NCBI RefSeq assembly: GCF_045037415.1
Contig: NZ_CP173438.1
Length of the DNA stretch: 64,000 bases
Source of the DNA: Escherichia coli
GTDB taxonomy: Bacteria; Pseudomonadota; Gammaproteobacteria; Enterobacterales; Enterobacteriaceae
Direction: 5' to 3' (one strand)
In this document: piece by piece, positions 1-64,000 of the stretch
Layout: every line of letters begins with the position of its first letter
Numbering within the stretch: the stretch's first letter is position 1
Translations under genes and position numbers: made by a program
Notes under the pieces: model-generated
The model's database searches: none
What the model was told of the DNA's origin: nothing
Seen by the model: only the letters and a program-made list of their open reading frames with translations

Positions 1-108
1 ACCAATGGCTGCGTCATGTTCTCTCCCCTGACTGGCTTTACTCAATAGTGGCATGCTATTGCCACCTACGCCTGTCAGAATTAACTTAAGTGTAGATAAA
101 AATTCTGG

Positions 109-1014
109 TCAAATGTTGGTGCGTACCAACGGCAAAAGTTCGTCCATTTTCTTTTCCACTGCCAGCTGTCCGGCCGCAATGGCAGCGTGCGCGCGATGGA
201 AATCAAGCGTAGATATTTGCGGGCAAACAGGTTGAATCAGAATATCGGGCGGATCACCTGCCATGCGGTTCCTTTTAAGGCGGTTCTCCAGCACCTGGAT
301 AGAAGTGGTCATAATCTCTGTTGCCGTTGGCGCTGTCACCGCCCGACGTGTCGTTATGCTGCCTAACCTTTCTTTCAGACGCGCATGCCACGGCAGAGAA
401 TCACCATTCTCGCTATTTTCTTCACTGACATTAAAGGAGAGCAAATCTTGTTGCATCAAATGAGCATCGTGCTGCAGGTCGACCGCTATCACAATATCAG
501 CCCCCAATGCACGCGTGAGGGAAATAGGAATTGGGTTAACTACAGCGCCATCAACCAGCCAGTAGCCGTTATGCGCAACGGGTGCCATTAGTCCTGGAAT
601 ACTGCATGATGCACGAATAGCAAGATGGAGATCGCCTTCAGTAAACCATAATTCACGCCCAGTACTTAAATTGGTGGCAACAGCCGCGAAGCGACGGGAA
701 CAATTTTCGATCTCTGTTTCCGGCATTATTTCGCGATATTGATTGAAGACACGCTCGCCGCGCAGTAACCCACCGCGCTGCCAGGAGAGATCCATCAGGC
801 GTAAAACATCCCAATAACTGAAAGAGGTCACCCAATCTTCCAGCGCAGATAATCGATCGCATGCATAGGCAGCGCCCACCAGCGAACCAATTGAACATCC
901 TGCAACGATATCAATTTCAATACCCACTTTTTTTAGCGCATTAATTACGCCAATATGCGACCAACCTCTTGCCGCGCCAGATCCCAGCGCCAGCCCTATT
1001 TTTATCTTTCTCAT
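109..1014 (-). CDS. rssA: patatin-like phospholipase RssA
   Basis: ORF 109..1053; from internal Met the product reads MRKIKIGLALGSGAARGWSHIGV with a GxSxG patatin motif (GCSIGS); matches E. coli RssA from memory; start set at Met14 of the ORF (301 aa). Confidence 0.85.
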   Translation of the reverse strand: MRKIKIGLALGSGAARGWSHIGVINALKKVGIEIDIVAGCSIGSLVGAAYACDRLSALEDWVTSFSYWDVLRLMDLSWQRGGLLRGERVFNQYREIMPETEIENCSRRFAAVATNLSTGRELWFTEGDLHLAIRASCSIPGLMAPVAHNGYWLVDGAVVNPIPISLTRALGADIVIAVDLQHDAHLMQQDLLSFNVSEENSENGDSLPWHARLKERLGSITTRRAVTAPTATEIMTTSIQVLENRLKRNRMAGDPPDILIQPVCPQISTLDFHRAHAAIAAGQLAVEKKMDELLPLVRTNI

Positions 1015-1126
1015 TATTCCCGCAAGATTCCCCTGGAATGCAATCGTAGCCACATCGCTACTGCTCGGTTAACATAGTGCTACTCAGGCGGTTAATACGC
1101 CGTTATTGTTTCCAGGGAGATTATTT

Positions 1127-1585
1127 GTGTCTCAGCTTTGTCCCTGTGGTAGTGCTGTCGAGTATAGCCTATGTTGCCACCCTTATGTGTCTGGTGAAAA
1201 GGTTGCACCTGATCCAGAACATCTCATGCGTTCGCGTTACTGCGCTTTTGTGATGCAAGACGCAGATTATTTAATAAAGACCTGGCATCCATCTTGTGGA
1301 GCAGCGGCGTTACGTGCCGAATTGATTGCCGGATTTGCGCATACTGAATGGTTGGGATTGACCGTATTTGAACATTGCTGGCAGGACGGCGGCGATATCG
1401 GATTTGTCAGTTTTGTTGCTCGATTTACCGAGGGTGGCAAAACAGGTGCAATAATTGAACGTTCGCGATTTTTGAAAGAAAACGGTCAATGGTACTATAT
1501 TGACGGTACACGTCCGCAGTTTGGCCGCAACGATCCCTGCCCTTGTGGTTCAGGTAAAAAATTTAAAAAGTGCTGCGGCCAATAA
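1127..1585 (+). CDS. ychJ: SEC-C motif protein YchJ (UPF0225)
   Basis: ORF 1106..1585; GTG start at 1127 gives (M)[17 protein letters not shown] metal-binding motifs at both termini (C-terminal [13 protein letters not shown]). Confidence 0.85.
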
Positions 1586-1634
1586 TGGTTGACGGTACGG
1601 TTTAGCAAACACTCTCAACAAGGTTTTTCCAGCA

Positions 1635-2477
1635 ATGCATTCACTCCAACGTAAAGTTCTGCGTACTATTTGTCCGGACCAAAAAGGTCTGATCGCACGT
1701 ATTACCAATATTTGCTACAAGCACGAGTTAAATATCGTGCAGAACAATGAATTTGTAGATCATCGTACCGGGCGCTTTTTTATGCGCACGGAACTGGAAG
1801 GGATTTTTAATGATTCCACCCTGCTGGCAGATCTCGATAGCGCATTGCCAGAAGGCTCCGTGCGTGAGCTGAATCCTGCCGGTCGTCGCCGGATAGTGAT
1901 TCTGGTCACTAAAGAAGCACATTGCCTTGGCGATTTGCTGATGAAAGCCAATTACGGCGGCCTGGATGTCGAAATCGCGGCAGTTATTGGTAACCACGAT
2001 AATTTACGTTCTCTGGTTGAGCGTTTTGATATTCCGTTTGAGCTGGTAAGCCATGAAGGGTTAAGCCGCAACGAGCACGATCAAAAGATGGCGGATGCCA
2101 TTGATGCTTATCAACCTGACTATGTGGTGCTGGCGAAGTATATGCGGGTATTAACGCCGGAATTTGTGGCTCGCTTCCCGAATAAGATCATCAATATTCA
2201 CCATTCCTTCCTGCCAGCGTTTATCGGCGCACGTCCTTATCACCAGGCCTATGAGCGTGGCGTGAAGATTATTGGCGCAACCGCTCACTATGTGAATGAC
2301 AATCTGGACGAAGGTCCAATCATCATGCAGGACGTTATTCATGTCGATCATACCTACACAGCTGAAGATATGATGCGCGCAGGTCGTGACGTCGAGAAAA
2401 ACGTCTTAAGTCGTGCGCTATACAAAGTACTGGCGCAGCGCGTCTTTGTTTACGGTAATCGGACGATTATTCTTTAA
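1635..2477 (+). CDS. purU: formyltetrahydrofolate deformylase
   Basis: 280-aa ORF MHSLQRKVLRTICPDQKGLIARITN (ACT domain) followed by a formyltransferase domain; matches PurU in sequence and position next to tyrT. Confidence 0.9.
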   Translation: MHSLQRKVLRTICPDQKGLIARITNICYKHELNIVQNNEFVDHRTGRFFMRTELEGIFNDSTLLADLDSALPEGSVRELNPAGRRRIVILVTKEAHCLGDLLMKANYGGLDVEIAAVIGNHDNLRSLVERFDIPFELVSHEGLSRNEHDQKMADAIDAYQPDYVVLAKYMRVLTPEFVARFPNKIINIHHSFLPAFIGARPYHQAYERGVKIIGATAHYVNDNLDEGPIIMQDVIHVDHTYTAEDMMRAGRDVEKNVLSRALYKVLAQRVFVYGNRTIIL

Positions 2478-2558
2478 TCGTCAGCCAAAATAACTGGTTA
2501 GCTTTAATCCGTTACGGATGAAAATCACGCAACCAGTTCATTTTTCTCAACGTAACAC

Positions 2559-2586
2559 TTTACAGCGGCGCGTCATTTGATATGAT
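2559..2586 (+). promoter_or_regulatory. tyrT promoter (-35 TTTACA, 16-bp spacer, -10 TATGAT, GC-rich discriminator)
   Basis: TTTACA at 2559-2564 and TATGAT at 2581-2586 followed by GCGCCCC, about 50 bp upstream of the mature tRNA 5' end; this is the classical stringently controlled tyrT promoter. Confidence 0.8.
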
Positions 2587-2636
2587 GCGCCCCGCTTCCC
2601 GATAAGGGAGCAGGCCAGTAAAAAGCATTACCCCGT

Positions 2637-2721
<85 letters not shown>

Positions 2722-2737
2722 TCACTCGATTCCATTA

Positions 2738-3829
2738 TCAAACCTTCGGCTTCTCCCCCATTCGCCGTAAAAACTGCTGCTGTAGCCTCAACAAATCCGC
2801 TAACGTCAACAACTGATAATCCAGACCTTGCTGGCTGGCAATTTGCGCAATAATGCGGCTTAGCGCCGAATAATGGCGATGATGCCAGTGAGGAAACAGA
2901 TGATGGGTAAGGTGCAGATTAATCCCACCCAGCCAGTAGCCAAGCCATGCAGGTTGCGGCGTCCAATCAAAGGTGGTAGCAAAGGTATGCGCCAGTCTGC
3001 CCACGGGCATTTTGCCCTCTTCTGGTGGTAACTGCGTATGTCCCTTCGCCCAGTGCGTTCCAATAATCAACGTCACAAAAATCAATGACGCCAGCAGCTG
3101 GCTGAGCAGATAAGTCAGCAGGATGGTCATAAAACTAAAATCAGACAAAAGCCAGGGAATTATCAGACACAGCGCACAATGCGCCAGTTTCCCGGCTAAG
3201 AAATATCCCCAGCCAGCAAAGCCTCGCAGGGCCAGATGTCGCGTGACCGGCGTAAACCCTGCGCGATCGAGCCAGTCCACTACCCAGATATACCAGGGAA
3301 AGGTGAGCGCGGCGACCAGTGGCCAATAGCGATGTTGCTGGCGCATAAAAGGTCGCCACCGTTGCCACGGCGTCTGGCGAAGAATGCCATTTTCTGCTGT
3401 ATCTGGATCGTAAAATTCAATATTGGTAAAACCGTGATGAAAGCGAACGTGGCGCACCCGCCAGCAGTCCGGATCTAGCCCCATAGGAAAAGCAACCCAC
3501 CGGTTAAGCCGGGCATTGGTCTTTTTACCACGCAAAAACGCATCATGCGAAGCGTCATGCACCACATTGACCGCTAACAACATGGCGCAAAACATCATCG
3601 CGAGATACCACAACAGATACAGTCCCCATTGACGTTGAAATAACGCCAGTAAGTAACAGGAGAAACAAGCAATAATCAACACCGCCATTTTGACGAATGC
3701 CCATCCGTCGGCATACCGATGATCGCCTGATTTCGCCAGATAAACTTTCGTACCGCTTTGCAGTTGTTTCACCAGTTGTGGATCATCGGCAGGAAAAGTG
3801 ATTAACCTGTCGGGATTAAACAGGTTCAT
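2738..3829 (-). CDS. membrane fatty-acid desaturase family protein
   Basis: 363-aa ORF with three histidine boxes (HDASHDAF, HVRFHHGF, HLTHHLFPHWHH) and several hydrophobic segments; last gene of the 7-gene operon. Confidence 0.7.
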   Translation of the reverse strand: MNLFNPDRLITFPADDPQLVKQLQSGTKVYLAKSGDHRYADGWAFVKMAVLIIACFSCYLLALFQRQWGLYLLWYLAMMFCAMLLAVNVVHDASHDAFLRGKKTNARLNRWVAFPMGLDPDCWRVRHVRFHHGFTNIEFYDPDTAENGILRQTPWQRWRPFMRQQHRYWPLVAALTFPWYIWVVDWLDRAGFTPVTRHLALRGFAGWGYFLAGKLAHCALCLIIPWLLSDFSFMTILLTYLLSQLLASLIFVTLIIGTHWAKGHTQLPPEEGKMPVGRLAHTFATTFDWTPQPAWLGYWLGGINLHLTHHLFPHWHHRHYSALSRIIAQIASQQGLDYQLLTLADLLRLQQQFLRRMGEKPKV

Positions 3830-4940
3830 ACTGTTTCCTTAGCGATTTACGTCCTACGCCGATTACAAATAACAGGCAATGGGCCAGCAGAATACCCACT
3901 AATCCCTTCCAGAGCAGAGTACTCCATGAACACATATAGACAATAAAATAGAGCAGTGACAACGTCACAGAGCACCACAAAATCATACCCCAATGCTGCC
4001 CGTCGCTCATGCCCCCCAGCGCAACGGAGCCTGCCGCCAGCAGAACAAATAATACGGCTTGCTCGCTGGTAATAAACTCAATGCCATAGCCATATTGTTG
4101 AATGTAGCCAAGCACCAGCATAAACAGCAGGATCACCCCTGCCCCTACCGCCCATGGAGAACTCTGGTAGCGACCTTCAATCGCTTTGCCAAATGAGCAA
4201 AAGCCCATTAAGCGTAAAAATGGCAGATTACTCTCGCGCATCGGGTTACAGGACAAGCGACTATTTTTTACGCCGTAGCCTACGTCGTATTCCGGCCCGG
4301 CACTATACGAACCGAAAAGTTTATCCCACAACAAAAAGGTGCCACCGTAATTGGTATCGGCATATTGCTTTTGATTCAGATGATGGACGCGATGATGCGA
4401 AGGCGTGATCAGCACTTTTTCCAGCCAGCCCAGTTTCGGCGTTAGTGCGTTATGGTTAAAAAATTGCCAACTATAGTGAATAATAGAAACCGCCAAAAAG
4501 ACCTGTAACGGCACACCAAGCATCGCCAGCAGCATAAAAAACGGGATTGAGGTTAACGAGGAGTACCACGAGTTCCGCACGCCTAATGACAGGTTGTAGT
4601 GTTCCCCCTGATGATGCACCACATGTACCGCCCACAGCGGGCGCATTTCGTGATGCCAGCGATGTAGCCAGTAAAAGCCGAAATCCCACGCCAGGATAGT
4701 AAACAACCACAGCAGGATCACCGGCACATTATCAAACAGTCCAAGGCTGAAGTGATTGACCACCAGGCCATAGCAGAGCACTTCCAGGCAGCGAAATAAC
4801 CACAGCATCATATGACCGGAGTTGATATTAAAAATAACGTCCAGCCAGTCCACTTTTTGCCGCCCGGTGAATTGCAACACGCCCGCTTCGGCTAACACCA
4901 ACAGCACCATCGATATGATGGGGAATAATAAATCACTCAT
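3816..4940 (-). CDS. fatty-acid hydroxylase / sterol desaturase superfamily membrane protein
   Basis: 374-aa ORF with histidine motifs HRWHHEMRPLWAVHVVHH and HHRVHH; overlaps both neighbouring genes. Confidence 0.7.
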   Translation of the reverse strand: MSDLLFPIISMVLLVLAEAGVLQFTGRQKVDWLDVIFNINSGHMMLWLFRCLEVLCYGLVVNHFSLGLFDNVPVILLWLFTILAWDFGFYWLHRWHHEMRPLWAVHVVHHQGEHYNLSLGVRNSWYSSLTSIPFFMLLAMLGVPLQVFLAVSIIHYSWQFFNHNALTPKLGWLEKVLITPSHHRVHHLNQKQYADTNYGGTFLLWDKLFGSYSAGPEYDVGYGVKNSRLSCNPMRESNLPFLRLMGFCSFGKAIEGRYQSSPWAVGAGVILLFMLVLGYIQQYGYGIEFITSEQAVLFVLLAAGSVALGGMSDGQHWGMILWCSVTLSLLYFIVYMCSWSTLLWKGLVGILLAHCLLFVIGVGRKSLRKQYEPV

Positions 4941-5535
4941 ATTGTGTCTTCCTTTTCTCGCATGTTGCGCATATCCAACCGCAAATCGACGCCAGCAACG
5001 CGCCGCCTACTAAATCGATAAATAAATGTCTGCGTAATTGCAGAATCGAAAAGGCGATTGCTATCGCCCAGACCACGCTCATTAGCGTCAGCCAACGGTT
5101 CCCCTTTTTAGCAATCGCCCATACCGCCAACAGCGTTAGCGCGGCGTGTAAGGAGGGAAAACAGTTCTGGCTTGAGTCAATGGCGATCAGCCTGTTGAGT
5201 GCGCCCGCGGATATCCCCATCTGATCAAACGAGGGATAATGCATGGTTGTGGGCCAGAGAAGATAAAATACGCCAGCCACCAGTGCGGAAATTTGCATTG
5301 AACGGGCCAGCCAGCGCAGGTGGCAAAGTGGCGTGGATAAATAACCTAACGGCACAATGAAAAAAAACGAGAGATACAGCCACACAGCGGAGGGGGAAAA
5401 CGCAATCAAATTATCAATTATTGACGGTGTTAATTGATATCCCTCACCTTGCAGGTAGTCGCTAAAGTTGTAGATAACCCCAACAGTTCCCCAGCCCAGC
5501 AGCATCTGTTTCAGGCGTAGCAGTGAATTGCTCAT
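4933..5535 (-). CDS. PAP2-like membrane phosphatase family protein
   Basis: ORF 4933..5697; likely start is the internal ATG at 5535 (MSNSLLRLKQ), which overlaps the upstream stop as ATGA; PAP2-like PSLH and RRHLFID motifs in a polytopic membrane protein. Confidence 0.55.
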   Translation of the reverse strand: MSNSLLRLKQMLLGWGTVGVIYNFSDYLQGEGYQLTPSIIDNLIAFSPSAVWLYLSFFFIVPLGYLSTPLCHLRWLARSMQISALVAGVFYLLWPTTMHYPSFDQMGISAGALNRLIAIDSSQNCFPSLHAALTLLAVWAIAKKGNRWLTLMSVVWAIAIAFSILQLRRHLFIDLVGGALLASICGWICATCEKRKTQYE

Positions 5536-6818
5536 TCCCGCCCCCACTGACGCACAATGCGCCGCCGCTTGGCTGTAAAAGAGACTGGCACAGTTTGCAG
5601 TTCCAGCGACCAAATTAATTGCCCGACAGCGATATCCTGGCGTATAAACAAGGCATTCAACGCCTCCCGGCAATGCTCCAGCATCCACAGCTCGCAATCG
5701 GCGATTAACGTCAATTGTGCTGACCCGGTTTGTAGCAGGCGATAATCGACTGTTAGCGGCAGTGTCATTGCCAGCACACGACTACAGGCATCGGCAAAAA
5801 CGGTCTGAATATCGCCGGATCTTGTTGGTAGTTGCAGTTGGTCATCCTGCCGCCCTTCGATACGCGCAATCGCCATTGTTGCACTGCCACAGGGGCATGG
5901 CTGTTCGCTTGCCACCAGCACATCATCCAGTCGATAACGCACTATCGGCTGTGTGGTGCGGGTAAAGTCTGTGACGATCGGCACGAAACGGTGCTCATCC
6001 AGCCATTGCGGTTCAATGTGAACAAACTCTTCGTTGAGATGTAACGTTCCACACCGGCAGGTGGAAGCGAGAAAGCCTTCTGTCGCCTGATAAATTTCCC
6101 CCACATTGTGGAACACGTTGCGCAGTAATTCCCGATCCTGCGGCTCCAGAACTTCCGCCACCGAAATCACTTTTTTGACCTTTAGCGTCAATTCGCCGGC
6201 CATCACCTCCAGCGCCAGTGCGCGTAATACCTGAGCTGGCGCGACAATAATCGTGGGCGCTCGCTGTTGGAGAAGTTTGAGTTGCGCCTGAAATGGCGCT
6301 AGCAGATCGTAAAAATCGAGACTTAACCAGCGATTATTCACGCTTTGATACAGGTTGTTGTCCGCGCGCAGAAACAGCGCCACCCGCTCTTTGGCAAATA
6401 AATCATCGGGCAACACTTTTGCCAGCACACCGGCGGCCCACATCTGTTGCTCGTGCGGGCTAACAACAAAAAGTCCACGACGCCCGGATGTACCTGATGA
6501 AAGCCCAACGCTGAACTTACCAACGCAGGGTTTGAAATCACGACTCTGCTCACTGCGCATTGCACAATCGAGAAGTTCGTCGCGCTTTAAACCTGCGGTA
6601 TTCATCTCATCGAAGTGCGTCATCATTAACGCTTTATCCATCATTGGCCACTGATTAAAGGGCAACGTCAGATAACGCTGAAACCACGGGCTATGAGATA
6701 AGACATTTTGCCGGAACTGATGCAGCCTTTTTGCCTGCCAGTTTTCCAGTGCCTCGCGATCGGTGAAATGCAGCCTGCGGGTACGGAAGTAGCGCCAGAT
6801 CAACATCAACGGGATCAT
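5532..6818 (-). CDS. adenylate-forming enzyme (PaaK / F390-synthetase-like acyl-CoA ligase)
   Basis: 428-aa ORF with an ANL-type phosphate-binding motif (SSGTSGRRG); size fits the PaaK-like subfamily; ATGA overlap with the upstream gene. Confidence 0.65.
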   Translation of the reverse strand: MIPLMLIWRYFRTRRLHFTDREALENWQAKRLHQFRQNVLSHSPWFQRYLTLPFNQWPMMDKALMMTHFDEMNTAGLKRDELLDCAMRSEQSRDFKPCVGKFSVGLSSGTSGRRGLFVVSPHEQQMWAAGVLAKVLPDDLFAKERVALFLRADNNLYQSVNNRWLSLDFYDLLAPFQAQLKLLQQRAPTIIVAPAQVLRALALEVMAGELTLKVKKVISVAEVLEPQDRELLRNVFHNVGEIYQATEGFLASTCRCGTLHLNEEFVHIEPQWLDEHRFVPIVTDFTRTTQPIVRYRLDDVLVASEQPCPCGSATMAIARIEGRQDDQLQLPTRSGDIQTVFADACSRVLAMTLPLTVDYRLLQTGSAQLTLIADCELWMLEHCREALNALFIRQDIAVGQLIWSLELQTVPVSFTAKRRRIVRQWGRE

Positions 6819-7621
6819 AAATCCCCCTCATGGCACAAACGAATCTCCACCACACCGTTTTGCCAAAGCTGATGGAGTTGCCCAAGCGTGTGGTAGTAGG
6901 CGTGGCTGTCGGACATAACCAGATGCGCCAGTGGTGAAGGCCCTCGCAGCTCCCGGTAGTTAGCTGGCGCCCATGCCGCATCGCCAGCCAGTAAAGTCCA
7001 GCCGTTGTCGGTTAACACAAACGCGCCAATATGTCCGGCAGCATGTCCTGGAAGCGGCACGAGAATAATTTCGCCATTGCTTTCTGGCAGCAAATAGCCG
7101 CACTCAAACGGTGCCAGTTGCGCGGGCAAATTCACCGATGCGAAACTTTCAATAAAGCGCAGTGAGGAGTCAAAATTCTCCGGGATTAGCCCTGGCACAA
7201 AGGCCTGGCGCAGCGCAGTGACACCACGCAGAGTTCTTACTTGCCGCCAGCCTTCACCAGAACAGATGCAGGAAACATCAGGGAAATCACGCAGGCCAGC
7301 AATATGATCAGCGTGAAAATGCGACAGAATAATCGCATCAACATCTTTCGCTGCGAGGCCGGTGGCAGAAAGTTGTCGCACCAGCGCCTGTTGCGGATCG
7401 AAATAAACCGGCGTGACCTGGCGATAAAGACGAAACACACCAGATTGCGTGTAGTGTTCGAACCACGATGAATAGCCTGTGTCCCACAGCCACCGTTTGT
7501 CGCCCACCTCCAGCAGCCAGGCGCGGGCGGGGAATTTGCACACTTTCAGCCCTGCCCCTTTCAGCGCAATACAGCTAATATGGGTACACCAGCCCGTTTC
7601 AAATGCGGTTATTTTTGCCAT
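6815..7621 (-). CDS. metallo-beta-lactamase-fold hydrolase
   Basis: 268-aa ORF with the HxHxDH zinc motif (ILSHFHADHIAG). Confidence 0.7.
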   Translation of the reverse strand: MAKITAFETGWCTHISCIALKGAGLKVCKFPARAWLLEVGDKRWLWDTGYSSWFEHYTQSGVFRLYRQVTPVYFDPQQALVRQLSATGLAAKDVDAIILSHFHADHIAGLRDFPDVSCICSGEGWRQVRTLRGVTALRQAFVPGLIPENFDSSLRFIESFASVNLPAQLAPFECGYLLPESNGEIILVPLPGHAAGHIGAFVLTDNGWTLLAGDAAWAPANYRELRGPSPLAHLVMSDSHAYYHTLGQLHQLWQNGVVEIRLCHEGDL

Positions 7622-8615
7622 GTTCCCTCAGCCATTGTCCCGTGATTGCAATACCTTGTTCCATCGAAAAGCGTGGGCGATATCCCAGCTCTGTAATGGC
7701 CTTTTGCGCACTCAGCGTCATATCGAAACAGAGTGTTCCGGCGCTGTATCGTGTGATAACAGGTTCCTGATTAACGCACTTCCCATACAGTTCCAGGCCA
7801 CGCGCGATCAGAGAAAGCAGCGACCAGGGAACAGCAGCAATGCGGTAACTCAAGCCCAGTTGCTGGTGCAGCAAGGCGTCAAGCATCACCGATAGCTGCT
7901 GCGGCTGGTGATTGCTGATGTTGTAAATACTGCCCGAGCGTAAGCCTTCAACGTTCGTTGCCAGCCGCATGGCATACACCACGTTTTGCACGAACGTGAG
8001 ATCCAATAACGCGTCGCCCCCGCGCGGCAAACGTAAGCAACCGCCGCCCTGTTGCAATTGCTGCATCAGACGAGGAACAATTACCTGGTCATGGGGGCCA
8101 AACAAACCACGGGGACGCAAAAGAATAAATCTCGTGGCAGAATATCGAGAAACAGCGCCAGCAATAACCTGCTCAGCGGCATATTTACTGCTGGCATAAT
8201 GGCTGGAGAATGCTCGCGCAAGATAAGTTTCTGGCAGGTCATAGTGATGTTGAAAATCAAAGTAAACCGCAGGCGTGGAGATATGGATAAACCGGGGAAT
8301 ATTCAGCCTGCCTGCCGCCTGTGCCAGAGTGTGGGTCACTTTGACATTGGCAAGCCAGAACGCCGTTTTGTCGCCCCAGGGCGAGGACTTTGCCGCACAG
8401 TGCCAGACGGCATCGCAGCCGTCCATCAGGCGGGCGCAGTCATCCTCGGTTGCCTCGGTTAAATCGAGAGCCACAAACTGTGCGCCTGCGTTTGTCAGGC
8501 TTCTGCCAACCTCACAATTTCGCCCTGTTGCCACAACCGACTCACCCGATTGCAACAAATATTGCACGGCATTTCGCCCAAGGCCGCTGGTCGCCCCTGT
8601 TACGAGGATCTTCAC
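7599..8615 (-). CDS. NAD(P)-dependent epimerase/dehydratase-family reductase (extended SDR)
   Basis: 338-aa ORF; N-terminal Rossmann motif MKILVTGATSGLGRN and catalytic YxxxK (YASSKYAAE). Confidence 0.75.
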   Translation of the reverse strand: MKILVTGATSGLGRNAVQYLLQSGESVVATGRNCEVGRSLTNAGAQFVALDLTEATEDDCARLMDGCDAVWHCAAKSSPWGDKTAFWLANVKVTHTLAQAAGRLNIPRFIHISTPAVYFDFQHHYDLPETYLARAFSSHYASSKYAAEQVIAGAVSRYSATRFILLRPRGLFGPHDQVIVPRLMQQLQQGGGCLRLPRGGDALLDLTFVQNVVYAMRLATNVEGLRSGSIYNISNHQPQQLSVMLDALLHQQLGLSYRIAAVPWSLLSLIARGLELYGKCVNQEPVITRYSAGTLCFDMTLSAQKAITELGYRPRFSMEQGIAITGQWLREHGKNNRI

Positions 8616-9655
8616 GGTAAAAGCACCATGCCAGCCAGCGTTAGTCCCGCTGCCGTGCCAATCAACATTACAGGTTTATCCGCTGTGAAACGACCGCTAA
8701 TCACTGCTTCATGCAGCGCCGTGGGGATAGAGGCCGCGACCTGATTGCCGTAAAAACGATACACATCGATGAGCGCAGATTCCGGCACTCGCAGCCGTTT
8801 ACGCATATGTTCAAGGGAAAGATGACTGGCCTGATGCGGAACGACCGTGCCGATATCAGACAGTTGCAGGCTGCTTTTTTGCAGCAACCGAGAAAAATAA
8901 TCTTCAATAAGCGAAGAAGCAAAACGAAACAGCGGTTTCCCCTGCATATGAAAAAGAAAGTCGCTATCACTCACACCAGAGCGAGGATTACGCCGCGTAC
9001 CGCCAGCACGAATTTCACACAGTTCGCTGCCTTCGGGATACATTTCGATCAGGCTAGCGATAATCCCGCTGCGCCCATCGCCCCGCTCAACAATCGCGCA
9101 CGCCGCGCCATCACCAAAAATTAATGAAGACTCTTCATGATCCCAGTCGATACCGCGTGAAGCAATATCTGCCGAAACGATGGCAATGCGTCGATATGCT
9201 CCACAGTTTAATAATCCGGCAGCGACTTCAAGAGCGGAAATAAAGCTCACACAGCTACTGTTGATATCAAACCCGGCAACGCCTACGGGCATGGCTGCGG
9301 CTTTAAGAATATGAATTGCGCTACAGGGTAATGCCTGTACGGCAATGGCCGATGCACAAATTAGCAGATCAATATCAGAAGGATTTAAGGCTGCCGCTAC
9401 TAACGCATTATGTAAAGCCTCTGCCGCCAGTTCGGCCTGGCTGGCGTCGTTGCGGGCAAAATAGCGCCAGCAAATACCGGAACGTCGCTCAACATAGCCA
9501 ACTGGCTTATTTAACTGAACATCCAGTTGTTTAGAAGTGATTTGATCAGGGGGTAAGGCGATCCCCGTGGCGATTATTTTTAACGCCGCGGAGATCGTCG
9601 GTTGATTAGGTCGAGCCACGGTCAGTGCTCCTTCACTGCTCCATAGGTGGACCAA
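8612..9655 (-). CDS. FabH-like (KAS III / thiolase-fold) condensing enzyme
   Basis: 347-aa ORF with FabH-like His and Asn regions (VPHQASHLSL, YGNQVAASIP) and a candidate nucleophile Cys (LICASAIAV); first gene of the operon, starting 90 bp downstream of the narI stop. Confidence 0.7.
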   Translation of the reverse strand: MVHLWSSEGALTVARPNQPTISAALKIIATGIALPPDQITSKQLDVQLNKPVGYVERRSGICWRYFARNDASQAELAAEALHNALVAAALNPSDIDLLICASAIAVQALPCSAIHILKAAAMPVGVAGFDINSSCVSFISALEVAAGLLNCGAYRRIAIVSADIASRGIDWDHEESSLIFGDGAACAIVERGDGRSGIIASLIEMYPEGSELCEIRAGGTRRNPRSGVSDSDFLFHMQGKPLFRFASSLIEDYFSRLLQKSSLQLSDIGTVVPHQASHLSLEHMRKRLRVPESALIDVYRFYGNQVAASIPTALHEAVISGRFTADKPVMLIGTAAGLTLAGMVLLP

Positions 9656-9714
9656 TCATATAGATGAAGTACGTTTCCCTACAATCCGAAAAATCGGCAG
9701 TGTGTAACCGCCGA

Positions 9715-9746
9715 TGTTTGGTTTAGATAATGTTTGGTTTAGATAA
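9715..9746. repeat. perfect tandem duplication of a 16-bp unit (TGTTTGGTTTAGATAA x2)
   Basis: Read directly: the unit at 9715-9730 is repeated at 9731-9746, ending immediately before the narI stop codon at 9747. Confidence 0.85.
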
Positions 9747-10424
9747 TTAGTGACGAGCGCGCACCAGCTGATACTTACGCGTCAGATACTCCACCGGGAC
9801 ACTCCAGATGTGTACCAGACGCGAGAACGGGAACAGCAGGAATAACGTCATCCCCAACACCAGGTGCAGACGGAAGATAAACGCCACGCCATCAAGATGT
9901 TGAGAAGCGCCACCGTGGAAGGTCACTACCGACTGCGCCCAGCCAACCAGTTTCATCATCTCGCTACCGTCCATATGCTGAGCAGAGAACGGAATGGTCA
10001 GCAGGCCCAGCGCGCACTGGATAACGAGCAGCGACAGGATCAGGATATCCGCTCCGGTAGTCGTTGCACGCACGCGTGGGCTGAACAGACGGCGTTTCAA
10101 CAACAGCACGCCGCCAATCAGACACAGTACGCCGCTGGCACCACCAGCAAACATCGCCATTTTCTGCTTCACTTCAATCGGCAGCCAGGCTTCATACATC
10201 CAGTGCGGCGTCAGCATACCGAAGAAGTGACCGACAAAAATCCCCAGAATACCGATATGGAACAGGTTCGACGCCAGATTCATCCCTTTGCGATCCAGCA
10301 TCTGGCTGGACGCCGCGCGCCAGGTATACTGCCCGTAGTCATAACGCAGCCAGCTACCAATCAGGAAGACCGCCCCGGCTATGTACGGGTAGATATCAAA
10401 GAAGAACATATTCAGGAATTGCAT
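9747..10424 (-). CDS. narI: respiratory nitrate reductase 1 gamma subunit
   Basis: 225-aa polytopic haem-b membrane protein; last gene of narGHJI. Confidence 0.9.
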
Positions 10425-11134
10425 TAGTGCTGTCCTCCGGTGGTGATATTCAGATATTGCGGCGCGACGGCACCGGCAAAGCGACGCTGATGAGCAGTGA
10501 TTGCTGAATCACCGCAGCCTTTGTCAGCAAAGAATTTAACCTGCTCTTCTTCCCAGACTGCATCCAGCGCCTGCGGCGTATCGTCGCGCGCTTCGTCGGC
10601 AATTTTTTCCGCCACTTTGTCGCTGTCGATTGCGGTATTCGCCAGTTTCAGCAGCAGATCAAACAGCACGGCATAACGGCTTTCACGCTGTTGCAGACGC
10701 GCACTCAGCAATGCCAGAATCGGCGCAATATCTTTCAAACCCTCCACGGCTTCGCTTTGCGGCAGCTGCGCCAGGTACTCCAGATACAGCGGCAGATGGT
10801 CGGGCAATTCGCGGCTGTTTAACTGCAAGCCGTGCTGCTCGTACTGCGCCAGCAGATCCACCATCGCCTGGCCGCGGTCACGGGATTCACCGTGAACATG
10901 TTCAAATAGCAACAGTGACGTGGCGCGGCCACGGTCGAACAGTTCGCTGTACTGCGCCTGGGCATCGAGCGGATCCATCGTCGTTAAATCGCGCAGGAAA
11001 ATGCCCAGCGCATGGGCATCCTCTTTTGGCAGATTTTTCGACGCGGCAATCGCCTCAAACATCTCTTGTTGATGCTGCCATAAGGCAGCATCCGGATATT
11101 CAAGGAGACGCGATACAATCACGAGTTCGATCAT
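10424..11134 (-). CDS. narJ: nitrate reductase 1 assembly chaperone
   Basis: 236-aa ORF coupled to narH and narI by overlapping stop/start codons. Confidence 0.9.
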
Positions 11135-12669
11135 GGGTGCGGCTCCGTTTTGCTGGTTACGTCGATGGCATCGATACGGCGGCTGTTGAACAGATTGAAT
11201 TTGGTATCTGAACCGTGGCAGCCATCACCAAAGGTAAAGCCGCAGCCATTTTTCTCCGGGAAGGCTTCCCGCGCCAGTTCACGATGACTGCTCGGCACCA
11301 CAAAGCGATCTTCGTAGTTGGCAATAGCCAGATAACGATACATCTCCTGTGCCTGGGCTTCGGTCAGACCGACCTCTTCCAGCGCACGGGTATCGACTTT
11401 ACCGTCAACGGTTTCAGCACGTTTGTAATGACGCATCGCCAGCATACGTTTCAGCGCGCGCAGTACCGGTTTGGTATCACCGGCGGTCAGCAGATTCGCC
11501 AGATACTGTACCGGAATACGCAGGCTTTCGACGTCTGGCAGAATGCCGTTGCTGCCCAGTTCACCCGCGTCTGCCGCAGACTGAATCGGCGACAGAGGCG
11601 GCACGTACCAGACCATCGGCAATGTGCGATATTCCGGATGCAGCGGCAGCGCCAGTTTCCATTCCATCGCCATTTTATAAACTGGCGACTGCTGCGCAGC
11701 CTCAATAACGCTCAGCGGAATACCGTCTTTAATCGCCTGCTCGATGACTTTCGGATCGTTCGGATCGAGGAACACATCCAGCTGACGCTGGTAGAGATCT
11801 TTCTCGTTCTCGGTACTTGCCGCACGTTCAATCGCGTCGGCATCGTACAGCAGCACGCCAAGATAACGGATACGACCGACACAGGTTTCTGAACATATTG
11901 TCGGCTGGCCGGCTTCAATACGCGGATAGCAGAAGATGCACTTCTCAGACTTACCGCTCTTCCAGTTGAAGTAGATTTTTTTGTACGGGCATCCGGTGAT
12001 GCACATACGCCAGCCACGGCATTTATCCTGGTCGATCAGGACGATGCCGTCTTCTTCACGCTTGTAAATCGCACCGCTCGGGCAGGTCGCCACACATGCC
12101 GGGTTCAGACAGTGTTCGCACAGGCGCGGCAAATACATCATGAAGGTGTTTTCGAACTGGCTATACATCGCCTTCTGGATGTTGTCGAAGTTCTTGTCTT
12201 TCGCCAGCTTGTCAAACTCACCGCCCAGGTCATCTTCCCAGTTCGGCCCTTTTTCGATTTTCGCCATCCGTTCGCCGGTAATCAGCGAACGCGGACGGGC
12301 AATCGGCTGTGATTTGCTGCCTTCCGGCGCGGTATGCAGGTTCTGATAATCAAAATCAAACGGCTCGTAATAATCGTCGATCCCCGGCAGATGCGGGTTA
12401 GCGAAGATTTTACCCAGCAGCATGGCACGGTTACCCATGCGCGGCTGCAGTTTGCCGTTGATTTTACGGATCCAGCCGCCTTTGTATTTTTCCTGGTTTT
12501 CCCAGTCAGTCGGGAAGCCCTGGCCCGGCTTGGTTTCCACGTTGTTGAACCACGCGTATTCCACGCCTTCACGGCTGGTCCAGACGTTTTTACAGGTCAC
12601 TGAACAGGTGTGGCAGCCGATGCACTTATCGAGATTCAGCACCATGCCGACTTGTGAACGAATTTTCAT
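11131..12669 (-). CDS. narH: respiratory nitrate reductase 1 beta subunit (Fe-S)
   Basis: 512-aa ORF with multiple ferredoxin-type Cys clusters (CIGCHTCSVTC, CEHCLNPACVATCP). Confidence 0.95.
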   Translation of the reverse strand: MKIRSQVGMVLNLDKCIGCHTCSVTCKNVWTSREGVEYAWFNNVETKPGQGFPTDWENQEKYKGGWIRKINGKLQPRMGNRAMLLGKIFANPHLPGIDDYYEPFDFDYQNLHTAPEGSKSQPIARPRSLITGERMAKIEKGPNWEDDLGGEFDKLAKDKNFDNIQKAMYSQFENTFMMYLPRLCEHCLNPACVATCPSGAIYKREEDGIVLIDQDKCRGWRMCITGCPYKKIYFNWKSGKSEKCIFCYPRIEAGQPTICSETCVGRIRYLGVLLYDADAIERAASTENEKDLYQRQLDVFLDPNDPKVIEQAIKDGIPLSVIEAAQQSPVYKMAMEWKLALPLHPEYRTLPMVWYVPPLSPIQSAADAGELGSNGILPDVESLRIPVQYLANLLTAGDTKPVLRALKRMLAMRHYKRAETVDGKVDTRALEEVGLTEAQAQEMYRYLAIANYEDRFVVPSSHRELAREAFPEKNGCGFTFGDGCHGSDTKFNLFNSRRIDAIDVTSKTEPHP

Positions 12670-15600
12670 TTTACGCTCTCCTGTACCTGGTCATTGCCTT
12701 CGCCATCTAACCAGTCAATGTTCTTCATCTTACGCACTACAACAAACTCATCGCGGTTAGAACCTACGGTGCCGTAGTAGTTAAAGCCATATGCCAGATG
12801 GGCATAGCCGCCGATCATATGCGTCGGTTTCGGCGTGATACGGGTGACCGAGTTATGGATACCACCACGCTGTTGGGTAATTTCCGAACCAGGCAGGTTA
12901 ACGATACGTTCCTGCGCGTGGTACATCATGGTCATCCCTGCCGGAACACGCTGGCTGACAACCGCACGGGCAGTCAGTGCACCGTTGCTGTTGAAGACTT
13001 CAATCCAGTCGTTATCGGCGATACCCAGCTCTTTGGCATCGGCTTCACTCAGCCAGACCACCGGACCACCGCGACCTAAAGTCAGCATCAACAGGTTGTC
13101 GCTGTAGGTGGAGTGGATACCCCACTTCTGGTGTGGCGTCAGGAAGTTGAGCGCTTTTTCCGGGTTGCCATTGGATTTCTGGCCCATCACTTCTTTCACC
13201 GAACGGGTGTCGATCGGCGGACGATAAACCAGCAGGCTTTCACCGAAATCACGCATCCATTGGTGATCCTGATACAGCTGCTGACGGCCAGAGAGCGTAC
13301 GCCACGGGATCAGCTCGTGAACGTTGGTGTAACCGGCGTTGTAAGAAACGTGTTCATCTTCAAGGCCAGACCATGTCGGGCTGGAGATGATTTTGCGCGG
13401 CTGTGCCTGAATATCGCGGAAGCGAATCTTCTCGTCTTCTTTATTCAGCGCCAGATGCGTATGGTCACGGCCGGTAAACTCGCTCAGGGCAGCCCAGGCT
13501 TTTACAGCTACCTGACCGTTGGTTTCCGGTGCCAGCGTCAGGATCATCTCTGCCGCATCAATTGCGGTATTGAGCATCGGCTGACCTTTTGCCGGACCTT
13601 CCGCTTTTGTGTAGTTGAGCTTACGCAGCAGATCCATCTCGCTCTGGGTGTTCCAGGCAATCCCTTTACCGCCGTTACCGATTTTCTCCATCAGCGGGCC
13701 GATAGAGGTAAAGCGTTCGTAAGTTGCCGGATAATCGCGCTCTACGACCATAATGTGCGGTGCGGTTTTACCTGGGATCAGGTCGCATTCGCCTTTTTTC
13801 CAGTCTTTCACATCCAGCGGTTGCGCCAGTTCAGCGGCAGAGTCGTGCTGGATAGGCAGCGTGACGATGTCAGTTTCTTTACCCAGATGACCAACGCACA
13901 CTTCGGAGAATTTCTTCGCGATGGCTTTGTAGATTTCCCAGTCGCTTTTCGCTTCCCAGGCCGGATCGACCGCCGCAGACAGCGGGTGAATAAACGGATG
14001 CATATCCGAAGTATTCATGTCGTCTTTTTCGTACCAGGTCGCCGTCGGCAAAATGATGTCGGAATAGAGACAGGTGCTCGACAGACGGAAGTCCAGCGTC
14101 ACCACCAGATCCAGCTTGCCTTCCAGACCGTTGTCCTGCCAGTCCACTTCTTCCGGCTTCACGCCGCCCTGCTGCCCCAGGTCTTTGCCCTGGATACCGT
14201 GCTCCGTCCCCAGCAGGTACTTGAGCATAAACTCATGACCTTTACCGGAAGAACCGAGCAGGTTAGAACGCCAGATGAACAGGTTACGCGGGTGGTTTTT
14301 ACCGTTTTCCGGCTGTTCCGCAGCGAAACGGATAGAACCCTCTTTCAGGGATTTCACCGTATAGTCCACCGGATTCATCCCGGCTTTTTCTGCTTCGCGA
14401 GCGATAGTCAGCGGGTTAGTGCCTAACTGCGGCGCAGACGGCAGCCAGCCCATGCGTTCTGCACGGACGTTAAAGTCGATCAAGTGTCCGGTATAGCGAG
14501 ATTTATCCGCCATCGGCGACAGCAGTTCTTCCGCAGTCACGGTTTCATAACGCCACTGGCTGGAGTGGTTATAGAAATAAGAGGTACTGTTCATGTGACG
14601 CGCCGGACGCTGCCAGTCGAGGGCAAACGCCAGCGGCTGCCAGCCGGTTTGCGGACGCAGTTTTTCCTGACCTACATAGTGCGCCCAGCCGCCCCCGCTC
14701 TGACCGACACAACCGCAGAAAATCAGCATGTTGATCAGACCACGATAGTTCATGTCCAGGTGATACCAGTGGTTCAGCCCTGCGCCGACGATAATCATCG
14801 AACGACCGTGCGTTTTATCAGCGTTATCGGCAAATTCACGGGCGATGCGAATAATCTGGCTGCGAGAAACGCCGGTAATCTGCTCTGCCCAGGCAGGGGT
14901 GTAAGCTTTCACATCGTCATAGCTGGTTGCACAGTTAACGTCGTTCAGGCCACGTTCCAGACCGTAGTTTGCCAGCGTCAGATCATAAACGGTGGTCACC
15001 AGGGCGGTGCTGCCATCAGCCAGTTGCAGGCGTTTCACCGGCAGCTTATGCAGCAGCACGTTTTCCAGTTCCACTTTGTTGAAGTGTTCCGTGCCATCGC
15101 CACCAAAGTACGGGAAGCCCACCTCAGCGATCTCATCCTGGCTACCCAGCAGGCTCAGTTGCAGCTCGGTTTCTTCGCCAGTTTTGCCGTCGCGCTGCTC
15201 AAGATTCCATTTGCCCTTCTCGCCCCAGCGGAAGCCAATAGAACCGTTCGGCGCAACCATTTCACCATTGGTATTAAAGGCGACAGTTTTCCATTCCGGA
15301 TTGTTTTCCTGGCCCAGTGCATCCACCAGATCAGCAGCGCGCAGCATACGACCCGCAGCGTAGTAACCGTCGCGCTCTTCCAGCATCACCAGCATCGGCA
15401 TGTCGGTGTAGCGGCGCACATAGTCGGTGAAATACTGGCTTGGGTTGTCGAGGTGGAATTCACGCAGCATTACGTGACCCATTGCCAGCGCCATTGCCGC
15501 ATCGGTGCCCTGTTTCGGTGCCAGCCACAGATCGCACAGTTTGGCGATTTCAGCGTAGTCTGGTGTGACGGCAACAGTTTTGGTCCCTTTGTAACGCACT

Positions 15601-16409
15601 TCAGTAAAGAAGTGAGCATCCGGGGTACGCGTCTGCGGCACGTTTGAACCCCAGGCGATGATGTAGCTGGAGTTGTACCAGTCAGCAGATTCCGGTACGT
15701 CAGTTTGCTCACCCCAGGTTTGCGGAGACGCAGGAGGCAGGTCGCAGTACCAGTCGTAGAAGCTTAAGCAAGTACCGCCAATCAGCGAGAGATAGCGCGC
15801 ACCCGATGCGTAAGAAACCATCGACATTGCCGGAATTGGCGAGAAGCCAGCGACACGGTCCGGGCCGTAATTTTTGATGGTGTAAACGTTAGATGCGGCG
15901 ATCAGTTCGTTCACTTCCTGCCAGGAAGAACGAACAAAACCACCGCGTCCACGCGCCTGCTTAAAGCTTTTCGCTTTATCGGCGTCTTCAATGATAGAAG
16001 CCCATGCCTCAACCGGATCGCTATGCAGCGCCTTCGCTTCACGCCACATTTTCATCAGGCGTTTGCGCATCATCGGGTATTTCAGGCGGTTAGCGCTGTA
16101 AAGATACCAGGAGTAGCTGGCACCGCGCGGGCAGCCGCGAGGTTCATGGTTTGGCAGGTCCGGGCGAGTACGCGGATAGTCAGTCTGCTGGGTTTCCCAG
16201 GTGACCAGACCGTTTTTGACGTAGATTTTCCAGCTGCAGGAGCCGGTGCAGTTTACCCCGTGGGTAGAGCGGACGATTTTGTCATGCTGCCAACGCTGGC
16301 GATATCCATCCTCCCAGTCACGGTTGGTATTGAGAAGCTGGCCATGCCCATCGGCAAAGGTTTCACCCTTCTGTTTGAAGTAGCGAAACCGGTCCAGGAA
16401 TTTACTCAT
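12666..16409 (-). CDS. narG: respiratory nitrate reductase 1 alpha subunit (molybdoenzyme)
   Basis: 1247-aa ORF starting MSKFLDRFRYFKQKGETFADGHGQ with an N-terminal Cys/His Fe-S motif; canonical NarG. Confidence 0.95.
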   Translation of the reverse strand: MSKFLDRFRYFKQKGETFADGHGQLLNTNRDWEDGYRQRWQHDKIVRSTHGVNCTGSCSWKIYVKNGLVTWETQQTDYPRTRPDLPNHEPRGCPRGASYSWYLYSANRLKYPMMRKRLMKMWREAKALHSDPVEAWASIIEDADKAKSFKQARGRGGFVRSSWQEVNELIAASNVYTIKNYGPDRVAGFSPIPAMSMVSYASGARYLSLIGGTCLSFYDWYCDLPPASPQTWGEQTDVPESADWYNSSYIIAWGSNVPQTRTPDAHFFTEVRYKGTKTVAVTPDYAEIAKLCDLWLAPKQGTDAAMALAMGHVMLREFHLDNPSQYFTDYVRRYTDMPMLVMLEERDGYYAAGRMLRAADLVDALGQENNPEWKTVAFNTNGEMVAPNGSIGFRWGEKGKWNLEQRDGKTGEETELQLSLLGSQDEIAEVGFPYFGGDGTEHFNKVELENVLLHKLPVKRLQLADGSTALVTTVYDLTLANYGLERGLNDVNCATSYDDVKAYTPAWAEQITGVSRSQIIRIAREFADNADKTHGRSMIIVGAGLNHWYHLDMNYRGLINMLIFCGCVGQSGGGWAHYVGQEKLRPQTGWQPLAFALDWQRPARHMNSTSYFYNHSSQWRYETVTAEELLSPMADKSRYTGHLIDFNVRAERMGWLPSAPQLGTNPLTIAREAEKAGMNPVDYTVKSLKEGSIRFAAEQPENGKNHPRNLFIWRSNLLGSSGKGHEFMLKYLLGTEHGIQGKDLGQQGGVKPEEVDWQDNGLEGKLDLVVTLDFRLSSTCLYSDIILPTATWYEKDDMNTSDMHPFIHPLSAAVDPAWEAKSDWEIYKAIAKKFSEVCVGHLGKETDIVTLPIQHDSAAELAQPLDVKDWKKGECDLIPGKTAPHIMVVERDYPATYERFTSIGPLMEKIGNGGKGIAWNTQSEMDLLRKLNYTKAEGPAKGQPMLNTAIDAAEMILTLAPETNGQVAVKAWAALSEFTGRDHTHLALNKEDEKIRFRDIQAQPRKIISSPTWSGLEDEHVSYNAGYTNVHELIPWRTLSGRQQLYQDHQWMRDFGESLLVYRPPIDTRSVKEVMGQKSNGNPEKALNFLTPHQKWGIHSTYSDNLLMLTLGRGGPVVWLSEADAKELGIADNDWIEVFNSNGALTARAVVSQRVPAGMTMMYHAQERIVNLPGSEITQQRGGIHNSVTRITPKPTHMIGGYAHLAYGFNYYGTVGSNRDEFVVVRKMKNIDWLDGEGNDQVQESVK

Positions 16410-16500
16410 CGGTTTTCTCCTGTGGGAGCCTGTCGGCCCTCTGATAAATCGACATTGCTAATGTTTAAGGGCAAGGTAACGCTCTGAAACAGCGTGGGAA

Positions 16501-16514
16501 TTGATAACGATCAA
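16501..16514. promoter_or_regulatory. FNR consensus box (TTGATAACGATCAA) in the narG promoter
   Basis: Perfect TTGAT-N4-ATCAA palindrome centred about 98 bp upstream of the narG ATG, consistent with a class II FNR site at -41.5. Confidence 0.65.
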
Positions 16515-16801
16515 GAGTGATGGGGATGAAAAATAAAGTAAATTCCTGGAATACCCCTTTAGGATAATTAACATTTATAGCATAACAGACTGTAAATTAA
16601 GACGTTTTACACCTGTGGTTATTTAAACCATTAAGATTTTTATGCAGATGGGTATTAAGGAGTATTCCCCATGGGTAACATATTAATGACTCTTAATGAA
16701 ATCCAGCGAAATAAGCCATACAACATTAGTATGTTGTAACTAAATGACGCATAAAAAAAGCGCGACATCATGCCGCGCAAAGGATAATCAAATATTACGA
16801 T

Positions 16802-18193
16802 TTATTTTTTAGAATGCCGACCATATACCGCCCAGGTAATCACCACGCAGGCGATATAGAAAATCAAAAATACTTTCATTGCGCCGACTGGCGAACCCGT
16901 TAATGCCAGCGAGCTACCAAACGCTTTCGGGATAAAGAAGCCACCAATCGCGCCAATCGCAGAGATGAAACCCAGCGCCGCCGCCGTGTCGGTTGCCGCT
17001 TCACGCATCGCACGTTCGTCAGAACCCCCTTCTGCTTTCACGCGATCCATTGTCAGTTTACGGAAGATCACGGAAATCATCTGGAAAGTGGAACCACTAC
17101 CCAGCCCAGCGGTCAGGAACAGCGCAAGGAAGACTGCGAAGAACGCCATGAAGCTTCCGCCCTGTCCGTCAGTCGGTAAGGTCAGGAACAGCAGGCCGCT
17201 GAAAATCGCCATCAGGATAAAGTTCACCAGCGTGACACGAGTTCCGCCCAGACGGTCAGATAATGCACCACCTGCAGAACGCGCCAGCGCACCAATAAAC
17301 GGCCCGAAGAAAGCGTATTGCAGAATCTGAACATCCGGGAACTGCGTTTTTGACAGCATCGCAAAGCCCGCGGAGAAGCCGATGAAGGAGCCGAAGGTTG
17401 CCAGATACAGAAGGCTCATAATCCACAGATGACCCCGTTTGAGTACCGGCAACTGCTCCTTGATGGAGGCTTTCGAGGTAGCAAGATCGTTCATGCCAAA
17501 CCACGCCGCAATGGTGAAGATGGCAAGGAACGGCACCCATATCCAGGACGCATTCGCCAGATACAGCTCAGTCCCATCCGGCTGTTTGACGCCCTGGCTA
17601 CCAAATACTGCGAAAATCGACAGTGATACCACCAGCGGAGCAACCAACTGCATGACGCTGACGCCCATGTTGCCCAGACCACCATTCAGACCCAGCGCGC
17701 CACCCTGCTTCTGTTTCGGAAAGAAGAAGCTGATGTTTGCCATACTGGATGCGAAGTTCGCGCCAGCAAAGCCGCACAGCAGAGAAATGATGATGAAGAC
17801 GCTATAAGGCGTGGAGGTATCCTGCACGGCAAAACCCAGCCAGACGCAAGGAATAATCAGAATACCGGTGCTGAACGCCGTCCAGCGACGACCACCAAAG
17901 ATAGGAACCATAAAGGAGTATGGAACACGTAATAACGCGCCAGAAACCGAAGGCAGCGCAGTCAACATAAATAGCTGATCGGTCGTAAAATTAAAACCGA
18001 CTTTCGGTAAGTTCACCGCAACAGCGCTGAACAACATCCATACGCAAAACGCCAGCAACAGACAGGGAACGGAAATCCACAGGTTGCGGCTGGCAATACG
18101 TTGACCGCGTTGTTGCCAGAACGCAGGATCTTCCGGTCGCCAATCTGTAATGACAGCTCCAGTAGCCCTTTCGGGGGCGGATGAGTGACTCAT
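16802..18193 (-). CDS. narK: nitrate/nitrite transporter (MFS)
   Basis: ORF 16802..18199; start set at the ATG giving MSHSSAPERATGAV; 12-TM MFS protein in the expected position. Confidence 0.9.
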   Translation of the reverse strand: MSHSSAPERATGAVITDWRPEDPAFWQQRGQRIASRNLWISVPCLLLAFCVWMLFSAVAVNLPKVGFNFTTDQLFMLTALPSVSGALLRVPYSFMVPIFGGRRWTAFSTGILIIPCVWLGFAVQDTSTPYSVFIIISLLCGFAGANFASSMANISFFFPKQKQGGALGLNGGLGNMGVSVMQLVAPLVVSLSIFAVFGSQGVKQPDGTELYLANASWIWVPFLAIFTIAAWFGMNDLATSKASIKEQLPVLKRGHLWIMSLLYLATFGSFIGFSAGFAMLSKTQFPDVQILQYAFFGPFIGALARSAGGALSDRLGGTRVTLVNFILMAIFSGLLFLTLPTDGQGGSFMAFFAVFLALFLTAGLGSGSTFQMISVIFRKLTMDRVKAEGGSDERAMREAATDTAAALGFISAIGAIGGFFIPKAFGSSLALTGSPVGAMKVFLIFYIACVVITWAVYGRHSKK

Positions 18194-18252
18194 AGACACC
18201 TCTGATACTCGTTTCGATGTCTGCCACCTTAGTGTCTGTAGCTAAAGGCAAT

Positions 18253-18266
18253 TTGATGTAAATCAA
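18253..18266. promoter_or_regulatory. FNR consensus box (TTGATGTAAATCAA) in the narK promoter
   Basis: Perfect TTGAT-N4-ATCAA about 66 bp upstream of the narK ATG; a second weaker FNR-like site (TTGATATTTATCAT) lies at 18291-18304. Confidence 0.6.
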
Positions 18267-18531
18267 ACGATAAGATAACTTTATCTATCATTGATATTTA
18301 TCATTATCCATAGTGAGTACAGTGATTTCATAAAAATTATGAGATTTTTCACGGTACTGTAAAATCCCTACCCTTACCGATGTAAAGCGACTAACCACAC
18401 GGCAAATAAGGAGTAACTCTTTCCGGGTATGGGTATACTTCAGCCAATAGCCGAGAATACTGCCATTCCAGAATGTATCGTCACATTCATTAAGGTTATT
18501 GCTCATTTAAAGCCTGAAGGAAGAGGTTTAC

Positions 18532-20328
18532 ATGCTTAAACGTTGTCTCTCTCCGCTCACCCTGGTTAATCAGGTTGCGCTTATTGTGTTGCTTTCTACT
18601 GCTATTGGACTGGCAGGGATGGCGGTTTCTGGCTGGCTGGTGCAAGGCGTTCAGGGCAGCGCCCATGCGATCAACAAAGCGGGATCGCTGCGCATGCAAA
18701 GTTACCGTCTGTTGGCAGCAGTGCCATTAAGCGAGAAAGACAAGCCCTTAATTAAAGAGATGGAACAAACAGCATTTAGCGCCGAGTTGACTCGAGCAGC
18801 AGAACGAGACGGGCAACTGGCGCAATTACAGGGTTTACAAGATTACTGGCGTAATGAACTGATCCCTGCACTGATACGTGCACAAAACCGCGAAACGGTG
18901 TCAGCGGATGTCAGCCAGTTTGTTGCCGGGCTTGATCAGCTGGTATCTGGTTTTGATCGCACCACGGAAATGCGCATTGAGACAGTGGTGCTGGTCCATC
19001 GGGTAATGGCGGTATTTATGGCACTTTTACTGGTATTCACTATTATCTGGTTGCGGGCGAGATTGCTACAACCGTGGCGGCAACTGCTGGCAATGGCGAG
19101 TGCCGTCAGCCATCGCGATTTTACCCAACGCGCAAACATCAGCGGGCGCAACGAAATGGCGATGCTTGGAACTGCGTTGAACAATATGTCTGCAGAACTG
19201 GCGGAAAGTTATGCCGTACTTGAGCAGCGGGTTCAGGAGAAAACCGCTGGGCTGGAGCATAAAAATCAGATCCTCTCTTTTTTATGGCAGGCTAACCGCC
19301 GTTTGCATTCCCGCGCCCCGCTGTGTGAACGCCTGTCACCTGTACTCAACGGCTTACAGAATTTAACCCTGCTACGTGATATCGAACTGCGGGTGTATGA
19401 CACTGATGATGAAGAGAATCATCAGGAGTTTACCTGCCAGTCAGATATGACTTGTGATGATAAAGGCTGCCAGCTCTGCCCGCGCGGCGTATTACCCGTT
19501 GGCGATCGCGGCACAACCCTGAAGTGGCGGCTGGCTGACACTCATACGCAGTACGGTATTTTGCTGGCGACCCTGCCGCAGGGGCGTCATCTTAGCCATG
19601 ATCAACAACAACTGGTGGATACCCTGGTTGAACAACTCACCGCCACGCTGGCGCTGGATCGCCATCAGGAACGTCAGCAACAGTTGATCGTGATGGAAGA
19701 GCGTGCCACCATTGCGCGCGAACTGCATGATTCTATTGCCCAATCTCTCTCTTGCATGAAGATGCAGGTGAGTTGCTTACAGATGCAGGGCGATGCGCTG
19801 CCAGAAAGCAGCCGCGAACTGTTAAGTCAGATCCGTAACGAACTGAATGCATCCTGGGTGCAGTTGCGTGAATTGCTCACCACATTCCGTTTGCAGCTCA
19901 CCGAGCCTGGATTACGTCCGGCGCTGGAGGCGAGTTGCGAAGAGTACAGCGCCAAATTTGGCTTCCCGGTGAAGCTGGATTATCAATTGCCGCCTCGTCT
20001 GGTGCCTTCGCATCAGGCAATCCACTTGTTGCAAATTGCCCGTGAGGCATTAAGTAACGCCCTCAAACATTCGCAAGCGAGTGAGGTCGTGGTGACGGTG
20101 GCGCAAAACGATAATCAGGTCAAACTGACCGTCCAGGATAACGGCTGCGGCGTGCCTGAAAATGCCATCCGCAGCAATCACTACGGCATGATAATAATGC
20201 GCGACCGTGCGCAAAGTTTACGAGGCGATTGCCGCGTCCGCCGTCGTGAATCAGGTGGCACCGAAGTGGTGGTCACCTTTATTCCCGAAAAAACTTTCAC
20301 AGACGTCCAAGGAGATACCCATGAGTAA
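18532..20328 (+). CDS. narX: nitrate/nitrite sensor histidine kinase
   Basis: 598-aa ORF with two N-terminal TM segments, a HAMP region, the H-box ([11 protein letters not shown]) and an ATPase domain; stop overlaps the narL start. Confidence 0.95.
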
Positions 20329-20970
20329 TCAGGAACCGGCTACTATCCTGCTGATCGACGATCACCCGATGTTGCGAACTGGCGTAAAACAGCTTATCAG
20401 TATGGCACCAGATATCACTGTGGTTGGCGAAGCGAGTAATGGCGAACAGGGTATTGAACTGGCGGAGTTCTTGATCCCGATCTGATCCTGTTAGATCTCA
20501 ATATGCCCGGCATGAACGGTCTGGAAACGCTGGATAAACTGCGCGAAAAGTCCCTCTCCGGGCGCATTGTGGTATTCAGCGTCTCTAACCATGAAGAAGA
20601 TGTGGTCACCGCACTGAAACGCGGCGCGGATGGCTATCTGTTAAAAGATATGGAACCGGAAGATCTGCTGAAAGCGTTACATCAGGCAGCTGCTGGCGAA
20701 ATGGTATTAAGCGAAGCATTAACGCCTGTTCTGGCCGCCAGCTTGCGCGCTAACCGTGCCACTACTGAGCGCGATGTTAACCAGTTAACCCCACGCGAGC
20801 GCGATATTCTCAAGCTGATTGCCCAGGGTTTGCCGAACAAGATGATTGCCCGCCGCCTGGACATCACCGAAAGCACAGTAAAAGTTCACGTCAAGCACAT
20901 GCTGAAGAAAATGAAGCTAAAGTCTCGCGTGGAAGCTGCGGTATGGGTGCATCAGGAGCGCATTTTCTGA
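20321..20970 (+). pseudogene. narL: nitrate/nitrite response regulator NarL, interrupted by a 1-bp frameshift
   Basis: The ATG at 20321 gives [49 protein letters not shown], then the frame breaks near 20466-20470 (reads GAGTTCTTGAT where TCTCTT is expected from memory of K-12) and hits TGA at 20483; the rest of NarL ([17 protein letters not shown]... to the LuxR HTH) continues in another frame as ORF 20503..20970. Confidence 0.75.
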
Positions 20971-22365
20971 TTACGGTTCCCAGCGCAGTTCGTCGTTTGA
21001 CAATGCGTCGAACGGTTCGACAAGCGTTAGCGTGATCTCATTGGAGGAGACACGCTGCCCCTGGTTATCTTCCACCACTACAGACAATCGCCAGTGATTG
21101 CTCGCCCCTTCCCCGTTCTGCCAGTCAGGCATGATCAGCGTCCAGCCCTCCTCACTGTTGGCTTGTGCGCCCGGCGTCAAACTTAATATCTGCGTATCGC
21201 CCTGCCAAATCAGTTGCCGAATACCGTAACGACTGCGGATTTGTAATTTCAGCGGCACTGTTTCGCCAGGTTTTAGATCCCACGGCGGTGTCGCCAGAAA
21301 CACCGTTAACGTTTTTCGCTGTCGGTACTCAAGAGTCGGAAGATTATTTCGCTGCGGATTGTCATAGCGACTACCACGTAACGACTGACTTTCGACAACC
21401 TCGCCCGCAGAAAGTTGTTTTTTGAGCGGTACACCAAAGCGGTAGTTAAGATTCAGCCCGAGGTTATTTTGATTCTCGCCACTTTCACCCTGTTTATGCT
21501 GGGCCGTCACAGTGACTAAGGGCACAGGGGTGTAATTTAATCCCAGACTCAACGCGACGGGATTGTGATAACCCGTACCAGAGTTAAACAAATCGACACG
21601 ATCACCAAAATACTGTTCTACGCTGACACTGGTATTGAGGTGTTGATAGAACGGCATGCGCATCCGGGCTGTCAGGTCGTACCCGCGCGCCATCCGTTGT
21701 TCCTGCGTGGCAGTCTGTTCATGCCATGCAGCAAACGGCTGATAAAAGTTTGCCGATAGTCGCAAATATTCGCCCCACGCTTCAGCGCCAAAGCCCGCTC
21801 GCTGAAGATTTTCGTCCAGCAAGTTGTCATAAAAAGTGTTATAACCCACCAGCCAGCTGCCGCGCGCCCAGCGTTGCCCAACGCCCACATTGCTCACCAG
21901 CCCATCATCCTGCTGAGTAAGACCAAGCTGGCTCCAGGTGAGATAACGATCATTATCTTGTAACGGCACAAACCAGCTTCCACGACTGCCGGTGAAATGT
22001 CCTTCGTTATCCACTTTGACGTCAACACTGGCATTTCCCCACGGTGATAGCCAGGACTCTACGTGCTGATTAACCTGTTGACTAAGCGCATCGCGGACTT
22101 TTCCCAATGCGAAAGCTTTTGCCTGCTCGCCAGTATCCAGCCCGTTATCATTCATACTGGTTTCGCCGAAATCTTTCACAATTTCAGCAAAGTGTTTTTC
22201 CCCATCATGATGTTCAGGTGCCATGCCTAAATCCGGCAGACCATCATTGCTATTCTCAAAGTGATTTGCCGCTTTTTGCTCGAAGGTAGATTGTGCGTTA
22301 GCTGTACCGCCTGCCGCCAGCAAGAGTAAATAAAACGGAATAATGCGAGGAACGAAACGGCTCAA
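20971..22365 (-). CDS. ychO: invasin/intimin-family outer-membrane protein YchO
   Basis: 464-aa ORF with a signal peptide (LLLLAAGGTANA) and predicted beta-rich body, convergent with narL as in K-12; exact start uncertain. Confidence 0.75.
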   Translation of the reverse strand: MSRFVPRIIPFYLLLLAAGGTANAQSTFEQKAANHFENSNDGLPDLGMAPEHHDGEKHFAEIVKDFGETSMNDNGLDTGEQAKAFALGKVRDALSQQVNQHVESWLSPWGNASVDVKVDNEGHFTGSRGSWFVPLQDNDRYLTWSQLGLTQQDDGLVSNVGVGQRWARGSWLVGYNTFYDNLLDENLQRAGFGAEAWGEYLRLSANFYQPFAAWHEQTATQEQRMARGYDLTARMRMPFYQHLNTSVSVEQYFGDRVDLFNSGTGYHNPVALSLGLNYTPVPLVTVTAQHKQGESGENQNNLGLNLNYRFGVPLKKQLSAGEVVESQSLRGSRYDNPQRNNLPTLEYRQRKTLTVFLATPPWDLKPGETVPLKLQIRSRYGIRQLIWQGDTQILSLTPGAQANSEEGWTLIMPDWQNGEGASNHWRLSVVVEDNQGQRVSSNEITLTLVEPFDALSNDELRWEP

Positions 22366-22374
22366 AACGTCGGT

Positions 22375-22532
<158 letters not shown>

Positions 22533-22549
22533 GAATACAGGAGTAAATA

Positions 22550-22903
22550 ATGCAAAAAATCGTGATCGTTGCCAATGGCGCACCTTACGGGAGCGAATCC
22601 TTGTTTAACAGCTTGCGGCTGGCCATTGCGTTACGAGAGCAGGAGAACAATCTGGATCTGCGTCTGTTCCTGATGTCTGATGCGGTCACAGCCGGGTTGC
22701 GCGGGCAAAAACCAGGGGAAGGCTACAACATTCAGCAAATGCTGGAGATCCTTACCGCTCAGAATGTACCGGTGAAATTGTGCAAAACCTGTACCGACGG
22801 GCGCGGGATTAGTACACTTCCTCTGATTGATGGGGTGGAAATCGGTACTCTTGTTGAACTGGCGCAATGGACGCTGTCAGCCGATAAAGTGCTCACATTT
22901 TAA
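22550..22903 (+). CDS. ychN: DsrE/DsrF-like family protein YchN
   Basis: 117-aa ORF MQKIVIVANGAPYGSESLFNSLRLA. Confidence 0.85.
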   Translation: MQKIVIVANGAPYGSESLFNSLRLAIALREQENNLDLRLFLMSDAVTAGLRGQKPGEGYNIQQMLEILTAQNVPVKLCKTCTDGRGISTLPLIDGVEIGTLVELAQWTLSADKVLTF

Positions 22904-22946
22904 TGTTTGAGGGGGCGTCGGACGCCCCACTATGAGGGAAGTTTAC

Positions 22947-23678
22947 TCAGGCGAATCCCGGCCGTAACACACCATCCGGATAATTCTCCGCCAGCAGTTT
23001 TTTTACCGATACCAGCAAATCATTCAGCCCATCGTCCTGCATTCCCAGTTTGATAAGCTCCTGTTCCAGTGAAAACAGGTATTGTGCATTGGTTCCCAGC
23101 GGACCGCTCGCCGCGGCAATCAACGGCGCTATGACCTGAGCGCGAGTGTCAGATTCATATTCTGGATGTCGCGGGTCCATAATAAACACAATGGCGTTTA
23201 CTGTGCGTCCATCATCAAGATCAAGCTGACACCAGGTTGGCAGATAACAGCCGGTAATCATCTCACGCTTCCACAGCAGGGTTAGTTCCTGCTCCAGCGT
23301 CTCTTCTGGCAGTCGATAGGCGACGCCTGTGGTGCGTCCGCCCTCTTTCAGTGCAAGCATTCGTCCCGGCTGGTGCGCAGTCCCGCGCCCGGCGGTCAGA
23401 CGCAGGCAAAACGCGCGATGCCATCCAACCAGTGTACCGGTGCACGACTCGGTAAACTCCAGTGCCGGATTCCACATCAACGATCCATAACCGAAGATCC
23501 ACACCGGTCCCTCATCAGGTCGACAAGCCAGCGTCGCCGCCAGCGAAGCCGCCCGTTGTTCTGCTGACCATAAGAGTGATTCTTCAATGGCACCAAATGC
23601 CGTTTTACAATCGGCATTCATCAAGAAATCACGCGTTATCACCTTACACCTCCGCCACTGCATACTTCCCTGCGACAA
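22947..23678 (-). CDS. chaC: glutathione-specific gamma-glutamylcyclotransferase ChaC
   Basis: ORF with the ChaC motif VWIFGYGSLMWNP; the true start is probably internal to the 243-aa ORF. Confidence 0.8.
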   Translation of the reverse strand: MSQGSMQWRRCKVITRDFLMNADCKTAFGAIEESLLWSAEQRAASLAATLACRPDEGPVWIFGYGSLMWNPALEFTESCTGTLVGWHRAFCLRLTAGRGTAHQPGRMLALKEGGRTTGVAYRLPEETLEQELTLLWKREMITGCYLPTWCQLDLDDGRTVNAIVFIMDPRHPEYESDTRAQVIAPLIAAASGPLGTNAQYLFSLEQELIKLGMQDDGLNDLLVSVKKLLAENYPDGVLRPGFA

Positions 23679-23790
23679 CTTTTTGGTGTCTTCCGGACAT
23701 TTTTACTGCTCATTTTGAAACCACTAACGGGACAATATGCAATCCACGGACCACTTGCAAGGCAACACCGCACGAATAGCTTTAACTAAG

Positions 23791-24030
23791 CTACCGGTTT
23801 GACGATTTTTTATGCCATTTATCATCATCCCCTTTGGCATATTCATGCTTCACAGCAGCCCAGGCCACTTTATGCGCTGTTTCTTCGCGACTGGCGTCAT
23901 CACGCCGATCTTCTTTATCTTTATATTGATCCCATGCGCTGTTGAACGCTTCTTTATAGATATCCTGGGCATGAGACGGAAGCACGTGCTTTACGCTTTC
24001 CGGCAGATCGCTTTTCGTTTTATACGACAT
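23791..24030 (-). CDS. chaB: cation transport regulator ChaB
   Basis: 79-aa ORF ...YKTKSDLPESVKHVLPSHAQDIYKEAFNSAWDQYKDK, matching ChaB. Confidence 0.85.
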   Translation of the reverse strand: MSYKTKSDLPESVKHVLPSHAQDIYKEAFNSAWDQYKDKEDRRDDASREETAHKVAWAAVKHEYAKGDDDKWHKKSSNR

Positions 24031-24299
24031 CGTTGACTCCTTTTACAAAGTTGAACATTAAGTGTGGTCAACAATATCTACTCTTGCCAAAACATAAGAA
24101 TTTTCATGTCAGACTCTTCTTAAGAAGTGCTAAAACAAACATTGTCTAAACGTATTACTAATTTTTATGCCCAAATGAGTAAAAAACCGACAGCGGGGTA
24201 AAAATTCGTAAAATGTTACCGATATCCAGACAATTTCTGTTATTTTTCCTACCTATTTTTTACATTTTCGATAAATTCATCTGCAAAGGGATAACCATA

Positions 24300-25400
24300 A
24301 TGTCAAATGCTCAAGAGGCGGTAAAAACCCGCCACAAGGAGACTTCGCTTATTTTCCCGGTTCTGGCGCTGGTAGTGCTGTTCCTGTGGGGAAGCAGCCA
24401 GACACTACCAGTGGTCATTGCCATCAATCTTCTTGCGCTTATTGGTATTTTAAGTAGCGCCTTTAGTGTTGTCCGTCATGCGGACGTATTAGCCCATCGC
24501 CTGGGAGAACCTTACGGTTCGCTTATTCTTAGCCTTTCAGTGGTTATTCTTGAAGTCAGTTTGATTTCAGCTTTAATGGCAACCGGCGATGCCGCGCCAA
24601 CGCTAATGCGTGATACGCTCTATTCAATCATTATGATTGTTACAGGTGGGCTGGTTGGCTTTTCATTATTGTTGGGCGGACGTAAGTTTGCCACCCAATA
24701 TATGAATCTGTTTGGTATCAAGCAGTATTTAATTGCGCTGTTCCCCCTGGCGATAATCGTACTGGTATTTCCAATGGCTCTGCCTGCGGCGAATTTTTCA
24801 ACAGGTCAGGCGTTACTGGTAGCATTAATTTCTGCGGCAATGTATGGCGTATTTTTGCTGATCCAGACCAAAACGCATCAAAGTTTGTTTGTCTACGAGC
24901 ACGAAGATGACAGTGATGATGACGACCCGCACCACGGTAAACCGTCTGCCCATAGCAGCCTGTGGCATGCCATCTGGTTGATTGTCCATCTGATTGCCGT
25001 TATTGCAGTCACCAAAATGAACGCCAGCCCGCTGGAGACATTGCTCGACAGCATGAATGCGCCTGTCGCCTTTACTGGCTTCCTGGTGGCTCTGTTGATT
25101 CTGTCGCCGGAAGGTTTAGGTGCGTTAAAAGCAGTGTTGAATAACCAGGTCCAGCGCGCGATGAATCTGTTCTTTGGTTCAGTGTTGGCAACCATTTCGC
25201 TTACCGTACCTGTCGTCACGCTAATTGCCTTTATGACGGGTAACGAATTGCAGTTTGCACTTGGTGCGCCAGAAATGGTGGTGATGGTGGCCTCTTTAGT
25301 ACTGTGCCATATCTCCTTCTCCACCGGACGAACTAACGTGCTCAATGGCGCAGCGCATCTGGCACTGTTTGCCGCCTATTTGATGACGATATTTGCCTGA
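24300..25400 (+). CDS. chaA: Ca2+/H+ (Na+/H+) antiporter ChaA
   Basis: ORF 24213..25400; start set at the ATG at 24300 (MSNAQEAVKTRHKETS); polytopic CaCA-family membrane protein, 366 aa. Confidence 0.85.
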   Translation: MSNAQEAVKTRHKETSLIFPVLALVVLFLWGSSQTLPVVIAINLLALIGILSSAFSVVRHADVLAHRLGEPYGSLILSLSVVILEVSLISALMATGDAAPTLMRDTLYSIIMIVTGGLVGFSLLLGGRKFATQYMNLFGIKQYLIALFPLAIIVLVFPMALPAANFSTGQALLVALISAAMYGVFLLIQTKTHQSLFVYEHEDDSDDDDPHHGKPSAHSSLWHAIWLIVHLIAVIAVTKMNASPLETLLDSMNAPVAFTGFLVALLILSPEGLGALKAVLNNQVQRAMNLFFGSVLATISLTVPVVTLIAFMTGNELQFALGAPEMVVMVASLVLCHISFSTGRTNVLNGAAHLALFAAYLMTIFA

Positions 25401-25804
25401 CAGTTATATCTCCTCCGATGACGGAAATCGGGGGAGATAATATAAATTCCTGCTTATTATATTTCTTCATACTAGCTGGACAGGTTGTTAATCAGAATTG
25501 CAAGCCTGTACCACAACCTGCACGAAATGACTGCAACAGCTGTTGAAAAACCGGAATGTACTCTTTATTGCAAACATTTCAGGGATGAAGTGAAGATGAA
25601 TTGCGACGTAGTATCCACACCAAGCCGGCGTTATCCGGTGAGGCGCAATGTTGCGGGGGCTTTATCCCTGGTGGCATTGGTTGCTGGAAAGAGAAAACCC
25701 CCGCACGTTGAGAGGTACAACCTGACAACAGAACGGGGGCTAATCTTGAACCAGAACAATTCAAGAATAGCCGCAAAATGTTGTCATTACAACAAGGCGG
25801 CTAT

Positions 25805-25912
25805 ATGACGCTCGCGCAGTTTGCCATGATTTTCTGGCACAACCTGGCGGCACCGATCCTGGCGGGGATTATTACCGCAGTGATTGTCAGCTGGTGGCGT
25901 AACCGGAAGTAA
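25805..25912 (+). CDS. ldr: type I toxin Ldr (small membrane peptide)
   Basis: 35-codon ORF, below the ORF-track cutoff, read by eye: MTLAQFAMIFWHNLAAPILAGIITAVIVSWWRNRK; the Ldr family lies between chaA and kdsA in K-12; the cognate Rdl antisense RNA is expected just upstream on the minus strand but was not delimited. Confidence 0.8.
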   Translation: MTLAQFAMIFWHNLAAPILAGIITAVIVSWWRNRK

Positions 25913-26060
25913 GGTGAAAACGGGCGTCAGGCTGCCGTGATGGCAATATGCGCCCGAAACCGGCCGCAGGGGTAACAGCCTGCGGCCTTTTTTGTATCCG
26001 GCACCCATGAAAAAAGTCTTAACGCAGAACGCTAAGACTTTATTTTTCAGGCAAAAAAGA

Positions 26061-26924
<864 letters not shown>

Positions 26925-26950
26925 TTAATCTTGAGTAAAATGTCGATTAA

Positions 26951-27760
26951 TTAATGCAGCACAATATGTTTATGCGCGATGTTATTTATTTGCGCACGGA
27001 TCATTTCGCTGATCGGGTCTTCCGGACACTGTTCAACGAAATAACTTAAATCGTTCAACGCAACGTGTTCGCAATCCAGTTGCGCATAAATCAACCCGCG
27101 ATCGCGAATTTCATAGGGATCTTCCGGGTTGAATTGTAATAAAGCTTCGCTGGTGCGTAACGCCAGCTCCATCTGATTTTCTTCCATCAACGAAGCTTTG
27201 AGTGTATCCAGCAATTTGCGGATTACCTCAATGTTATCAGCTTCATCAAGGTCTTCATAAAACAGTTCCGCCGACGGGCTGATATTTCCCTTTAACCACA
27301 CATCCAGCATATGTTCGCTTAACGATTCACCGTTAAAAGGATTAATCAGCCAAATTTCGCCATCCGGACATTCAATGCGCAATATCAGCTGCGTAGGGAA
27401 AATCACCGGCAGCAGCGGCAAATCGAGACGATTCGCGACCCATAATAAAACCGCACCTAATGATACCGCACTGCCCTGTCGATTCTTTAACACCTGGTCC
27501 AGCCATAATGCATCGGAAAGACGATAAACGCCGCGTGAGGCTTTAAATCCCCAGTCGCCGTAAAACAGCGCGATCAGTTTTTCCAACTGCTCTTCTAAAG
27601 GCAGAAGCTGGCTAATTTCTTCCTTCGCCAGACTAACGAGACGCTCCAGTTCGTCGTAAACATCTTGCGAGGGAAAATCGCGGCGGATTGCTTCGCAAGC
27701 CAGGATCATGCCTTCGCACAATGGCGCTTTATTAAATTCGAAATCAGCTAACGATCTCAT
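26951..27760 (-). CDS. sirB1: SirB1 (YchA), transglutaminase-like/TPR protein
   Basis: 269-aa ORF in the conserved kdsA-sirB1-sirB2-prmC-prfA-hemA arrangement. Confidence 0.8.
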   Translation of the reverse strand: MRSLADFEFNKAPLCEGMILACEAIRRDFPSQDVYDELERLVSLAKEEISQLLPLEEQLEKLIALFYGDWGFKASRGVYRLSDALWLDQVLKNRQGSAVSLGAVLLWVANRLDLPLLPVIFPTQLILRIECPDGEIWLINPFNGESLSEHMLDVWLKGNISPSAELFYEDLDEADNIEVIRKLLDTLKASLMEENQMELALRTSEALLQFNPEDPYEIRDRGLIYAQLDCEHVALNDLSYFVEQCPEDPISEMIRAQINNIAHKHIVLH

Positions 27761-27763
27761 GAC

Positions 27764-28156
27764 TTACCCCAGTAACGGTACTTTTGTGGTGGCGAGTTTA
27801 ATGATGATGTACAGCACCACCAACGCCAGCGGGAAGGCAATAATGCGCGCCTGCTGACTGTGCATCCGACGATAATCGAGTGCAATAAAACCCAAAACGA
27901 TATAAATGATAACTCCAAACAGCTTTTCAGTCAGCCACTGTGCCTGCCCGGAAAATGGCTGGATGTGCGCTTTAGCCATCAACGCAATGCCGCTTAACAA
28001 TAACAGCGTATCGACAACCGGCGGCACAATGCGCGTCCAGCGAGCAAATGCCTGTGGATGCTTCTGATAACGTAGCCAGAAACGTAAGGTCAATAGCCCA
28101 ACAGAAAGCGCGATACTAATGAGATGAACGCTAAGCAACGTAGAAAAACTTGTCAT
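27764..28156 (-). CDS. sirB2: SirB2 (YchQ) inner-membrane protein
   Basis: 130-aa hydrophobic ORF directly downstream of prmC. Confidence 0.8.
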   Translation of the reverse strand: MTSFSTLLSVHLISIALSVGLLTLRFWLRYQKHPQAFARWTRIVPPVVDTLLLLSGIALMAKAHIQPFSGQAQWLTEKLFGVIIYIVLGFIALDYRRMHSQQARIIAFPLALVVLYIIIKLATTKVPLLG

Positions 28157-28986
28157 TGATAATAGCGGCCGAGCGTTACGCGCTCGTTATCCCCATAGTC
28201 ACGGCAGGTTTCGACGTCATGATACCCCGCGAGGATAAATGCCTGTCGCACCGCTTCACCCTGCTGCCAGCCATGCTCCAGAAGCAGAAAGCCGCCGGAT
28301 ACCAGCGCGTTACGCGACTGTTCGATGATATGCACGATGTCTGCCATTCCACTGTCTGCCGCAACCAGCGCAGTGAGCGGCTCAAAGCGGACATCGCCTT
28401 GTTGAAGATGTGGGTCCTGCTCGTCAATATACGGCGGATTGCTGACAATCATCGCAAACTGCTGCCCGGCTAGCGCGCTAAACCAGTCGCTTTGCAGAAT
28501 GTGGATATTTTTGATAGCCAGATGCTGGGCATTACGTTGTGCCAGGGCGACAGCATCGGGCATACGATCTACAGCGATAATTTCGCAGTCCGGGCGCTCG
28601 CTGGCAAGCGCAAGCGCAATCGCCCCGGTACCCGTTCCGAGATCGAGAATACGGCAAGGTTGTTCAGGCAACCGCGCCAGTGCCTGCTCCACCAGACACT
28701 CCGTATCCGGGCGCGGAATTAAGGTCGCTGGCGAAACAAATAACGGCAACGACCAGAATTCTCGCACCCCGGTTAAATGAGCAATGGGTTCACCATCGCG
28801 ACGACGCGTCAGTAGCGCATCAAGTTGCTGACATTGTTCGTCAGTCAGCTGCGTTTCACCAAAGGCGAGAATAAAAGTACGCCCTTTGCCGGTAACATGC
28901 TCCAGCAGGATTTCAGCATCACGCCGCGGGCTTTCGCTCGCCTGAAGTTGGCTTATTGCTTCACGTAACCAGTGTTGATATTCCAT
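28153..28986 (-). CDS. prmC: release-factor glutamine N5-methyltransferase PrmC (HemK)
   Basis: 277-aa ORF with SAM motif ILDLGTGTGAIALALA and the NPPY catalytic motif (VSNPPYIDE); coupled to prfA. Confidence 0.95.
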   Translation of the reverse strand: MEYQHWLREAISQLQASESPRRDAEILLEHVTGKGRTFILAFGETQLTDEQCQQLDALLTRRRDGEPIAHLTGVREFWSLPLFVSPATLIPRPDTECLVEQALARLPEQPCRILDLGTGTGAIALALASERPDCEIIAVDRMPDAVALAQRNAQHLAIKNIHILQSDWFSALAGQQFAMIVSNPPYIDEQDPHLQQGDVRFEPLTALVAADSGMADIVHIIEQSRNALVSGGFLLLEHGWQQGEAVRQAFILAGYHDVETCRDYGDNERVTLGRYYQ

Positions 28987-30068
28987 TATTCCTGCTCGGA
29001 CAACGCCGCCAGTTGGTCGGCCTGATGTTCCTGGATAATCGGTTCAATCAGCATATCCAGCTTACCTTCCATCACTTCATCCAGGCGGTAGAGCGTCAGG
29101 TTGATGCGGTGATCGGTAACGCGCCCCTGCGGGAAGTTGTAAGTACGGTTACGGTCGCTGCGATCGCCACTCCCCAGCAGGTTACGACGGGTAGACGCTT
29201 CGGCCTGTTGCCGTTTTGCCATTTCAGCAGCGTGGATGCGAGCACCGAGTACAGAAAGTGCTTTAGCTTTGTTTTTATGTTGTGAACGTTCGTCCTGACA
29301 TTCAACAACAATCCCGGTCGGCAAGTGAGTAATACGAATTGCCGAATCGGTGGTGTTAACGTGCTGACCACCCGCCCCTGACGAGCGGAAAGTATCTATG
29401 CGCAAATCTGCTGGGTTGATGTCCGGCAGTTCTGCATCAGGCAGTTCTGGCATTACCGCAACGGTACAAGCAGAAGTATGAATACGACCCTGCGATTCCG
29501 TAGCAGGAACACGCTGCACGCGATGACCGCCAGATTCGAATTTCAAACGACCATATACACCATCACCGCTAATTTTGGCGATGATCTCTTTATAACCACC
29601 ATGTTCACCCTCGCTGGCGCTCATGATTTCTACACGCCAGCGGCGGGCTTCGGCGTAACGGCTGTACATACGGAACAGATCGCCAGCGAACAGCGCCGCT
29701 TCGTCGCCGCCGGTTCCGGCACGGACTTCGAGGAAGGCGTTACGTTCGTCATCAGGATCTTTTGGTAGTAACAGAACCTGTAATTGCTGTTCCAGTTGCT
29801 CGCTTTTTTCTTTAGCTTCGCGCAGTTCATCCTGCGCCATCTCACGCATTTCAGGATCGTCAAGCATCATCTGTGCGGTTTCGATATCTTCCTGAACCTG
29901 TTGCCAGTCGGTAAAACAGCGCGAAACATCACTTAACTGCGCATATTCGCGTGATAATGCGCGAAAACGTTCCTGGTCGGCGATAGTTTGCGCGTCACCC
30001 AGCAACGCCTGAACTTCTTCATGGCGTTCATGCAGGGCTTCCAGTTTGGCAACGATAGAAGGCTTCAT
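28986..30068 (-). CDS. prfA: peptide chain release factor 1
   Basis: 360-aa ORF with the GGQ motif ([15 protein letters not shown]) and RF-1 PxT-type recognition region. Confidence 0.95.
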
Positions 30069-30109
30069 AGGCGTAAATGCACCCTGTAAAAAAAGAAAAT
30101 GATGTACTG

Positions 30110-31366
30110 CTACTCCAGCCCGAGGCTGTCGCGCAGAATATTCAGGCGTTCGTTATCCCCGTCACGGGCGGCCTGTTGAAGTGATTTTGTTGGCGCATGG
30201 ATCAAGCGGTTAGTCAGTTTCCATGCCAGATCCTGCATAATGGCTTGTGCGTCGCCGCCCTGCTCAAGGGCCGCTAACGCTTTGGCGGTTAACTCATCGC
30301 GAACGTGCTCTGCCTGGCTGCGATACTCGCGAATAGTTTCGCTGGCGCTTTGTGCACGCAGCCACGCCATAAATTCGCTGGTTTCCTGAGCGACAATAGT
30401 TTCCGCCTCAACCGCTGCGGCTTTACGCTGCGCCAGGTTGTGCGAAATGATGCTTTGCAGATCGTCCACGCTATAAAGATAAGCATTCGCCAGTTTGCCA
30501 ACTTCCGGCTCAACATCGCGCGGAACAGCAATATCCACCAACAGCATTGGTTGGTTGCGACGGCTTTTTAATGCGCGCTCCACCATGCCTTTCCCGATAA
30601 TCGGTAACGGGCTGGCGGTGGAACTGATGATGATATCGGCTTCGCGCAGACGTTCGTCGATATCACTCAGGGCAATAATTTCCGCGCCGACTTCATCTGC
30701 CAGAATTTGGGCACGTTCGCGAGTGCGGTTGGCGATAATCATCTTCTGTACTTTGTGTTCGCGCAGATGACGCGCCACCAGCTCGATGGTTTCGCCCGCA
30801 CCCACCAGCAGTACTGTCACCGTAGAGAGCGATTCAAAGATCTGCCGCGCCAGCGTACAAGCCGCAAAAGCGACAGACACAGCACTGGCACCGATATCTG
30901 TTTCAGTGCGAACGCGTTTCGCCACAGAGAAAGATTTCTGAAACATGCGTTCTAGTTCGCTGGCCTTCATATGACCTTTTTGCGAATCGGCAAACGCTTT
31001 TTTAACCTGACCGAGGATCTGCGGCTCGCCAAGGACGAGAGAATCAAGCCCACTGGCAACGCGCATTAAATGACTGACCGCATCGTTATCCTGATGCCAG
31101 TAGAGGCTATTACGCAGATCGTCTTCGTTGAGATTATGGTAATCACACAACCAGCGAATGAGCGCCTCTTGCAGGTCATCCCGTTCTTCAACGCTGAGAT
31201 AAAGTTCTGTGCGGTTACACGTCGACAGCACCACGCCGCCCTGCACCATCGGCTGCGCGAGCAGACTGTCAAGCGCCTGATCGAGCTTATCCGGCGAAAA
31301 CGATACACGTTCTCGCAGCGATACAGGTGCCGTTTTATGGTTGATACCGAGTGCTAAAAGGGTCAT
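30110..31366 (-). CDS. hemA: glutamyl-tRNA reductase
   Basis: ORF 30110..31564; start set at the internal ATG at 31366 ([21 protein letters not shown]), giving 418 aa. Confidence 0.9.
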
Positions 31367-31510
31367 GTCTGCGGGAAATAATACCAACGTTGATAGGGTT
31401 AGTCTGCTTGCATCATACAGGATGCGTAAGATCAATAAAAGAGAGCGCCCCCTTTTGGAGTAATTGCCGAAAGCCGTTAGATTCTGGCAATTAAGACAAC
31501 GTGAACATAG

Positions 31511-32202
<692 letters not shown>

Positions 32203-32203
<1 letters not shown>

Positions 32204-33054
32204 TGCGGACACAGTGGCCCTCTCCGGCAAAACTTAATCTGTTTTTATACATTACCGGTCAGCGTGCGGATGGTTACCACACGCTGCAAACGCTGTTTCA
32301 GTTTCTTGATTACGGCGACATCATCAGCATTGAGCTTCGTGACGATGGGGATATTCGTCTGTTAACGCCCGTTGAAGGCGTGGAACATGAAGATAACCTG
32401 ATCGTTCGCGCAGCGCGGTTGTTGATGAAAACTGCGGCAGACAGCGGGCGTCTTTCGACGGGAAGCGGTGCGAATATCAGCATTGACAAGCGTTTGCCGA
32501 TGGGCGGCGGTCTCGGCGGTGGTTCATCCAATGCCGCGACGGTTCTGGTGGCGTTAAATCATCTCTGGCAATGCGGACTAAGCATGGATGAGCTGGCGGA
32601 AATGGGGCTGACGCTGGGCGCAGATGTTCCTGTCTTTGTTCGTGGTCATGCCGCGTTTGCCGAAGGCGTTGGTGAAATACTAACGCCGGTGGATCCGCCA
32701 GAGAAGTGGTATCTGGTGGCGCACCCTGGTGTAAGTATTCCGACACCGGTGATTTTTAAAGATCCTGAACTCCCGCGCAATACGCCAAAAAGGTCAATAG
32801 AAACGTTGCTAAAATGTGAATTCAGCAATGATTGCGAGGTTATCGCAAGAAAACGTTTTCGCGAGGTTGATGCGGTGCTTTCCTGGCTGTTAGAATACGC
32901 CCCGTCGCGCCTGACTGGGACAGGGGCCTGTGTCTTTGCTGAATTTGATACAGAGTCTGAAGCCCGCCAGGTGCTAGAGCAAGCCCCGGAATGGCTCAAT
33001 GGCTTTGTGGCGAAAGGCGTTAATCTTTCCCCATTGCACAGAGCCATGCTTTAA
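32203..33054 (+). CDS. ispE: 4-diphosphocytidyl-2-C-methyl-D-erythritol kinase
   Basis: 283-aa GHMP-kinase ORF (motif [14 protein letters not shown]). Confidence 0.95.
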
Positions 33055-33078
33055 GCCGGGCAAGCTGAGTTTCGGTGA

Positions 33079-34152
<1,074 letters not shown>

Positions 34153-34170
34153 TCGAACCCGGCTCAAAGA

Positions 34171-34192
34171 CCCGCTGCGGCGGGTTTTTTTG
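34171..34192 (+). terminator. rho-independent terminator downstream of prs
   Basis: GC-rich hairpin CCCGCTGCGGCGGG followed by a T7 run. Confidence 0.8.
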
Positions 34193-34276
34193 TCTGTAAT
34201 ATCCATTTGTATGACCTATGCCTCCTTCACCTGCCATTTAGTTGACAGATGATGCGCTCACGGATGAAACATTATT

Positions 34277-35956
34277 GTGAACAAAATATTTTCCTCACAT
34301 GTGATGCCTTTCCGCGCTCTGATCGACGCTTGCTGGAAAGAAAAATATACTGCCGCACGGTTTACCCGTGACCTGATTGCCGGGATAACCGTCGGGATTA
34401 TTGCTATCCCGCTGGCGATGGCGTTGGCTATTGGTAGTGGTGTGGCACCCCAGTACGGTTTATATACCGCAGCTGTTGCGGGGATTGTCATTGCTCTGAC
34501 GGGAGGGTCACGCTTTAGCGTTTCCGGTCCGACTGCGGCATTTGTGGTAATTCTCTATCCCGTTTCGCAACAGTTTGGACTGGCAGGACTGCTGGTTGCG
34601 ACCTTGCTGTCGGGGATCTTTTTGATTCTGATGGGGCTGGCACGCTTTGGTCGCCTGATTGAGTATATTCCGGTTTCCGTCACCTTAGGTTTCACCTCGG
34701 GTATCGGGATCACCATCGGTACCATGCAGATTAAAGATTTTCTCGGTCTGCAAATGGCCCATGTCCCGGAACATTATCTACAAAAAGTCGGCGCATTATT
34801 TATGGCGCTGCCGACCATTAATGTGGGTGATGCAGCCATTGGCATTGTGACGCTTGGCATTCTGGTTTTCTGGCCGCGTCTGGGCATACGTTTACCCGGC
34901 CACCTTCCGGCCTTGCTGGCTGGTTGCGCGGTGATGGGGATTGTTAACCTGCTCGGCGGACATGTTGCTACCATCGGTTCGCAATTCCACTACGTCCTGG
35001 CCGATGGTTCTCAGGGTAACGGTATTCCGCAACTGCTGCCGCAACTGGTGCTGCCGTGGGATCTGCCTAATTCAGAATTCACGCTAACCTGGGATTCTAT
35101 TCGCACACTGCTGCCTGCGGCATTCTCAATGGCAATGCTCGGCGCAATCGAATCTCTGCTCTGCGCCGTGGTGCTGGATGGTATGACCGGGACGAAACAC
35201 AAGGCGAACAGCGAACTGGTTGGACAGGGACTGGGGAATATTATCGCTCCGTTCTTTGGTGGCATTACCGCTACAGCTGCCATCGCGCGTTCTGCCGCTA
35301 ACGTCCGTGCCGGGGCAACTTCCCCTATCTCGGCGGTGATCCACTCTATTCTGGTTATTCTTGCCCTGCTGGTACTGGCACCGCTGCTCTCCTGGCTGCC
35401 ACTTTCCGCCATGGCAGCCCTGCTGTTGATGGTGGCGTGGAACATGAGTGAAGCGCACAAAGTGGTCGACTTGCTGCGTCATGCACCGAAAGATGACATC
35501 ATCGTCATGCTGCTGTGCATGTCGCTGACCGTGCTGTTCGATATGGTTATTGCCATCAGCGTGGGGATCGTGCTGGCATCGCTGCTGTTTATGCGTCGTA
35601 TCGCACGTATGACTCGCCTGGCACCGGTAGTCGTAGACGTTCCAGACGATGTCCTGGTTCTGCGCGTTATTGGCCCGCTGTTTTTTGCTGCCGCTGAAGG
35701 CTTATTCACGGACCTGGAGTCACGTCTTGAAGGCAAACGGATTGTGATTCTGAAGTGGGATGCCGTTCCGGTACTTGATGCTGGTGGTCTTGATGCGTTC
35801 CAGCGTTTTGTGAAGCGTCTGCCCGAAGGATGTGAACTGCGCGTGTGCAACCTGGAATTCCAGCCACTGCGCACTATGGCTCGCGCAGGCATTCAACCGA
35901 TCCCGGGACGCCTCGCATTCTTCCCGAATCGTCGCGCGGCGATGGCGGATTTATAA
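34277..35956 (+). CDS. dauA: C4-dicarboxylic acid transporter DauA (SulP family, STAS domain)
   Basis: 559-aa polytopic ORF with a C-terminal STAS-like domain. Confidence 0.9.
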
Positions 35957-36010
35957 GTACGAGATTGACCAGTCAGCGCAAACTGACTGGTCAGCAAACT
36001 GCATTATTTG

Positions 36011-36289
36011 TTAGCTATGACGGCGATTATCGCTACGGCGGCAACGTTTGTCATAGTGGCGAACCCACCAGTAACGGTCGCACACCTGTTCATGCCCGCC
36101 AACACGGGCACCCGCCAGCCAGAGAATCGCACCGACGAAAATACTTAGCACAGCACCATGTGCGAAATACTGGGGCATATTAAACTGTGGTAACTGGTTG
36201 AGGATTGAATACCCCACGCCGACCACCATTACCACCAGACCCAACCCCATGAGCACGTTACCGAGTAACGAAGCGTTTTTGCGTTTCAT
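36011..36289 (-). CDS. ychH: small inner-membrane protein YchH
   Basis: 92-aa ORF with two hydrophobic segments, convergent with dauA. Confidence 0.8.
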   Translation of the reverse strand: MKRKNASLLGNVLMGLGLVVMVVGVGYSILNQLPQFNMPQYFAHGAVLSIFVGAILWLAGARVGGHEQVCDRYWWVRHYDKRCRRSDNRRHS

Positions 36290-36566
36290 ATGTCACCTCC
36301 GGAACTTTCTGGGTTGTAACAGGGAATACCCCTCTTCCTTATGTGTAAAGTATAGACAACACCCTGTGGGTTATGTGCGGGTGTGATCACAATTACAACC
36401 CTTATTTCAACAAAACTTTACAAATAAACGCCTGAACACCTTGACTTTCTAATAGTCCACTTAGGCAATAATTGCATTATCTGCATTTGATACGCAGTTT
36501 TTTGTCAAGCGGGGCCGCAACCAGTAAACTACGCGCCAGTTATGTACACACTCAGGACAAAAAAAC

Positions 36567-37151
36567 GTGACGATTAAATTGATTGTCGGCCTGGCGAACC
36601 CCGGTGCTGAATACGCCGCAACGCGACATAATGCTGGTGCCTGGTTCGTTGACTTACTGGCAGAGCGATTGCGCGCTCCGCTGCGCGAAGAGGCTAAATT
36701 CTTTGGTTATACTTCGCGAGTCACCCTTGGAGGCGAAGATGTCCGCCTGTTAGTCCCGACTACATTTATGAATCTCAGCGGCAAAGCCGTTGCGGCGATG
36801 GCCAGTTTTTTCCGCATTAATCCGGACGAAATTCTGGTGGCCCACGACGAACTGGATCTGCCTCCTGGCGTCGCCAAATTTAAGTTGGGTAGCGGTCATG
36901 GTGGTCACAATGGACTGAAAGACATCATCAGTAAATTGGGTAATAACCCTAACTTTCACCGTTTACGCATCGGAATCGGTCATCCGGGCGATAAAAATAA
37001 AGTTGTCGGTTTTGTGTTAGGCAAACCGCCTGTTAGTGAACAGAAGTTAATTGATGAAGCCATCGACGAAGCGGCGCGTTGTACTGAAATGTGGTTTACA
37101 GATGGCTTGACCAAAGCAACGAACCGATTGCACGCCTTTAAAGCGCAATAA
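36567..37151 (+). CDS. pth: peptidyl-tRNA hydrolase
   Basis: 194-aa [38 protein letters not shown]. Confidence 0.95.
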
Positions 37152-37267
37152 GTCGTTGTCTGCGGCATTTTTGCCGAGTGCCGTGTATAATAGGCAAAGT
37201 TATTTCCATTTCTGCAATCTGTTAGCAATAACAGGTTGATTATTAAGATATTAAGGTGATTTAAATC

Positions 37268-38359
37268 ATGGGATTCAAATGCGGTATCGTCGGTTTGCCC
37301 AACGTCGGGAAATCTACCCTGTTCAACGCGCTGACCAAAGCCGGTATTGAAGCGGCCAACTTTCCATTCTGCACCATTGAGCCGAACACTGGCGTCGTAC
37401 CAATGCCTGACCCTCGCCTGGATCAACTGGCTGAAATCGTAAAACCGCAGCGTACACTTCCCACGACCATGGAATTTGTCGATATCGCCGGTCTGGTAAA
37501 AGGCGCATCGAAAGGCGAAGGTCTGGGTAACCAGTTCCTGACCAACATCCGTGAAACCGAAGCGATCGGTCACGTTGTTCGCTGCTTTGAAAATGACAAC
37601 ATCATTCACGTTTCCGGCAAAGTTAACCCGGCGGATGATATTGAAGTTATCAACACCGAACTGGCGCTGGCGGATCTCGACACCTGTGAACGTGCGATTC
37701 ATCGCGTACAGAAGAAAGCCAAAGGTGGCGATAAAGACGCGAAAGCCGAGCTGGCGGTACTGGAAAAATGCCTGCCCCAGCTGGAAAACGCAGGTATGCT
37801 GCGCGCGCTGGATTTAAGCGCTGAAGAGAAAGCGGCTGTTCGTTACCTGAGCTTCCTGACGCTAAAACCAACAATGTACATCGCCAACGTCAACGAAGAC
37901 GGTTTTGAAAACAACCCGTATCTTGACCAGGTGCGTGAAATCGCAGCGAAAGAAGGTTCTGTTGTAGTTCCGGTTTGTGCTGCTGTTGAAGCAGACATTG
38001 CCGAACTGGACGACGAAGAGCGTGACGAGTTTATGCAGGAGCTTGGGCTGGAAGAGCCGGGCCTGAACCGTGTGATCCGTGCCGGTTATAAGCTGCTGAA
38101 CCTGCAAACTTACTTCACCGCTGGGGTGAAAGAAGTGCGTGCATGGACCATTCCGGTTGGTGCAACCGCGCCGCAGGCAGCGGGCAAAATCCATACTGAT
38201 TTTGAAAAAGGCTTTATCCGTGCACAAACCATCTCGTTTGAAGATTTCATCACTTACAAAGGTGAACAAGGCGCGAAAGAAGCAGGCAAAATGCGTGCAG
38301 AAGGCAAAGATTACATCGTTAAAGATGGCGATGTGATGAACTTCCTGTTCAACGTCTAA
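37268..38359 (+). CDS. ychF: ribosome-binding ATPase YchF (Obg-family)
   Basis: 363-aa [43 protein letters not shown] (G1 motif). Confidence 0.95.
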
Positions 38360-38418
38360 ATTAAATCTGCTGTCTCATGAGGTTTCACTGAATCTCATAA
38401 GAACCGTAAAACTCTATA

Positions 38419-38445
38419 AAATCCACGCAATTGCGTGGATTTTTC
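38419..38445 (+). terminator. rho-independent terminator of ychF
   Basis: Perfect hairpin ATCCACGCAATTGCGTGGAT followed by TTTT. Confidence 0.8.
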
Positions 38446-38490
38446 ATTTCGCAATGTCTCAATTCATCTCATAACAACGCTGTCAAAAAT

Positions 38491-38541
38491 GAGTACATGG
38501 ATGAGTACAACATTCTTCCATCTTCATTTTAAGTGAGTACA
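38491..38541 (+). repeat. three direct copies of GAGTACA (ATGAGTACA / GTGAGTACA) upstream of the integrase gene
   Basis: Copies at 38491-38497, 38503-38509 and 38535-38541; candidate arm-type integrase-binding sites. Confidence 0.5.
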
Positions 38542-38573
38542 ATAACGGTATAATAAATAAACAAGGCCCCGTT

Positions 38574-39749
38574 ATGCTCACTGATACGCAATGCCGCACT
38601 GCTAAGCCGAAAGAAAAACTCTATCGACTTAATGATTTCAATGGTCTCTACCTCGAAGTGAAACCCAATGGTAAAAAGGCATGGCGCTATCGGTTTAAAC
38701 TCAACGGTAAATCCAGCATGTTTGCGCTGGGTGAGTACCCGACGGTAAAACTTGCCGAAGCTCGCGAGAAATGCGAGCAAGCGCGTAAGCAAGTCGCAGA
38801 TGGAGTTAGCCCAACACAGGCTCGTCAGTTAGATAAGATCCGCAAGGTCAACGACGCATCCAACACCTTTGAGCTAATCGCTAAAGAATGGTTGCAGATG
38901 AAAGACTGGGCCGGAATTACCAAAACGCGGCGACTGGATATGCTTGAACGTGTGGTTTTTCCCGCCATCGGTAAGCTCCCTGTCAGAGAGATCACTCCAC
39001 ACCATATACTTAAAATTCTTCAGGAAACCGCTAAACGAGGAGCACCAACAGTTGCCGCTGAAGCCCGTCGCACCATTTCATCAGTTTTTGAGTTGGCAGT
39101 CGCGACGCTTAGAGCTGATAGCGATCCCGTATGGCCTGTGCGCAAGGCCCTTCCGGCTAATAAGACACAGCACAAACAGGCACTAAATCCCCAACAAATC
39201 GGAAAGTTACTAAGCTGTTTTGACAATAGTCGTGGCTCGTATCAGGTTAACTATTGCATGTGGCTTATGTGGTGGACATTGGCGCGTCCTGCAGAAGCCA
39301 CCGAAGCAGAATGGACAGAATTCAATCTTGATAACGCCCTATGGACTATTCCGGCAGCGCGAATGAAAGCCCGCAGAGAACACGTTATTCCCCTACCCTT
39401 CCAAGCTGTCAAAATGCTCAGAACACTACAGGGATTAACCGGGCATCGGCAGCACCTTTTCCCGGGCAGAGACAATCCGCTAGGTCCAATGACATCGCAC
39501 TCACTGCGCCAGCTACTTAAAAGCCTCGGCTGGAGTGGTACATATAGCCCACATGCAACCCGGACCACAGGAAGTACCCGTTTAAACGAGTTGGGCTATC
39601 GACCTGATGCTATTGAGGCCCAACTTGCGCACGCTGATACCAACAATGTTCGTCGCACATACAACCATGCAACTTATCTTGATGAGCGTAAAGTGATGAT
39701 GCAGGAATGGGCTGATATGTTGGACAAATGGGTAGCAGGATTCAAGTAG
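38574..39749 (+). CDS. int: P4-type tyrosine integrase
   Basis: 391-aa ORF; N-terminus MLTDTQCRTAKPKEKLYRLNDFNGLYLEVKPNGKKAWRYRFKLNGK is the typical P4-family arm-binding domain; C-terminal catalytic motifs (HSLRQ, HATRTTGSTRLNELGY); first gene after ychF. Confidence 0.9.
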   Translation: MLTDTQCRTAKPKEKLYRLNDFNGLYLEVKPNGKKAWRYRFKLNGKSSMFALGEYPTVKLAEAREKCEQARKQVADGVSPTQARQLDKIRKVNDASNTFELIAKEWLQMKDWAGITKTRRLDMLERVVFPAIGKLPVREITPHHILKILQETAKRGAPTVAAEARRTISSVFELAVATLRADSDPVWPVRKALPANKTQHKQALNPQQIGKLLSCFDNSRGSYQVNYCMWLMWWTLARPAEATEAEWTEFNLDNALWTIPAARMKARREHVIPLPFQAVKMLRTLQGLTGHRQHLFPGRDNPLGPMTSHSLRQLLKSLGWSGTYSPHATRTTGSTRLNELGYRPDAIEAQLAHADTNNVRRTYNHATYLDERKVMMQEWADMLDKWVAGFK

Positions 39750-39859
39750 AACTTGCTGCACAAAGTGAACCACGAGGATAGAACTTATTCCTCAAGGTTC
39801 TGGAGTGCCCCCAAGCCCGTAGACAAATCTGCCCTATAGTTTGAGCATAGGAGGAGTCT

Positions 39860-40144
39860 ATGGGCACACCACGATTTACCCCAGAGTTTAAGGAAGAAGC
39901 TGTCCGTCAGGTCACTGAACGGGGCTATTCCGTTGCCGATGTTTCTGAACGCCTCGGCGTATCGGCTCACAGCCTTTATAAGTGGGTCCGGTCAGTCAGA
40001 CCGGATAACAGCGGGCATCAGGCGCAGGATTTACTGGATGCGCGGACGGAGATTCTCAGGCTTAAAGCGCAGCTTAAACGTACTGAGGAAGAACGGGATA
40101 TTCTGAAAAAGGCAGCGCGGTACTTTGCAAGGGAGCCCGACTGA
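39860..40144 (+). CDS. IS3-family transposase OrfA (HTH)
   Basis: 94-aa ORF MGTPRFTPEFKEEAVRQVTERGYSVADVSERLGVSAHSLYKWV; an A-rich slippery-like sequence near its 3' end fits an orfAB -1 frameshift. Confidence 0.85.
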   Translation: MGTPRFTPEFKEEAVRQVTERGYSVADVSERLGVSAHSLYKWVRSVRPDNSGHQAQDLLDARTEILRLKAQLKRTEEERDILKKAARYFAREPD

Positions 40145-40191
40145 AGTACCGCTTCATCAACGATCACCGTGAAATCTGGTCGATCGTAACA

Positions 40192-40546
40192 ATGTGTCGG
40201 GTTCTGAAGGTCGCCCGTGCGGGATTTTACGTCTGGCTTCATCGCCCTGTTTCTGCCGGAGAAAAGGATAATCAGCGGTTGCTGGAGCTCATCCGCGATG
40301 CTTATGCACTGAGCGGCGGAGTCTACGGTTATCGCAGGGTTCACGGCGATCTTCGTGAAATCGGTGAAGTATGCAGCAGAAACCGTGTTGCCAGAATCAT
40401 GAAGCGGAACAGGATACAGGCCGTACATGGCTATAAGGTCCCGCGTGGCGTCAGGGGAAGGCCGTCACTGATAGCTCCTAATCGCGTACAGAGGGAATTT
40501 ACGATGGTAAAACCCAACCAGGTGTGGGTGACTGATATTACCTACA
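40192..40546 (+). pseudogene. IS3-family transposase OrfB, 5' exon (interrupted by the group II intron)
   Basis: Reading frame through ...KPNQVWVTDITY ends at the intron 5' boundary at 40547; the last residues of the 139-aa ORF in the track are intron-encoded. Confidence 0.75.
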
Positions 40547-42815
40547 GTGTGCCCGGAGTTCAGGGCGGGCATGGATGCTTAAATGAACCGCGAGTCTGTC
40601 TGGAATATTGAGCCGGTAACTCACGATGAGAAACCCAACAATCCCACCGGGTGTGACGGTGGAGAACCTGAGCGGCAGTGACCTGCGGCATGCCCGCAGG
40701 GTGATGTAACCCGCTGACAACGGGGATTGAGGCGAGATCACTAAGCCGAGATGATCCTCAAGGTTAAGTACTGAAAGGCTGAAGAACATGAACCCGTTAA
40801 TCCGCCTCTGTGGGTTGAAAACGTCACCACGGCCTACGTGATCTGACAGGCCGTGCAGGAGGAACTGGCAGTGATACGTAAGCACTGCCGGTCGAAGGTG
40901 TTTTGACATGTATGCGAAACACCGGGGCAGCAGCGTCTATCACGCTTGCGTTGCTGACTTCTGCCAACTTGCGGCAAGCAAGGATAAAGAGTGCGACGGG
41001 CAGCCTCCTCAGTATGCCTGAGTCCAGGCAGGTAAACCGGGGAAGGTCAGCGACGGATGTTAAGGGGGCATGGCTCCGATGACGCGCTGGCTGGCGGAGC
41101 TTCCGTAGTAGTCCGCGATGGGGAAAGCCCATTACATGGCGAAGGGAAGCAGTTTGAATGTGTTTGCGACGTGAATTAACTGACCTAACGAGGTGAAGAC
41201 CTTTGATAATCAGCGAAATGCAACGCAAGCTTGCCACATGGGCAGTCACCGATCCGTCCCTACGGATTCAACGGCTGCTGCGTCTGATAACACAACCAGA
41301 ATGGCTGGCTGAAGCGGCGCGGATCACGCTTTCATCAAAGGGGGCCCATACCCCCGGCGTTGATGGCGTGAACAAAACAATGCTACAGGCCAGACTGGCT
41401 GTTGAGCTGCAAATCCTCAGGGATGAATTACTCTCAGGCCACTACCAGCCCTTGCCCGCCAGACGGGTTTACATCCCTAAAAGCAACGGCAAACTGCGAC
41501 CACTGGGTATCCCCGCGTTGCGGGATCGTATTGTTCAGCGGGCCATGCTGATGGCGATGGAGCCGATATGGGAGAGTGATTTTCATACGCTCTCATATGG
41601 CTTCCGGCCTGAGCGCAGTGTCCACCACGCGATCCGCACGGTGAAATTACAGCTCACAGACTGTGGTGAAACCCGGGGACGCTGGGTGATTGAAGGCGAC
41701 CTGTCCAGTTACTTCGACACCGTACATCATCGACTGCTGATGAAGGCTGTACGCCGCAGGATCAGTGACGCACGTTTCATGACTCTGCTGTGGAAAACCA
41801 TCAAGGCGGGACATATCGATGTCGGTCTCTTTCGGGCGGCCAGTGAAGGTGTGCCACAGGGCGGTGTTATATCGCCGCTATTATCGAACATCATGCTGAA
41901 TGAGTTCGATCAATACCTGCATGAGCGCTACCTGAGCGGGAAAGCCAGAAAAGATCGGTGGTACTGGAATAACAGTATCCAACGGGGCCGAAGTACGGCG
42001 GTCAGAGAAAACTGGCAGTGGAAACCCGCGGTGGCGTACTGCCGCTATGCCGATGATTTTGTCCTCATCGTCAAAGGCACCAAAGCACAGGCGGAAGCCA
42101 TCAGGGAGGAGTGTCGGGGTGTGCTCGAAGGCAGTCTGAAACTCAGGCTGAACATGGATAAGACTAAAATCACCCATGTTAATGACGGCTTTATCTTTCT
42201 GGGGCACAGGATCATTCGCAAACGCAGTCGTTATGGCGAGATGCGAGTGGTTCAACGATCCCGCAGGAGAAAGCCAGAAACTTCGCCGCATCGCTGACAG
42301 CACTGTTATCAGGCAACTACAGTGAAAGCAAAGTCGATATGGCTGAACAACTCAACCGAAAACTGAAAGGCTGGGCCATGTTCTATCAGTTCGTTGATTT
42401 TAAGGCCAAAGTCTTCAGTTATATCGACCGTGTCGTGTTCTGGAAGCTGGCTCACTGGCTGGCCCGCAAATACCGTACAGGTATCGCTTCCCTGATGAGG
42501 TGGTGGTGTAAATCACCGAAACCGGGTCAGAGCAAAACGTGGGTTTTATTTGGTAAAACCAATCACGGCAAGCTCAGCGGCGAAATACTGTACCGGTTGG
42601 TGGGGCAAGGCAAGAAGCTGTTCCGCTGGCGGCTACCCGAAGGTAATCCCTATCTGAGGACGGAGACCAGAAACACGTATACATCGCGCTTTACAGAAGT
42701 GGCAATGGCGTTCGCCAGCATTTAAATGGAGAGCCGGATGCGCTGAAAGGTGCACGTCCGGTTCGGGGAGGAGAGGCAGGGAAATAGTCCGACTACGCCC
42801 TGCCTCTTACTCTAC
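40547..42815 (+). mobile_element. group II intron (2269 bp) inserted in IS3-family orfB
   Basis: Starts GTGTG (GUGYG-like) and ends ...CTAC (AY); removing 40547-42815 restores a continuous OrfB reading ...VTDITYIRTWQGWLYLAVVIDLF...; encodes an RT/maturase. Confidence 0.8.
41203..42725 (+). pseudogene. group II intron-encoded reverse transcriptase/maturase, frameshifted between the RT and X domains
   Basis: RT-domain ORF 41203..42297 (motifs RPLGIPALRDRIVQ, YADDFVLIV) and maturase-domain ORF 42339..42725 (LNRKLKGWAMFY) are in different frames; the X-domain frame stays open upstream through ...STIPQEKARNFAASL, placing the shift near 42250-42260. Confidence 0.75.
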
Positions 42816-43264
42816 TCCGCACCTGGCAGGGTTGGCTGTATCTGGCGGTGGTTATCGATCTTTTTGCCCGTAATGTGGTGGGCTGGTCGATGAAACCAAC
42901 GCTGTCGCGCGAGCTGGCACTGGATGCGCTGCTGATGGCAGTCTGGCGGCGTAAGCCTGCAGAAAACGTCATAGTGCACAGCGATCAGGGCAGTCAGTAT
43001 GGCAGTGATGACTGGCAGCGGTTCTGCAGGGCCAACAATCTGGCGCCGAGTATGAGCCGTCGTGGCAACTGCTGGGATAATGCGGTGGCAGAATCGTTCT
43101 TCAGTTCACTGAAAAAAGAGCGCATCAGAAAGCGGATATATAAAACCCGGGACATGGCCCGGGCGGATATCTTCGATTACATTGAAGTGTTCTACAACCG
43201 GACCCGGCGCCACAGTCATCTGGGTGGCGTCAGCCCGGAGGCCTTCGAAAAGGCCTCACCGTGA
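42816..43264 (+). pseudogene. IS3-family transposase OrfB, 3' exon (DDE catalytic core)
   Basis: ORF ...LYLAVVIDLFARNVVGWSMKP...HSDQGSQYGS...WDNAVAESFF is the typical IS3 OrfB C-terminal region. Confidence 0.8.
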
Positions 43265-43870
43265 GGACAGAAACTGTCTACCGGAATGTGGTCACTCCAC
43301 TTGAGTCGTCTTGCTGTACTCCTTTGGCCAATCCATTTAGCTCTCCAACGTGATGTTTTCAACGGTAACAAAAGTAACAATATAACATGCAGTCATTTCA
43401 ACGATCTCAGTGTTACCACCCATTTTGAGCAATCATATCAAAGTAACAAAAGGGGAATATTGTGTGGTTCATCGCTGAAAGCAGGCTAAGATCACCTGCC
43501 GGCTATGCATATCATGAAAGTGCTAAATGTCCCGTCTTGTTTATCAACCGAGATAAGCTGTAATTGACTGAGTGGCTCCCCTTAATGCTTTTTCTCAATC
43601 AACAGATATGGATGGGACCAGTCAGTGACCTCTTTATATGAAAAAAACCCATCGTGCTCCAGTGCGCAAACGCCCTTATGACTGGCAACGTAATCGTAAA
43701 CAGCCCGGCTTTCCAGTCCCTGTAACATGTGCGAAAGCAGCTTTCGGCGCATCACATCTGACTTCCTGCGTTTACTGTCAACAACGGGTAATAAAGTGAT
43801 CCACTAACCGTCACCACCAACGGTTTAATATTGATCCACCTTGTTTACTCAGGATTAGCTTCAGGTATAA

Positions 43871-44177
<307 letters not shown>

Positions 44178-44339
44178 CTATGAAGTGGATAGCTGTAGCA
44201 GCAGGTCCGCTGTTGTGAAGCGAACCTTGATGCCTGCCCGTAGCGGCGGACGCCCATGGCACAGGTGCCGCAGGCGAGCATGCGTTCAACGGAGAGTCGG
44301 GTCCATTAGCTGATGCTGTCAGCGTATTTTTCGAGGAAT

Positions 44340-44543
44340 TTATGTAAGAAGCGTCAAAATGAAAGCGCCAACTAATAATGACAGAATTAATAAAATACCA
44401 GTAAGCGCGTATGCTATACCTTTTCCAATCTCGTTTTTTATGGTACGTCCAATTGAATAAAGGATTAAAGATACCGATAGCAAAACTATCAAAATAAAAC
44501 CATACACTAACGCTGCAAGTGGGCCTGGGTTACTCATAATCAT
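44340..44543 (-). CDS. hypothetical small membrane protein
   Basis: 67-aa ORF with two hydrophobic helices; coding status uncertain. Confidence 0.3.
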   Translation of the reverse strand: MIMSNPGPLAALVYGFILIVLLSVSLILYSIGRTIKNEIGKGIAYALTGILLILSLLVGAFILTLLT

Positions 44544-45019
44544 CCTTTATGTTTGAAAATATTCTTATTAATACTATGCTGCTTCCTGTCTGATTCTTTT
44601 GGTAGTAATGCTGATGGGAATTTGCAATCACATCTCTCCATGTGTACATATCAGTAGAGAAAATACCTGAAAGTGGTCTCCAGAGGGGCCGCATAATGGG
44701 TCAACATGGTAAATCTTTACCAAGTTTTGATGCTCCGGAAACGCTTAAGGGCCGTAAAATAGAATGGGAATACGAAAATCTCACCCACGGCAACAAGGCA
44801 TACAACGGATACGTGACGGCCATTCTTAACTGAAATGAAGATAGCGATAATCAGGATGGCTAAAATAAAAAACGCAGGTATCAAAATCATTCCCATGACT
44901 CACGCCCCAGTGAAGTAACATATTATTCACAAATAGATTATTTCCCCGCCTCAGCTTAAACGCCTCTGTTGTAACAGTTTATCAACACCGTGAACTATGC
45001 AACTGTGCTTTTTTATGGC

Positions 45020-46415
45020 TTACGCCGCACCGTCCTTTTTAACTTCTCGCCAGATTCGCCATGCCATAAACGCCAGAACGGCAACGCCAAGTATTAACGC
45101 CCCCCACACCAGCAGCGTTTTCCACTGACTTTGTTGTTCGGCTGCCGACGTCGCCGTTAGTCGCAATTCACCGCCGAGAGTTACGCTCTCCTGCGGTATA
45201 GCCCACGGCAGATTATCTATCTCCTGCGTTTTACGCAGCGACGCAGGGATCAACATATCGAGTCCAACATCGGCCTTTTTCGCCGCCCGGTTTCCCCACG
45301 CCAGCATGTAAGGACCTTTGCCTTGCGTGTTAAAAACCAGTTGATAACTGTCGCGCGCACCGCTCAATGCTGGCAATGCCTCCGGCAATCGCGCATTAAT
45401 TGTACGTATTCGAACAGCCTCAACTAACTGGCCAGGAAGACGAATATCTTCTGAACGCTTCCCGTCCAGGCGATACAACACCGTTTTTGTCAGTGACTGC
45501 CAGGGTTCTTTTTCGCCGCTGCGCCAGACCAGTTCCACCGGTAAAACGCCTTCATTTTCCAGATCGATCCGCAACGATGTCAGGGGCTGCGGCTGTGTCC
45601 ATCGCCAGACGGCTTCATCATCCGACACCTTATCCGCCCGAGCGCCAATCACAATACGTTCGGACTCCGGCTCATTACTGTCAGCAATAGCGCTCACGCT
45701 GTTTAACGTCAGTGCCGGGCTTTGCGAGTTGAGGATCACCAGCAGGTAGCGATTTCCTTCAAGTGACAATGTCAGGTTGGTGCTGATGGCGTCCATTTTC
45801 AGACGATCGCTATCCCGCGTCAGATCCATTAACGGCGCATCTTCCTGCACGGGTCGCCAGTAGCGTAAATCACGGCTGACATAAACCGAGGCTTTCCCCT
45901 GCCAGTTGCCCGTCGGCGTCCCCCAGTTCAGACGCAATTGCGTCAGTGAAAGAGAGTCTTTCCTCTCTTCCGGCAACGTCAGTAAATAGCTCTGCCCGAG
46001 CGCAGTGACATCATCGCTTTGCAAATGAATTTCAATACCGTTTTTTGAACGTAAAACAACAGCATCCCCACTACGTTGACCCTCATCACGCGGCGGAACC
46101 GGCGACATATCAAGCGGGAAAAGACGCAGAGCCACTGTCTCTGGCGTAACGGTCTGGGTTTTCTGCGCCACCAGCGCAAACGGCACCATATCCCCCAGAT
46201 GGTTAAAAACCCGCACATCGCGCAAATCCGGCCATGCAGTGCTCTGATACACCACCTGCGGCAGCGAAATGCGATACCAGGGCGAATGCCCCCGTGGTTT
46301 CCAGCGCGACGCCTGTTGCGTAGTCCGTTGGCGCTTCCTTCACTTCATCGCTGCTGACCGCCGCGCCCGCAGTACTCAGTAGCACGCTGCATAACACCGC
46401 TTTCATCCATTTCAT
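45020..46415 (-). pseudogene. secreted/membrane-anchored protein (DUF3999-like partner of the upstream membrane protein), frameshifted in a G5 run
   Basis: Signal-peptide start MKWMKAVLCSVLLSTAGAA at 46415 overlaps the upstream stop (ATGA); the frame shifts near a G5 run (about 46286-46297) into the 411-aa ORF 45020..46255, which ends with a C-terminal TM helix. Confidence 0.55.
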
Positions 46416-56482: not shown

Positions 56483-56905
56483 TTAGCTTTCCCAGAGAAC
56501 GGTAATGGTGTAGATGTTCATGCCGTGATACTGAATAAAGTTGGATTGCCAGAGTTCAAACAGCTCCCTTCCGGCGTTAACAGGCAGGTCACCAACATAA
56601 GCAAGAAAGACATATTGCTGACTCCAGCTGATATCAATTTCCTTTTCAAGTTCGGGGTATACCGTCCCCATATAACTGAAGTCGGTAATGTAATCAAAAT
56701 ACCATTCATCATTGCGTGAAATAATCCGTATTTCGACAGGATGGTAACCACCCTTTTCAGCGCTGTAACTCAGGTCTTTAAATAACAGACTGACGGCTGT
56801 AATTTTGGCTTTATGCGGCGGTGGATTTCCCGCTTCATTTAATATGATATTTATTAATTCCTGATCGACGGGCATAGCTAGCCCTTCCTGATGGACAATA
56901 TTCAT
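56483..56905 (-). CDS. hypothetical protein
   Basis: 140-aa ORF immediately upstream of the C39-like peptidase gene, same strand; no recognisable motif. Confidence 0.45.
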   Translation of the reverse strand: MNIVHQEGLAMPVDQELINIILNEAGNPPPHKAKITAVSLLFKDLSYSAEKGGYHPVEIRIISRNDEWYFDYITDFSYMGTVYPELEKEIDISWSQQYVFLAYVGDLPVNAGRELFELWQSNFIQYHGMNIYTITVLWES

Positions 56906-57229
56906 CAGTGATTTTCCTGTTCAATATATTCTGATAAGACGTTATGTCTGCACCAGCACAGGTGGGGTTTAATCACCTAATAAATGGTAAGTGCATGACA
57001 ACGTACTGACTGGGTAAAATATAGTTCACCAGCAATATTATTATATCAAAAATATACTTTTTATGCAAATAGTAACAAAGAGAAACTAATATGTGGTTCA
57101 GCAATGAAATAACTGGCAATAGGTTTTTATTCATTATTAAGTGATGGCATACTTTCCATTCTGCCATGTCAGACAGGTCAGGATTCCGGGGTGGTTCCTT
57201 CTGTCTGGCATGGCGGAAAACTGACGCTA

Positions 57230-57739
57230 TCACACCTTCCCGTTCAGCTTTTCAAAGAGGCGCTTACGCTCATCTTCGGGCAGCTTCATGATTTGTACCG
57301 CCAGTTCAGAAACATTGGGCACCTGAGACATCAGATCGTCCTTTACCAGCCTGAGGGCCTGCTCCATCAGTTGCGCCCGCGAAGCTGGCGACATATTGCG
57401 ATACAGCTGCACCCAGAGGCTTAGCTGGCGATCACTGTCGTTGAGAGTAAACGCTTCGCCCTTAGCCCTGTTTCTCTCATCATCAAGCGACATTGTGGCT
57501 GCGCTAATATGGTAAACCACACCTTTCCCGGCAGTCCTTTTACGACGTATTTCCGGGTGCAGGGATGCCAGCTTTTCCAAGCGCATCCTGGCGCCACGCG
57601 CAGTGCCCGGCATCCCCTCAATATGAGTGAATTCCTCTGCTGTCAGCCAGTCTTTAGCCTCTTCAACAGAAGCTTCAGGATGAGTAGGTATAGCCGAAAC
57701 TGTTCTCTTACTGCTCATATAAATTTCACCAGATATCAA
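57230..57739 (-). CDS. phage Mu c-repressor-like DNA-binding protein
   Basis: 169-aa ORF with EGMPGTARGARMRL and C-terminal LPEDERKRLFEKLNG, resembling Mu repressor c (AADGMPGSVAGV...LPEEKRKEILSKYG from memory); divergent from a Ner-like gene as in Mu. Confidence 0.6.
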   Translation of the reverse strand: MISGEIYMSSKRTVSAIPTHPEASVEEAKDWLTAEEFTHIEGMPGTARGARMRLEKLASLHPEIRRKRTAGKGVVYHISAATMSLDDERNRAKGEAFTLNDSDRQLSLWVQLYRNMSPASRAQLMEQALRLVKDDLMSQVPNVSELAVQIMKLPEDERKRLFEKLNGKV

Positions 57740-57839
57740 TGCGTTAATATGAAAACCAATAAATAGATACCAAAAGAACTTGAAAGGTATCTTTTATTCG
57801 CATTTAATATCCATGTACTGATTCCATGGAGTTAATACT

Positions 57840-58109
57840 GTGCGTAACTCAACAGCATCGCAGAAAAAGCAAATCAAAGGAAGTTCAGGGAACTGGCATC
57901 GTGCCGATATTGTGGCAGCACTTCACAAGCGAGGGTTAACGCTGGCGTTACTGTCACGCAGTCACGGCCTTGCGCCACGGACATTAAATAACGCCTTAGA
58001 GCGTCATTATCCCAGAGCTGAGCGCATTATTGCCGGGGCTCTGGATACGACACCGGAAACATTATGGCCGGAAAGGTATGCCCTTAAAAATGGACCTAAT
58101 AGCAGGTAA
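57840..58109 (+). CDS. Ner/Nlp-family DNA-binding regulator
   Basis: 89-aa ORF with WHRADIVAALHKRGLTLALLSRSHGLAPRTLNNALERHYPRAERIIAGALDTTPETLWPERY, near-collinear with phage Mu Ner (WHRADVIAGLKKRKLSLSALSRQFGYAPTTLANALERHWPKGEQIIANALETKPEVIWPSRY from memory). Confidence 0.85.
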   Translation: MRNSTASQKKQIKGSSGNWHRADIVAALHKRGLTLALLSRSHGLAPRTLNNALERHYPRAERIIAGALDTTPETLWPERYALKNGPNSR

Positions 58110-58120
58110 AGGATGCAACC

Positions 58121-58648
58121 ATGGCAACCACCATCACTGAAATAACGGAATGCTTTGAGTATTTTTTCAGTTCTCTTTATCGCAGGGAGTTCGTCAAAAC
58201 CCTGCGTCTGAACGAATGTAGCGAGCGGGAATTACTGCCTCTGGTACGTTGCTATTTGCTGGGTTGGTTTGCAGATAACGTCTCACCGGAAGTAAAAAGC
58301 AAACTGCCAGGAACTGTATCCGGGCACGGTTACATTGATTTTGTCATTGACGATGTGGCCGTTGAGTTTGCAGTACGTAAACCAACTGCGGCACGTTCCA
58401 ATGTCTCTGCGACCGTCAACAGTACAGAAGTAAAGAAATTGATGAAACATGACGGCAAAGCCTTGCTTGTGCTGTTTGATTTCTCTGACACACCCTATTC
58501 AGAAGAACAGATTGAATCCTTCCGCAACTGGCCCTCTCTTGGTCGAGGGAATCATCGCAAGTCTGCATTCAACGTCGTTTATTTCTTTGTGGAAAAACGC
58601 AGACCGCTGGCACTGGGGAAAATCACCAAAAACATCCGTATCACTTAA
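58121..58648 (+). CDS. hypothetical protein (possible PD-(D/E)xK-like fold)
   Basis: 175-aa ORF immediately after the ner-like gene; GYIDFVIDDVAVEFAVRK is weakly nuclease-like; assignment is speculative. Confidence 0.4.
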   Translation: MATTITEITECFEYFFSSLYRREFVKTLRLNECSERELLPLVRCYLLGWFADNVSPEVKSKLPGTVSGHGYIDFVIDDVAVEFAVRKPTAARSNVSATVNSTEVKKLMKHDGKALLVLFDFSDTPYSEEQIESFRNWPSLGRGNHRKSAFNVVYFFVEKRRPLALGKITKNIRIT

Positions 58649-58662
58649 CAGGGAATTAATTA

Positions 58663-59022
58663 ATGAACAGAAAACTGTTGGCCTTATTCATGGCAGCCAT
58701 AACGCTACCAGTCGCAGCAGCGCAGTACGTAAAACCCGGAGCGGTTCTAACCCTGCATCCGGGACAGAATAACGCTGAATTCAACATTAATGCCTCAACG
58801 GGGGATGGTTCGGGCGTATGCAATATGGAGGGGACAGCACAGCAAATAGCTGCCGGAGAAAGTCAGAAGCGTCGCTGGGTCTGGAATGACAATGCCAGCG
58901 AGTGTGTTGCAGTAATTAGTGAACTGACAAACGGTAAGGCCAGCATTATGACACGTGGTTGCGAGGGATACTGCGGGGCTTCTGCGGCAGGCGCAATGGA
59001 TGGTCTATTTAATAAGAAATAA
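58663..59022 (+). CDS. hypothetical secreted Cys-containing protein
   Basis: 119-aa ORF with signal peptide MNRKLLALFMAAITLPVAAAQ and four Cys. Confidence 0.5.
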   Translation: MNRKLLALFMAAITLPVAAAQYVKPGAVLTLHPGQNNAEFNINASTGDGSGVCNMEGTAQQIAAGESQKRRWVWNDNASECVAVISELTNGKASIMTRGCEGYCGASAAGAMDGLFNKK

Positions 59023-59052
59023 AAGTATCATTAATTTACGAAGGAACTACAG

Positions 59053-59388
59053 ATGAAAAGAGCAATACTTCTGGTATTAATTGCTGCTGGTTTGCTGGCT
59101 GGCTGCGGCGAGAAAACGCCAAAATGTAGTAGTGATGATGCAAAAAATCTGGTCGGGGATATTGCAAGAAAGACAATCGAGAAAGGGATGAAACTGGATA
59201 AGGATGTGCGTATTTCTGTAGAAAATGTCAGAACAATTAGCCATGAATCAGATCTGGATGTTTATCAGTGCGCTGCTGATTTAACGTTTACAAAACCAGA
59301 TTTGCAAAATTCTCTACCAATCACCTACCGGATTCAGAAAACTGATGAGGGTAAAGGTCCGTTTTATATAAACGTAACAGGTTTATAA
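59053..59388 (+). CDS. hypothetical lipoprotein
   Basis: 111-aa ORF with lipobox MKRAILLVLIAAGLLAGCGEK. Confidence 0.55.
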   Translation: MKRAILLVLIAAGLLAGCGEKTPKCSSDDAKNLVGDIARKTIEKGMKLDKDVRISVENVRTISHESDLDVYQCAADLTFTKPDLQNSLPITYRIQKTDEGKGPFYINVTGL

Positions 59389-59454
59389 TCACTGAATAAC
59401 ATCCGGGTTCCTTTTGGGTGAAATAATTCATGTTTTATTCCAAAAGGAAACCCT

Positions 59455-59700
59455 ATGAAAAAGATCATCATATTTACCATTATAGCTATTATCACATTTA
59501 GTTGGCTCGTTACACACAATACAACTGAGTCCGAAAAAATCCCTCCTGCTAATACTCCCTTTATTATTAAGTCTAACGTACCTGGCATGTGCAAGGTCAG
59601 CGCCATCACAACCTCTACAGATACCAAACAGAATATACCTGTCGTAGCGTGCAAAATCAGCATTACGACCGCAATCACTTCCAGTACTACCAGTTACTGA
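59455..59700 (+). CDS. hypothetical small secreted/membrane protein
   Basis: 81-aa ORF with N-terminal hydrophobic signal/anchor and a Ser/Thr-rich tail. Confidence 0.4.
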   Translation: MKKIIIFTIIAIITFSWLVTHNTTESEKIPPANTPFIIKSNVPGMCKVSAITTSTDTKQNIPVVACKISITTAITSSTTSY

Positions 59701-60267
59701 TCACTGTGTTTACTTTACCGACAGACTGGGATACAAAAACGTCAAACACCTTCTCAATCAGTCTTATACCGTAAGCAATGCCGGGTGTGTCGGGCTCTGA
59801 GGGTTGATTAATTCCACAGGCATATGAAGACTAAATCCTACCATCCCCATACCTGCTGAGCCGCTCCGTTGAACATCTTTATCGCCTTGCTGTGGGTGCC
59901 AATCACGGCTATCCCCGCCCGTCTTGTAGGTTGGGGCTCACCAAATACGATGCCACTGGGAAGCTCTTTCAGTGTCACGTAATGCCATTTATAGCCCAGA
60001 TATGACCTGCTACTGAGCTAACTACATTGATTTGCCTAAATCCTGGGGCCTCTAAAGCGTCAGCGCCGCGCAGCAGTATAGGCAAGCCACTTTTAACGGG
60101 TTTTATCCGGCTCCCTGAGGCTGCTTTCAGAAAAGGCGTGTAATCGGATAACTACAGCAACCTAGGGAAGTATGTGCTTGTAGAATGAATGCAGTGGTAA
60201 TCAAGACTACCGCTTTTACAAACCCCACCAATCGTATAACTGCGATTTGATGGCTACCCATCCTAAG

Positions 60268-62154
60268 TTACTTCATTAAAATAGCACTATTTTTTGAGGG
60301 CAGCGGGATAAGGGCTCTGCGCTCTCCATCCATTGCATGTTCACCCGCAAACCATTCGTAATGAACTTTATTCATGATTGATACCGGCGGTTCTTTATTC
60401 TCTATAACTATGATTTGTAAGGTATCAGGCAATTGGGTCAGTGAATGCCAGAAGCCTTCCTCAATACCAGCCGATATGGGTTCATCGAAGCCCGATACCG
60501 TAGCAGCGGCTTTCTTCTTATAACTTGTCAGCGGTGAATCAATCACGACTAGCCCAGGATGCGGGTATCCTTTTTTAATACAATATTTTAGTAATCCAAT
60601 GATGAAAGCTGAATAAAGAATGGCACGAACACCTTTACCGTGAGACTGCCGAGGTTGTCCATCAACAATGATGTCATACTCTTTTTCATTAAATGAAACG
60701 TCAGGCTCGGCACCCCATTTCCAGTCTTTTAAAACAGTTTCAATTTCTCTACAAAGTTCGGCCAGCGTACGGGTAGATAATCCCTCCCATTCGAGCCGTG
60801 GTTGACTGCTCTTTTCCAGCAGTATTTCTATATCCTTTTGATGTTTTAGTAACTCAAACCATCTCTGTCGATCATTCAACTCAGAGTCTCTTTCAGCTCG
60901 CTGCTCAATAGCTAAATCTAGGCTTTCTTTGGAAAGTGTAAGAAGAGGCTCAAAAGTATATTTGATCTGGTTCTTCATTCCATCCAAGCTTTCTTTTGAC
61001 TTATATCTGTCTATATTCAGAGCTTCTTTTCTTCGGTCAAGATCACTCATCGCTTTTTGCAGGCCTGCAAGGTATCCATGAATTTTTGCAGCTTCAGCTA
61101 AAGAAGAACGTCGGACTTCATTACTGTTCATTAATTTTTTAGCGTTCTCACTGTGTGGATGTAGTAAATTTTGTCCACAAAGGGAACAAGGAACTTCCTG
61201 AAGTGAAGTGAAATAGTGAGAACCTTCGGAAATAAAATCCAACCGCTTCAGGTCGGAATGGTAACGTTCTTCTAATAGGCTATATCTCGATTGAATTTCA
61301 GATACTCCCATTAACTGAGATTCTATTTTTAACGTTAACGCTGTCTCCATTTTTATTCCCTCGAGCAAGTCAGAAATAGCGGCTGCAGCCCTCTCAACTT
61401 CATCAATTGCTTGTGCAATCAATTGATCTGATAAATCATCTGCTGAGCTCGTTAATGGAAACTTGGGCGAACAAATTGAGAAACGTTCATCAAGTGGTCG
61501 AATCAAATCCTGGATGAATTCAAGCTTCGCCATCAACCTCGCTTTTACAATTTCAGGCTTTTCCTCTACGGTAACACCACCATCATCGTGCCCGGTAAGG
61601 ATGTATGAAAACATGCGTTTTCGAGCAGTGTCGTCATAACCGGAACGTCCCGTTACTGGCGAGTATTCGTCGATAATGGATACTTCATCTACCAAAAATA
61701 TAGGAGCGAGCGTTCGAATCGAGAAACGTTGCGTTTCGCCACGAGCATTCTTGCGAAGCTTCGCCTCTTTGATCCCCGCAAAAGGGAAAAGTATGGACGT
61801 CACATCTGGCCCCTTACTCGTTCCTTTACGCACAGGAGCAATTATTTTACCTTCTCCATGGATGTCTTGAATAGCGACATCATGTGCCTCTAATTTCCCC
61901 CCCTCAAGACCGCGCTTGAGCGTTAACACCCCCCCTTCATCATTTTCGAATTCAACATAAAGATGGGTGTAATCGGTGGCCTCTTTAAGCTTTTTTTTGA
62001 GTTTTTCGGCACCAAGAATGTAGTCAAGACAACTCACAAGGTAACTTTTCCCAGTATCAGATTCCCCTGCTAGAATATTCGCACCCTTATAGAAATCAAC
62101 ATAAGCGTCTTGAACGCTGTTTCCGCGCAATAGTATTTTTCTTATACGAAGCAT
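60268..62154 (-). CDS. Rad50/SMC-like ABC ATPase with coiled coil and central CxxC hook (LmuB/DdmC-like)
   Basis: ORF 60268..62175; start set at the ATG at 62154 (MLRIRKILLRG); N-terminal Walker A GESDTGKSYL, long helical middle with CSLCGQ near the midpoint, C-terminal Walker B/D-loop (GLVVIDSPLTSY); start lies 1 nt after the upstream gene's stop. Confidence 0.75.
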   Translation of the reverse strand: MLRIRKILLRGNSVQDAYVDFYKGANILAGESDTGKSYLVSCLDYILGAEKLKKKLKEATDYTHLYVEFENDEGGVLTLKRGLEGGKLEAHDVAIQDIHGEGKIIAPVRKGTSKGPDVTSILFPFAGIKEAKLRKNARGETQRFSIRTLAPIFLVDEVSIIDEYSPVTGRSGYDDTARKRMFSYILTGHDDGGVTVEEKPEIVKARLMAKLEFIQDLIRPLDERFSICSPKFPLTSSADDLSDQLIAQAIDEVERAAAAISDLLEGIKMETALTLKIESQLMGVSEIQSRYSLLEERYHSDLKRLDFISEGSHYFTSLQEVPCSLCGQNLLHPHSENAKKLMNSNEVRRSSLAEAAKIHGYLAGLQKAMSDLDRRKEALNIDRYKSKESLDGMKNQIKYTFEPLLTLSKESLDLAIEQRAERDSELNDRQRWFELLKHQKDIEILLEKSSQPRLEWEGLSTRTLAELCREIETVLKDWKWGAEPDVSFNEKEYDIIVDGQPRQSHGKGVRAILYSAFIIGLLKYCIKKGYPHPGLVVIDSPLTSYKKKAAATVSGFDEPISAGIEEGFWHSLTQLPDTLQIIVIENKEPPVSIMNKVHYEWFAGEHAMDGERRALIPLPSKNSAILMK

Positions 62155-62155
62155 G

Positions 62156-62671
62156 TTATAAATCCAGTAGATCAATTGCGGTCAATCGGTCGAATTCAGA
62201 ACCCCATTGCCCCACATTCTGAGATATATATGAAGCAAGTTCTTCATCCGTATATTCATAGAATTGCTTTGTGACCCAAGAGGCACGTTCTGCGAGCTCT
62301 TTTGAATACTGTGACATCAAAAGCCGCACAAACCTTCCTGTTAAATTGGTAGCCTGATACAAAATACCTTCGGCAGCAAAGACAACCTTAATCAATTCTC
62401 TTGATAGCATTAAATGCAGCCCTGCCTGAATTGCGCTTCGCTTAACAAGAAGCTCTGCTCCCCGGTGAGGAACTGCTGGATGAAGGCTTTTAGGCCCCCT
62501 AGGTACGTCACTGGTATGCACAAGAAGATAGTCATACGAAACTATCCTTTGTAGGTCCATTGCTACATTGTCCGCTGCATCCAATATGAACAGAGCACGA
62601 AATCCATACTCCAGCGGAGTGTTAAAAGGTCTCTGCTCAAAGTTTCCTTCAAATACTTGCATTTCGCTCAT
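62156..62671 (-). CDS. small middle-component protein (LmuC/DdmB-like)
   Basis: ORF 62156..62683 opens with a non-ATG codon; the ATG at 62671 (MSEMQVFEG) overlaps the upstream stop as ATGA; about 171 aa, no recognisable catalytic motif. Confidence 0.6.
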   Translation of the reverse strand: MSEMQVFEGNFEQRPFNTPLEYGFRALFILDAADNVAMDLQRIVSYDYLLVHTSDVPRGPKSLHPAVPHRGAELLVKRSAIQAGLHLMLSRELIKVVFAAEGILYQATNLTGRFVRLLMSQYSKELAERASWVTKQFYEYTDEELASYISQNVGQWGSEFDRLTAIDLLDL

Positions 62672-63807
62672 GGATTGCACCAATTAATCAAGTTTGTATT
62701 GGCTAGTTGGTGGCATATACCTTCACGATCCTTATTCGTTACGTGAATGGCAAGTGGGTGCGCACCAAGTTGCAGGGTCTGAGCGGCCTTGACGGTATTT
62801 TTTAACCGAAGGAGTGGAGTCCCTGTCAGGTCAGAGGTGTAGTGATACAGACCATCATCAAACTCTACAAGTAAAGAATTAAAGAATTCTTGATTCGCCA
62901 TTTGGTCCCTAGCGAGTTCCTTTAGCCCTTCCGAGCAATAAAAAGTTATTCGGGACCGTTCAAAGAGTTTTACATGGCTGATACTTGATTGAAAATCAAC
63001 TAAATCTCGCACGTTGGTTTTGATATCAGCGCTGATAACTGAAAAGAGTTGTTCAATATATACAGTTTCAATGGGAGCCACAGATGATGGGGGCCTAGTT
63101 GGTGGATCCCGCTCAATTAATGGTGCGCCAAAGACCATAAGATGAAAAGAGGTTTTACTGTGTTCGGCAAGTATCTCAATAGGCTGTTTTGCATGAAAAA
63201 TACTAAAATCAAACTCTTTAATATATTTTTCAAGTTCAGGCGTCAGGTCAACACTATGTTTCGATGTAATTTGCTTTGAAAAAGTTGCCCACTCGGATAG
63301 CATTTTCTCTTTGAGTTTAGTTGGATCATCTAGGAGGTCTTGGAATGGCGATGTTACCCCTTTATGTGTAACAAAATGGTATTGTGTAGGTACTGTGTAG
63401 TCCTTGATGAAAGTATAATAGATAACTTTTGCAACTTCGATGCCTGCCTTAGGAAGGCCTAAATTCGCATCATAATGTTTGCATTGATATAAGTGCCATC
63501 TTCGAGGAACAGCATCAGATGGATCAAGCCATACAACAATATCTCTGCCTTTATCTCCTGCCCCGCCACGTTGTTGTACTTCGTTGACATATTGCTGACC
63601 AGCTAAGTATTCAGAGGCCCATTCGAGTGTAAACCTTTCAAATTCGGCGGCGCTAAACTGTGCCAGACGATCCAAGGGGGCTATTGGAAGCCCTACACCT
63701 AACCCAAGCAGCCGAGCGTTCGCACCCGGCCACGTTGTAGGAGCAGAAAGCGCGCCAAGCGTCGAACTTGAATTTTGTTTCATCTTCTCTACCACCACAA
63801 CCTCCAT
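62668..63807 (-). CDS. putative effector with N-terminal PD-(D/E)xK-like (Cap4/DUF4297-like) nuclease motif (LmuA/DdmA-like)
   Basis: 379-aa ORF; GDKGRDIVVWLDPSD...WHLYQCKHY fits a D...(E/Q)xK nuclease core; first gene of a 3-gene coupled operon; alternative start at the ATG at 63783. Confidence 0.6.
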   Translation of the reverse strand: MEVVVVEKMKQNSSSTLGALSAPTTWPGANARLLGLGVGLPIAPLDRLAQFSAAEFERFTLEWASEYLAGQQYVNEVQQRGGAGDKGRDIVVWLDPSDAVPRRWHLYQCKHYDANLGLPKAGIEVAKVIYYTFIKDYTVPTQYHFVTHKGVTSPFQDLLDDPTKLKEKMLSEWATFSKQITSKHSVDLTPELEKYIKEFDFSIFHAKQPIEILAEHSKTSFHLMVFGAPLIERDPPTRPPSSVAPIETVYIEQLFSVISADIKTNVRDLVDFQSSISHVKLFERSRITFYCSEGLKELARDQMANQEFFNSLLVEFDDGLYHYTSDLTGTPLLRLKNTVKAAQTLQLGAHPLAIHVTNKDREGICHQLANTNLINWCNP

Positions 63808-64000
63808 GGAGAAGTGATATTAAATCTTTAGTCTTTTAAAATTTTACAAAATCTAACACAGTGCGCCAGGAAAGTAATTGACTAAGGTTCCCCACACACA
63901 AGAGCAAATCTTAACCTTGCTACGGGACATAACTACTTCCGCCCCACCGGCTACCCAGTCATCGACAGTTTGGCAGCTCACTCCACTGTGCCGAGCATAA

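Follow-up and report, generated by a model that had tools for sequence, protein, structure and literature searches.

A conserved island-core operon beside ychF encodes a predicted restriction-fold protein and candidate periplasmic inhibitor-type proteins

What do four small genes, all labelled "hypothetical" or, wrongly, "acyl-CoA dehydrogenase", contribute to the mobile DNA on which they travel? The genes lie in a 64,000-nucleotide stretch of Escherichia coli DNA (contig NZ_CP173438.1), the whole of which is referred to as the window. The original prediction had described open reading frames of 175, 119, 111 and 81 aa, on the same strand with short gaps and immediately after a ner-like gene, and all of them were recovered in this arrangement at the following positions:

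57230–57739, minus strand: Mu c-like repressor of 169 aa, divergent from the operon
57740–57839: divergent control region of 100 bp in the repressor/ner interval, assigned by its position only
57840–58109, plus strand: ner-like gene (89 aa), the first gene of the operon
58121–58648, plus strand: p175, cytoplasmic protein of 175 aa with a predicted PD-(D/E)xK restriction-endonuclease fold
58663–59022, plus strand: p119, Sec-exported periplasmic protein of 119 aa, predicted to form an 8-stranded β-barrel
59053–59388, plus strand: p111, lipoprotein of 111 aa, probably in the outer membrane, with a predicted NTF2/cystatin-like fold
59400–59457, plus strand: conserved hairpin (inverted repeat I1) in the p111/p81 interval
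59455–59700, plus strand: p81, signal-anchored bitopic protein of 81 aa

The ner-like gene, p175, p119, p111 and p81 form a single tightly spaced rightward block with successive gaps of 11, 14, 30 and 66 nt, and reading of the sequence located a Shine–Dalgarno element of the GGAG/AGGA type 6–7 nt 5' of each of the four start codons. Between positions 57000 and 60400 we detected no terminator-like site, hence none between the four ORFs, and no promoter-like site on the plus strand; the control region contains a palindrome at 57815–57838. Protein searches returned 268 homologues for p175, 159 for p119 and 145 for p111, and comparison with sister islands yielded dN/dS values of 0.00–0.05, 0.07–0.64 and 0.04–0.14, respectively, so that these three are more than chance ORFs. 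The hairpin ahead of p81 has a 3' arm spanning the Shine–Dalgarno element and the ATG of that gene, with a calculated RNA folding energy of −23.9 kcal/mol (z-score of −3.4). Its core, CCTTTTGG/CCAAAAGG, is retained between variable flanks at five loci (L003, L010, L013, L015 and L019) and is missing from E. coli CLSC36.

The four genes are a conserved core component of a family of chromosomal islands integrated beside ychF in many enteric bacteria, confirming the mobile-island setting proposed earlier. This core follows the order AlpA, XerC-like integrase, RadC, a 179-aa protein, DUF2787 and repressor, and the backbone together with p175 was found in about 26 loci of Enterobacterales and Aeromonas, the numbers of loci for the other families being 20 (p119), 21 (p111) and 8 (p81). 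In the islands of Salmonella and Citrobacter the spacing of the block is identical and the cargo unrelated. To the right of the ner/p175/p119/p111 block lie helicase-type genes in E. coli CLSC36, where a stretch with 93.7% identity spans exactly three genes of the block, acyl- and glycosyltransferases in Salmonella, and a chaperone-usher fimbrial operon in Citrobacter. As these downstream genes differ by host, the picture of the locus has to be corrected: the block belongs to the island core and not to the neighbouring defence cargo, and its adjacency to a defence operon, previously taken as suggestive, is coincidental. That cargo is a Lamassu system in the window, for which LmuA, LmuB and LmuC scored 1e-57 to 1e-176 in PADLOC-DB v2 as a positive control; the curated defence models of the same collection gave no match for p175, p119, p111, p81, Ner or the repressor. 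Searching 50,697 phage genomes yielded no homologue of p175, p119 or p111, and literature searches by protein accession or island landmarks returned nothing on these proteins. The block is carried by 595 of 5,426 complete E. coli genomes (about one in nine), mostly at ≥99% identity and in human clinical ST131-type strains, as well as by many Salmonella, Citrobacter, Klebsiella, Serratia and Pantoea. In some E. coli it is broken by IS elements and is therefore dispensable.

The block is placed under an island-encoded repressor, comprising Mu c/Ner in the window; in sister islands the repressor position holds either the conserved repressor or an XRE-type HTH protein instead. Residues 27–98 of the window repressor match phrog_310 (MuA-type transposase N-terminal region; 1e-7) and residues 27–80 match phrog_7148 (transcriptional repressor; 1e-5). 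The ner-like protein matches Pfam HTH_35 with 1.5e-26 and phrog_769 with 1.2e-29, its match to NCBIfam SfsB (1.5e-19) being under the cutoff of that model. The Mu-like switch suspected from the first reading is thus borne out, with the genes directly 3' of a Mu-type c/ner pair.

p175 lacks a hydrophobic segment and has a pI of 9.0. A first AF2 model based on 31 close homologues reached a pLDDT of 62, gave only meaningless Foldseek matches (acetyl-CoA carboxylase, phospholipase D) and was discarded. A confident structure model matches BamHI-type enzymes, with a predicted α-β-β-β-α-β core as in the PD-(D/E)xK fold, so that the weak nuclease-like motif originally noted holds at the level of the predicted fold. 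Across 76 family members, E57, D73, E82 and K106 each show at least 90% conservation and may be equivalent to the catalytic positions. Ala84 stands where classical enzymes have their third catalytic residue (the Lys of ExK), and the conserved K106 lies on the next helix; any activity of p175 would accordingly rely on K106 as an assumed relocated lysine. Among the sub-threshold Pfam matches of single members, 6 of 23 were PD-(D/E)xK families (E 0.02–0.26). At the family level no match was obtained in Pfam, NCBIfam or PDB sequences, even with a 76-sequence profile, and the PDB sequence and profile searches were likewise empty for the p119 and p111 families. Pfam scans of longer p175 homologues (284–344 aa) detected no informative fused domain, and no methyltransferase lies beside p175 in the island, in sister islands or in stand-alone contexts. 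An HKD nuclease, suggested by weak phospholipase D matches and an "HxK" motif (H145, K147), was dropped as a candidate because these two residues are conserved in less than 80% of the wider family and the confident model matches BamHI-type enzymes. With 65% identity between E. coli and Geobacter and a dN/dS of about 0.01, p175 is under extreme purifying selection. Restriction enzymes normally diverge fast; the slow evolution, unusual for this class, may instead point to a conserved cellular partner.

p175 also occurs outside the operon. Aeromonas islands carry it without the p119/p111/p81 trio, and other Proteobacteria have it as a lone gene or as an integron cassette. The stand-alone copies adjoin toxin–antitoxin genes in Geobacter and Nitrosomonas, with HicAB, HigBA and MazEF among the neighbours of stand-alone copies. 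At one locus (L032) p175 is the first cassette, with IntI immediately upstream (TIGR02249; 477 bits, cutoff of 265) and inverse core sites: GTTAGAG abuts the p175 start codon and a CTCTAAC...GTTAGGT attC closes the cassette, which holds p175 and a 58-aa ORF with no counterpart at the other loci. In Salinisphaera (L029) p175 is a single cassette between two of eight arrayed attC-like repeats, for which 0.01 would be expected by chance, and its stop codon lies inside GCCTAAC. IntI, the sites read by eye and the number of repeats (an ad hoc attC finder missed known Salinisphaera sites) identify these homologues of p175 as integron cassettes, which the copy in the window is not. The idea that the four genes act as one unit therefore survives in part: order and spacing are fixed in the enterobacterial islands, but p175 is separable and is found without the trio.

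For p119, the secreted, cysteine-containing protein of the original prediction could be substantiated, as its N-terminus, MNRK-LLALFMAAITLPVAAA followed after the cleavage point by QY, is a predicted Sec signal with an AxA site, and the sequence contains four invariant cysteines as well as CEGYCG, a motif specific to the family. The structure model adopts an exported eight-stranded antiparallel β-barrel, for which the best small-barrel matches were all PliC, MliC, PhiA or ACP; superposition of the predicted structure on PliC-St covers 76 of 85 residues at 2.6 Å. Eight-stranded barrels are a common generic fold. p119 has no Pfam match, PF09864 included, its family alignment lacks the SxSGAxY and YxxxTKG motifs, and aligning its profile with E. 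coli MliC by hhalign matched only the signal peptides at a probability of 1.7%. A conserved GSGxCN loop bears no more than a resemblance to MliC/PliC motifs. In three close comparisons dN/dS was raised to 0.41–0.64. Dozens of p119 homologues, including many RefSeq records, bear the name acyl-CoA dehydrogenase, which is ruled out by the length of 119 aa, the signal peptide, the β-barrel and the lack of any such Pfam domain.

p111 carries the lipobox MKRAILLVLIAAGLLAG-C18, in which G17 and C18 are shared by all 23 sequences, consistent with the lipoprotein assignment made at the outset. Under the Lol rule the +2 residue of a lipoprotein governs its sorting; in p111 it is Gly and not Asp, so that outer-membrane sorting is expected. 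The model shows a globular NTF2/cystatin-like domain, and p119 and p111 are, as modelled, both shaped like known enzyme inhibitors with periplasmic inhibitor/immunity folds. Matches to Cor, Rz and EexN models involve only signal peptide and lipobox.

p81 is the weakest of the four genes. Its homologues were detected by jackhmmer in eight loci and are intact in five, the intact ones occupying the same position in four other islands with 26–39% identity and two invariant cysteines. It has no PGAP annotation and is called elsewhere (UniProt A0A061KQH5), and the ORF antisense to it is absent from the protein records. MKK followed by a 17-residue hydrophobic stretch (residues 4–20), the absence of a good signal-peptidase site, type II topology and a Ser/Thr content of 30% match the earlier description of a signal-anchored, Ser/Thr-rich protein. 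The tail, periplasmic in the predicted topology, follows the pattern S-x2-PG-x-C...P...C, and K2, K3, S40, P43, G44, C46, I51, P62 and C66 are invariant.

Taken together, we propose that the operon combines a solitary nuclease with periplasmic inhibitor-type proteins into a repressor-tuned self-protection module of the island, a reading to which we give a probability of about 0.4. p175 would be a DNA endonuclease dependent on Mg2+ and working without a partner methyltransferase. Its targets would be DNA not normally presented by the host, for example modified or unusual incoming DNA or particular DNA structures, and it would thus provide the island with a miniature, Type IV-like restriction activity. 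p119, p111 and p81 would work in the periplasm as binding or inhibitor-type proteins, p119 most likely blocking a lysozyme-type peptidoglycan hydrolase of phage-tail, competitor or animal-host origin, with p111 and p81 as its partners or anchors. The operon would be constitutive, tuned by the repressor and distinct from the exchangeable cargo. The suggested immunity or exclusion role of the exported proteins fares accordingly: the p119 and p111 folds are typical of periplasmic inhibitor or immunity proteins, but homology to known superinfection-exclusion proteins is lacking, given that there are no phage homologues and that the Cor, Rz and EexN matches are limited to signal and lipobox.

A bolder version of this self-protection module, which we regard as unlikely, would make it a two-layer built-in defence apart from the cargo, composed of a methyltransferase-free miniature nuclease family and a new envelope exclusion system of p119, p111 and p81. 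For the DNA layer, the near-frozen sequence of p175 would then arise because its family, common to integron arrays and the island core, recognises something universal in invading DNA; for the envelope layer, the lysozyme-inhibitor-type barrel would neutralise peptidoglycan-degrading enzymes of phage tails or competitors.

The self-protection module competes with a role in the life cycle of the island, which we hold to be rather unlikely. After a flip of the c/Ner switch, p175 might process DNA so that the island can excise, replicate or be mobilised, or might break down host DNA, and the exported proteins might serve entry exclusion against sister islands or contacts for helper transfer. In every case the block lies in the core, adjoining the integrase, AlpA and the switch, and never among the cargo genes, and the fold group of p111 includes the periplasmic domains of VirB8, TraE, DotI and TcpC. 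Furthermore, longer versions of the module gain additional membrane proteins and a DNA-binding protein resembling FtsK-gamma, and such very strong conservation is in keeping with contacts to conserved machinery. The invariable position of island p175 behind a lysogeny-type switch suits this role equally well.

Quite improbable in our assessment is an addiction or abortive-infection pair, in which p175 would be a toxic nuclease checked transcriptionally or directly by the upstream Ner/XRE HTH protein, stabilising the island or killing infected cells, with the exported proteins as passengers. The layout, a small HTH gene followed after 11 nt by an effector, resembles toxin–antitoxin loci, one p175 member weakly matches Tox-REase-9, and both the HicAB, HigBA and MazEF neighbourhoods and the cassette pairing p175 with a 58-aa ORF would fit; however, that ORF is unique to one locus, most stand-alone p175 copies have no upstream partner, and in islands with an XRE regulator the latter is divergent and not co-transcribed. 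Ner and p175 do not constitute a conserved two-gene toxin–antitoxin unit, p175 occurring without Ner in XRE islands and alone elsewhere, and the fixed order and spacing of the trio behind p175 across genera argues against random passengers.

We consider it very unlikely that p119 and p111 are host-interaction factors with which ExPEC ST131 and further enteric bacteria withstand the lysozyme and proteases of animals, in the manner of MliC, PliC, ACP and cystatin-like inhibitors, with p175 functionally unrelated. The fold matches to lysozyme inhibitors and cystatins and the frequency of the block in human clinical ST131-type E. coli are consistent with such a function, but p119 lacks the lysozyme-binding motifs and the module is also found in the plant and environmental genera Pantoea, Lonsdalea, Kosakonia, Phytobacter, Mangrovibacter and Cedecea.

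An ordinary or artefactual origin is almost certainly wrong: remnant Mu-type lysis genes, hinted at by the type II topology of p81 and a weak Rz-like spanin match of p111 (PHROG, E 0.007) that covers only residues 3–28 with signal and lipobox, would require p81 to be Rz-like and p111 Rz1-like, a spanin reading rejected on the globular p111, the lack of a coiled coil in p81 and of a holin or endolysin near the block, and the lack of phage homologues, and the remaining variants are already refuted, namely acyl-CoA dehydrogenase as above, housekeeping lipoproteins (homology to which the original prediction had named as its refutation) by the confinement of the genes to this island family, and non-coding ORFs by dN/dS far below 1 and conservation across genera.

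Should p175 prove to be an active nuclease working alone, the catalogue of defence genes and integron cassettes would gain a tiny, readily testable single-gene candidate, and why a restriction-fold protein evolves so slowly would become a question in its own right. If p119 inhibits a muramidase, the MliC/PliC/ACP fold group would gain a member borne on a mobile element, with relevance to phage entry or to the lysozyme tolerance of a pandemic ExPEC lineage.

Compared with the BamHI family (BamHI, OkrAI, BstYI, BglII), p175 shows no relationship at the sequence level, its contexts have no adjacent methyltransferase, and Ala stands at position 84, which is Glu113 in BamHI and Lys in classical enzymes; in contrast to typical restriction enzymes, it evolves extremely slowly. 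We know of no tested integron cassette that is a p175 homologue. Like defence-type cassettes, p175 homologues occur as a single-gene cassette and as a first cassette beside intI, whereas p175 of the window is fixed in an island core operon without attC or intI. In a published review (PMC12409362; see also bioRxiv 10.1101/2024.07.02.601719), phage defence is reported for about 10–16% of the integron cassettes with unknown function that had been tested, and integron-borne restriction genes are described as miniaturised.

p119 resembles MliC/PliC, ACP of Neisseria and PhiA of Brucella as an exported protein of about 100 aa with a predicted, disulfide-stabilised eight-stranded barrel, and differs from MliC/PliC by its four invariant cysteines, its CEGYCG motif and its confinement to this island family, where its gene invariably follows p175. 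ACP, which shares the fold but not the family motifs, is a lysozyme inhibitor (PMC5507604); PhiA also lacks the canonical motifs and failed in vitro to inhibit its supposed target (PMC8334348).

For the trio as a whole, T4 Spackle, T5 Llp and Cor offer a functional analogy only, since homology is absent, the folds differ and p119 and p111 have no phage-encoded relatives. Spackle is helical and Llp a small β protein; Llp and Cor are small outer-membrane lipoproteins, Llp being disulfide-bonded. The analogy would lie in Spackle acting as a periplasmic inhibitor of the tail lysozyme gp5 (PMC7677548).

At the level of the whole element, the closest counterparts are the cores of pipolins and Vibrio VSP-II. 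Neither a piPolB gene nor a WYL protein was seen in the stretches examined, and the island lies beside ychF and not in a tRNA gene. Its Lamassu cargo belongs to the same family as DdmABC. DdmABC is listed among the VSP-II defence systems (PMC12409362). The island shares with pipolins and VSP-II a bimodular organisation of a conserved core and an exchangeable, defence-rich distal cargo, the core of this type comprising a tyrosine recombinase, DUF2787 and orphan genes (PMC11551731).

The ORF table confirmed the four plus-strand reading frames that the original prediction had placed after the ner-like gene, together with their coordinates; the block comprises p175 and the three exported or envelope proteins p119, p111 and p81, all named by their length:

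57840-58109, ner-like gene upstream of p175 (Pfam HTH_35, 1.5e-26)
58121-58648, plus strand, p175 (175 aa)
58663-59022, plus strand, p119 (119 aa)
59053-59388, plus strand, p111 (111 aa)
59455-59700, plus strand, p81 (81 aa)

The gaps from the ner-like gene through p175, p119 and p111 to p81 amount to 11, 14, 30 and 66 nt, and a purine-rich Shine-Dalgarno sequence lies 6–7 nt 5' of each of the four starts. A consensus scan of 57000-60400 yielded neither terminator-like nor plus-strand promoter-like sites inside the block, which together with the short gaps fits one transcript originating in the 100-bp region common to the block and a divergent 169-aa gene. The product of the latter matched phrog_310 (1e-7) and phrog_7148 (1e-5), covering the N-terminal DNA-binding region of Mu-type transposases/repressors. 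Based on these matches and the HTH_35 domain of the ner-like product, the earlier description of a Mu-like switch was fair.

Protein searches retrieved 268, 159 and 145 homologues for p175, p119 and p111, respectively. Comparing the window genes with sister islands by the Nei-Gojobori method, dN/dS was 0.00–0.05 for p175, with dN being zero at a dS of 0.35 in one comparison and 0.008 at a dS of 0.82 against Cedecea. The values for p111 were 0.04–0.14, and those for p119 were 0.07–0.19 at larger distances and 0.41–0.64 in three close pairs. The readings of the block as a non-gene artefact and as housekeeping genes were both rejected.

The first gene of the operon encodes a very strongly constrained restriction-fold protein, basic (pI 9.0) and devoid of any membrane segment. 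No match to p175 was obtained in Pfam, PHROGs, NCBIfam, PADLOC or, with single-sequence as well as profile queries, the PDB sequences, and when 1.84 billion representative proteins were searched exhaustively with a p175 profile, only 121 clusters emerged, nearly all of 165–185 aa, across which E35, E57, D73, E82, E103, K106 and D120 are conserved. A structure prediction from close homologues only was poor. The second model used a fused, linker-anchored alignment of deep p175 rows with rows for two exported proteins, its structural matches being assigned to the domains by target type and aligned length, and reached a pLDDT of 96–98 over most of the p175 chain. The predicted fold comprises helices 5–18, 35–53 and 101–108, three consecutive strands (54–61, 69–76, 79–86), a further strand (113–120) and a C-terminal hairpin. 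E57, D73 and E82 are located one on each of the three consecutive strands, with a spacing near that of the BamHI residues E77, D94 and E111. As the fourth position in p175 is Ala84, K106 is proposed as a relocated lysine. In Rodentibacter (locus L043, 9983-10852) and in two longer homologues, P0402 and P0420, 115–160 further residues follow the p175 domain at the C-terminus, an extension that looks beta-rich by eye and has no Pfam match; in L043 a divergent XRE regulator akin to that of some enterobacterial islands lies upstream of the fusion.

The gene also spreads independently, as an autonomous cassette. Outside islands p175 is a lone gene of 55–69% identity, often among toxin-antitoxin genes, in Geobacter, Nitrosomonas, Salinisphaera, Solimonas, Asticcacaulis, Paracoccus and Novosphingobium, and none of the contexts examined contained a methyltransferase beside it. 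In a Nitrosomonadales MAG (L032, 423-2300) p175 occupies the first cassette next to an integron integrase (TIGR02249, 477 bits), with GTTAGAG directly adjoining the start codon and a CTCTAAC...GTTAGGT attC as the closing element; this cassette also holds a unique 58-aa ORF. In Salinisphaera japonica (L029, 2015-6230) p175 forms a single cassette with its stop codon within the GCCTAAC core, and this cassette is part of an array of eight attC-like repeats versus 0.01 expected by chance. The gene was found in none of 50,697 phage genomes; among 72,556 plasmid records only 4 matched, and their typing was non-mobilizable in every case. Since, according to a review, about a tenth or more of the tested integron cassettes of unknown function give phage resistance, and restriction genes within integrons are miniaturised (PMC12409362), it would be reasonable to read p175 as a compact defence nuclease that works without a partner.

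Three envelope proteins follow, two of them with inhibitor-type folds. Signal peptides were assessed by eye, revealing for p119 a Sec signal (MNRK, hydrophobic core, AAA|QY). In its family, which is restricted to Enterobacterales, four cysteines and a CEGYCG motif are invariant, and the p119 model comprises eight strands at a pLDDT of about 90. The name 'acyl-CoA dehydrogenase', carried by many RefSeq/UniRef records, was ruled out for this exported 99-residue beta protein without such a domain, and on homologues (e.g. L003, 12731-13090) it looks like a propagated annotation error. We found in p119 no PF09864 match and neither of the family-defining motifs SxSGAxY and YxxxTKG, and in the comparison of its profile with E. 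coli MliC the signal peptides alone aligned. ACP likewise lacks both motifs and nevertheless inhibits lysozyme (PMC5507604), whereas in vitro PhiA left the target proposed for it uninhibited (PMC8334348), so that these precedents cut both ways for an inhibitor function of p119.

Library matches of the block proteins to Rz-like spanin, Cor, EexN, LptM and entericidin were confined to the signal/lipobox region. A spanin reading of p111/p81 was rejected. The weakest of the four genes is p81, a small type II-anchored protein with a Ser/Thr-rich predicted periplasmic tail, absent from the PGAP annotation and called by other sources; no ORF antisense to it is on record. An iterative search of all ORFs of the fetched loci identified relatives in eight loci, right after p111 or at the module end. 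In five loci the relative is intact: it has a membrane helix at the N-terminus, and S40, P43, G44, C46, P62 and C66 are invariant. The truncated copies in the other loci place the right-hand boundary of the conserved part within p81. A strong hairpin at 59400-59457, between p111 and p81 (-23.9 kcal/mol, z -3.4), is predicted to sequester the Shine-Dalgarno sequence and ATG of p81. Its core CCTTTTGG/CCAAAAGG is kept in five other loci, also in those with a truncated p81, although the stem around it differs, and the hairpin marks the point where the conserved core yields to variable cargo.

Chromosomes of E. coli ST131-type strains match the region at 100% identity. It occurs in 595 of 5,426 complete E. 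coli genomes, without exception on the chromosome and nearly always as a single copy. In strain SA186 it is part of an island of ~29 kb between ychF and dhaR. Besides a P4-type integrase and IS debris, this island contains an internal XerC-like recombinase, after which come RadC, the 179-aa protein, DUF2787, the repressor and ner genes and then the four genes of the block; farther on, the opposite strand carries a Lamassu operon, and a reverse transcriptase of the retron Ec67 family is also present. By scanning a genome collection with the p175 alignment and looking up contexts, we assembled 50 loci. A tblastn map showed the core order AlpA, small ORF, integrase, RadC, 179-aa protein, DUF2787, regulator (Mu c/Ner pair or divergent XRE-type HTH), optional Ner and p175 to be kept in ~26 of them, from Escherichia, Salmonella, Citrobacter, the Klebsiella group, Serratia, Pantoea, Yersinia, Pectobacterium, Hafnia, Budvicia and Aeromonas. 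The block is a conserved, repressor-controlled operon within the core of an island family. Several of these loci likewise adjoin ychF; the adjacency in E. coli, Salmonella and Aeromonas (L011 and L047 flanks; L001, 268-2749) suggests an insertion site conserved across orders, and in the former two a P4-type integrase is present at the ychF end besides the internal XerC-like recombinase.

The 179-aa core protein (window 55902-56441, minus strand, between RadC and DUF2787) had zero library matches. By eye it displays a Q...C(G)...H...D/N pattern (QQGELDCLCGAY ... HWSLLV ... DSNG) recalling papain-like cysteine peptidases, which together with the JAB-type RadC suggests a protease-rich island core.

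To the right of the block, the genes vary: ST131 has Lamassu and a retron, E. coli CLSC36 very large genes of helicase type, Salmonella acyl- and glycosyltransferases, and Citrobacter a chaperone-usher fimbrial operon. Since moreover the 93.7%-identical stretch of CLSC36 is exactly p175, p119 and p111 (window 58122-59391), the adjacency to a defence operon, taken as suggestive in the original prediction, is a chance of this strain. The Lamassu system itself is complete (window 60268-63807, minus strand; PADLOC LmuB 2.8e-176, LmuC 4.3e-57, LmuA 1.4e-105), and in the reference strain the retron Ec67-family reverse transcriptase/endonuclease follows just past the window end. The ~570 bp from p81 to the end of lmuB (59701-60267) contain a 46-aa minus-strand ORF (59838-59978) and no convincing gene; an exchange of cargo may have left this stretch behind as a scar. 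Longer forms of the module (L010, L035, L044, L027) interleave among the exported genes FtsK-gamma-like proteins of 63–65 aa, membrane proteins of ~115 aa and proteins of ~265 aa; next to these, the E. coli block looks reduced. The FtsK-gamma-like protein (L010, 6691-6888) is a winged-helix protein matching Pfam FtsK_gamma at 1.3e-6, under its cutoff. In some E. coli (L003, 13135-13832; matches H1, H2, H50), IS elements lie within the block or next to it, IS1 between p119 and p111 and ISEc52 elsewhere in the 3.3-kb stretch, so viability does not depend on an intact operon.

Our preferred, still tentative reading, with a probability of about 0.4, is that p175 would act as an active methyltransferase-independent endonuclease against foreign or unusual DNA, while p119, p111 and p81 would guard the envelope, p119 by blocking a lysozyme-type enzyme. 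The main rival, that the block serves the island's own life cycle or excludes sister islands, agrees with its core position and the lysogeny-type switch, but the independent existence of p175 in integrons and the absence of any transfer genes weaken it, and we rate it below the preferred reading. A toxin-like role of p175 and a host-lysozyme reading are less likely still. Apart from piPolB, a gene not seen in the stretches examined, the islands resemble gammaproteobacterial pipolins and Vibrio VSP-II in joining a conserved core with recombinase and DUF2787 to an exchangeable distal part, a design described for the former and noted for the latter (PMC11551731).

What the first reader, a model, noticed from the sequence alone, without database searches (positions are those of the whole stretch)
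59701..60267. About 570-bp stretch with no ORF of 60 aa or more in any frame, just downstream of the defence-like cassette
Seen in sequence: between the last small secreted-protein gene and the stop of the ABC ATPase gene there is a moderately GC-rich stretch with no long ORF on either strand. It lies at the 3' end of the convergent defence operon. Inference: could hold a terminator region, a small RNA, a degraded gene remnant or an internal recombination site of the island.
Basis: seen in the sequence. Interest (0 to 1): 0.3.

Follow-up and report, generated by a model that had tools for sequence, protein, structure and literature searches.

The report
Dead gene scrap between island modules
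The ORF-free stretch is real but ordinary: it is a junction scar in an E. coli ST131 defence island, made of a decayed fragment of a homing-endonuclease-like gene wedged between the tail of the island backbone and the 3' flank of a Lamassu anti-phage cassette.

Summary
The stretch exists and is the longest part of the 64-kb window without an ORF of 60 aa or more (493 bp by the strict count). It is identical in about 505 complete E. coli genomes of an ST131-type lineage. NCBI's PGAP annotation pipeline annotated nothing there in any of the 40 records listed.

It is a three-part mosaic:
1. **59701-59835.** The fast-diverging tail of a conserved island backbone, shared with E. coli 2015C-4136CT1 at only 70% identity here.
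2. **59834-60151, minus strand.** An internal fragment, about 114 codons, of an HNH/NUMOD-like homing-endonuclease-type gene. It is split over three reading frames. After frame repair it is 54% identical to residues 354-466 of a 577-aa metagenomic protein. The catalytic N-terminus and the C-terminus are missing.
3. **60174-60267.** The 3' flank of lmuB. It belongs to a discrete 3.74-kb Lamassu (ABC-3C) cassette that is 90% identical to one in Enterobacteriaceae bacterium RIT691.

There is no Rfam match, no tRNA, no canonical terminator, no excess of promoter-like sites and no unusual folding. ISEc52 sits inside the stretch in some strains.

Verdict: a non-functional remnant at a module junction of a defence-cargo hotspot. 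Low interest.

The parts
59389..59454 (+). Spacer after the 111-aa gene. It holds a roughly 21-bp hairpin (59405-59453) that covers the ribosome-binding site and ATG of the 81-aa ORF. Homology to LD67-1-type islands ends at 59391.
   Evidence: z -3.7 in the window and -4.7 in L002, with a GGG/CCC to GGA/TCC compensatory change. for the 59391 breakpoint.
59455..59700 (+). Doubtful as a gene, or a decaying one.
   Evidence: Not annotated by PGAP. Split into 30-aa and 31-aa pieces in L002. 79.8% identity with 3 gap columns, and substitutions by codon position of 13/16/18. No Pfam, PHROG, PADLOC or NCBIfam match.
59701..59835 (.). Tail of the conserved island backbone, apparently unconstrained.
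   Evidence: Shared only with E. coli 2015C-4136CT1 (L002). 70.4% identity and no codon bias in the open minus-strand frame (13/11/13).
59834..60151 (-). Internal fragment, about 114 codons, of an HNH/NUMOD-like homing-endonuclease-type gene. Pieces: 60151-60011 (frame -1), 60008-59895 (frame -3), 59895-59833 (frame -2). At least two frameshifts. The catalytic N-terminal 352 aa and the C-terminal 111 aa are absent.
   Evidence: phmmer against 1.84 billion representatives: P0003, E 1e-12, 3 stretches. tblastn sum E 3e-19. Frame-repaired translation 54% identical over 114 aa to P0003 residues 354-466, E 6e-35 pairwise. P0003 matches PF22083 I-HmuI NUMOD-like, PHROG HNH and homing-endonuclease families, and PADLOC HEase.
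59992..59993 (.). Site where ISEc52 (IS3 family) is inserted in a few ST131 genomes.
   Evidence: H130 match stops at query base 292; L013: the IS lies between the two halves of the stretch.
60152..60173 (.). 22 bp at the junction that could not be assigned to either neighbour.
   Evidence: Lies between the end of the L004 homology (60174) and the start of the P0003 homology (60151).
60174..60267 (-). 3' flank of lmuB, part of the Lamassu cassette. It contains a stem-loop (about 60193-60214), a possible non-canonical terminator or 3'-end hairpin. It also holds most of a 44-aa ORF (60127-60261) that is not conserved.
   Evidence: About 84% identical to L004 downstream of its lmuB. The stem is perfect in L004 and has one mismatch here. 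The 44-aa ORF has a stop at codon 10 in L004.
60174..63917 (-). Discrete 3.74-kb Lamassu / ABC-3C cassette: lmuA (Mrr_cat + CTD6, 62668-63807), lmuC (MC2, 62156-62683) and lmuB (60268-62175).
   Evidence: 90.1% identity over 3751 bp to Enterobacteriaceae bacterium RIT691 (L004), with sharp ends. Pfam and PADLOC assignments.

Best explanation
The stretch is a non-functional junction scar in the variable (cargo) part of a chromosomal defence island. The island is inserted between ychF and dhaR in ST131-type E. coli.

Three unrelated pieces abut:
1. The unconstrained tail of the conserved island backbone (to 59835).
2. A 318-bp internal fragment of a former cargo gene on the minus strand (59834-60151). 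That gene encoded an HNH homing-endonuclease-like protein with repeated NUMOD-like DNA-binding modules.
3. The last 94 bp of a self-contained Lamassu cassette (from 60174).

Shown: the three homology blocks, their sharp ends, and the frameshifts and truncations of the fragment.

Inferred: successive illegitimate recombination or deletion events exchanged cargo at this hotspot and cut the endonuclease gene at both ends. The fragment has since drifted neutrally. At most, the DNA passively separates two convergent transcription units. The small hairpin in the lmuB flank may help to end the lmuACB transcript.
For: - The same 567 bp is at least 99% identical in 505 of 5426 complete E. coli genomes, and nothing is annotated under it in the 40 records listed.
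- Related islands share the left backbone only up to 59391 (95% identity) or 59759 by megablast, which extends to 59827-59835 by blastn and direct comparison. They carry different cargo after that point.
- Identity to L002 falls steadily towards the junction: 98, 95.5, 93, 90, 80 and 70%.
- An independent copy of the Lamassu cassette (L004) matches window 60174-63917 and nothing beyond.
- The 346 bp in between carry three collinear matches, in three different minus-strand frames, to P0003 residues 353-466. Values: E 1e-12 library-wide, 3e-19 by tblastn, 54% identity after frame repair.
- P0003 is homing-endonuclease-like.
- No part of the window matches P0003 residues 1-352 or 467-577.
- ISEc52 is tolerated inside the fragment in some strains.
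- No Rfam family, tRNA or canonical terminator was found, and promoter-like sites are below the shuffle mean. Fold z-scores are +0.76 and +1.02.
- The surrounding island is full of other pseudogenes and IS remnants.
Against: - Only one intact relative (P0003, from a single 5.5-kb metagenome contig) supports the identification.
- The fragment itself does not reach any Pfam or PHROG model.
- All copies of the stretch are clonal (at least 99% identical), so conservation cannot separate neutrality from constraint.
- No expression data were available, so a transcript or 3'-UTR function cannot be excluded.
- The order and mechanism of the rearrangements are inferred, not observed.
Confidence: 0.85

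Rival explanations
1. The stretch encodes a small regulatory RNA or a functional long 3' UTR of lmuB, for example one that controls the Lamassu system or the convergent small-gene operon.
For: The 94 bp after the lmuB stop are kept at about 84% identity in the RIT691 cassette and fold somewhat better than shuffles (z -2.56 here, -3.15 in L004), with a conserved stem-loop.
Against: - No Rfam match at E<=1.
- Whole-region fold z-scores are +0.76 and +1.02.
- One promoter-like site against 2.4 expected, and that one lies outside the stretch. No terminator-like site.
- Conservation with the other cassette stops at 60174, so about 470 of the 567 bp are not part of any conserved unit.
- An IS insertion is tolerated at 59992.
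Confidence: 0.05
2. The stretch holds real small-protein genes: the hydrophobic 44-aa ORF just after lmuB (60127-60261, -) or the 46-aa ORF inside the fragment (59838-59978, -). Gene callers have predicted both somewhere (P0001, P0002).
For: The 44-aa ORF starts 7 nt after the lmuB stop and has a transmembrane-like core. P0001 and P0002 exist as called proteins in public collections.
Against: - The 44-aa ORF has a stop at codon 10 in the RIT691 cassette.
- P0001 (95 aa) comes from one metagenome contig that differs only by one extra C in a C-run. It fuses flank sequence to the endonuclease fragment.
- The 46-aa ORF is simply the middle piece of the frameshifted fragment.
- None has a family match.
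- PGAP calls none of them in the records listed.
Confidence: 0.04
3. The stretch contains an active site-specific recombination or attachment site, used by one of the island's tyrosine recombinases to swap defence cargo.
For: Three homology breakpoints cluster within 800 bp (59391, 59835, 60174). Different islands carry different cargo at exactly this place. The backbone encodes a tyrosine recombinase.
Against: - No direct or inverted repeats mark the junctions, and the repeats found are short chance-level pairs.
- No tRNA or tmRNA fragment.
- The breakpoints differ between islands rather than coinciding at one core site.
- One junction cuts through the middle of a coding repeat, which points to illegitimate rather than site-specific recombination.
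Confidence: 0.06

Closest known systems
Free-standing HNH homing endonucleases with NUMOD-type DNA-binding modules (I-HmuI-like; Pfam PF22083, PHROG 20162 and 655, PADLOC 'HEase')
   Same: The frame-repaired translation of 59834-60151 is 54% identical over 114 aa to repeat units of P0003. P0003's equivalent repeats match PF22083. Its N-terminus matches phrog_655 (homing endonuclease) and its repeat region matches phrog_20162 (HNH endonuclease) and PADLOC HEase.
   Different: Only about 1.5 DNA-binding repeat units survive. The catalytic HNH part is absent, the reading frame is broken at least twice, and the fragment itself reaches no family model. It is a dead remnant, not a member with function.
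Gene remnants and scars at cargo junctions of bacterial defence islands and integrative-element hotspots
   Same: A conserved backbone (integrase, RadC, DUF2787, HTH proteins) flanks variable defence cargo. Different strains carry Lamassu plus a retron, an HNH + AAA ATPase pair plus a second ABC-3C system, or a giant ATPase. Truncated genes sit at the boundaries, for example a 45-aa ImmA/IrrE fragment at the same place in L002.
   Different: Nothing unusual. This instance had simply not been annotated.
3' flank of Lamassu (LmuACB / ABC-3C, DdmABC-type) operons
   Same: 60174-60267 travels with lmuB in an independent cassette copy and carries a conserved stem-loop. Papers found mention ABC-3C in work on Lamassu; that the two names denote the same system is my own knowledge, supported here by the matching Pfam ABC-3C and PADLOC Lmu assignments.
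   Different: Only 94 of the 567 bp belong to it. More distant lmuB loci (L005-L010) share nothing downstream of the stop.

Membership tests
HNH/NUMOD-like homing endonuclease (I-HmuI-like) | HNH (beta-beta-alpha-metal) catalytic domain | tested here: not met
   tblastn of P0003 against the whole window finds no match to its residues 1-352. The fragment starts at residue 353.
HNH/NUMOD-like homing endonuclease (I-HmuI-like) | NUMOD-like helix-turn-helix DNA-binding repeat (PF22083) | tested here: inconclusive
   The fragment has no direct Pfam or PHROG match. It is 54% identical to P0003 residues 354-466. It also aligns to P0003 residues 464-486, the best PF22083 stretch in that protein.
HNH/NUMOD-like homing endonuclease (I-HmuI-like) | Intact open reading frame | tested here: not met
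   The homology runs through three different frames with stops between them, and the gene is truncated at both ends.
Lamassu / ABC-3C cassette (as its 3' flank) | Adjacent lmuA-lmuC-lmuB genes, and co-inheritance of the flank with them | tested here: met
   PADLOC: LmuB 2.8e-176, LmuC 4.3e-57, LmuA 1.4e-105. Pfam: MC2 and CTD6. Only 60174-60267 is shared with the RIT691 cassette.
Any curated RNA family (Rfam 15) | Covariance-model match | tested here: not met
   No match at E<=1 in 58000-62000 on either strand.
Intrinsic (rho-independent) terminator | GC-rich stem-loop followed by a U-tract | tested here: not met
   0 sites in 59300-60400 against 0.8 expected. The conserved lmuB-flank hairpin lacks a U-tract on the lmuB strand.
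Integrative-element attachment site | tRNA/tmRNA fragment or flanking direct repeats at the junction | tested here: not met
   No tRNA or tmRNA. Only short, chance-level repeats. The junction sequences show no shared core.

The most novel reading that the evidence does not exclude
The endonuclease fragment may be the relic of the agent that drove cargo exchange at this hotspot. A free-standing homing endonuclease could have cut the island backbone of naive strains and carried neighbouring defence genes in by repair ('collateral homing'), and then been inactivated once the Lamassu cassette arrived. Nothing here tests this. No other lmuB locus examined has such a gene next to it.
Probability: 0.04. 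Interest if true: 0.5.

Novelty: new member of a known kind. Interest (0 to 1): 0.1.

Why it matters
It matters little in itself. The result explains the longest ORF-free gap in the window as a pseudogene scrap at a module junction, so no new RNA or gene needs to be proposed.

It has three practical uses:
1. It gives base-level boundaries for a portable 3.74-kb Lamassu cassette (60174-63917) and for the conserved backbone of a ychF-dhaR defence island in the pandemic ST131 lineage.
2. It flags the 81-aa 'secreted protein' ORF as doubtful.
3. It shows that gene callers occasionally emit spurious proteins from this scrap (P0001, P0002).

Tried and rejected
- **Rfam.** E-value scans of 58000-62000, and of the region around the retron reverse-transcriptase gene that starts just past the window end, found nothing.
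- **Pfam on open stretches.** Nine separate six-frame open stretches and the frame-repaired fragment gave nothing.
- **Other libraries.** PHROGs on the fragment, and PHROGs, NCBIfam and PADLOC on the 81-aa ORF, gave nothing.
- **Word-indexed protein search.** The repaired fragment returned only P0001, a self-match.
- **tblastn of the fragment.** Phage records gave only a chance 0.2 E-value match. Plasmid records gave only two E. coli records carrying this same island.
- **IMG/VR scans.** Neither the fragment nor P0003 found a relative.
- **Distant blastn in E. coli genomes and plasmids.** Only the clonal copies at 99% identity or more appeared, so no covariation or selection analysis was possible.
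- **Repeats and tRNAs.** Repeat search and tRNA search at the junctions gave nothing meaningful.
- **Literature.** A search for the ychF-dhaR island found nothing relevant.
- **P0004.** This weak match (E 8e-4) hit a plus-strand open stretch from a highly repetitive 835-aa protein. I judged it spurious and did not test it further.
- **Minus-strand open frame in the tail (59690-59830).** It is also open in L002, so I considered it as a gene 3' end. I rejected this: 70% identity, substitutions 13/11/13 by codon position, and no homologue.

Full report
**Where the window comes from.** The 671 bp around the finding are 100% identical to the chromosomes of ST131-type E. coli such as O25b:H4 strains, JJ1886 and SK1144. 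A copy at least 99% identical is present in 505 of 5426 complete E. coli genomes, always on the chromosome. In SK1144 the stretch lies in an island of roughly 27 kb between ychF and dhaR. The island starts with a tyrosine integrase and is littered with IS elements and pseudogenes. On the plus strand, an HTH_35 gene and three small genes run towards the stretch. On the minus strand a three-gene cassette runs towards it. Pfam labels the cassette ABC-3C (Mrr_cat + CTD6 effector, MC2 middle component, ABC/SMC-like ATPase). PADLOC labels the same genes LmuA, LmuC and LmuB, that is Lamassu. A retron Ec67-family reverse-transcriptase gene lies just beyond the window end.

**Checking the observation.** No ORF of 60 aa or more lies inside 59701-60267. 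One mechanical 61-aa GTG ORF (59589-59774) reaches 74 bp into it, so the strictly ORF-free interval is 59775-60267. That 493-bp interval is the longest in the window; the next is 397 bp. As sequence this is unremarkable, because 40% of shuffles of the 567 bp also lack such an ORF. GC content is 0.49-0.52 in the middle. That is higher than the flanks (0.36-0.42) but equal to the window mean of 0.506. Nothing was annotated under the stretch in any of the 40 records listed.

**The stretch is a mosaic with three homology breakpoints.**
- *Megablast with 8 kb.* About 500 clonal genomes cover everything. Some other E. coli match only the left part. One group (for example LD67-1) matches up to window 59391 at 95% identity. 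One strain (2015C-4136CT1) matches up to 59759.
- *Sensitive blastn and direct comparison.* These extend the 2015C-4136CT1 match to 59827-59835.
- *Cargo beyond the breakpoints.* These islands carry different cargo there. 2015C-4136CT1 has a 45-aa ImmA/IrrE fragment, then an HNH nuclease + AAA ATPase pair and a second ABC-3C system. LD67-1 has a 1727-aa ATP-binding protein.
- *From the other side.* A scan of one genome per species with LmuB found seven loci. The closest is Enterobacteriaceae bacterium RIT691 (L004). It is 90.1% identical at the DNA level over window 60174-63917 and unrelated beyond both ends.

So the Lamassu genes form a discrete 3.74-kb module whose last 94 bp are the right end of the finding. 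The 346 bp from 59828 to 60173 belong to neither neighbour.

**What the middle piece is.**
- *Search.* I joined all six-frame open stretches of the region into one query and ran phmmer against 1.84 billion representative proteins. Two hits were self-matches (P0001, P0002). One was a real relative: P0003, 577 aa, E 1e-12, three matched stretches.
- *Collinear matches.* tblastn of P0003 against the window gives three collinear matches on the minus strand in three different frames, with sum E 3e-19:

| Window coordinates | Frame | P0003 residues |
|---|---|---|
| 60151-60011 | -1 | 353-404 |
| 60008-59895 | -3 | 408-444 |
| 59895-59833 | -2 | 445-465 |

- *Frame repair.* Joining the frames gives a translation 54% identical to P0003 residues 354-466 over 114 aa. 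It also aligns, more weakly, to the other repeats of P0003.
- *What P0003 is.* It matches PF22083 (I-HmuI NUMOD-like domain, 45 bits against a cut-off of 27), phrog_20162 (HNH endonuclease, 1.8e-30), phrog_655 (homing endonuclease, over its N-terminus) and PADLOC 'HEase'.
- *What is missing.* Nothing in the window matches P0003 residues 1-352, which include the nuclease part, or residues 467-577.

The piece is therefore an internal fragment of about 1.5 repeat units from the DNA-binding region of a homing-endonuclease-like gene. It is frameshifted at least twice and cut at both ends. The left cut (59834/59835) coincides to within a few bases with the end of the backbone homology. The right cut lies 22 bp from the end of the cassette homology.

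**The left third (59701-59835).** This belongs to the backbone but looks unconstrained. Against 2015C-4136CT1, identity falls steadily towards the junction:

| Segment | Identity |
|---|---|
| HTH_35 gene | 98% |
| 175-aa gene | 95.5% |
| 119-aa gene | 93% |
| 111-aa gene | 90% |
| 81-aa ORF | 80% |
| Tail 59701-59835 | 70% |

Substitutions in the 175-aa gene are 0/2/22 by codon position, which shows clear purifying selection, and those in the 111-aa gene are 9/4/21. The 119-aa gene shows no such bias (7/8/9). Those in the 81-aa ORF are 13/16/18. Those in the open minus-strand frame of the tail are 13/11/13. The 81-aa ORF is also frameshifted in that strain.

**Tests for a functional element.**
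- Rfam: no match at E<=1.
- tRNA or tmRNA: none.
- Promoter-like sites: 1 against 2.4 expected, and it lies outside the stretch. Terminator-like sites: 0 against 0.8 expected.
- Folding of the whole 567 nt: z +0.76 on the plus strand and +1.02 on the minus strand.
- The only locally structured part is the lmuB 3' flank (z -2.56). Its short stem-loop (about 60193-60214) is perfect in RIT691 (z -3.15 for that flank). It has no U-tract on the lmuB strand, so it is only a candidate non-canonical 3'-end hairpin.
- The 44-aa hydrophobic ORF that starts 7 nt after lmuB has a stop at codon 10 in RIT691.
- P0001, a called 95-aa protein, comes from one metagenome contig. That contig is identical to the window except for one extra C in a C-run, which fuses flank sequence to the fragment.
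- In several ST131 genomes ISEc52 sits at about 59992, inside the fragment.

**Interpretation.** The block structure, the truncations and the frameshifts are shown. The history is inferred. This position, just after the backbone's small-gene operon, is a cargo hotspot. An earlier cargo included a homing-endonuclease-like gene on the minus strand. Later illegitimate recombination or deletion removed both of its ends and placed the Lamassu cassette, with a retron beside it, next to what was left. The remnant is drifting neutrally. Its only plausible role is passive spacing between convergent transcription units.

The rivals each get a few percent: a small RNA or functional 3' UTR, small proteins, or an active recombination site. 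They cannot be excluded without expression or deletion data, because all copies are clonal and conservation is therefore uninformative.

**Comparison with what is known.** The fragment resembles I-HmuI-like HNH/NUMOD homing endonucleases. It fails membership as a functional gene: no catalytic domain, no intact frame, and no direct model match. The overall situation, truncated genes at the junctions of swapped defence cargo, is the ordinary texture of defence islands. The neighbouring cassette is a standard Lamassu/ABC-3C system. Papers found mention ABC-3C in work on Lamassu; the equivalence of the two names is my own knowledge, supported here by the matching Pfam and PADLOC assignments.

**Verdict.** It is an unannotated pseudogene scrap at a module junction, and of low interest.

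Noticed in passing
window 59405-59453: A strong hairpin of about 21 bp sits just after the stop of the 111-aa gene and covers the ribosome-binding site and ATG of the 81-aa ORF. It is kept in strain 2015C-4136CT1 despite only 75% local identity, with a compensatory GGG/CCC to GGA/TCC change (z -3.7 and -4.7). Homology to LD67-1-type islands ends at 59391, just before it. It may be the 3'-end or terminator hairpin of the plus-strand operon, though it has no U-tract.
   Followed up: partly
window 59455-59700 (+): The 81-aa 'secreted protein' ORF has a good Shine-Dalgarno sequence and a signal-like N-terminus. However, PGAP does not annotate it, it is frameshifted in the only diverged homologue, it shows no codon-position bias, and it has no family match. 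It is probably not a functional gene, or is a decaying one.
   Followed up: yes
L001 16393-18150 (just beyond window end; window 64000 = L001 16351): A retron Ec67-family reverse transcriptase/endonuclease gene lies directly upstream of the Lamassu cassette on the same strand, followed by an IS5. The RIT691 copy of the cassette has no same-strand ORF of that size upstream, so the two systems appear to be separate modules. Rfam finds no msr/msd-type RNA near it.
   Followed up: partly
window about 40843 onward (record NZ_AP018784.2 2734235-2761500): The whole island sits between ychF and dhaR and starts with a tyrosine integrase. It contains many decayed genes: ISEc24, an IS91 fragment, an ATP-binding pseudogene, a frameshifted DUF3999 gene and a partial transposase. 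An inner conserved block carries a second tyrosine recombinase, RadC, DUF2787 and HTH genes, with variable cargo on both sides.
   Followed up: partly
L002 15832-19401 and 21578-26328; L003 15157-20340: At the same backbone position other E. coli carry different cargo. 2015C-4136CT1 has a 45-aa ImmA/IrrE fragment, an HNH endonuclease + AAA ATPase pair (Septu-like by gene content, not tested) and a second ABC-3C system. LD67-1 has a 1727-aa ATP-binding protein. This looks like a defence-cargo hotspot.
   Followed up: no
PLSDB records CP088398.1 (377 kb) and CP054248.1 (542 kb): Two records filed as non-mobilizable E. coli 'plasmids' carry this chromosomal island stretch at 100% identity. They are probably mis-assigned chromosome pieces.
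   Followed up: no
L011 906-4923: On its metagenome contig, the only intact relative of the fragment (P0003) is preceded by a 293-aa paralogue (26% identical) and a 468-aa HNH_2 protein, behind a small HTH gene. The family looks rare: no relatives turned up in IMG/VR, phage records or plasmid records.
   Followed up: partly
window 60268-62175 (-): The mechanical lmuB ORF is 635 aa from a TTG start. PGAP aa (1887 bp), and the RIT691 homologue is 622 aa from an ATG. The true start is probably downstream of the TTG.
   Followed up: no

Follow-up and report, generated by a model that had tools for sequence, protein, structure and literature searches.

Closest described systems and the locus

The system closest to the locus reported here is SG108 of Escherichia coli O150:H5 SE15, named 'Lamassu-Mrr' and marked 'v' in the supplement of Millman et al. 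2022 (10.1101/2022.05.11.491447). According to that paper, the 3.9-kb operon, under its native promoter, protects E. coli MG1655 against phage, and cultures carrying it and infected with phage SECphi27 survive at low MOI and collapse at high MOI, which is abortive infection. In all four active Lamassu systems described there, mutation of the LmuB ATPase site or of the effector domain, or deletion of lmuC, abolishes defence; the SG108 effector is annotated as 'Mrr nuclease'. The same source lists SG107 from Bacillus cereus 172560W, which resembles our locus in its Mrr LmuA of 374 aa (GDMGRD...YQCK), its wHTH LmuC of 164 aa and its LmuB of 626 aa with CSVCG. SG107 comes from a Firmicute, however, and carries an 'x' in place of the 'v' of the SE15 system; we read the 'x' as no defence detected in the assay of Millman et al. 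2022. Structures have been solved for the Cap4-CTD7-MC3 systems Vibrio cholerae DdmABC and Salmonella enterica LmuACB (PDB 9hqu, 9hqx, 9hr5, 9ny5, 9nyg, 9nxx and 9uxh). These relatives share with our locus the gene order lmuA-lmuC-lmuB, abortive infection, a LmuB of the short form whose Walker B is deviant, matching folds, and an effector that joins a PD-(D/E)xK nuclease at its N-terminus to a helical domain at its C-terminus.

In the window (the whole 64,000-nt stretch of E. coli DNA analysed here), the ORF listing places three minus-strand genes at 60268-63807 in the order lmuA-lmuC-lmuB, with the following features:

63808..64000, minus strand: 5' flank, putative native promoter (upstream part of the active SG108 clone)
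62668..63807, minus strand: lmuA, effector (ORF of 379 aa from the first ATG; PADLOC LmuA)
63451..63663, minus strand: LmuA Mrr-type PD-(D/E)xK nuclease core, residues 49-119 (weak Pfam Mrr_cat; conserved E57, D85, D89, Q108-C-K110)
62680..63069, minus strand: LmuA C-terminal domain, ABC-3C CTD6, residues 247-376 (Pfam CTD6 PF20282, 2.4e-34)
62156..62671, minus strand: lmuC, middle component (171 aa; PADLOC LmuC; Pfam MC2)
60268..62154, minus strand: lmuB, SMC/Rad50-like ABC ATPase of the 'short' Lamassu type (628 aa; PADLOC LmuB)
62044..62067, minus strand: LmuB Walker A, G30-E-S-D-T-G-K-S37 (alignment; translation check)
61177..61188, minus strand: LmuB C323-S-L-C326, candidate zinc hook (115-sequence alignment; AF2 model)
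60535..60645, minus strand: LmuB head motifs, signature-like S504-H-G-K-G508 and Walker B L-V-V-I-D539-S540 (alignment)
60167..60267, minus strand: 3' flank in the functional 3,876-bp clone (clone end computed from the stated length)

lmuA ends and lmuC begins within a shared ATGA ('...aatccATGAgcgaa...'), and 1 nt separates the stop of lmuC from the start of lmuB ('...ttaTAAcATGctt...'), just as a preliminary description of this DNA had reported. The motifs named there (D...QxK in LmuA; Walker A, Walker B and CxxC in LmuB) are all present as well, their positions confirmed by translation. Each gene offers more than one start. For lmuA there are three candidates, ATG at 63807 (379 aa), GTG at 63795 (375 aa) and ATG at 63783 (371 aa, the RefSeq call); the GTG has GGAGG 5 nt upstream, and most LmuA homologues are about 375 aa long. 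The lmuC ORF (62156-62683, minus strand) encodes 175 aa when read from a TTG and 171 aa when read from the ATG at 62671. For the lmuB ORF (60268-62175, minus strand) the lengths are 635 aa with a TTG start and 628 aa with the ATG at 62154, RefSeq calling 628 aa and IMG 620 aa. A consensus scan gave no promoter-like site on the minus strand of 63808..64000, and no terminator-like site was called in 60167..60267.

Comparison with SG108 showed identity wherever the two could be aligned. LmuA is identical to SG108 LmuA over 379/379 residues (Millman et al. 2022, supplementary file 11), as are all 168 listed residues of SG108 LmuC and 398 listed residues of SG108 LmuB (the supplement gives 399) to their counterparts in the window. 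The active SG108 clone starts at the equivalent of window position 64042, so that the window ends 42 nt short of it, and over the DNA in common there are no mismatches in 357 nt (the supplement gives 399 bases). Gene order and upstream region are the same, and the only differences lie in start-codon calls (LmuC 168 vs 171 aa, LmuB 620 vs 628 aa). Judged by sequence, then, the window operon is the same system as SG108, cloned and shown to be anti-phage in 2022. The preliminary description had taken it for a divergent member or relative of the Lamassu family; being identical to the validated SG108 in every comparable stretch, it is not divergent, and the finding is correct but already known. PADLOC, DefenseFinder and RefSeq already label the operon or its subtype (RefSeq calls lmuA and lmuC components of an ABC-three component system, and the DefenseFinder 'Lamassu-Mrr' subtype has been reported in another E. 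coli strain), leaving little new as a discovery.

Effector, middle component and family assignment

The profile search proposed in the preliminary description bore out its Lamassu assignment: PADLOC models match all three proteins essentially over their full length (LmuA, PDLC03852, 1.4e-105, residues 40-378; LmuC, PDLC03871, 4.1e-57; LmuB, PDLC03863, 3.8e-176, residues 1-618). Lamassu/ABC-3C organisation is seen in the SMC/Rad50-like LmuB, in the LmuA with an effector part and a CTD, and in the position of lmuC between lmuA and lmuB.

The LmuA effector is a Mrr-type PD-(D/E)xK nuclease and not Cap4/DUF4297, the type to which it had first been assigned. Pfam returned Mrr_cat, albeit as a weak match (E = 0.0021), and CTD6, with no match to Cap4/DUF4297 or CTD7. 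The core residues E57, D85, D89 and Q108-C-K110 (D85-K-G-R-D89 at 63541-63555, Q108-C-K110 at 63478-63486 by translation) are invariant in a 56-sequence alignment and at least 95% conserved among 120 sequences, giving the conserved D...(Q/E)xK of a Mrr-type effector that marks the Lamassu-Mrr subtype. Neither LmuA nor LmuC has a match in the PDB by sequence. An AF2 model of LmuA (pLDDT 85) has an N-terminal alpha/beta core and, at 245-370, the helices of an all-helical CTD; its Foldseek matches begin with solved LmuA chains, followed by MspJI, AspBHI, the Avs3 nuclease domain, Cap4 and FokI, with modest global scores (4.6e-4, TM about 0.26). Cap4 is thus only a distant PD-(D/E)xK neighbour by fold, and the nuclease fold predicted by the preliminary description is the one that emerged.

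A Mrr-like catalytic core with the modification-dependent enzymes MspJI and AspBHI among its structural neighbours could also belong to a type IV, Mrr-like modification-dependent restriction system, in which the ATPase would be a McrBC-like motor or regulator and the cell would not be sacrificed, since phage DNA would be cut directly. We consider this very unlikely: LmuA showed no domain for reading DNA modification, its C-terminal part being CTD6, all three proteins match Lamassu models at full length, and the liquid-culture phenotype of the SG108 clone is abortive infection with collapse at high MOI.

For the C-terminal half of the effector, whose role the preliminary description had left open, an answer exists in the relatives, where the CTD docks onto LmuB/LmuC and drives oligomerisation; by analogy with these solved Cap4-type LmuA CTDs, we infer that CTD6 would likewise be a docking and oligomerisation domain. 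LmuC, first described as a small protein with no motif, turned out to be a clear member of Pfam MC2 (PF20288, 5.4e-54), and no match to MC3 was returned for it. Because Pfam gives Mrr_cat, CTD6 and MC2, the subfamily is Mrr-CTD6-MC2 and not DdmABC (Cap4-CTD7-MC3): the components of a DdmABC-type system (Cap4/DUF4297, CTD7, MC3, DUF3732), which are those of DdmABC and Salmonella LmuACB, were not found by Pfam. Of the original proposal of a Lamassu/DdmABC-type system, the Lamassu/ABC-3C part therefore stands (PADLOC on all three proteins, Pfam CTD6 and MC2, folds and RefSeq) and the DdmABC type falls.

The ATPase and its CxxC

Sequence similarity between LmuB and the solved LmuBs of DdmABC and Salmonella LmuACB is marginal (PDB chains named DUF3732; E about 0.08, in the P-loop region only). 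Pfam returned AAA_15, AAA_23 and SMC_N, all weakly, and the DUF3732 match that the preliminary description had suggested looking for was not obtained. The AF2 model (pLDDT 84.9) was more informative, showing a split head and long helices, and Foldseek placed it closest to solved LmuB chains (9uxh_F, 1.8e-18, then 9hqu, 9hqx and 9nyg).

The ATPase motifs are strongly conserved (the LmuB alignment holds 115 sequences and that of LmuA 120, the query counted in both). In Walker A, G30, S32, T34, G35 and K36 are present in 115/115 and D33 and S37 in 114/115, while position 31 is variable (E in 88/115). The signature-like SHGKG (60631-60645) and the Walker B LVVIDS (60535-60552), both placed by translation, have S504, G506, G508 and D539 in all 115 sequences and S540 in 111, and the hhhhD-S of Walker B fits the 'short Lamassu' form hhhhD[Q/S/T/E]. 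Since the named LmuB and LmuA motifs are invariant or at least 95% conserved in the 115 LmuB and 120 LmuA sequences, they are more than chance occurrences.

All 115 aligned LmuB sequences (115/115) have both C323 and C326, usually as C-P-L-C. In the AF2 monomer model, helices 236-317 and 344-448 flank loop 318-334, which contains the CSLC. This agrees with the CxxC described earlier in the middle of a long helical region and makes it a candidate zinc hook, placed as one of the Rad50 type would be, with coordination of zinc by four Cys of two protomers and dimerisation through the hook putative. PMC12663957 takes CxxC to be the motif of the LmuB zinc hook. The preliminary description had left open whether such a hook is real; for the Salmonella relative an answer exists, since the zinc hook of that LmuB is required for defence and a hook mutant abolishes it. 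V. cholerae LmuB, on the other hand, is without a zinc hook, whereas CxxC is invariant in the family of the window LmuB. The window operon thus represents a hook-bearing (CxxC) Mrr subfamily of Lamassu.

Rad50/SbcC, which works with Mre11/SbcD in complexes that recognise DNA ends, has the same layout as LmuB: an antiparallel coiled coil interrupts its ABC head and bears a CxxC at the apex. SbcCD has also been proposed as the ancestor of Lamassu. Together with the presence of Rad50 and Mre11-Rad50 structures among the Foldseek matches of LmuB, this could fit a module for housekeeping DNA repair (of the SbcCD, Rad50-Mre11 or RecN kind), its ATPase tethering or processing chromosomal breaks and its nuclease serving as an Mre11-like partner. 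At the same time, Rad50, SMC heads and Mre11-Rad50 rank below the LmuB chains in that search, the coiled coil of LmuB is much shorter, and its Walker B has D-S rather than D-E. Its partners are LmuC and LmuA, a predicted sequestered toxic effector, and not the Mre11 (SbcD) phosphoesterase. The operon is accessory: of 5,426 complete E. coli genomes, 510 (about 9%) carry it at 99% identity or more. It sits in an integrase-bearing island beside a retron, unlike the housekeeping Rad50/SbcC-Mre11/SbcD. Moreover, the SG108 clone, identical where comparable, defends against phage. A repair module is therefore, in our view, extremely improbable. A housekeeping RecN/SbcC identity is effectively refuted by the island context and by a score of 18.6 bits against the NCBIfam RecN model TIGR00634 (cut-off 407.85), and the grouping with SbcC/RecN that the preliminary description had named as evidence against itself did not appear.

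Proposed mechanism and native role

The best explanation, which we hold with high confidence, is that the operon is a short, type II Lamassu of the Mrr subtype, equal to SG108, with a mechanism extrapolated from its Cap4-type relatives. We know of no solved structure or biochemistry for the Mrr-CTD6-MC2 subfamily, and for that reason the stoichiometry, a trigger by DNA ends and a LmuA tetramer are extrapolations here. The source is cryo-EM and biochemistry of Cap4-type V. cholerae DdmABC and Salmonella LmuACB, where the LmuA CTD is sequestered, DNA ends are bound, and LmuA is released and then tetramerises. By this model, a hook-joined, folded-back LmuB dimer and one LmuC would hold a single LmuA by its CTD in the resting state, keeping its nuclease monomeric and inactive. 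The LmuB heads and LmuC would bind DNA ends, or similar aberrant DNA, arising from phage replication, and ATP-driven engagement of the heads would release LmuA. Freed LmuA would then oligomerise through its CTD, bringing Mrr nuclease domains together to form the active site, and the assembly would cut DNA without sequence specificity, killing or arresting the infected cell.

The ST131 island that carries the operon also encodes, directly upstream of it, a retron Ec67-family system, and a ST131-specific island with Lamassu and retron has already been described in a 2026 preprint. The near-identical validated abortive-infection system, carried by strains that include some labelled O25b:H4-ST131, is relevant to phage therapy of ST131. 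It is conceivable, although we think it rather doubtful, that Mrr-CTD6-MC2 is wired unlike the solved Cap4 systems (in its LmuA oligomer, its DNA signal, or a coupling to the Ec67-family retron), and that independent IS insertions in lmuB and lmuC record a cost in fitness or autoimmunity in the pandemic clone.

We also considered a main native role that is anti-plasmid or island-stabilising (DdmABC-like, or as an addiction module) rather than phage defence. We judge this unlikely: no plasmid assay on the Mrr subtype was found in the literature consulted, while phage defence is directly demonstrated, and such a role would add to the short, type II Lamassu-Mrr explanation rather than replace it. 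What speaks for it is that DdmABC eliminates plasmids and that plasmid-borne expression of several Cap4-type Lamassu systems is toxic. A Tn-seq preprint links the ST131-specific 'Lamassu and Retron' island to gut fitness and suggests that disrupted abortive-infection genes may be mildly toxic. The IS of the three disrupted copies examined interrupts either lmuB or lmuC, and the protein annotated for lmuA in these copies is the same as in the intact one.

Identity of the operon with the SG108 system

Our comparison showed that the lmuA-lmuC-lmuB operon (60268-63807) is a system that had already been described and validated by experiment. The preliminary description had read three minus-strand genes joined by ATGA and 1-nt junctions, and both the open reading frame list and the sequence bear this out: the stop codon of lmuA overlaps the next ATG in an ATGA, and a single base lies between the TAA of lmuC and the ATG of lmuB. 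The motifs that it named were likewise all recovered, at coordinates confirmed by translation.

Features of the operon (window positions; genes from the open reading frame list, motifs checked by translation)
62668-63807, minus strand: lmuA, 379 aa
62156-62683, minus strand: lmuC open reading frame; 171-aa product from the ATG overlapping the lmuA stop
60268-62175, minus strand: lmuB open reading frame; 628-aa ATPase from its ATG
63541-63555, minus strand: LmuA DKGRD
63478-63486, minus strand: LmuA QCK
62044-62067, minus strand: LmuB Walker A, GESDTGKS
61177-61188, minus strand: LmuB CSLC
60631-60645, minus strand: LmuB SHGKG
60535-60552, minus strand: LmuB Walker B, LVVIDS

In their expansion of the Lamassu family, Millman et al. 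2022 (bioRxiv 10.1101/2022.05.11.491447) tested a system of E. coli O150:H5 SE15, which the methods of that preprint name 'Lamassu-Mrr'. Its supplementary file 11 gives this system as SG108, 'Lamassu-Fam', marked 'v', with an insert of 3,876 bp, and the components are listed as 'Mrr nuclease LmuA', 'wHTH LmuC' and 'SMC LmuB'. Direct comparison of the supplement sequences with the window settled the identity: LmuA is identical at 379/379 residues, the listed 168-aa LmuC equals the window protein from residue 4 on, 398 listed residues of LmuB are identical, and the first 399 bases of the insert share a 357-base overlap with the window with 0 mismatches. As computed, the insert would run from 60167 to 64042 in window coordinates, and therefore only its first 42 bases are missing from the window. 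The operon had been taken for a divergent or uncharacterised relative of known systems, a view that has to be given up since it is the same as SG108 wherever the two were compared.

According to the same preprint, the Lamassu systems were expressed under native promoters, and all four active ones lost defence upon point mutation of the SMC ATPase site, mutation of the effector domain or deletion of lmuC. With phage SECphi27, the SE15 system protected the culture at low MOI and the culture collapsed at high MOI, indicating abortive infection. The phenotype and the need for all three components have thus been shown for the sequence of this operon by Millman et al. 2022, and the possibility, raised beforehand, that a cloned operon gives no protection is answered by the phage protection reported for the clone. 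A reading as type IV restriction was rejected on the culture phenotype, which is abortive infection.

Subfamily, conserved residues and predicted folds

On sequence, the operon has everything that can be tested for Lamassu / ABC-3C membership and for the Lamassu-Mrr subtype. The three proteins gave end-to-end matches to PADLOC profiles (LmuA to PDLC03852, 1.4e-105; LmuC to PDLC03871, 4.1e-57; LmuB to PDLC03863, 3.8e-176), and Pfam searches assigned ABC-3C CTD6 (2.4e-34) and, weakly, Mrr_cat (0.0021) to the effector and ABC-3C MC2 (5.4e-54) to LmuC, with weak P-loop matches only for the ATPase. These strong matches to the components support the proposed Lamassu / ABC-3C identity. The suggestion of a DdmABC-type system with a Cap4 effector does not hold: none of the three proteins had a Pfam match to Cap4/DUF4297, CTD7, MC3 or DUF3732, the features of the DdmABC subfamily, and LmuA combines Mrr_cat (weak) with CTD6. 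The operon would work like DdmABC, by analogy, but it falls in another branch, the Mrr-CTD6-MC2 subfamily.

PDB sequence searches gave no match for LmuA or LmuC; for LmuB the P-loop matches were marginal and non-significant, so fold comparison was needed. Run against the PDB, Foldseek placed solved LmuB chains at the top for the LmuB model (9uxh_F at 1.8e-18, then 9hqu, 9hqx and 9nyg), with Rad50 and SMC heads next. A housekeeping-repair ATPase of the SbcC/RecN kind had been the alternative to consider; it was rejected, because the RecN P-loop match, the only one that NCBIfam gave and a sub-threshold one, scored 18.6 bits vs a cut-off of 407.85, and because the protein groups with LmuB, whose chains rank above Rad50.

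Among 116 LmuB homologues, found mainly in Proteobacteria and down to 29% identity, C323 and C326 are invariant in a 115-sequence alignment, most commonly as C-P-L-C. The same alignment shows little or no variation at the Walker A glycines, K36 and S/T37, at the signature-like S504/G506/G508 or at the Walker B D539, and the D-S form of Walker B agrees with the short-Lamassu form hhhhD[Q/S/T/E] (PMC12663957). The AlphaFold2 model (mean pLDDT 84.9) puts the CxxC in a loop (318-334) between two long helices (236-317 and 344-448), as expected from the Rad50-like layout first described. In this model the CxxC occupies the position of a Rad50-type hook, making it a candidate zinc hook.

For LmuA, 503 homologues were found, with E57, D85, D89 and Q108-C109-K110 invariant in a 56-sequence alignment and at least 95% conserved across 120. 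In its model (pLDDT 85.0) the N-terminal domain is alpha/beta and the C-terminal one all-helical. Solved LmuA chains were again the best PDB matches (9nxx_D at 4.6e-4, 9hr5), with modest global scores, followed by the PD-(D/E)xK nucleases MspJI, AspBHI, the Avs3 nuclease domain, Cap4 and FokI, so that the nuclease fold anticipated for the first protein is seen in the model.

Proposed mode of action

The molecular steps are most likely those of Cap4-type relatives (Li et al., 10.1101/2025.03.14.643221; Haudiquet et al., PMC12663957), by analogy. At rest, one LmuC and a pair of folded LmuB subunits would grip a single LmuA by its C-terminal domain, close to the hook region. The LmuACB complex would bind DNA ends, and ATP-dependent head engagement would set LmuA free to form a CTD-mediated tetramer whose paired nuclease domains would cut DNA non-specifically. 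Defence by the Salmonella system requires the LmuB zinc hook (Li et al., 10.1101/2025.03.14.643221), a feature that V. cholerae LmuB no longer has (Haudiquet et al., PMC12663957).

Distribution, island context and flanks

Of 5,426 complete E. coli genomes, 510 carry the operon at ≥99% identity, every time on the chromosome; strains labelled O25b:H4-ST131 are among them. Evenly sampling 60 of these 510 genomes gave 54 uninterrupted copies, three with an IS, two with 1-2 bp indels splitting the annotated lmuB and one truncated. Three IS-broken loci carried ISEc52 in lmuB at window 61148-61155 (L002), IS1A in lmuB (L003) and ISEc52 in lmuC (L004), each with an annotated LmuA protein the same as in the intact copy. 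A 401-nt query found 501 of 506 uninterrupted, yet 12 top-ranked matches listed for the operon carry an IS. Junction mapping, a junction query showing the L002 insertion to be common to only four genomes, and the third locus L004 together indicate several different IS sites.

In strain SA186 the operon is found in an island flanked by ychF and dhaR (L005; window about 38500-64000), at the end nearest dhaR. The island also carries two tyrosine recombinases, radC, a DUF2787 gene, a DUF2339/DUF3999 pair and small HTH regulators, along with ISEc24 fragments split by a group II intron (ltrA) and two small reading frames (58663-59022 and 59053-59388) predicted to encode secreted proteins or lipoproteins. 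Ten neighbouring island proteins had no PADLOC match, and thus no further defence genes were seen among them. Next to lmuA on its upstream side, in the same orientation and just past the right end of the window (about 64042 onward), is a retron Ec67-family reverse transcriptase/endonuclease gene (16043-17800 in locus L001), followed by dhaR, so that Lamassu and retron stand side by side at the island edge. Rfam detected no msr/msd RNA in 3.4 kb around the retron gene. A 2026 preprint had already described 'Lamassu and Retron' on an island specific to ST131 and reported a fitness effect in gut colonisation.

A consensus promoter/terminator scan called nothing promoter-like on the minus strand of the lmuA 5' flank, nor did it call a terminator-like site downstream of lmuB. 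The same 5' flank contains a terminator-like hairpin (63853-63869, minus strand; CTGGCGCACTGTGTTAG then ATTTTGTAAA), which may be the terminator of the upstream retron gene, in which case the lmuA promoter would sit in the AT-rich 45 nt that separate the hairpin from the start codon. That start codon is itself uncertain (63781-63807), with ATG 63807 (used by IMG), GTG 63795 and ATG 63783 (used by RefSeq) all plausible. A GGAGG stands 5 nt ahead of the GTG, from which the product would be 375 aa long, as in most LmuA homologues; the conserved LmuA residues are unaffected by the choice.
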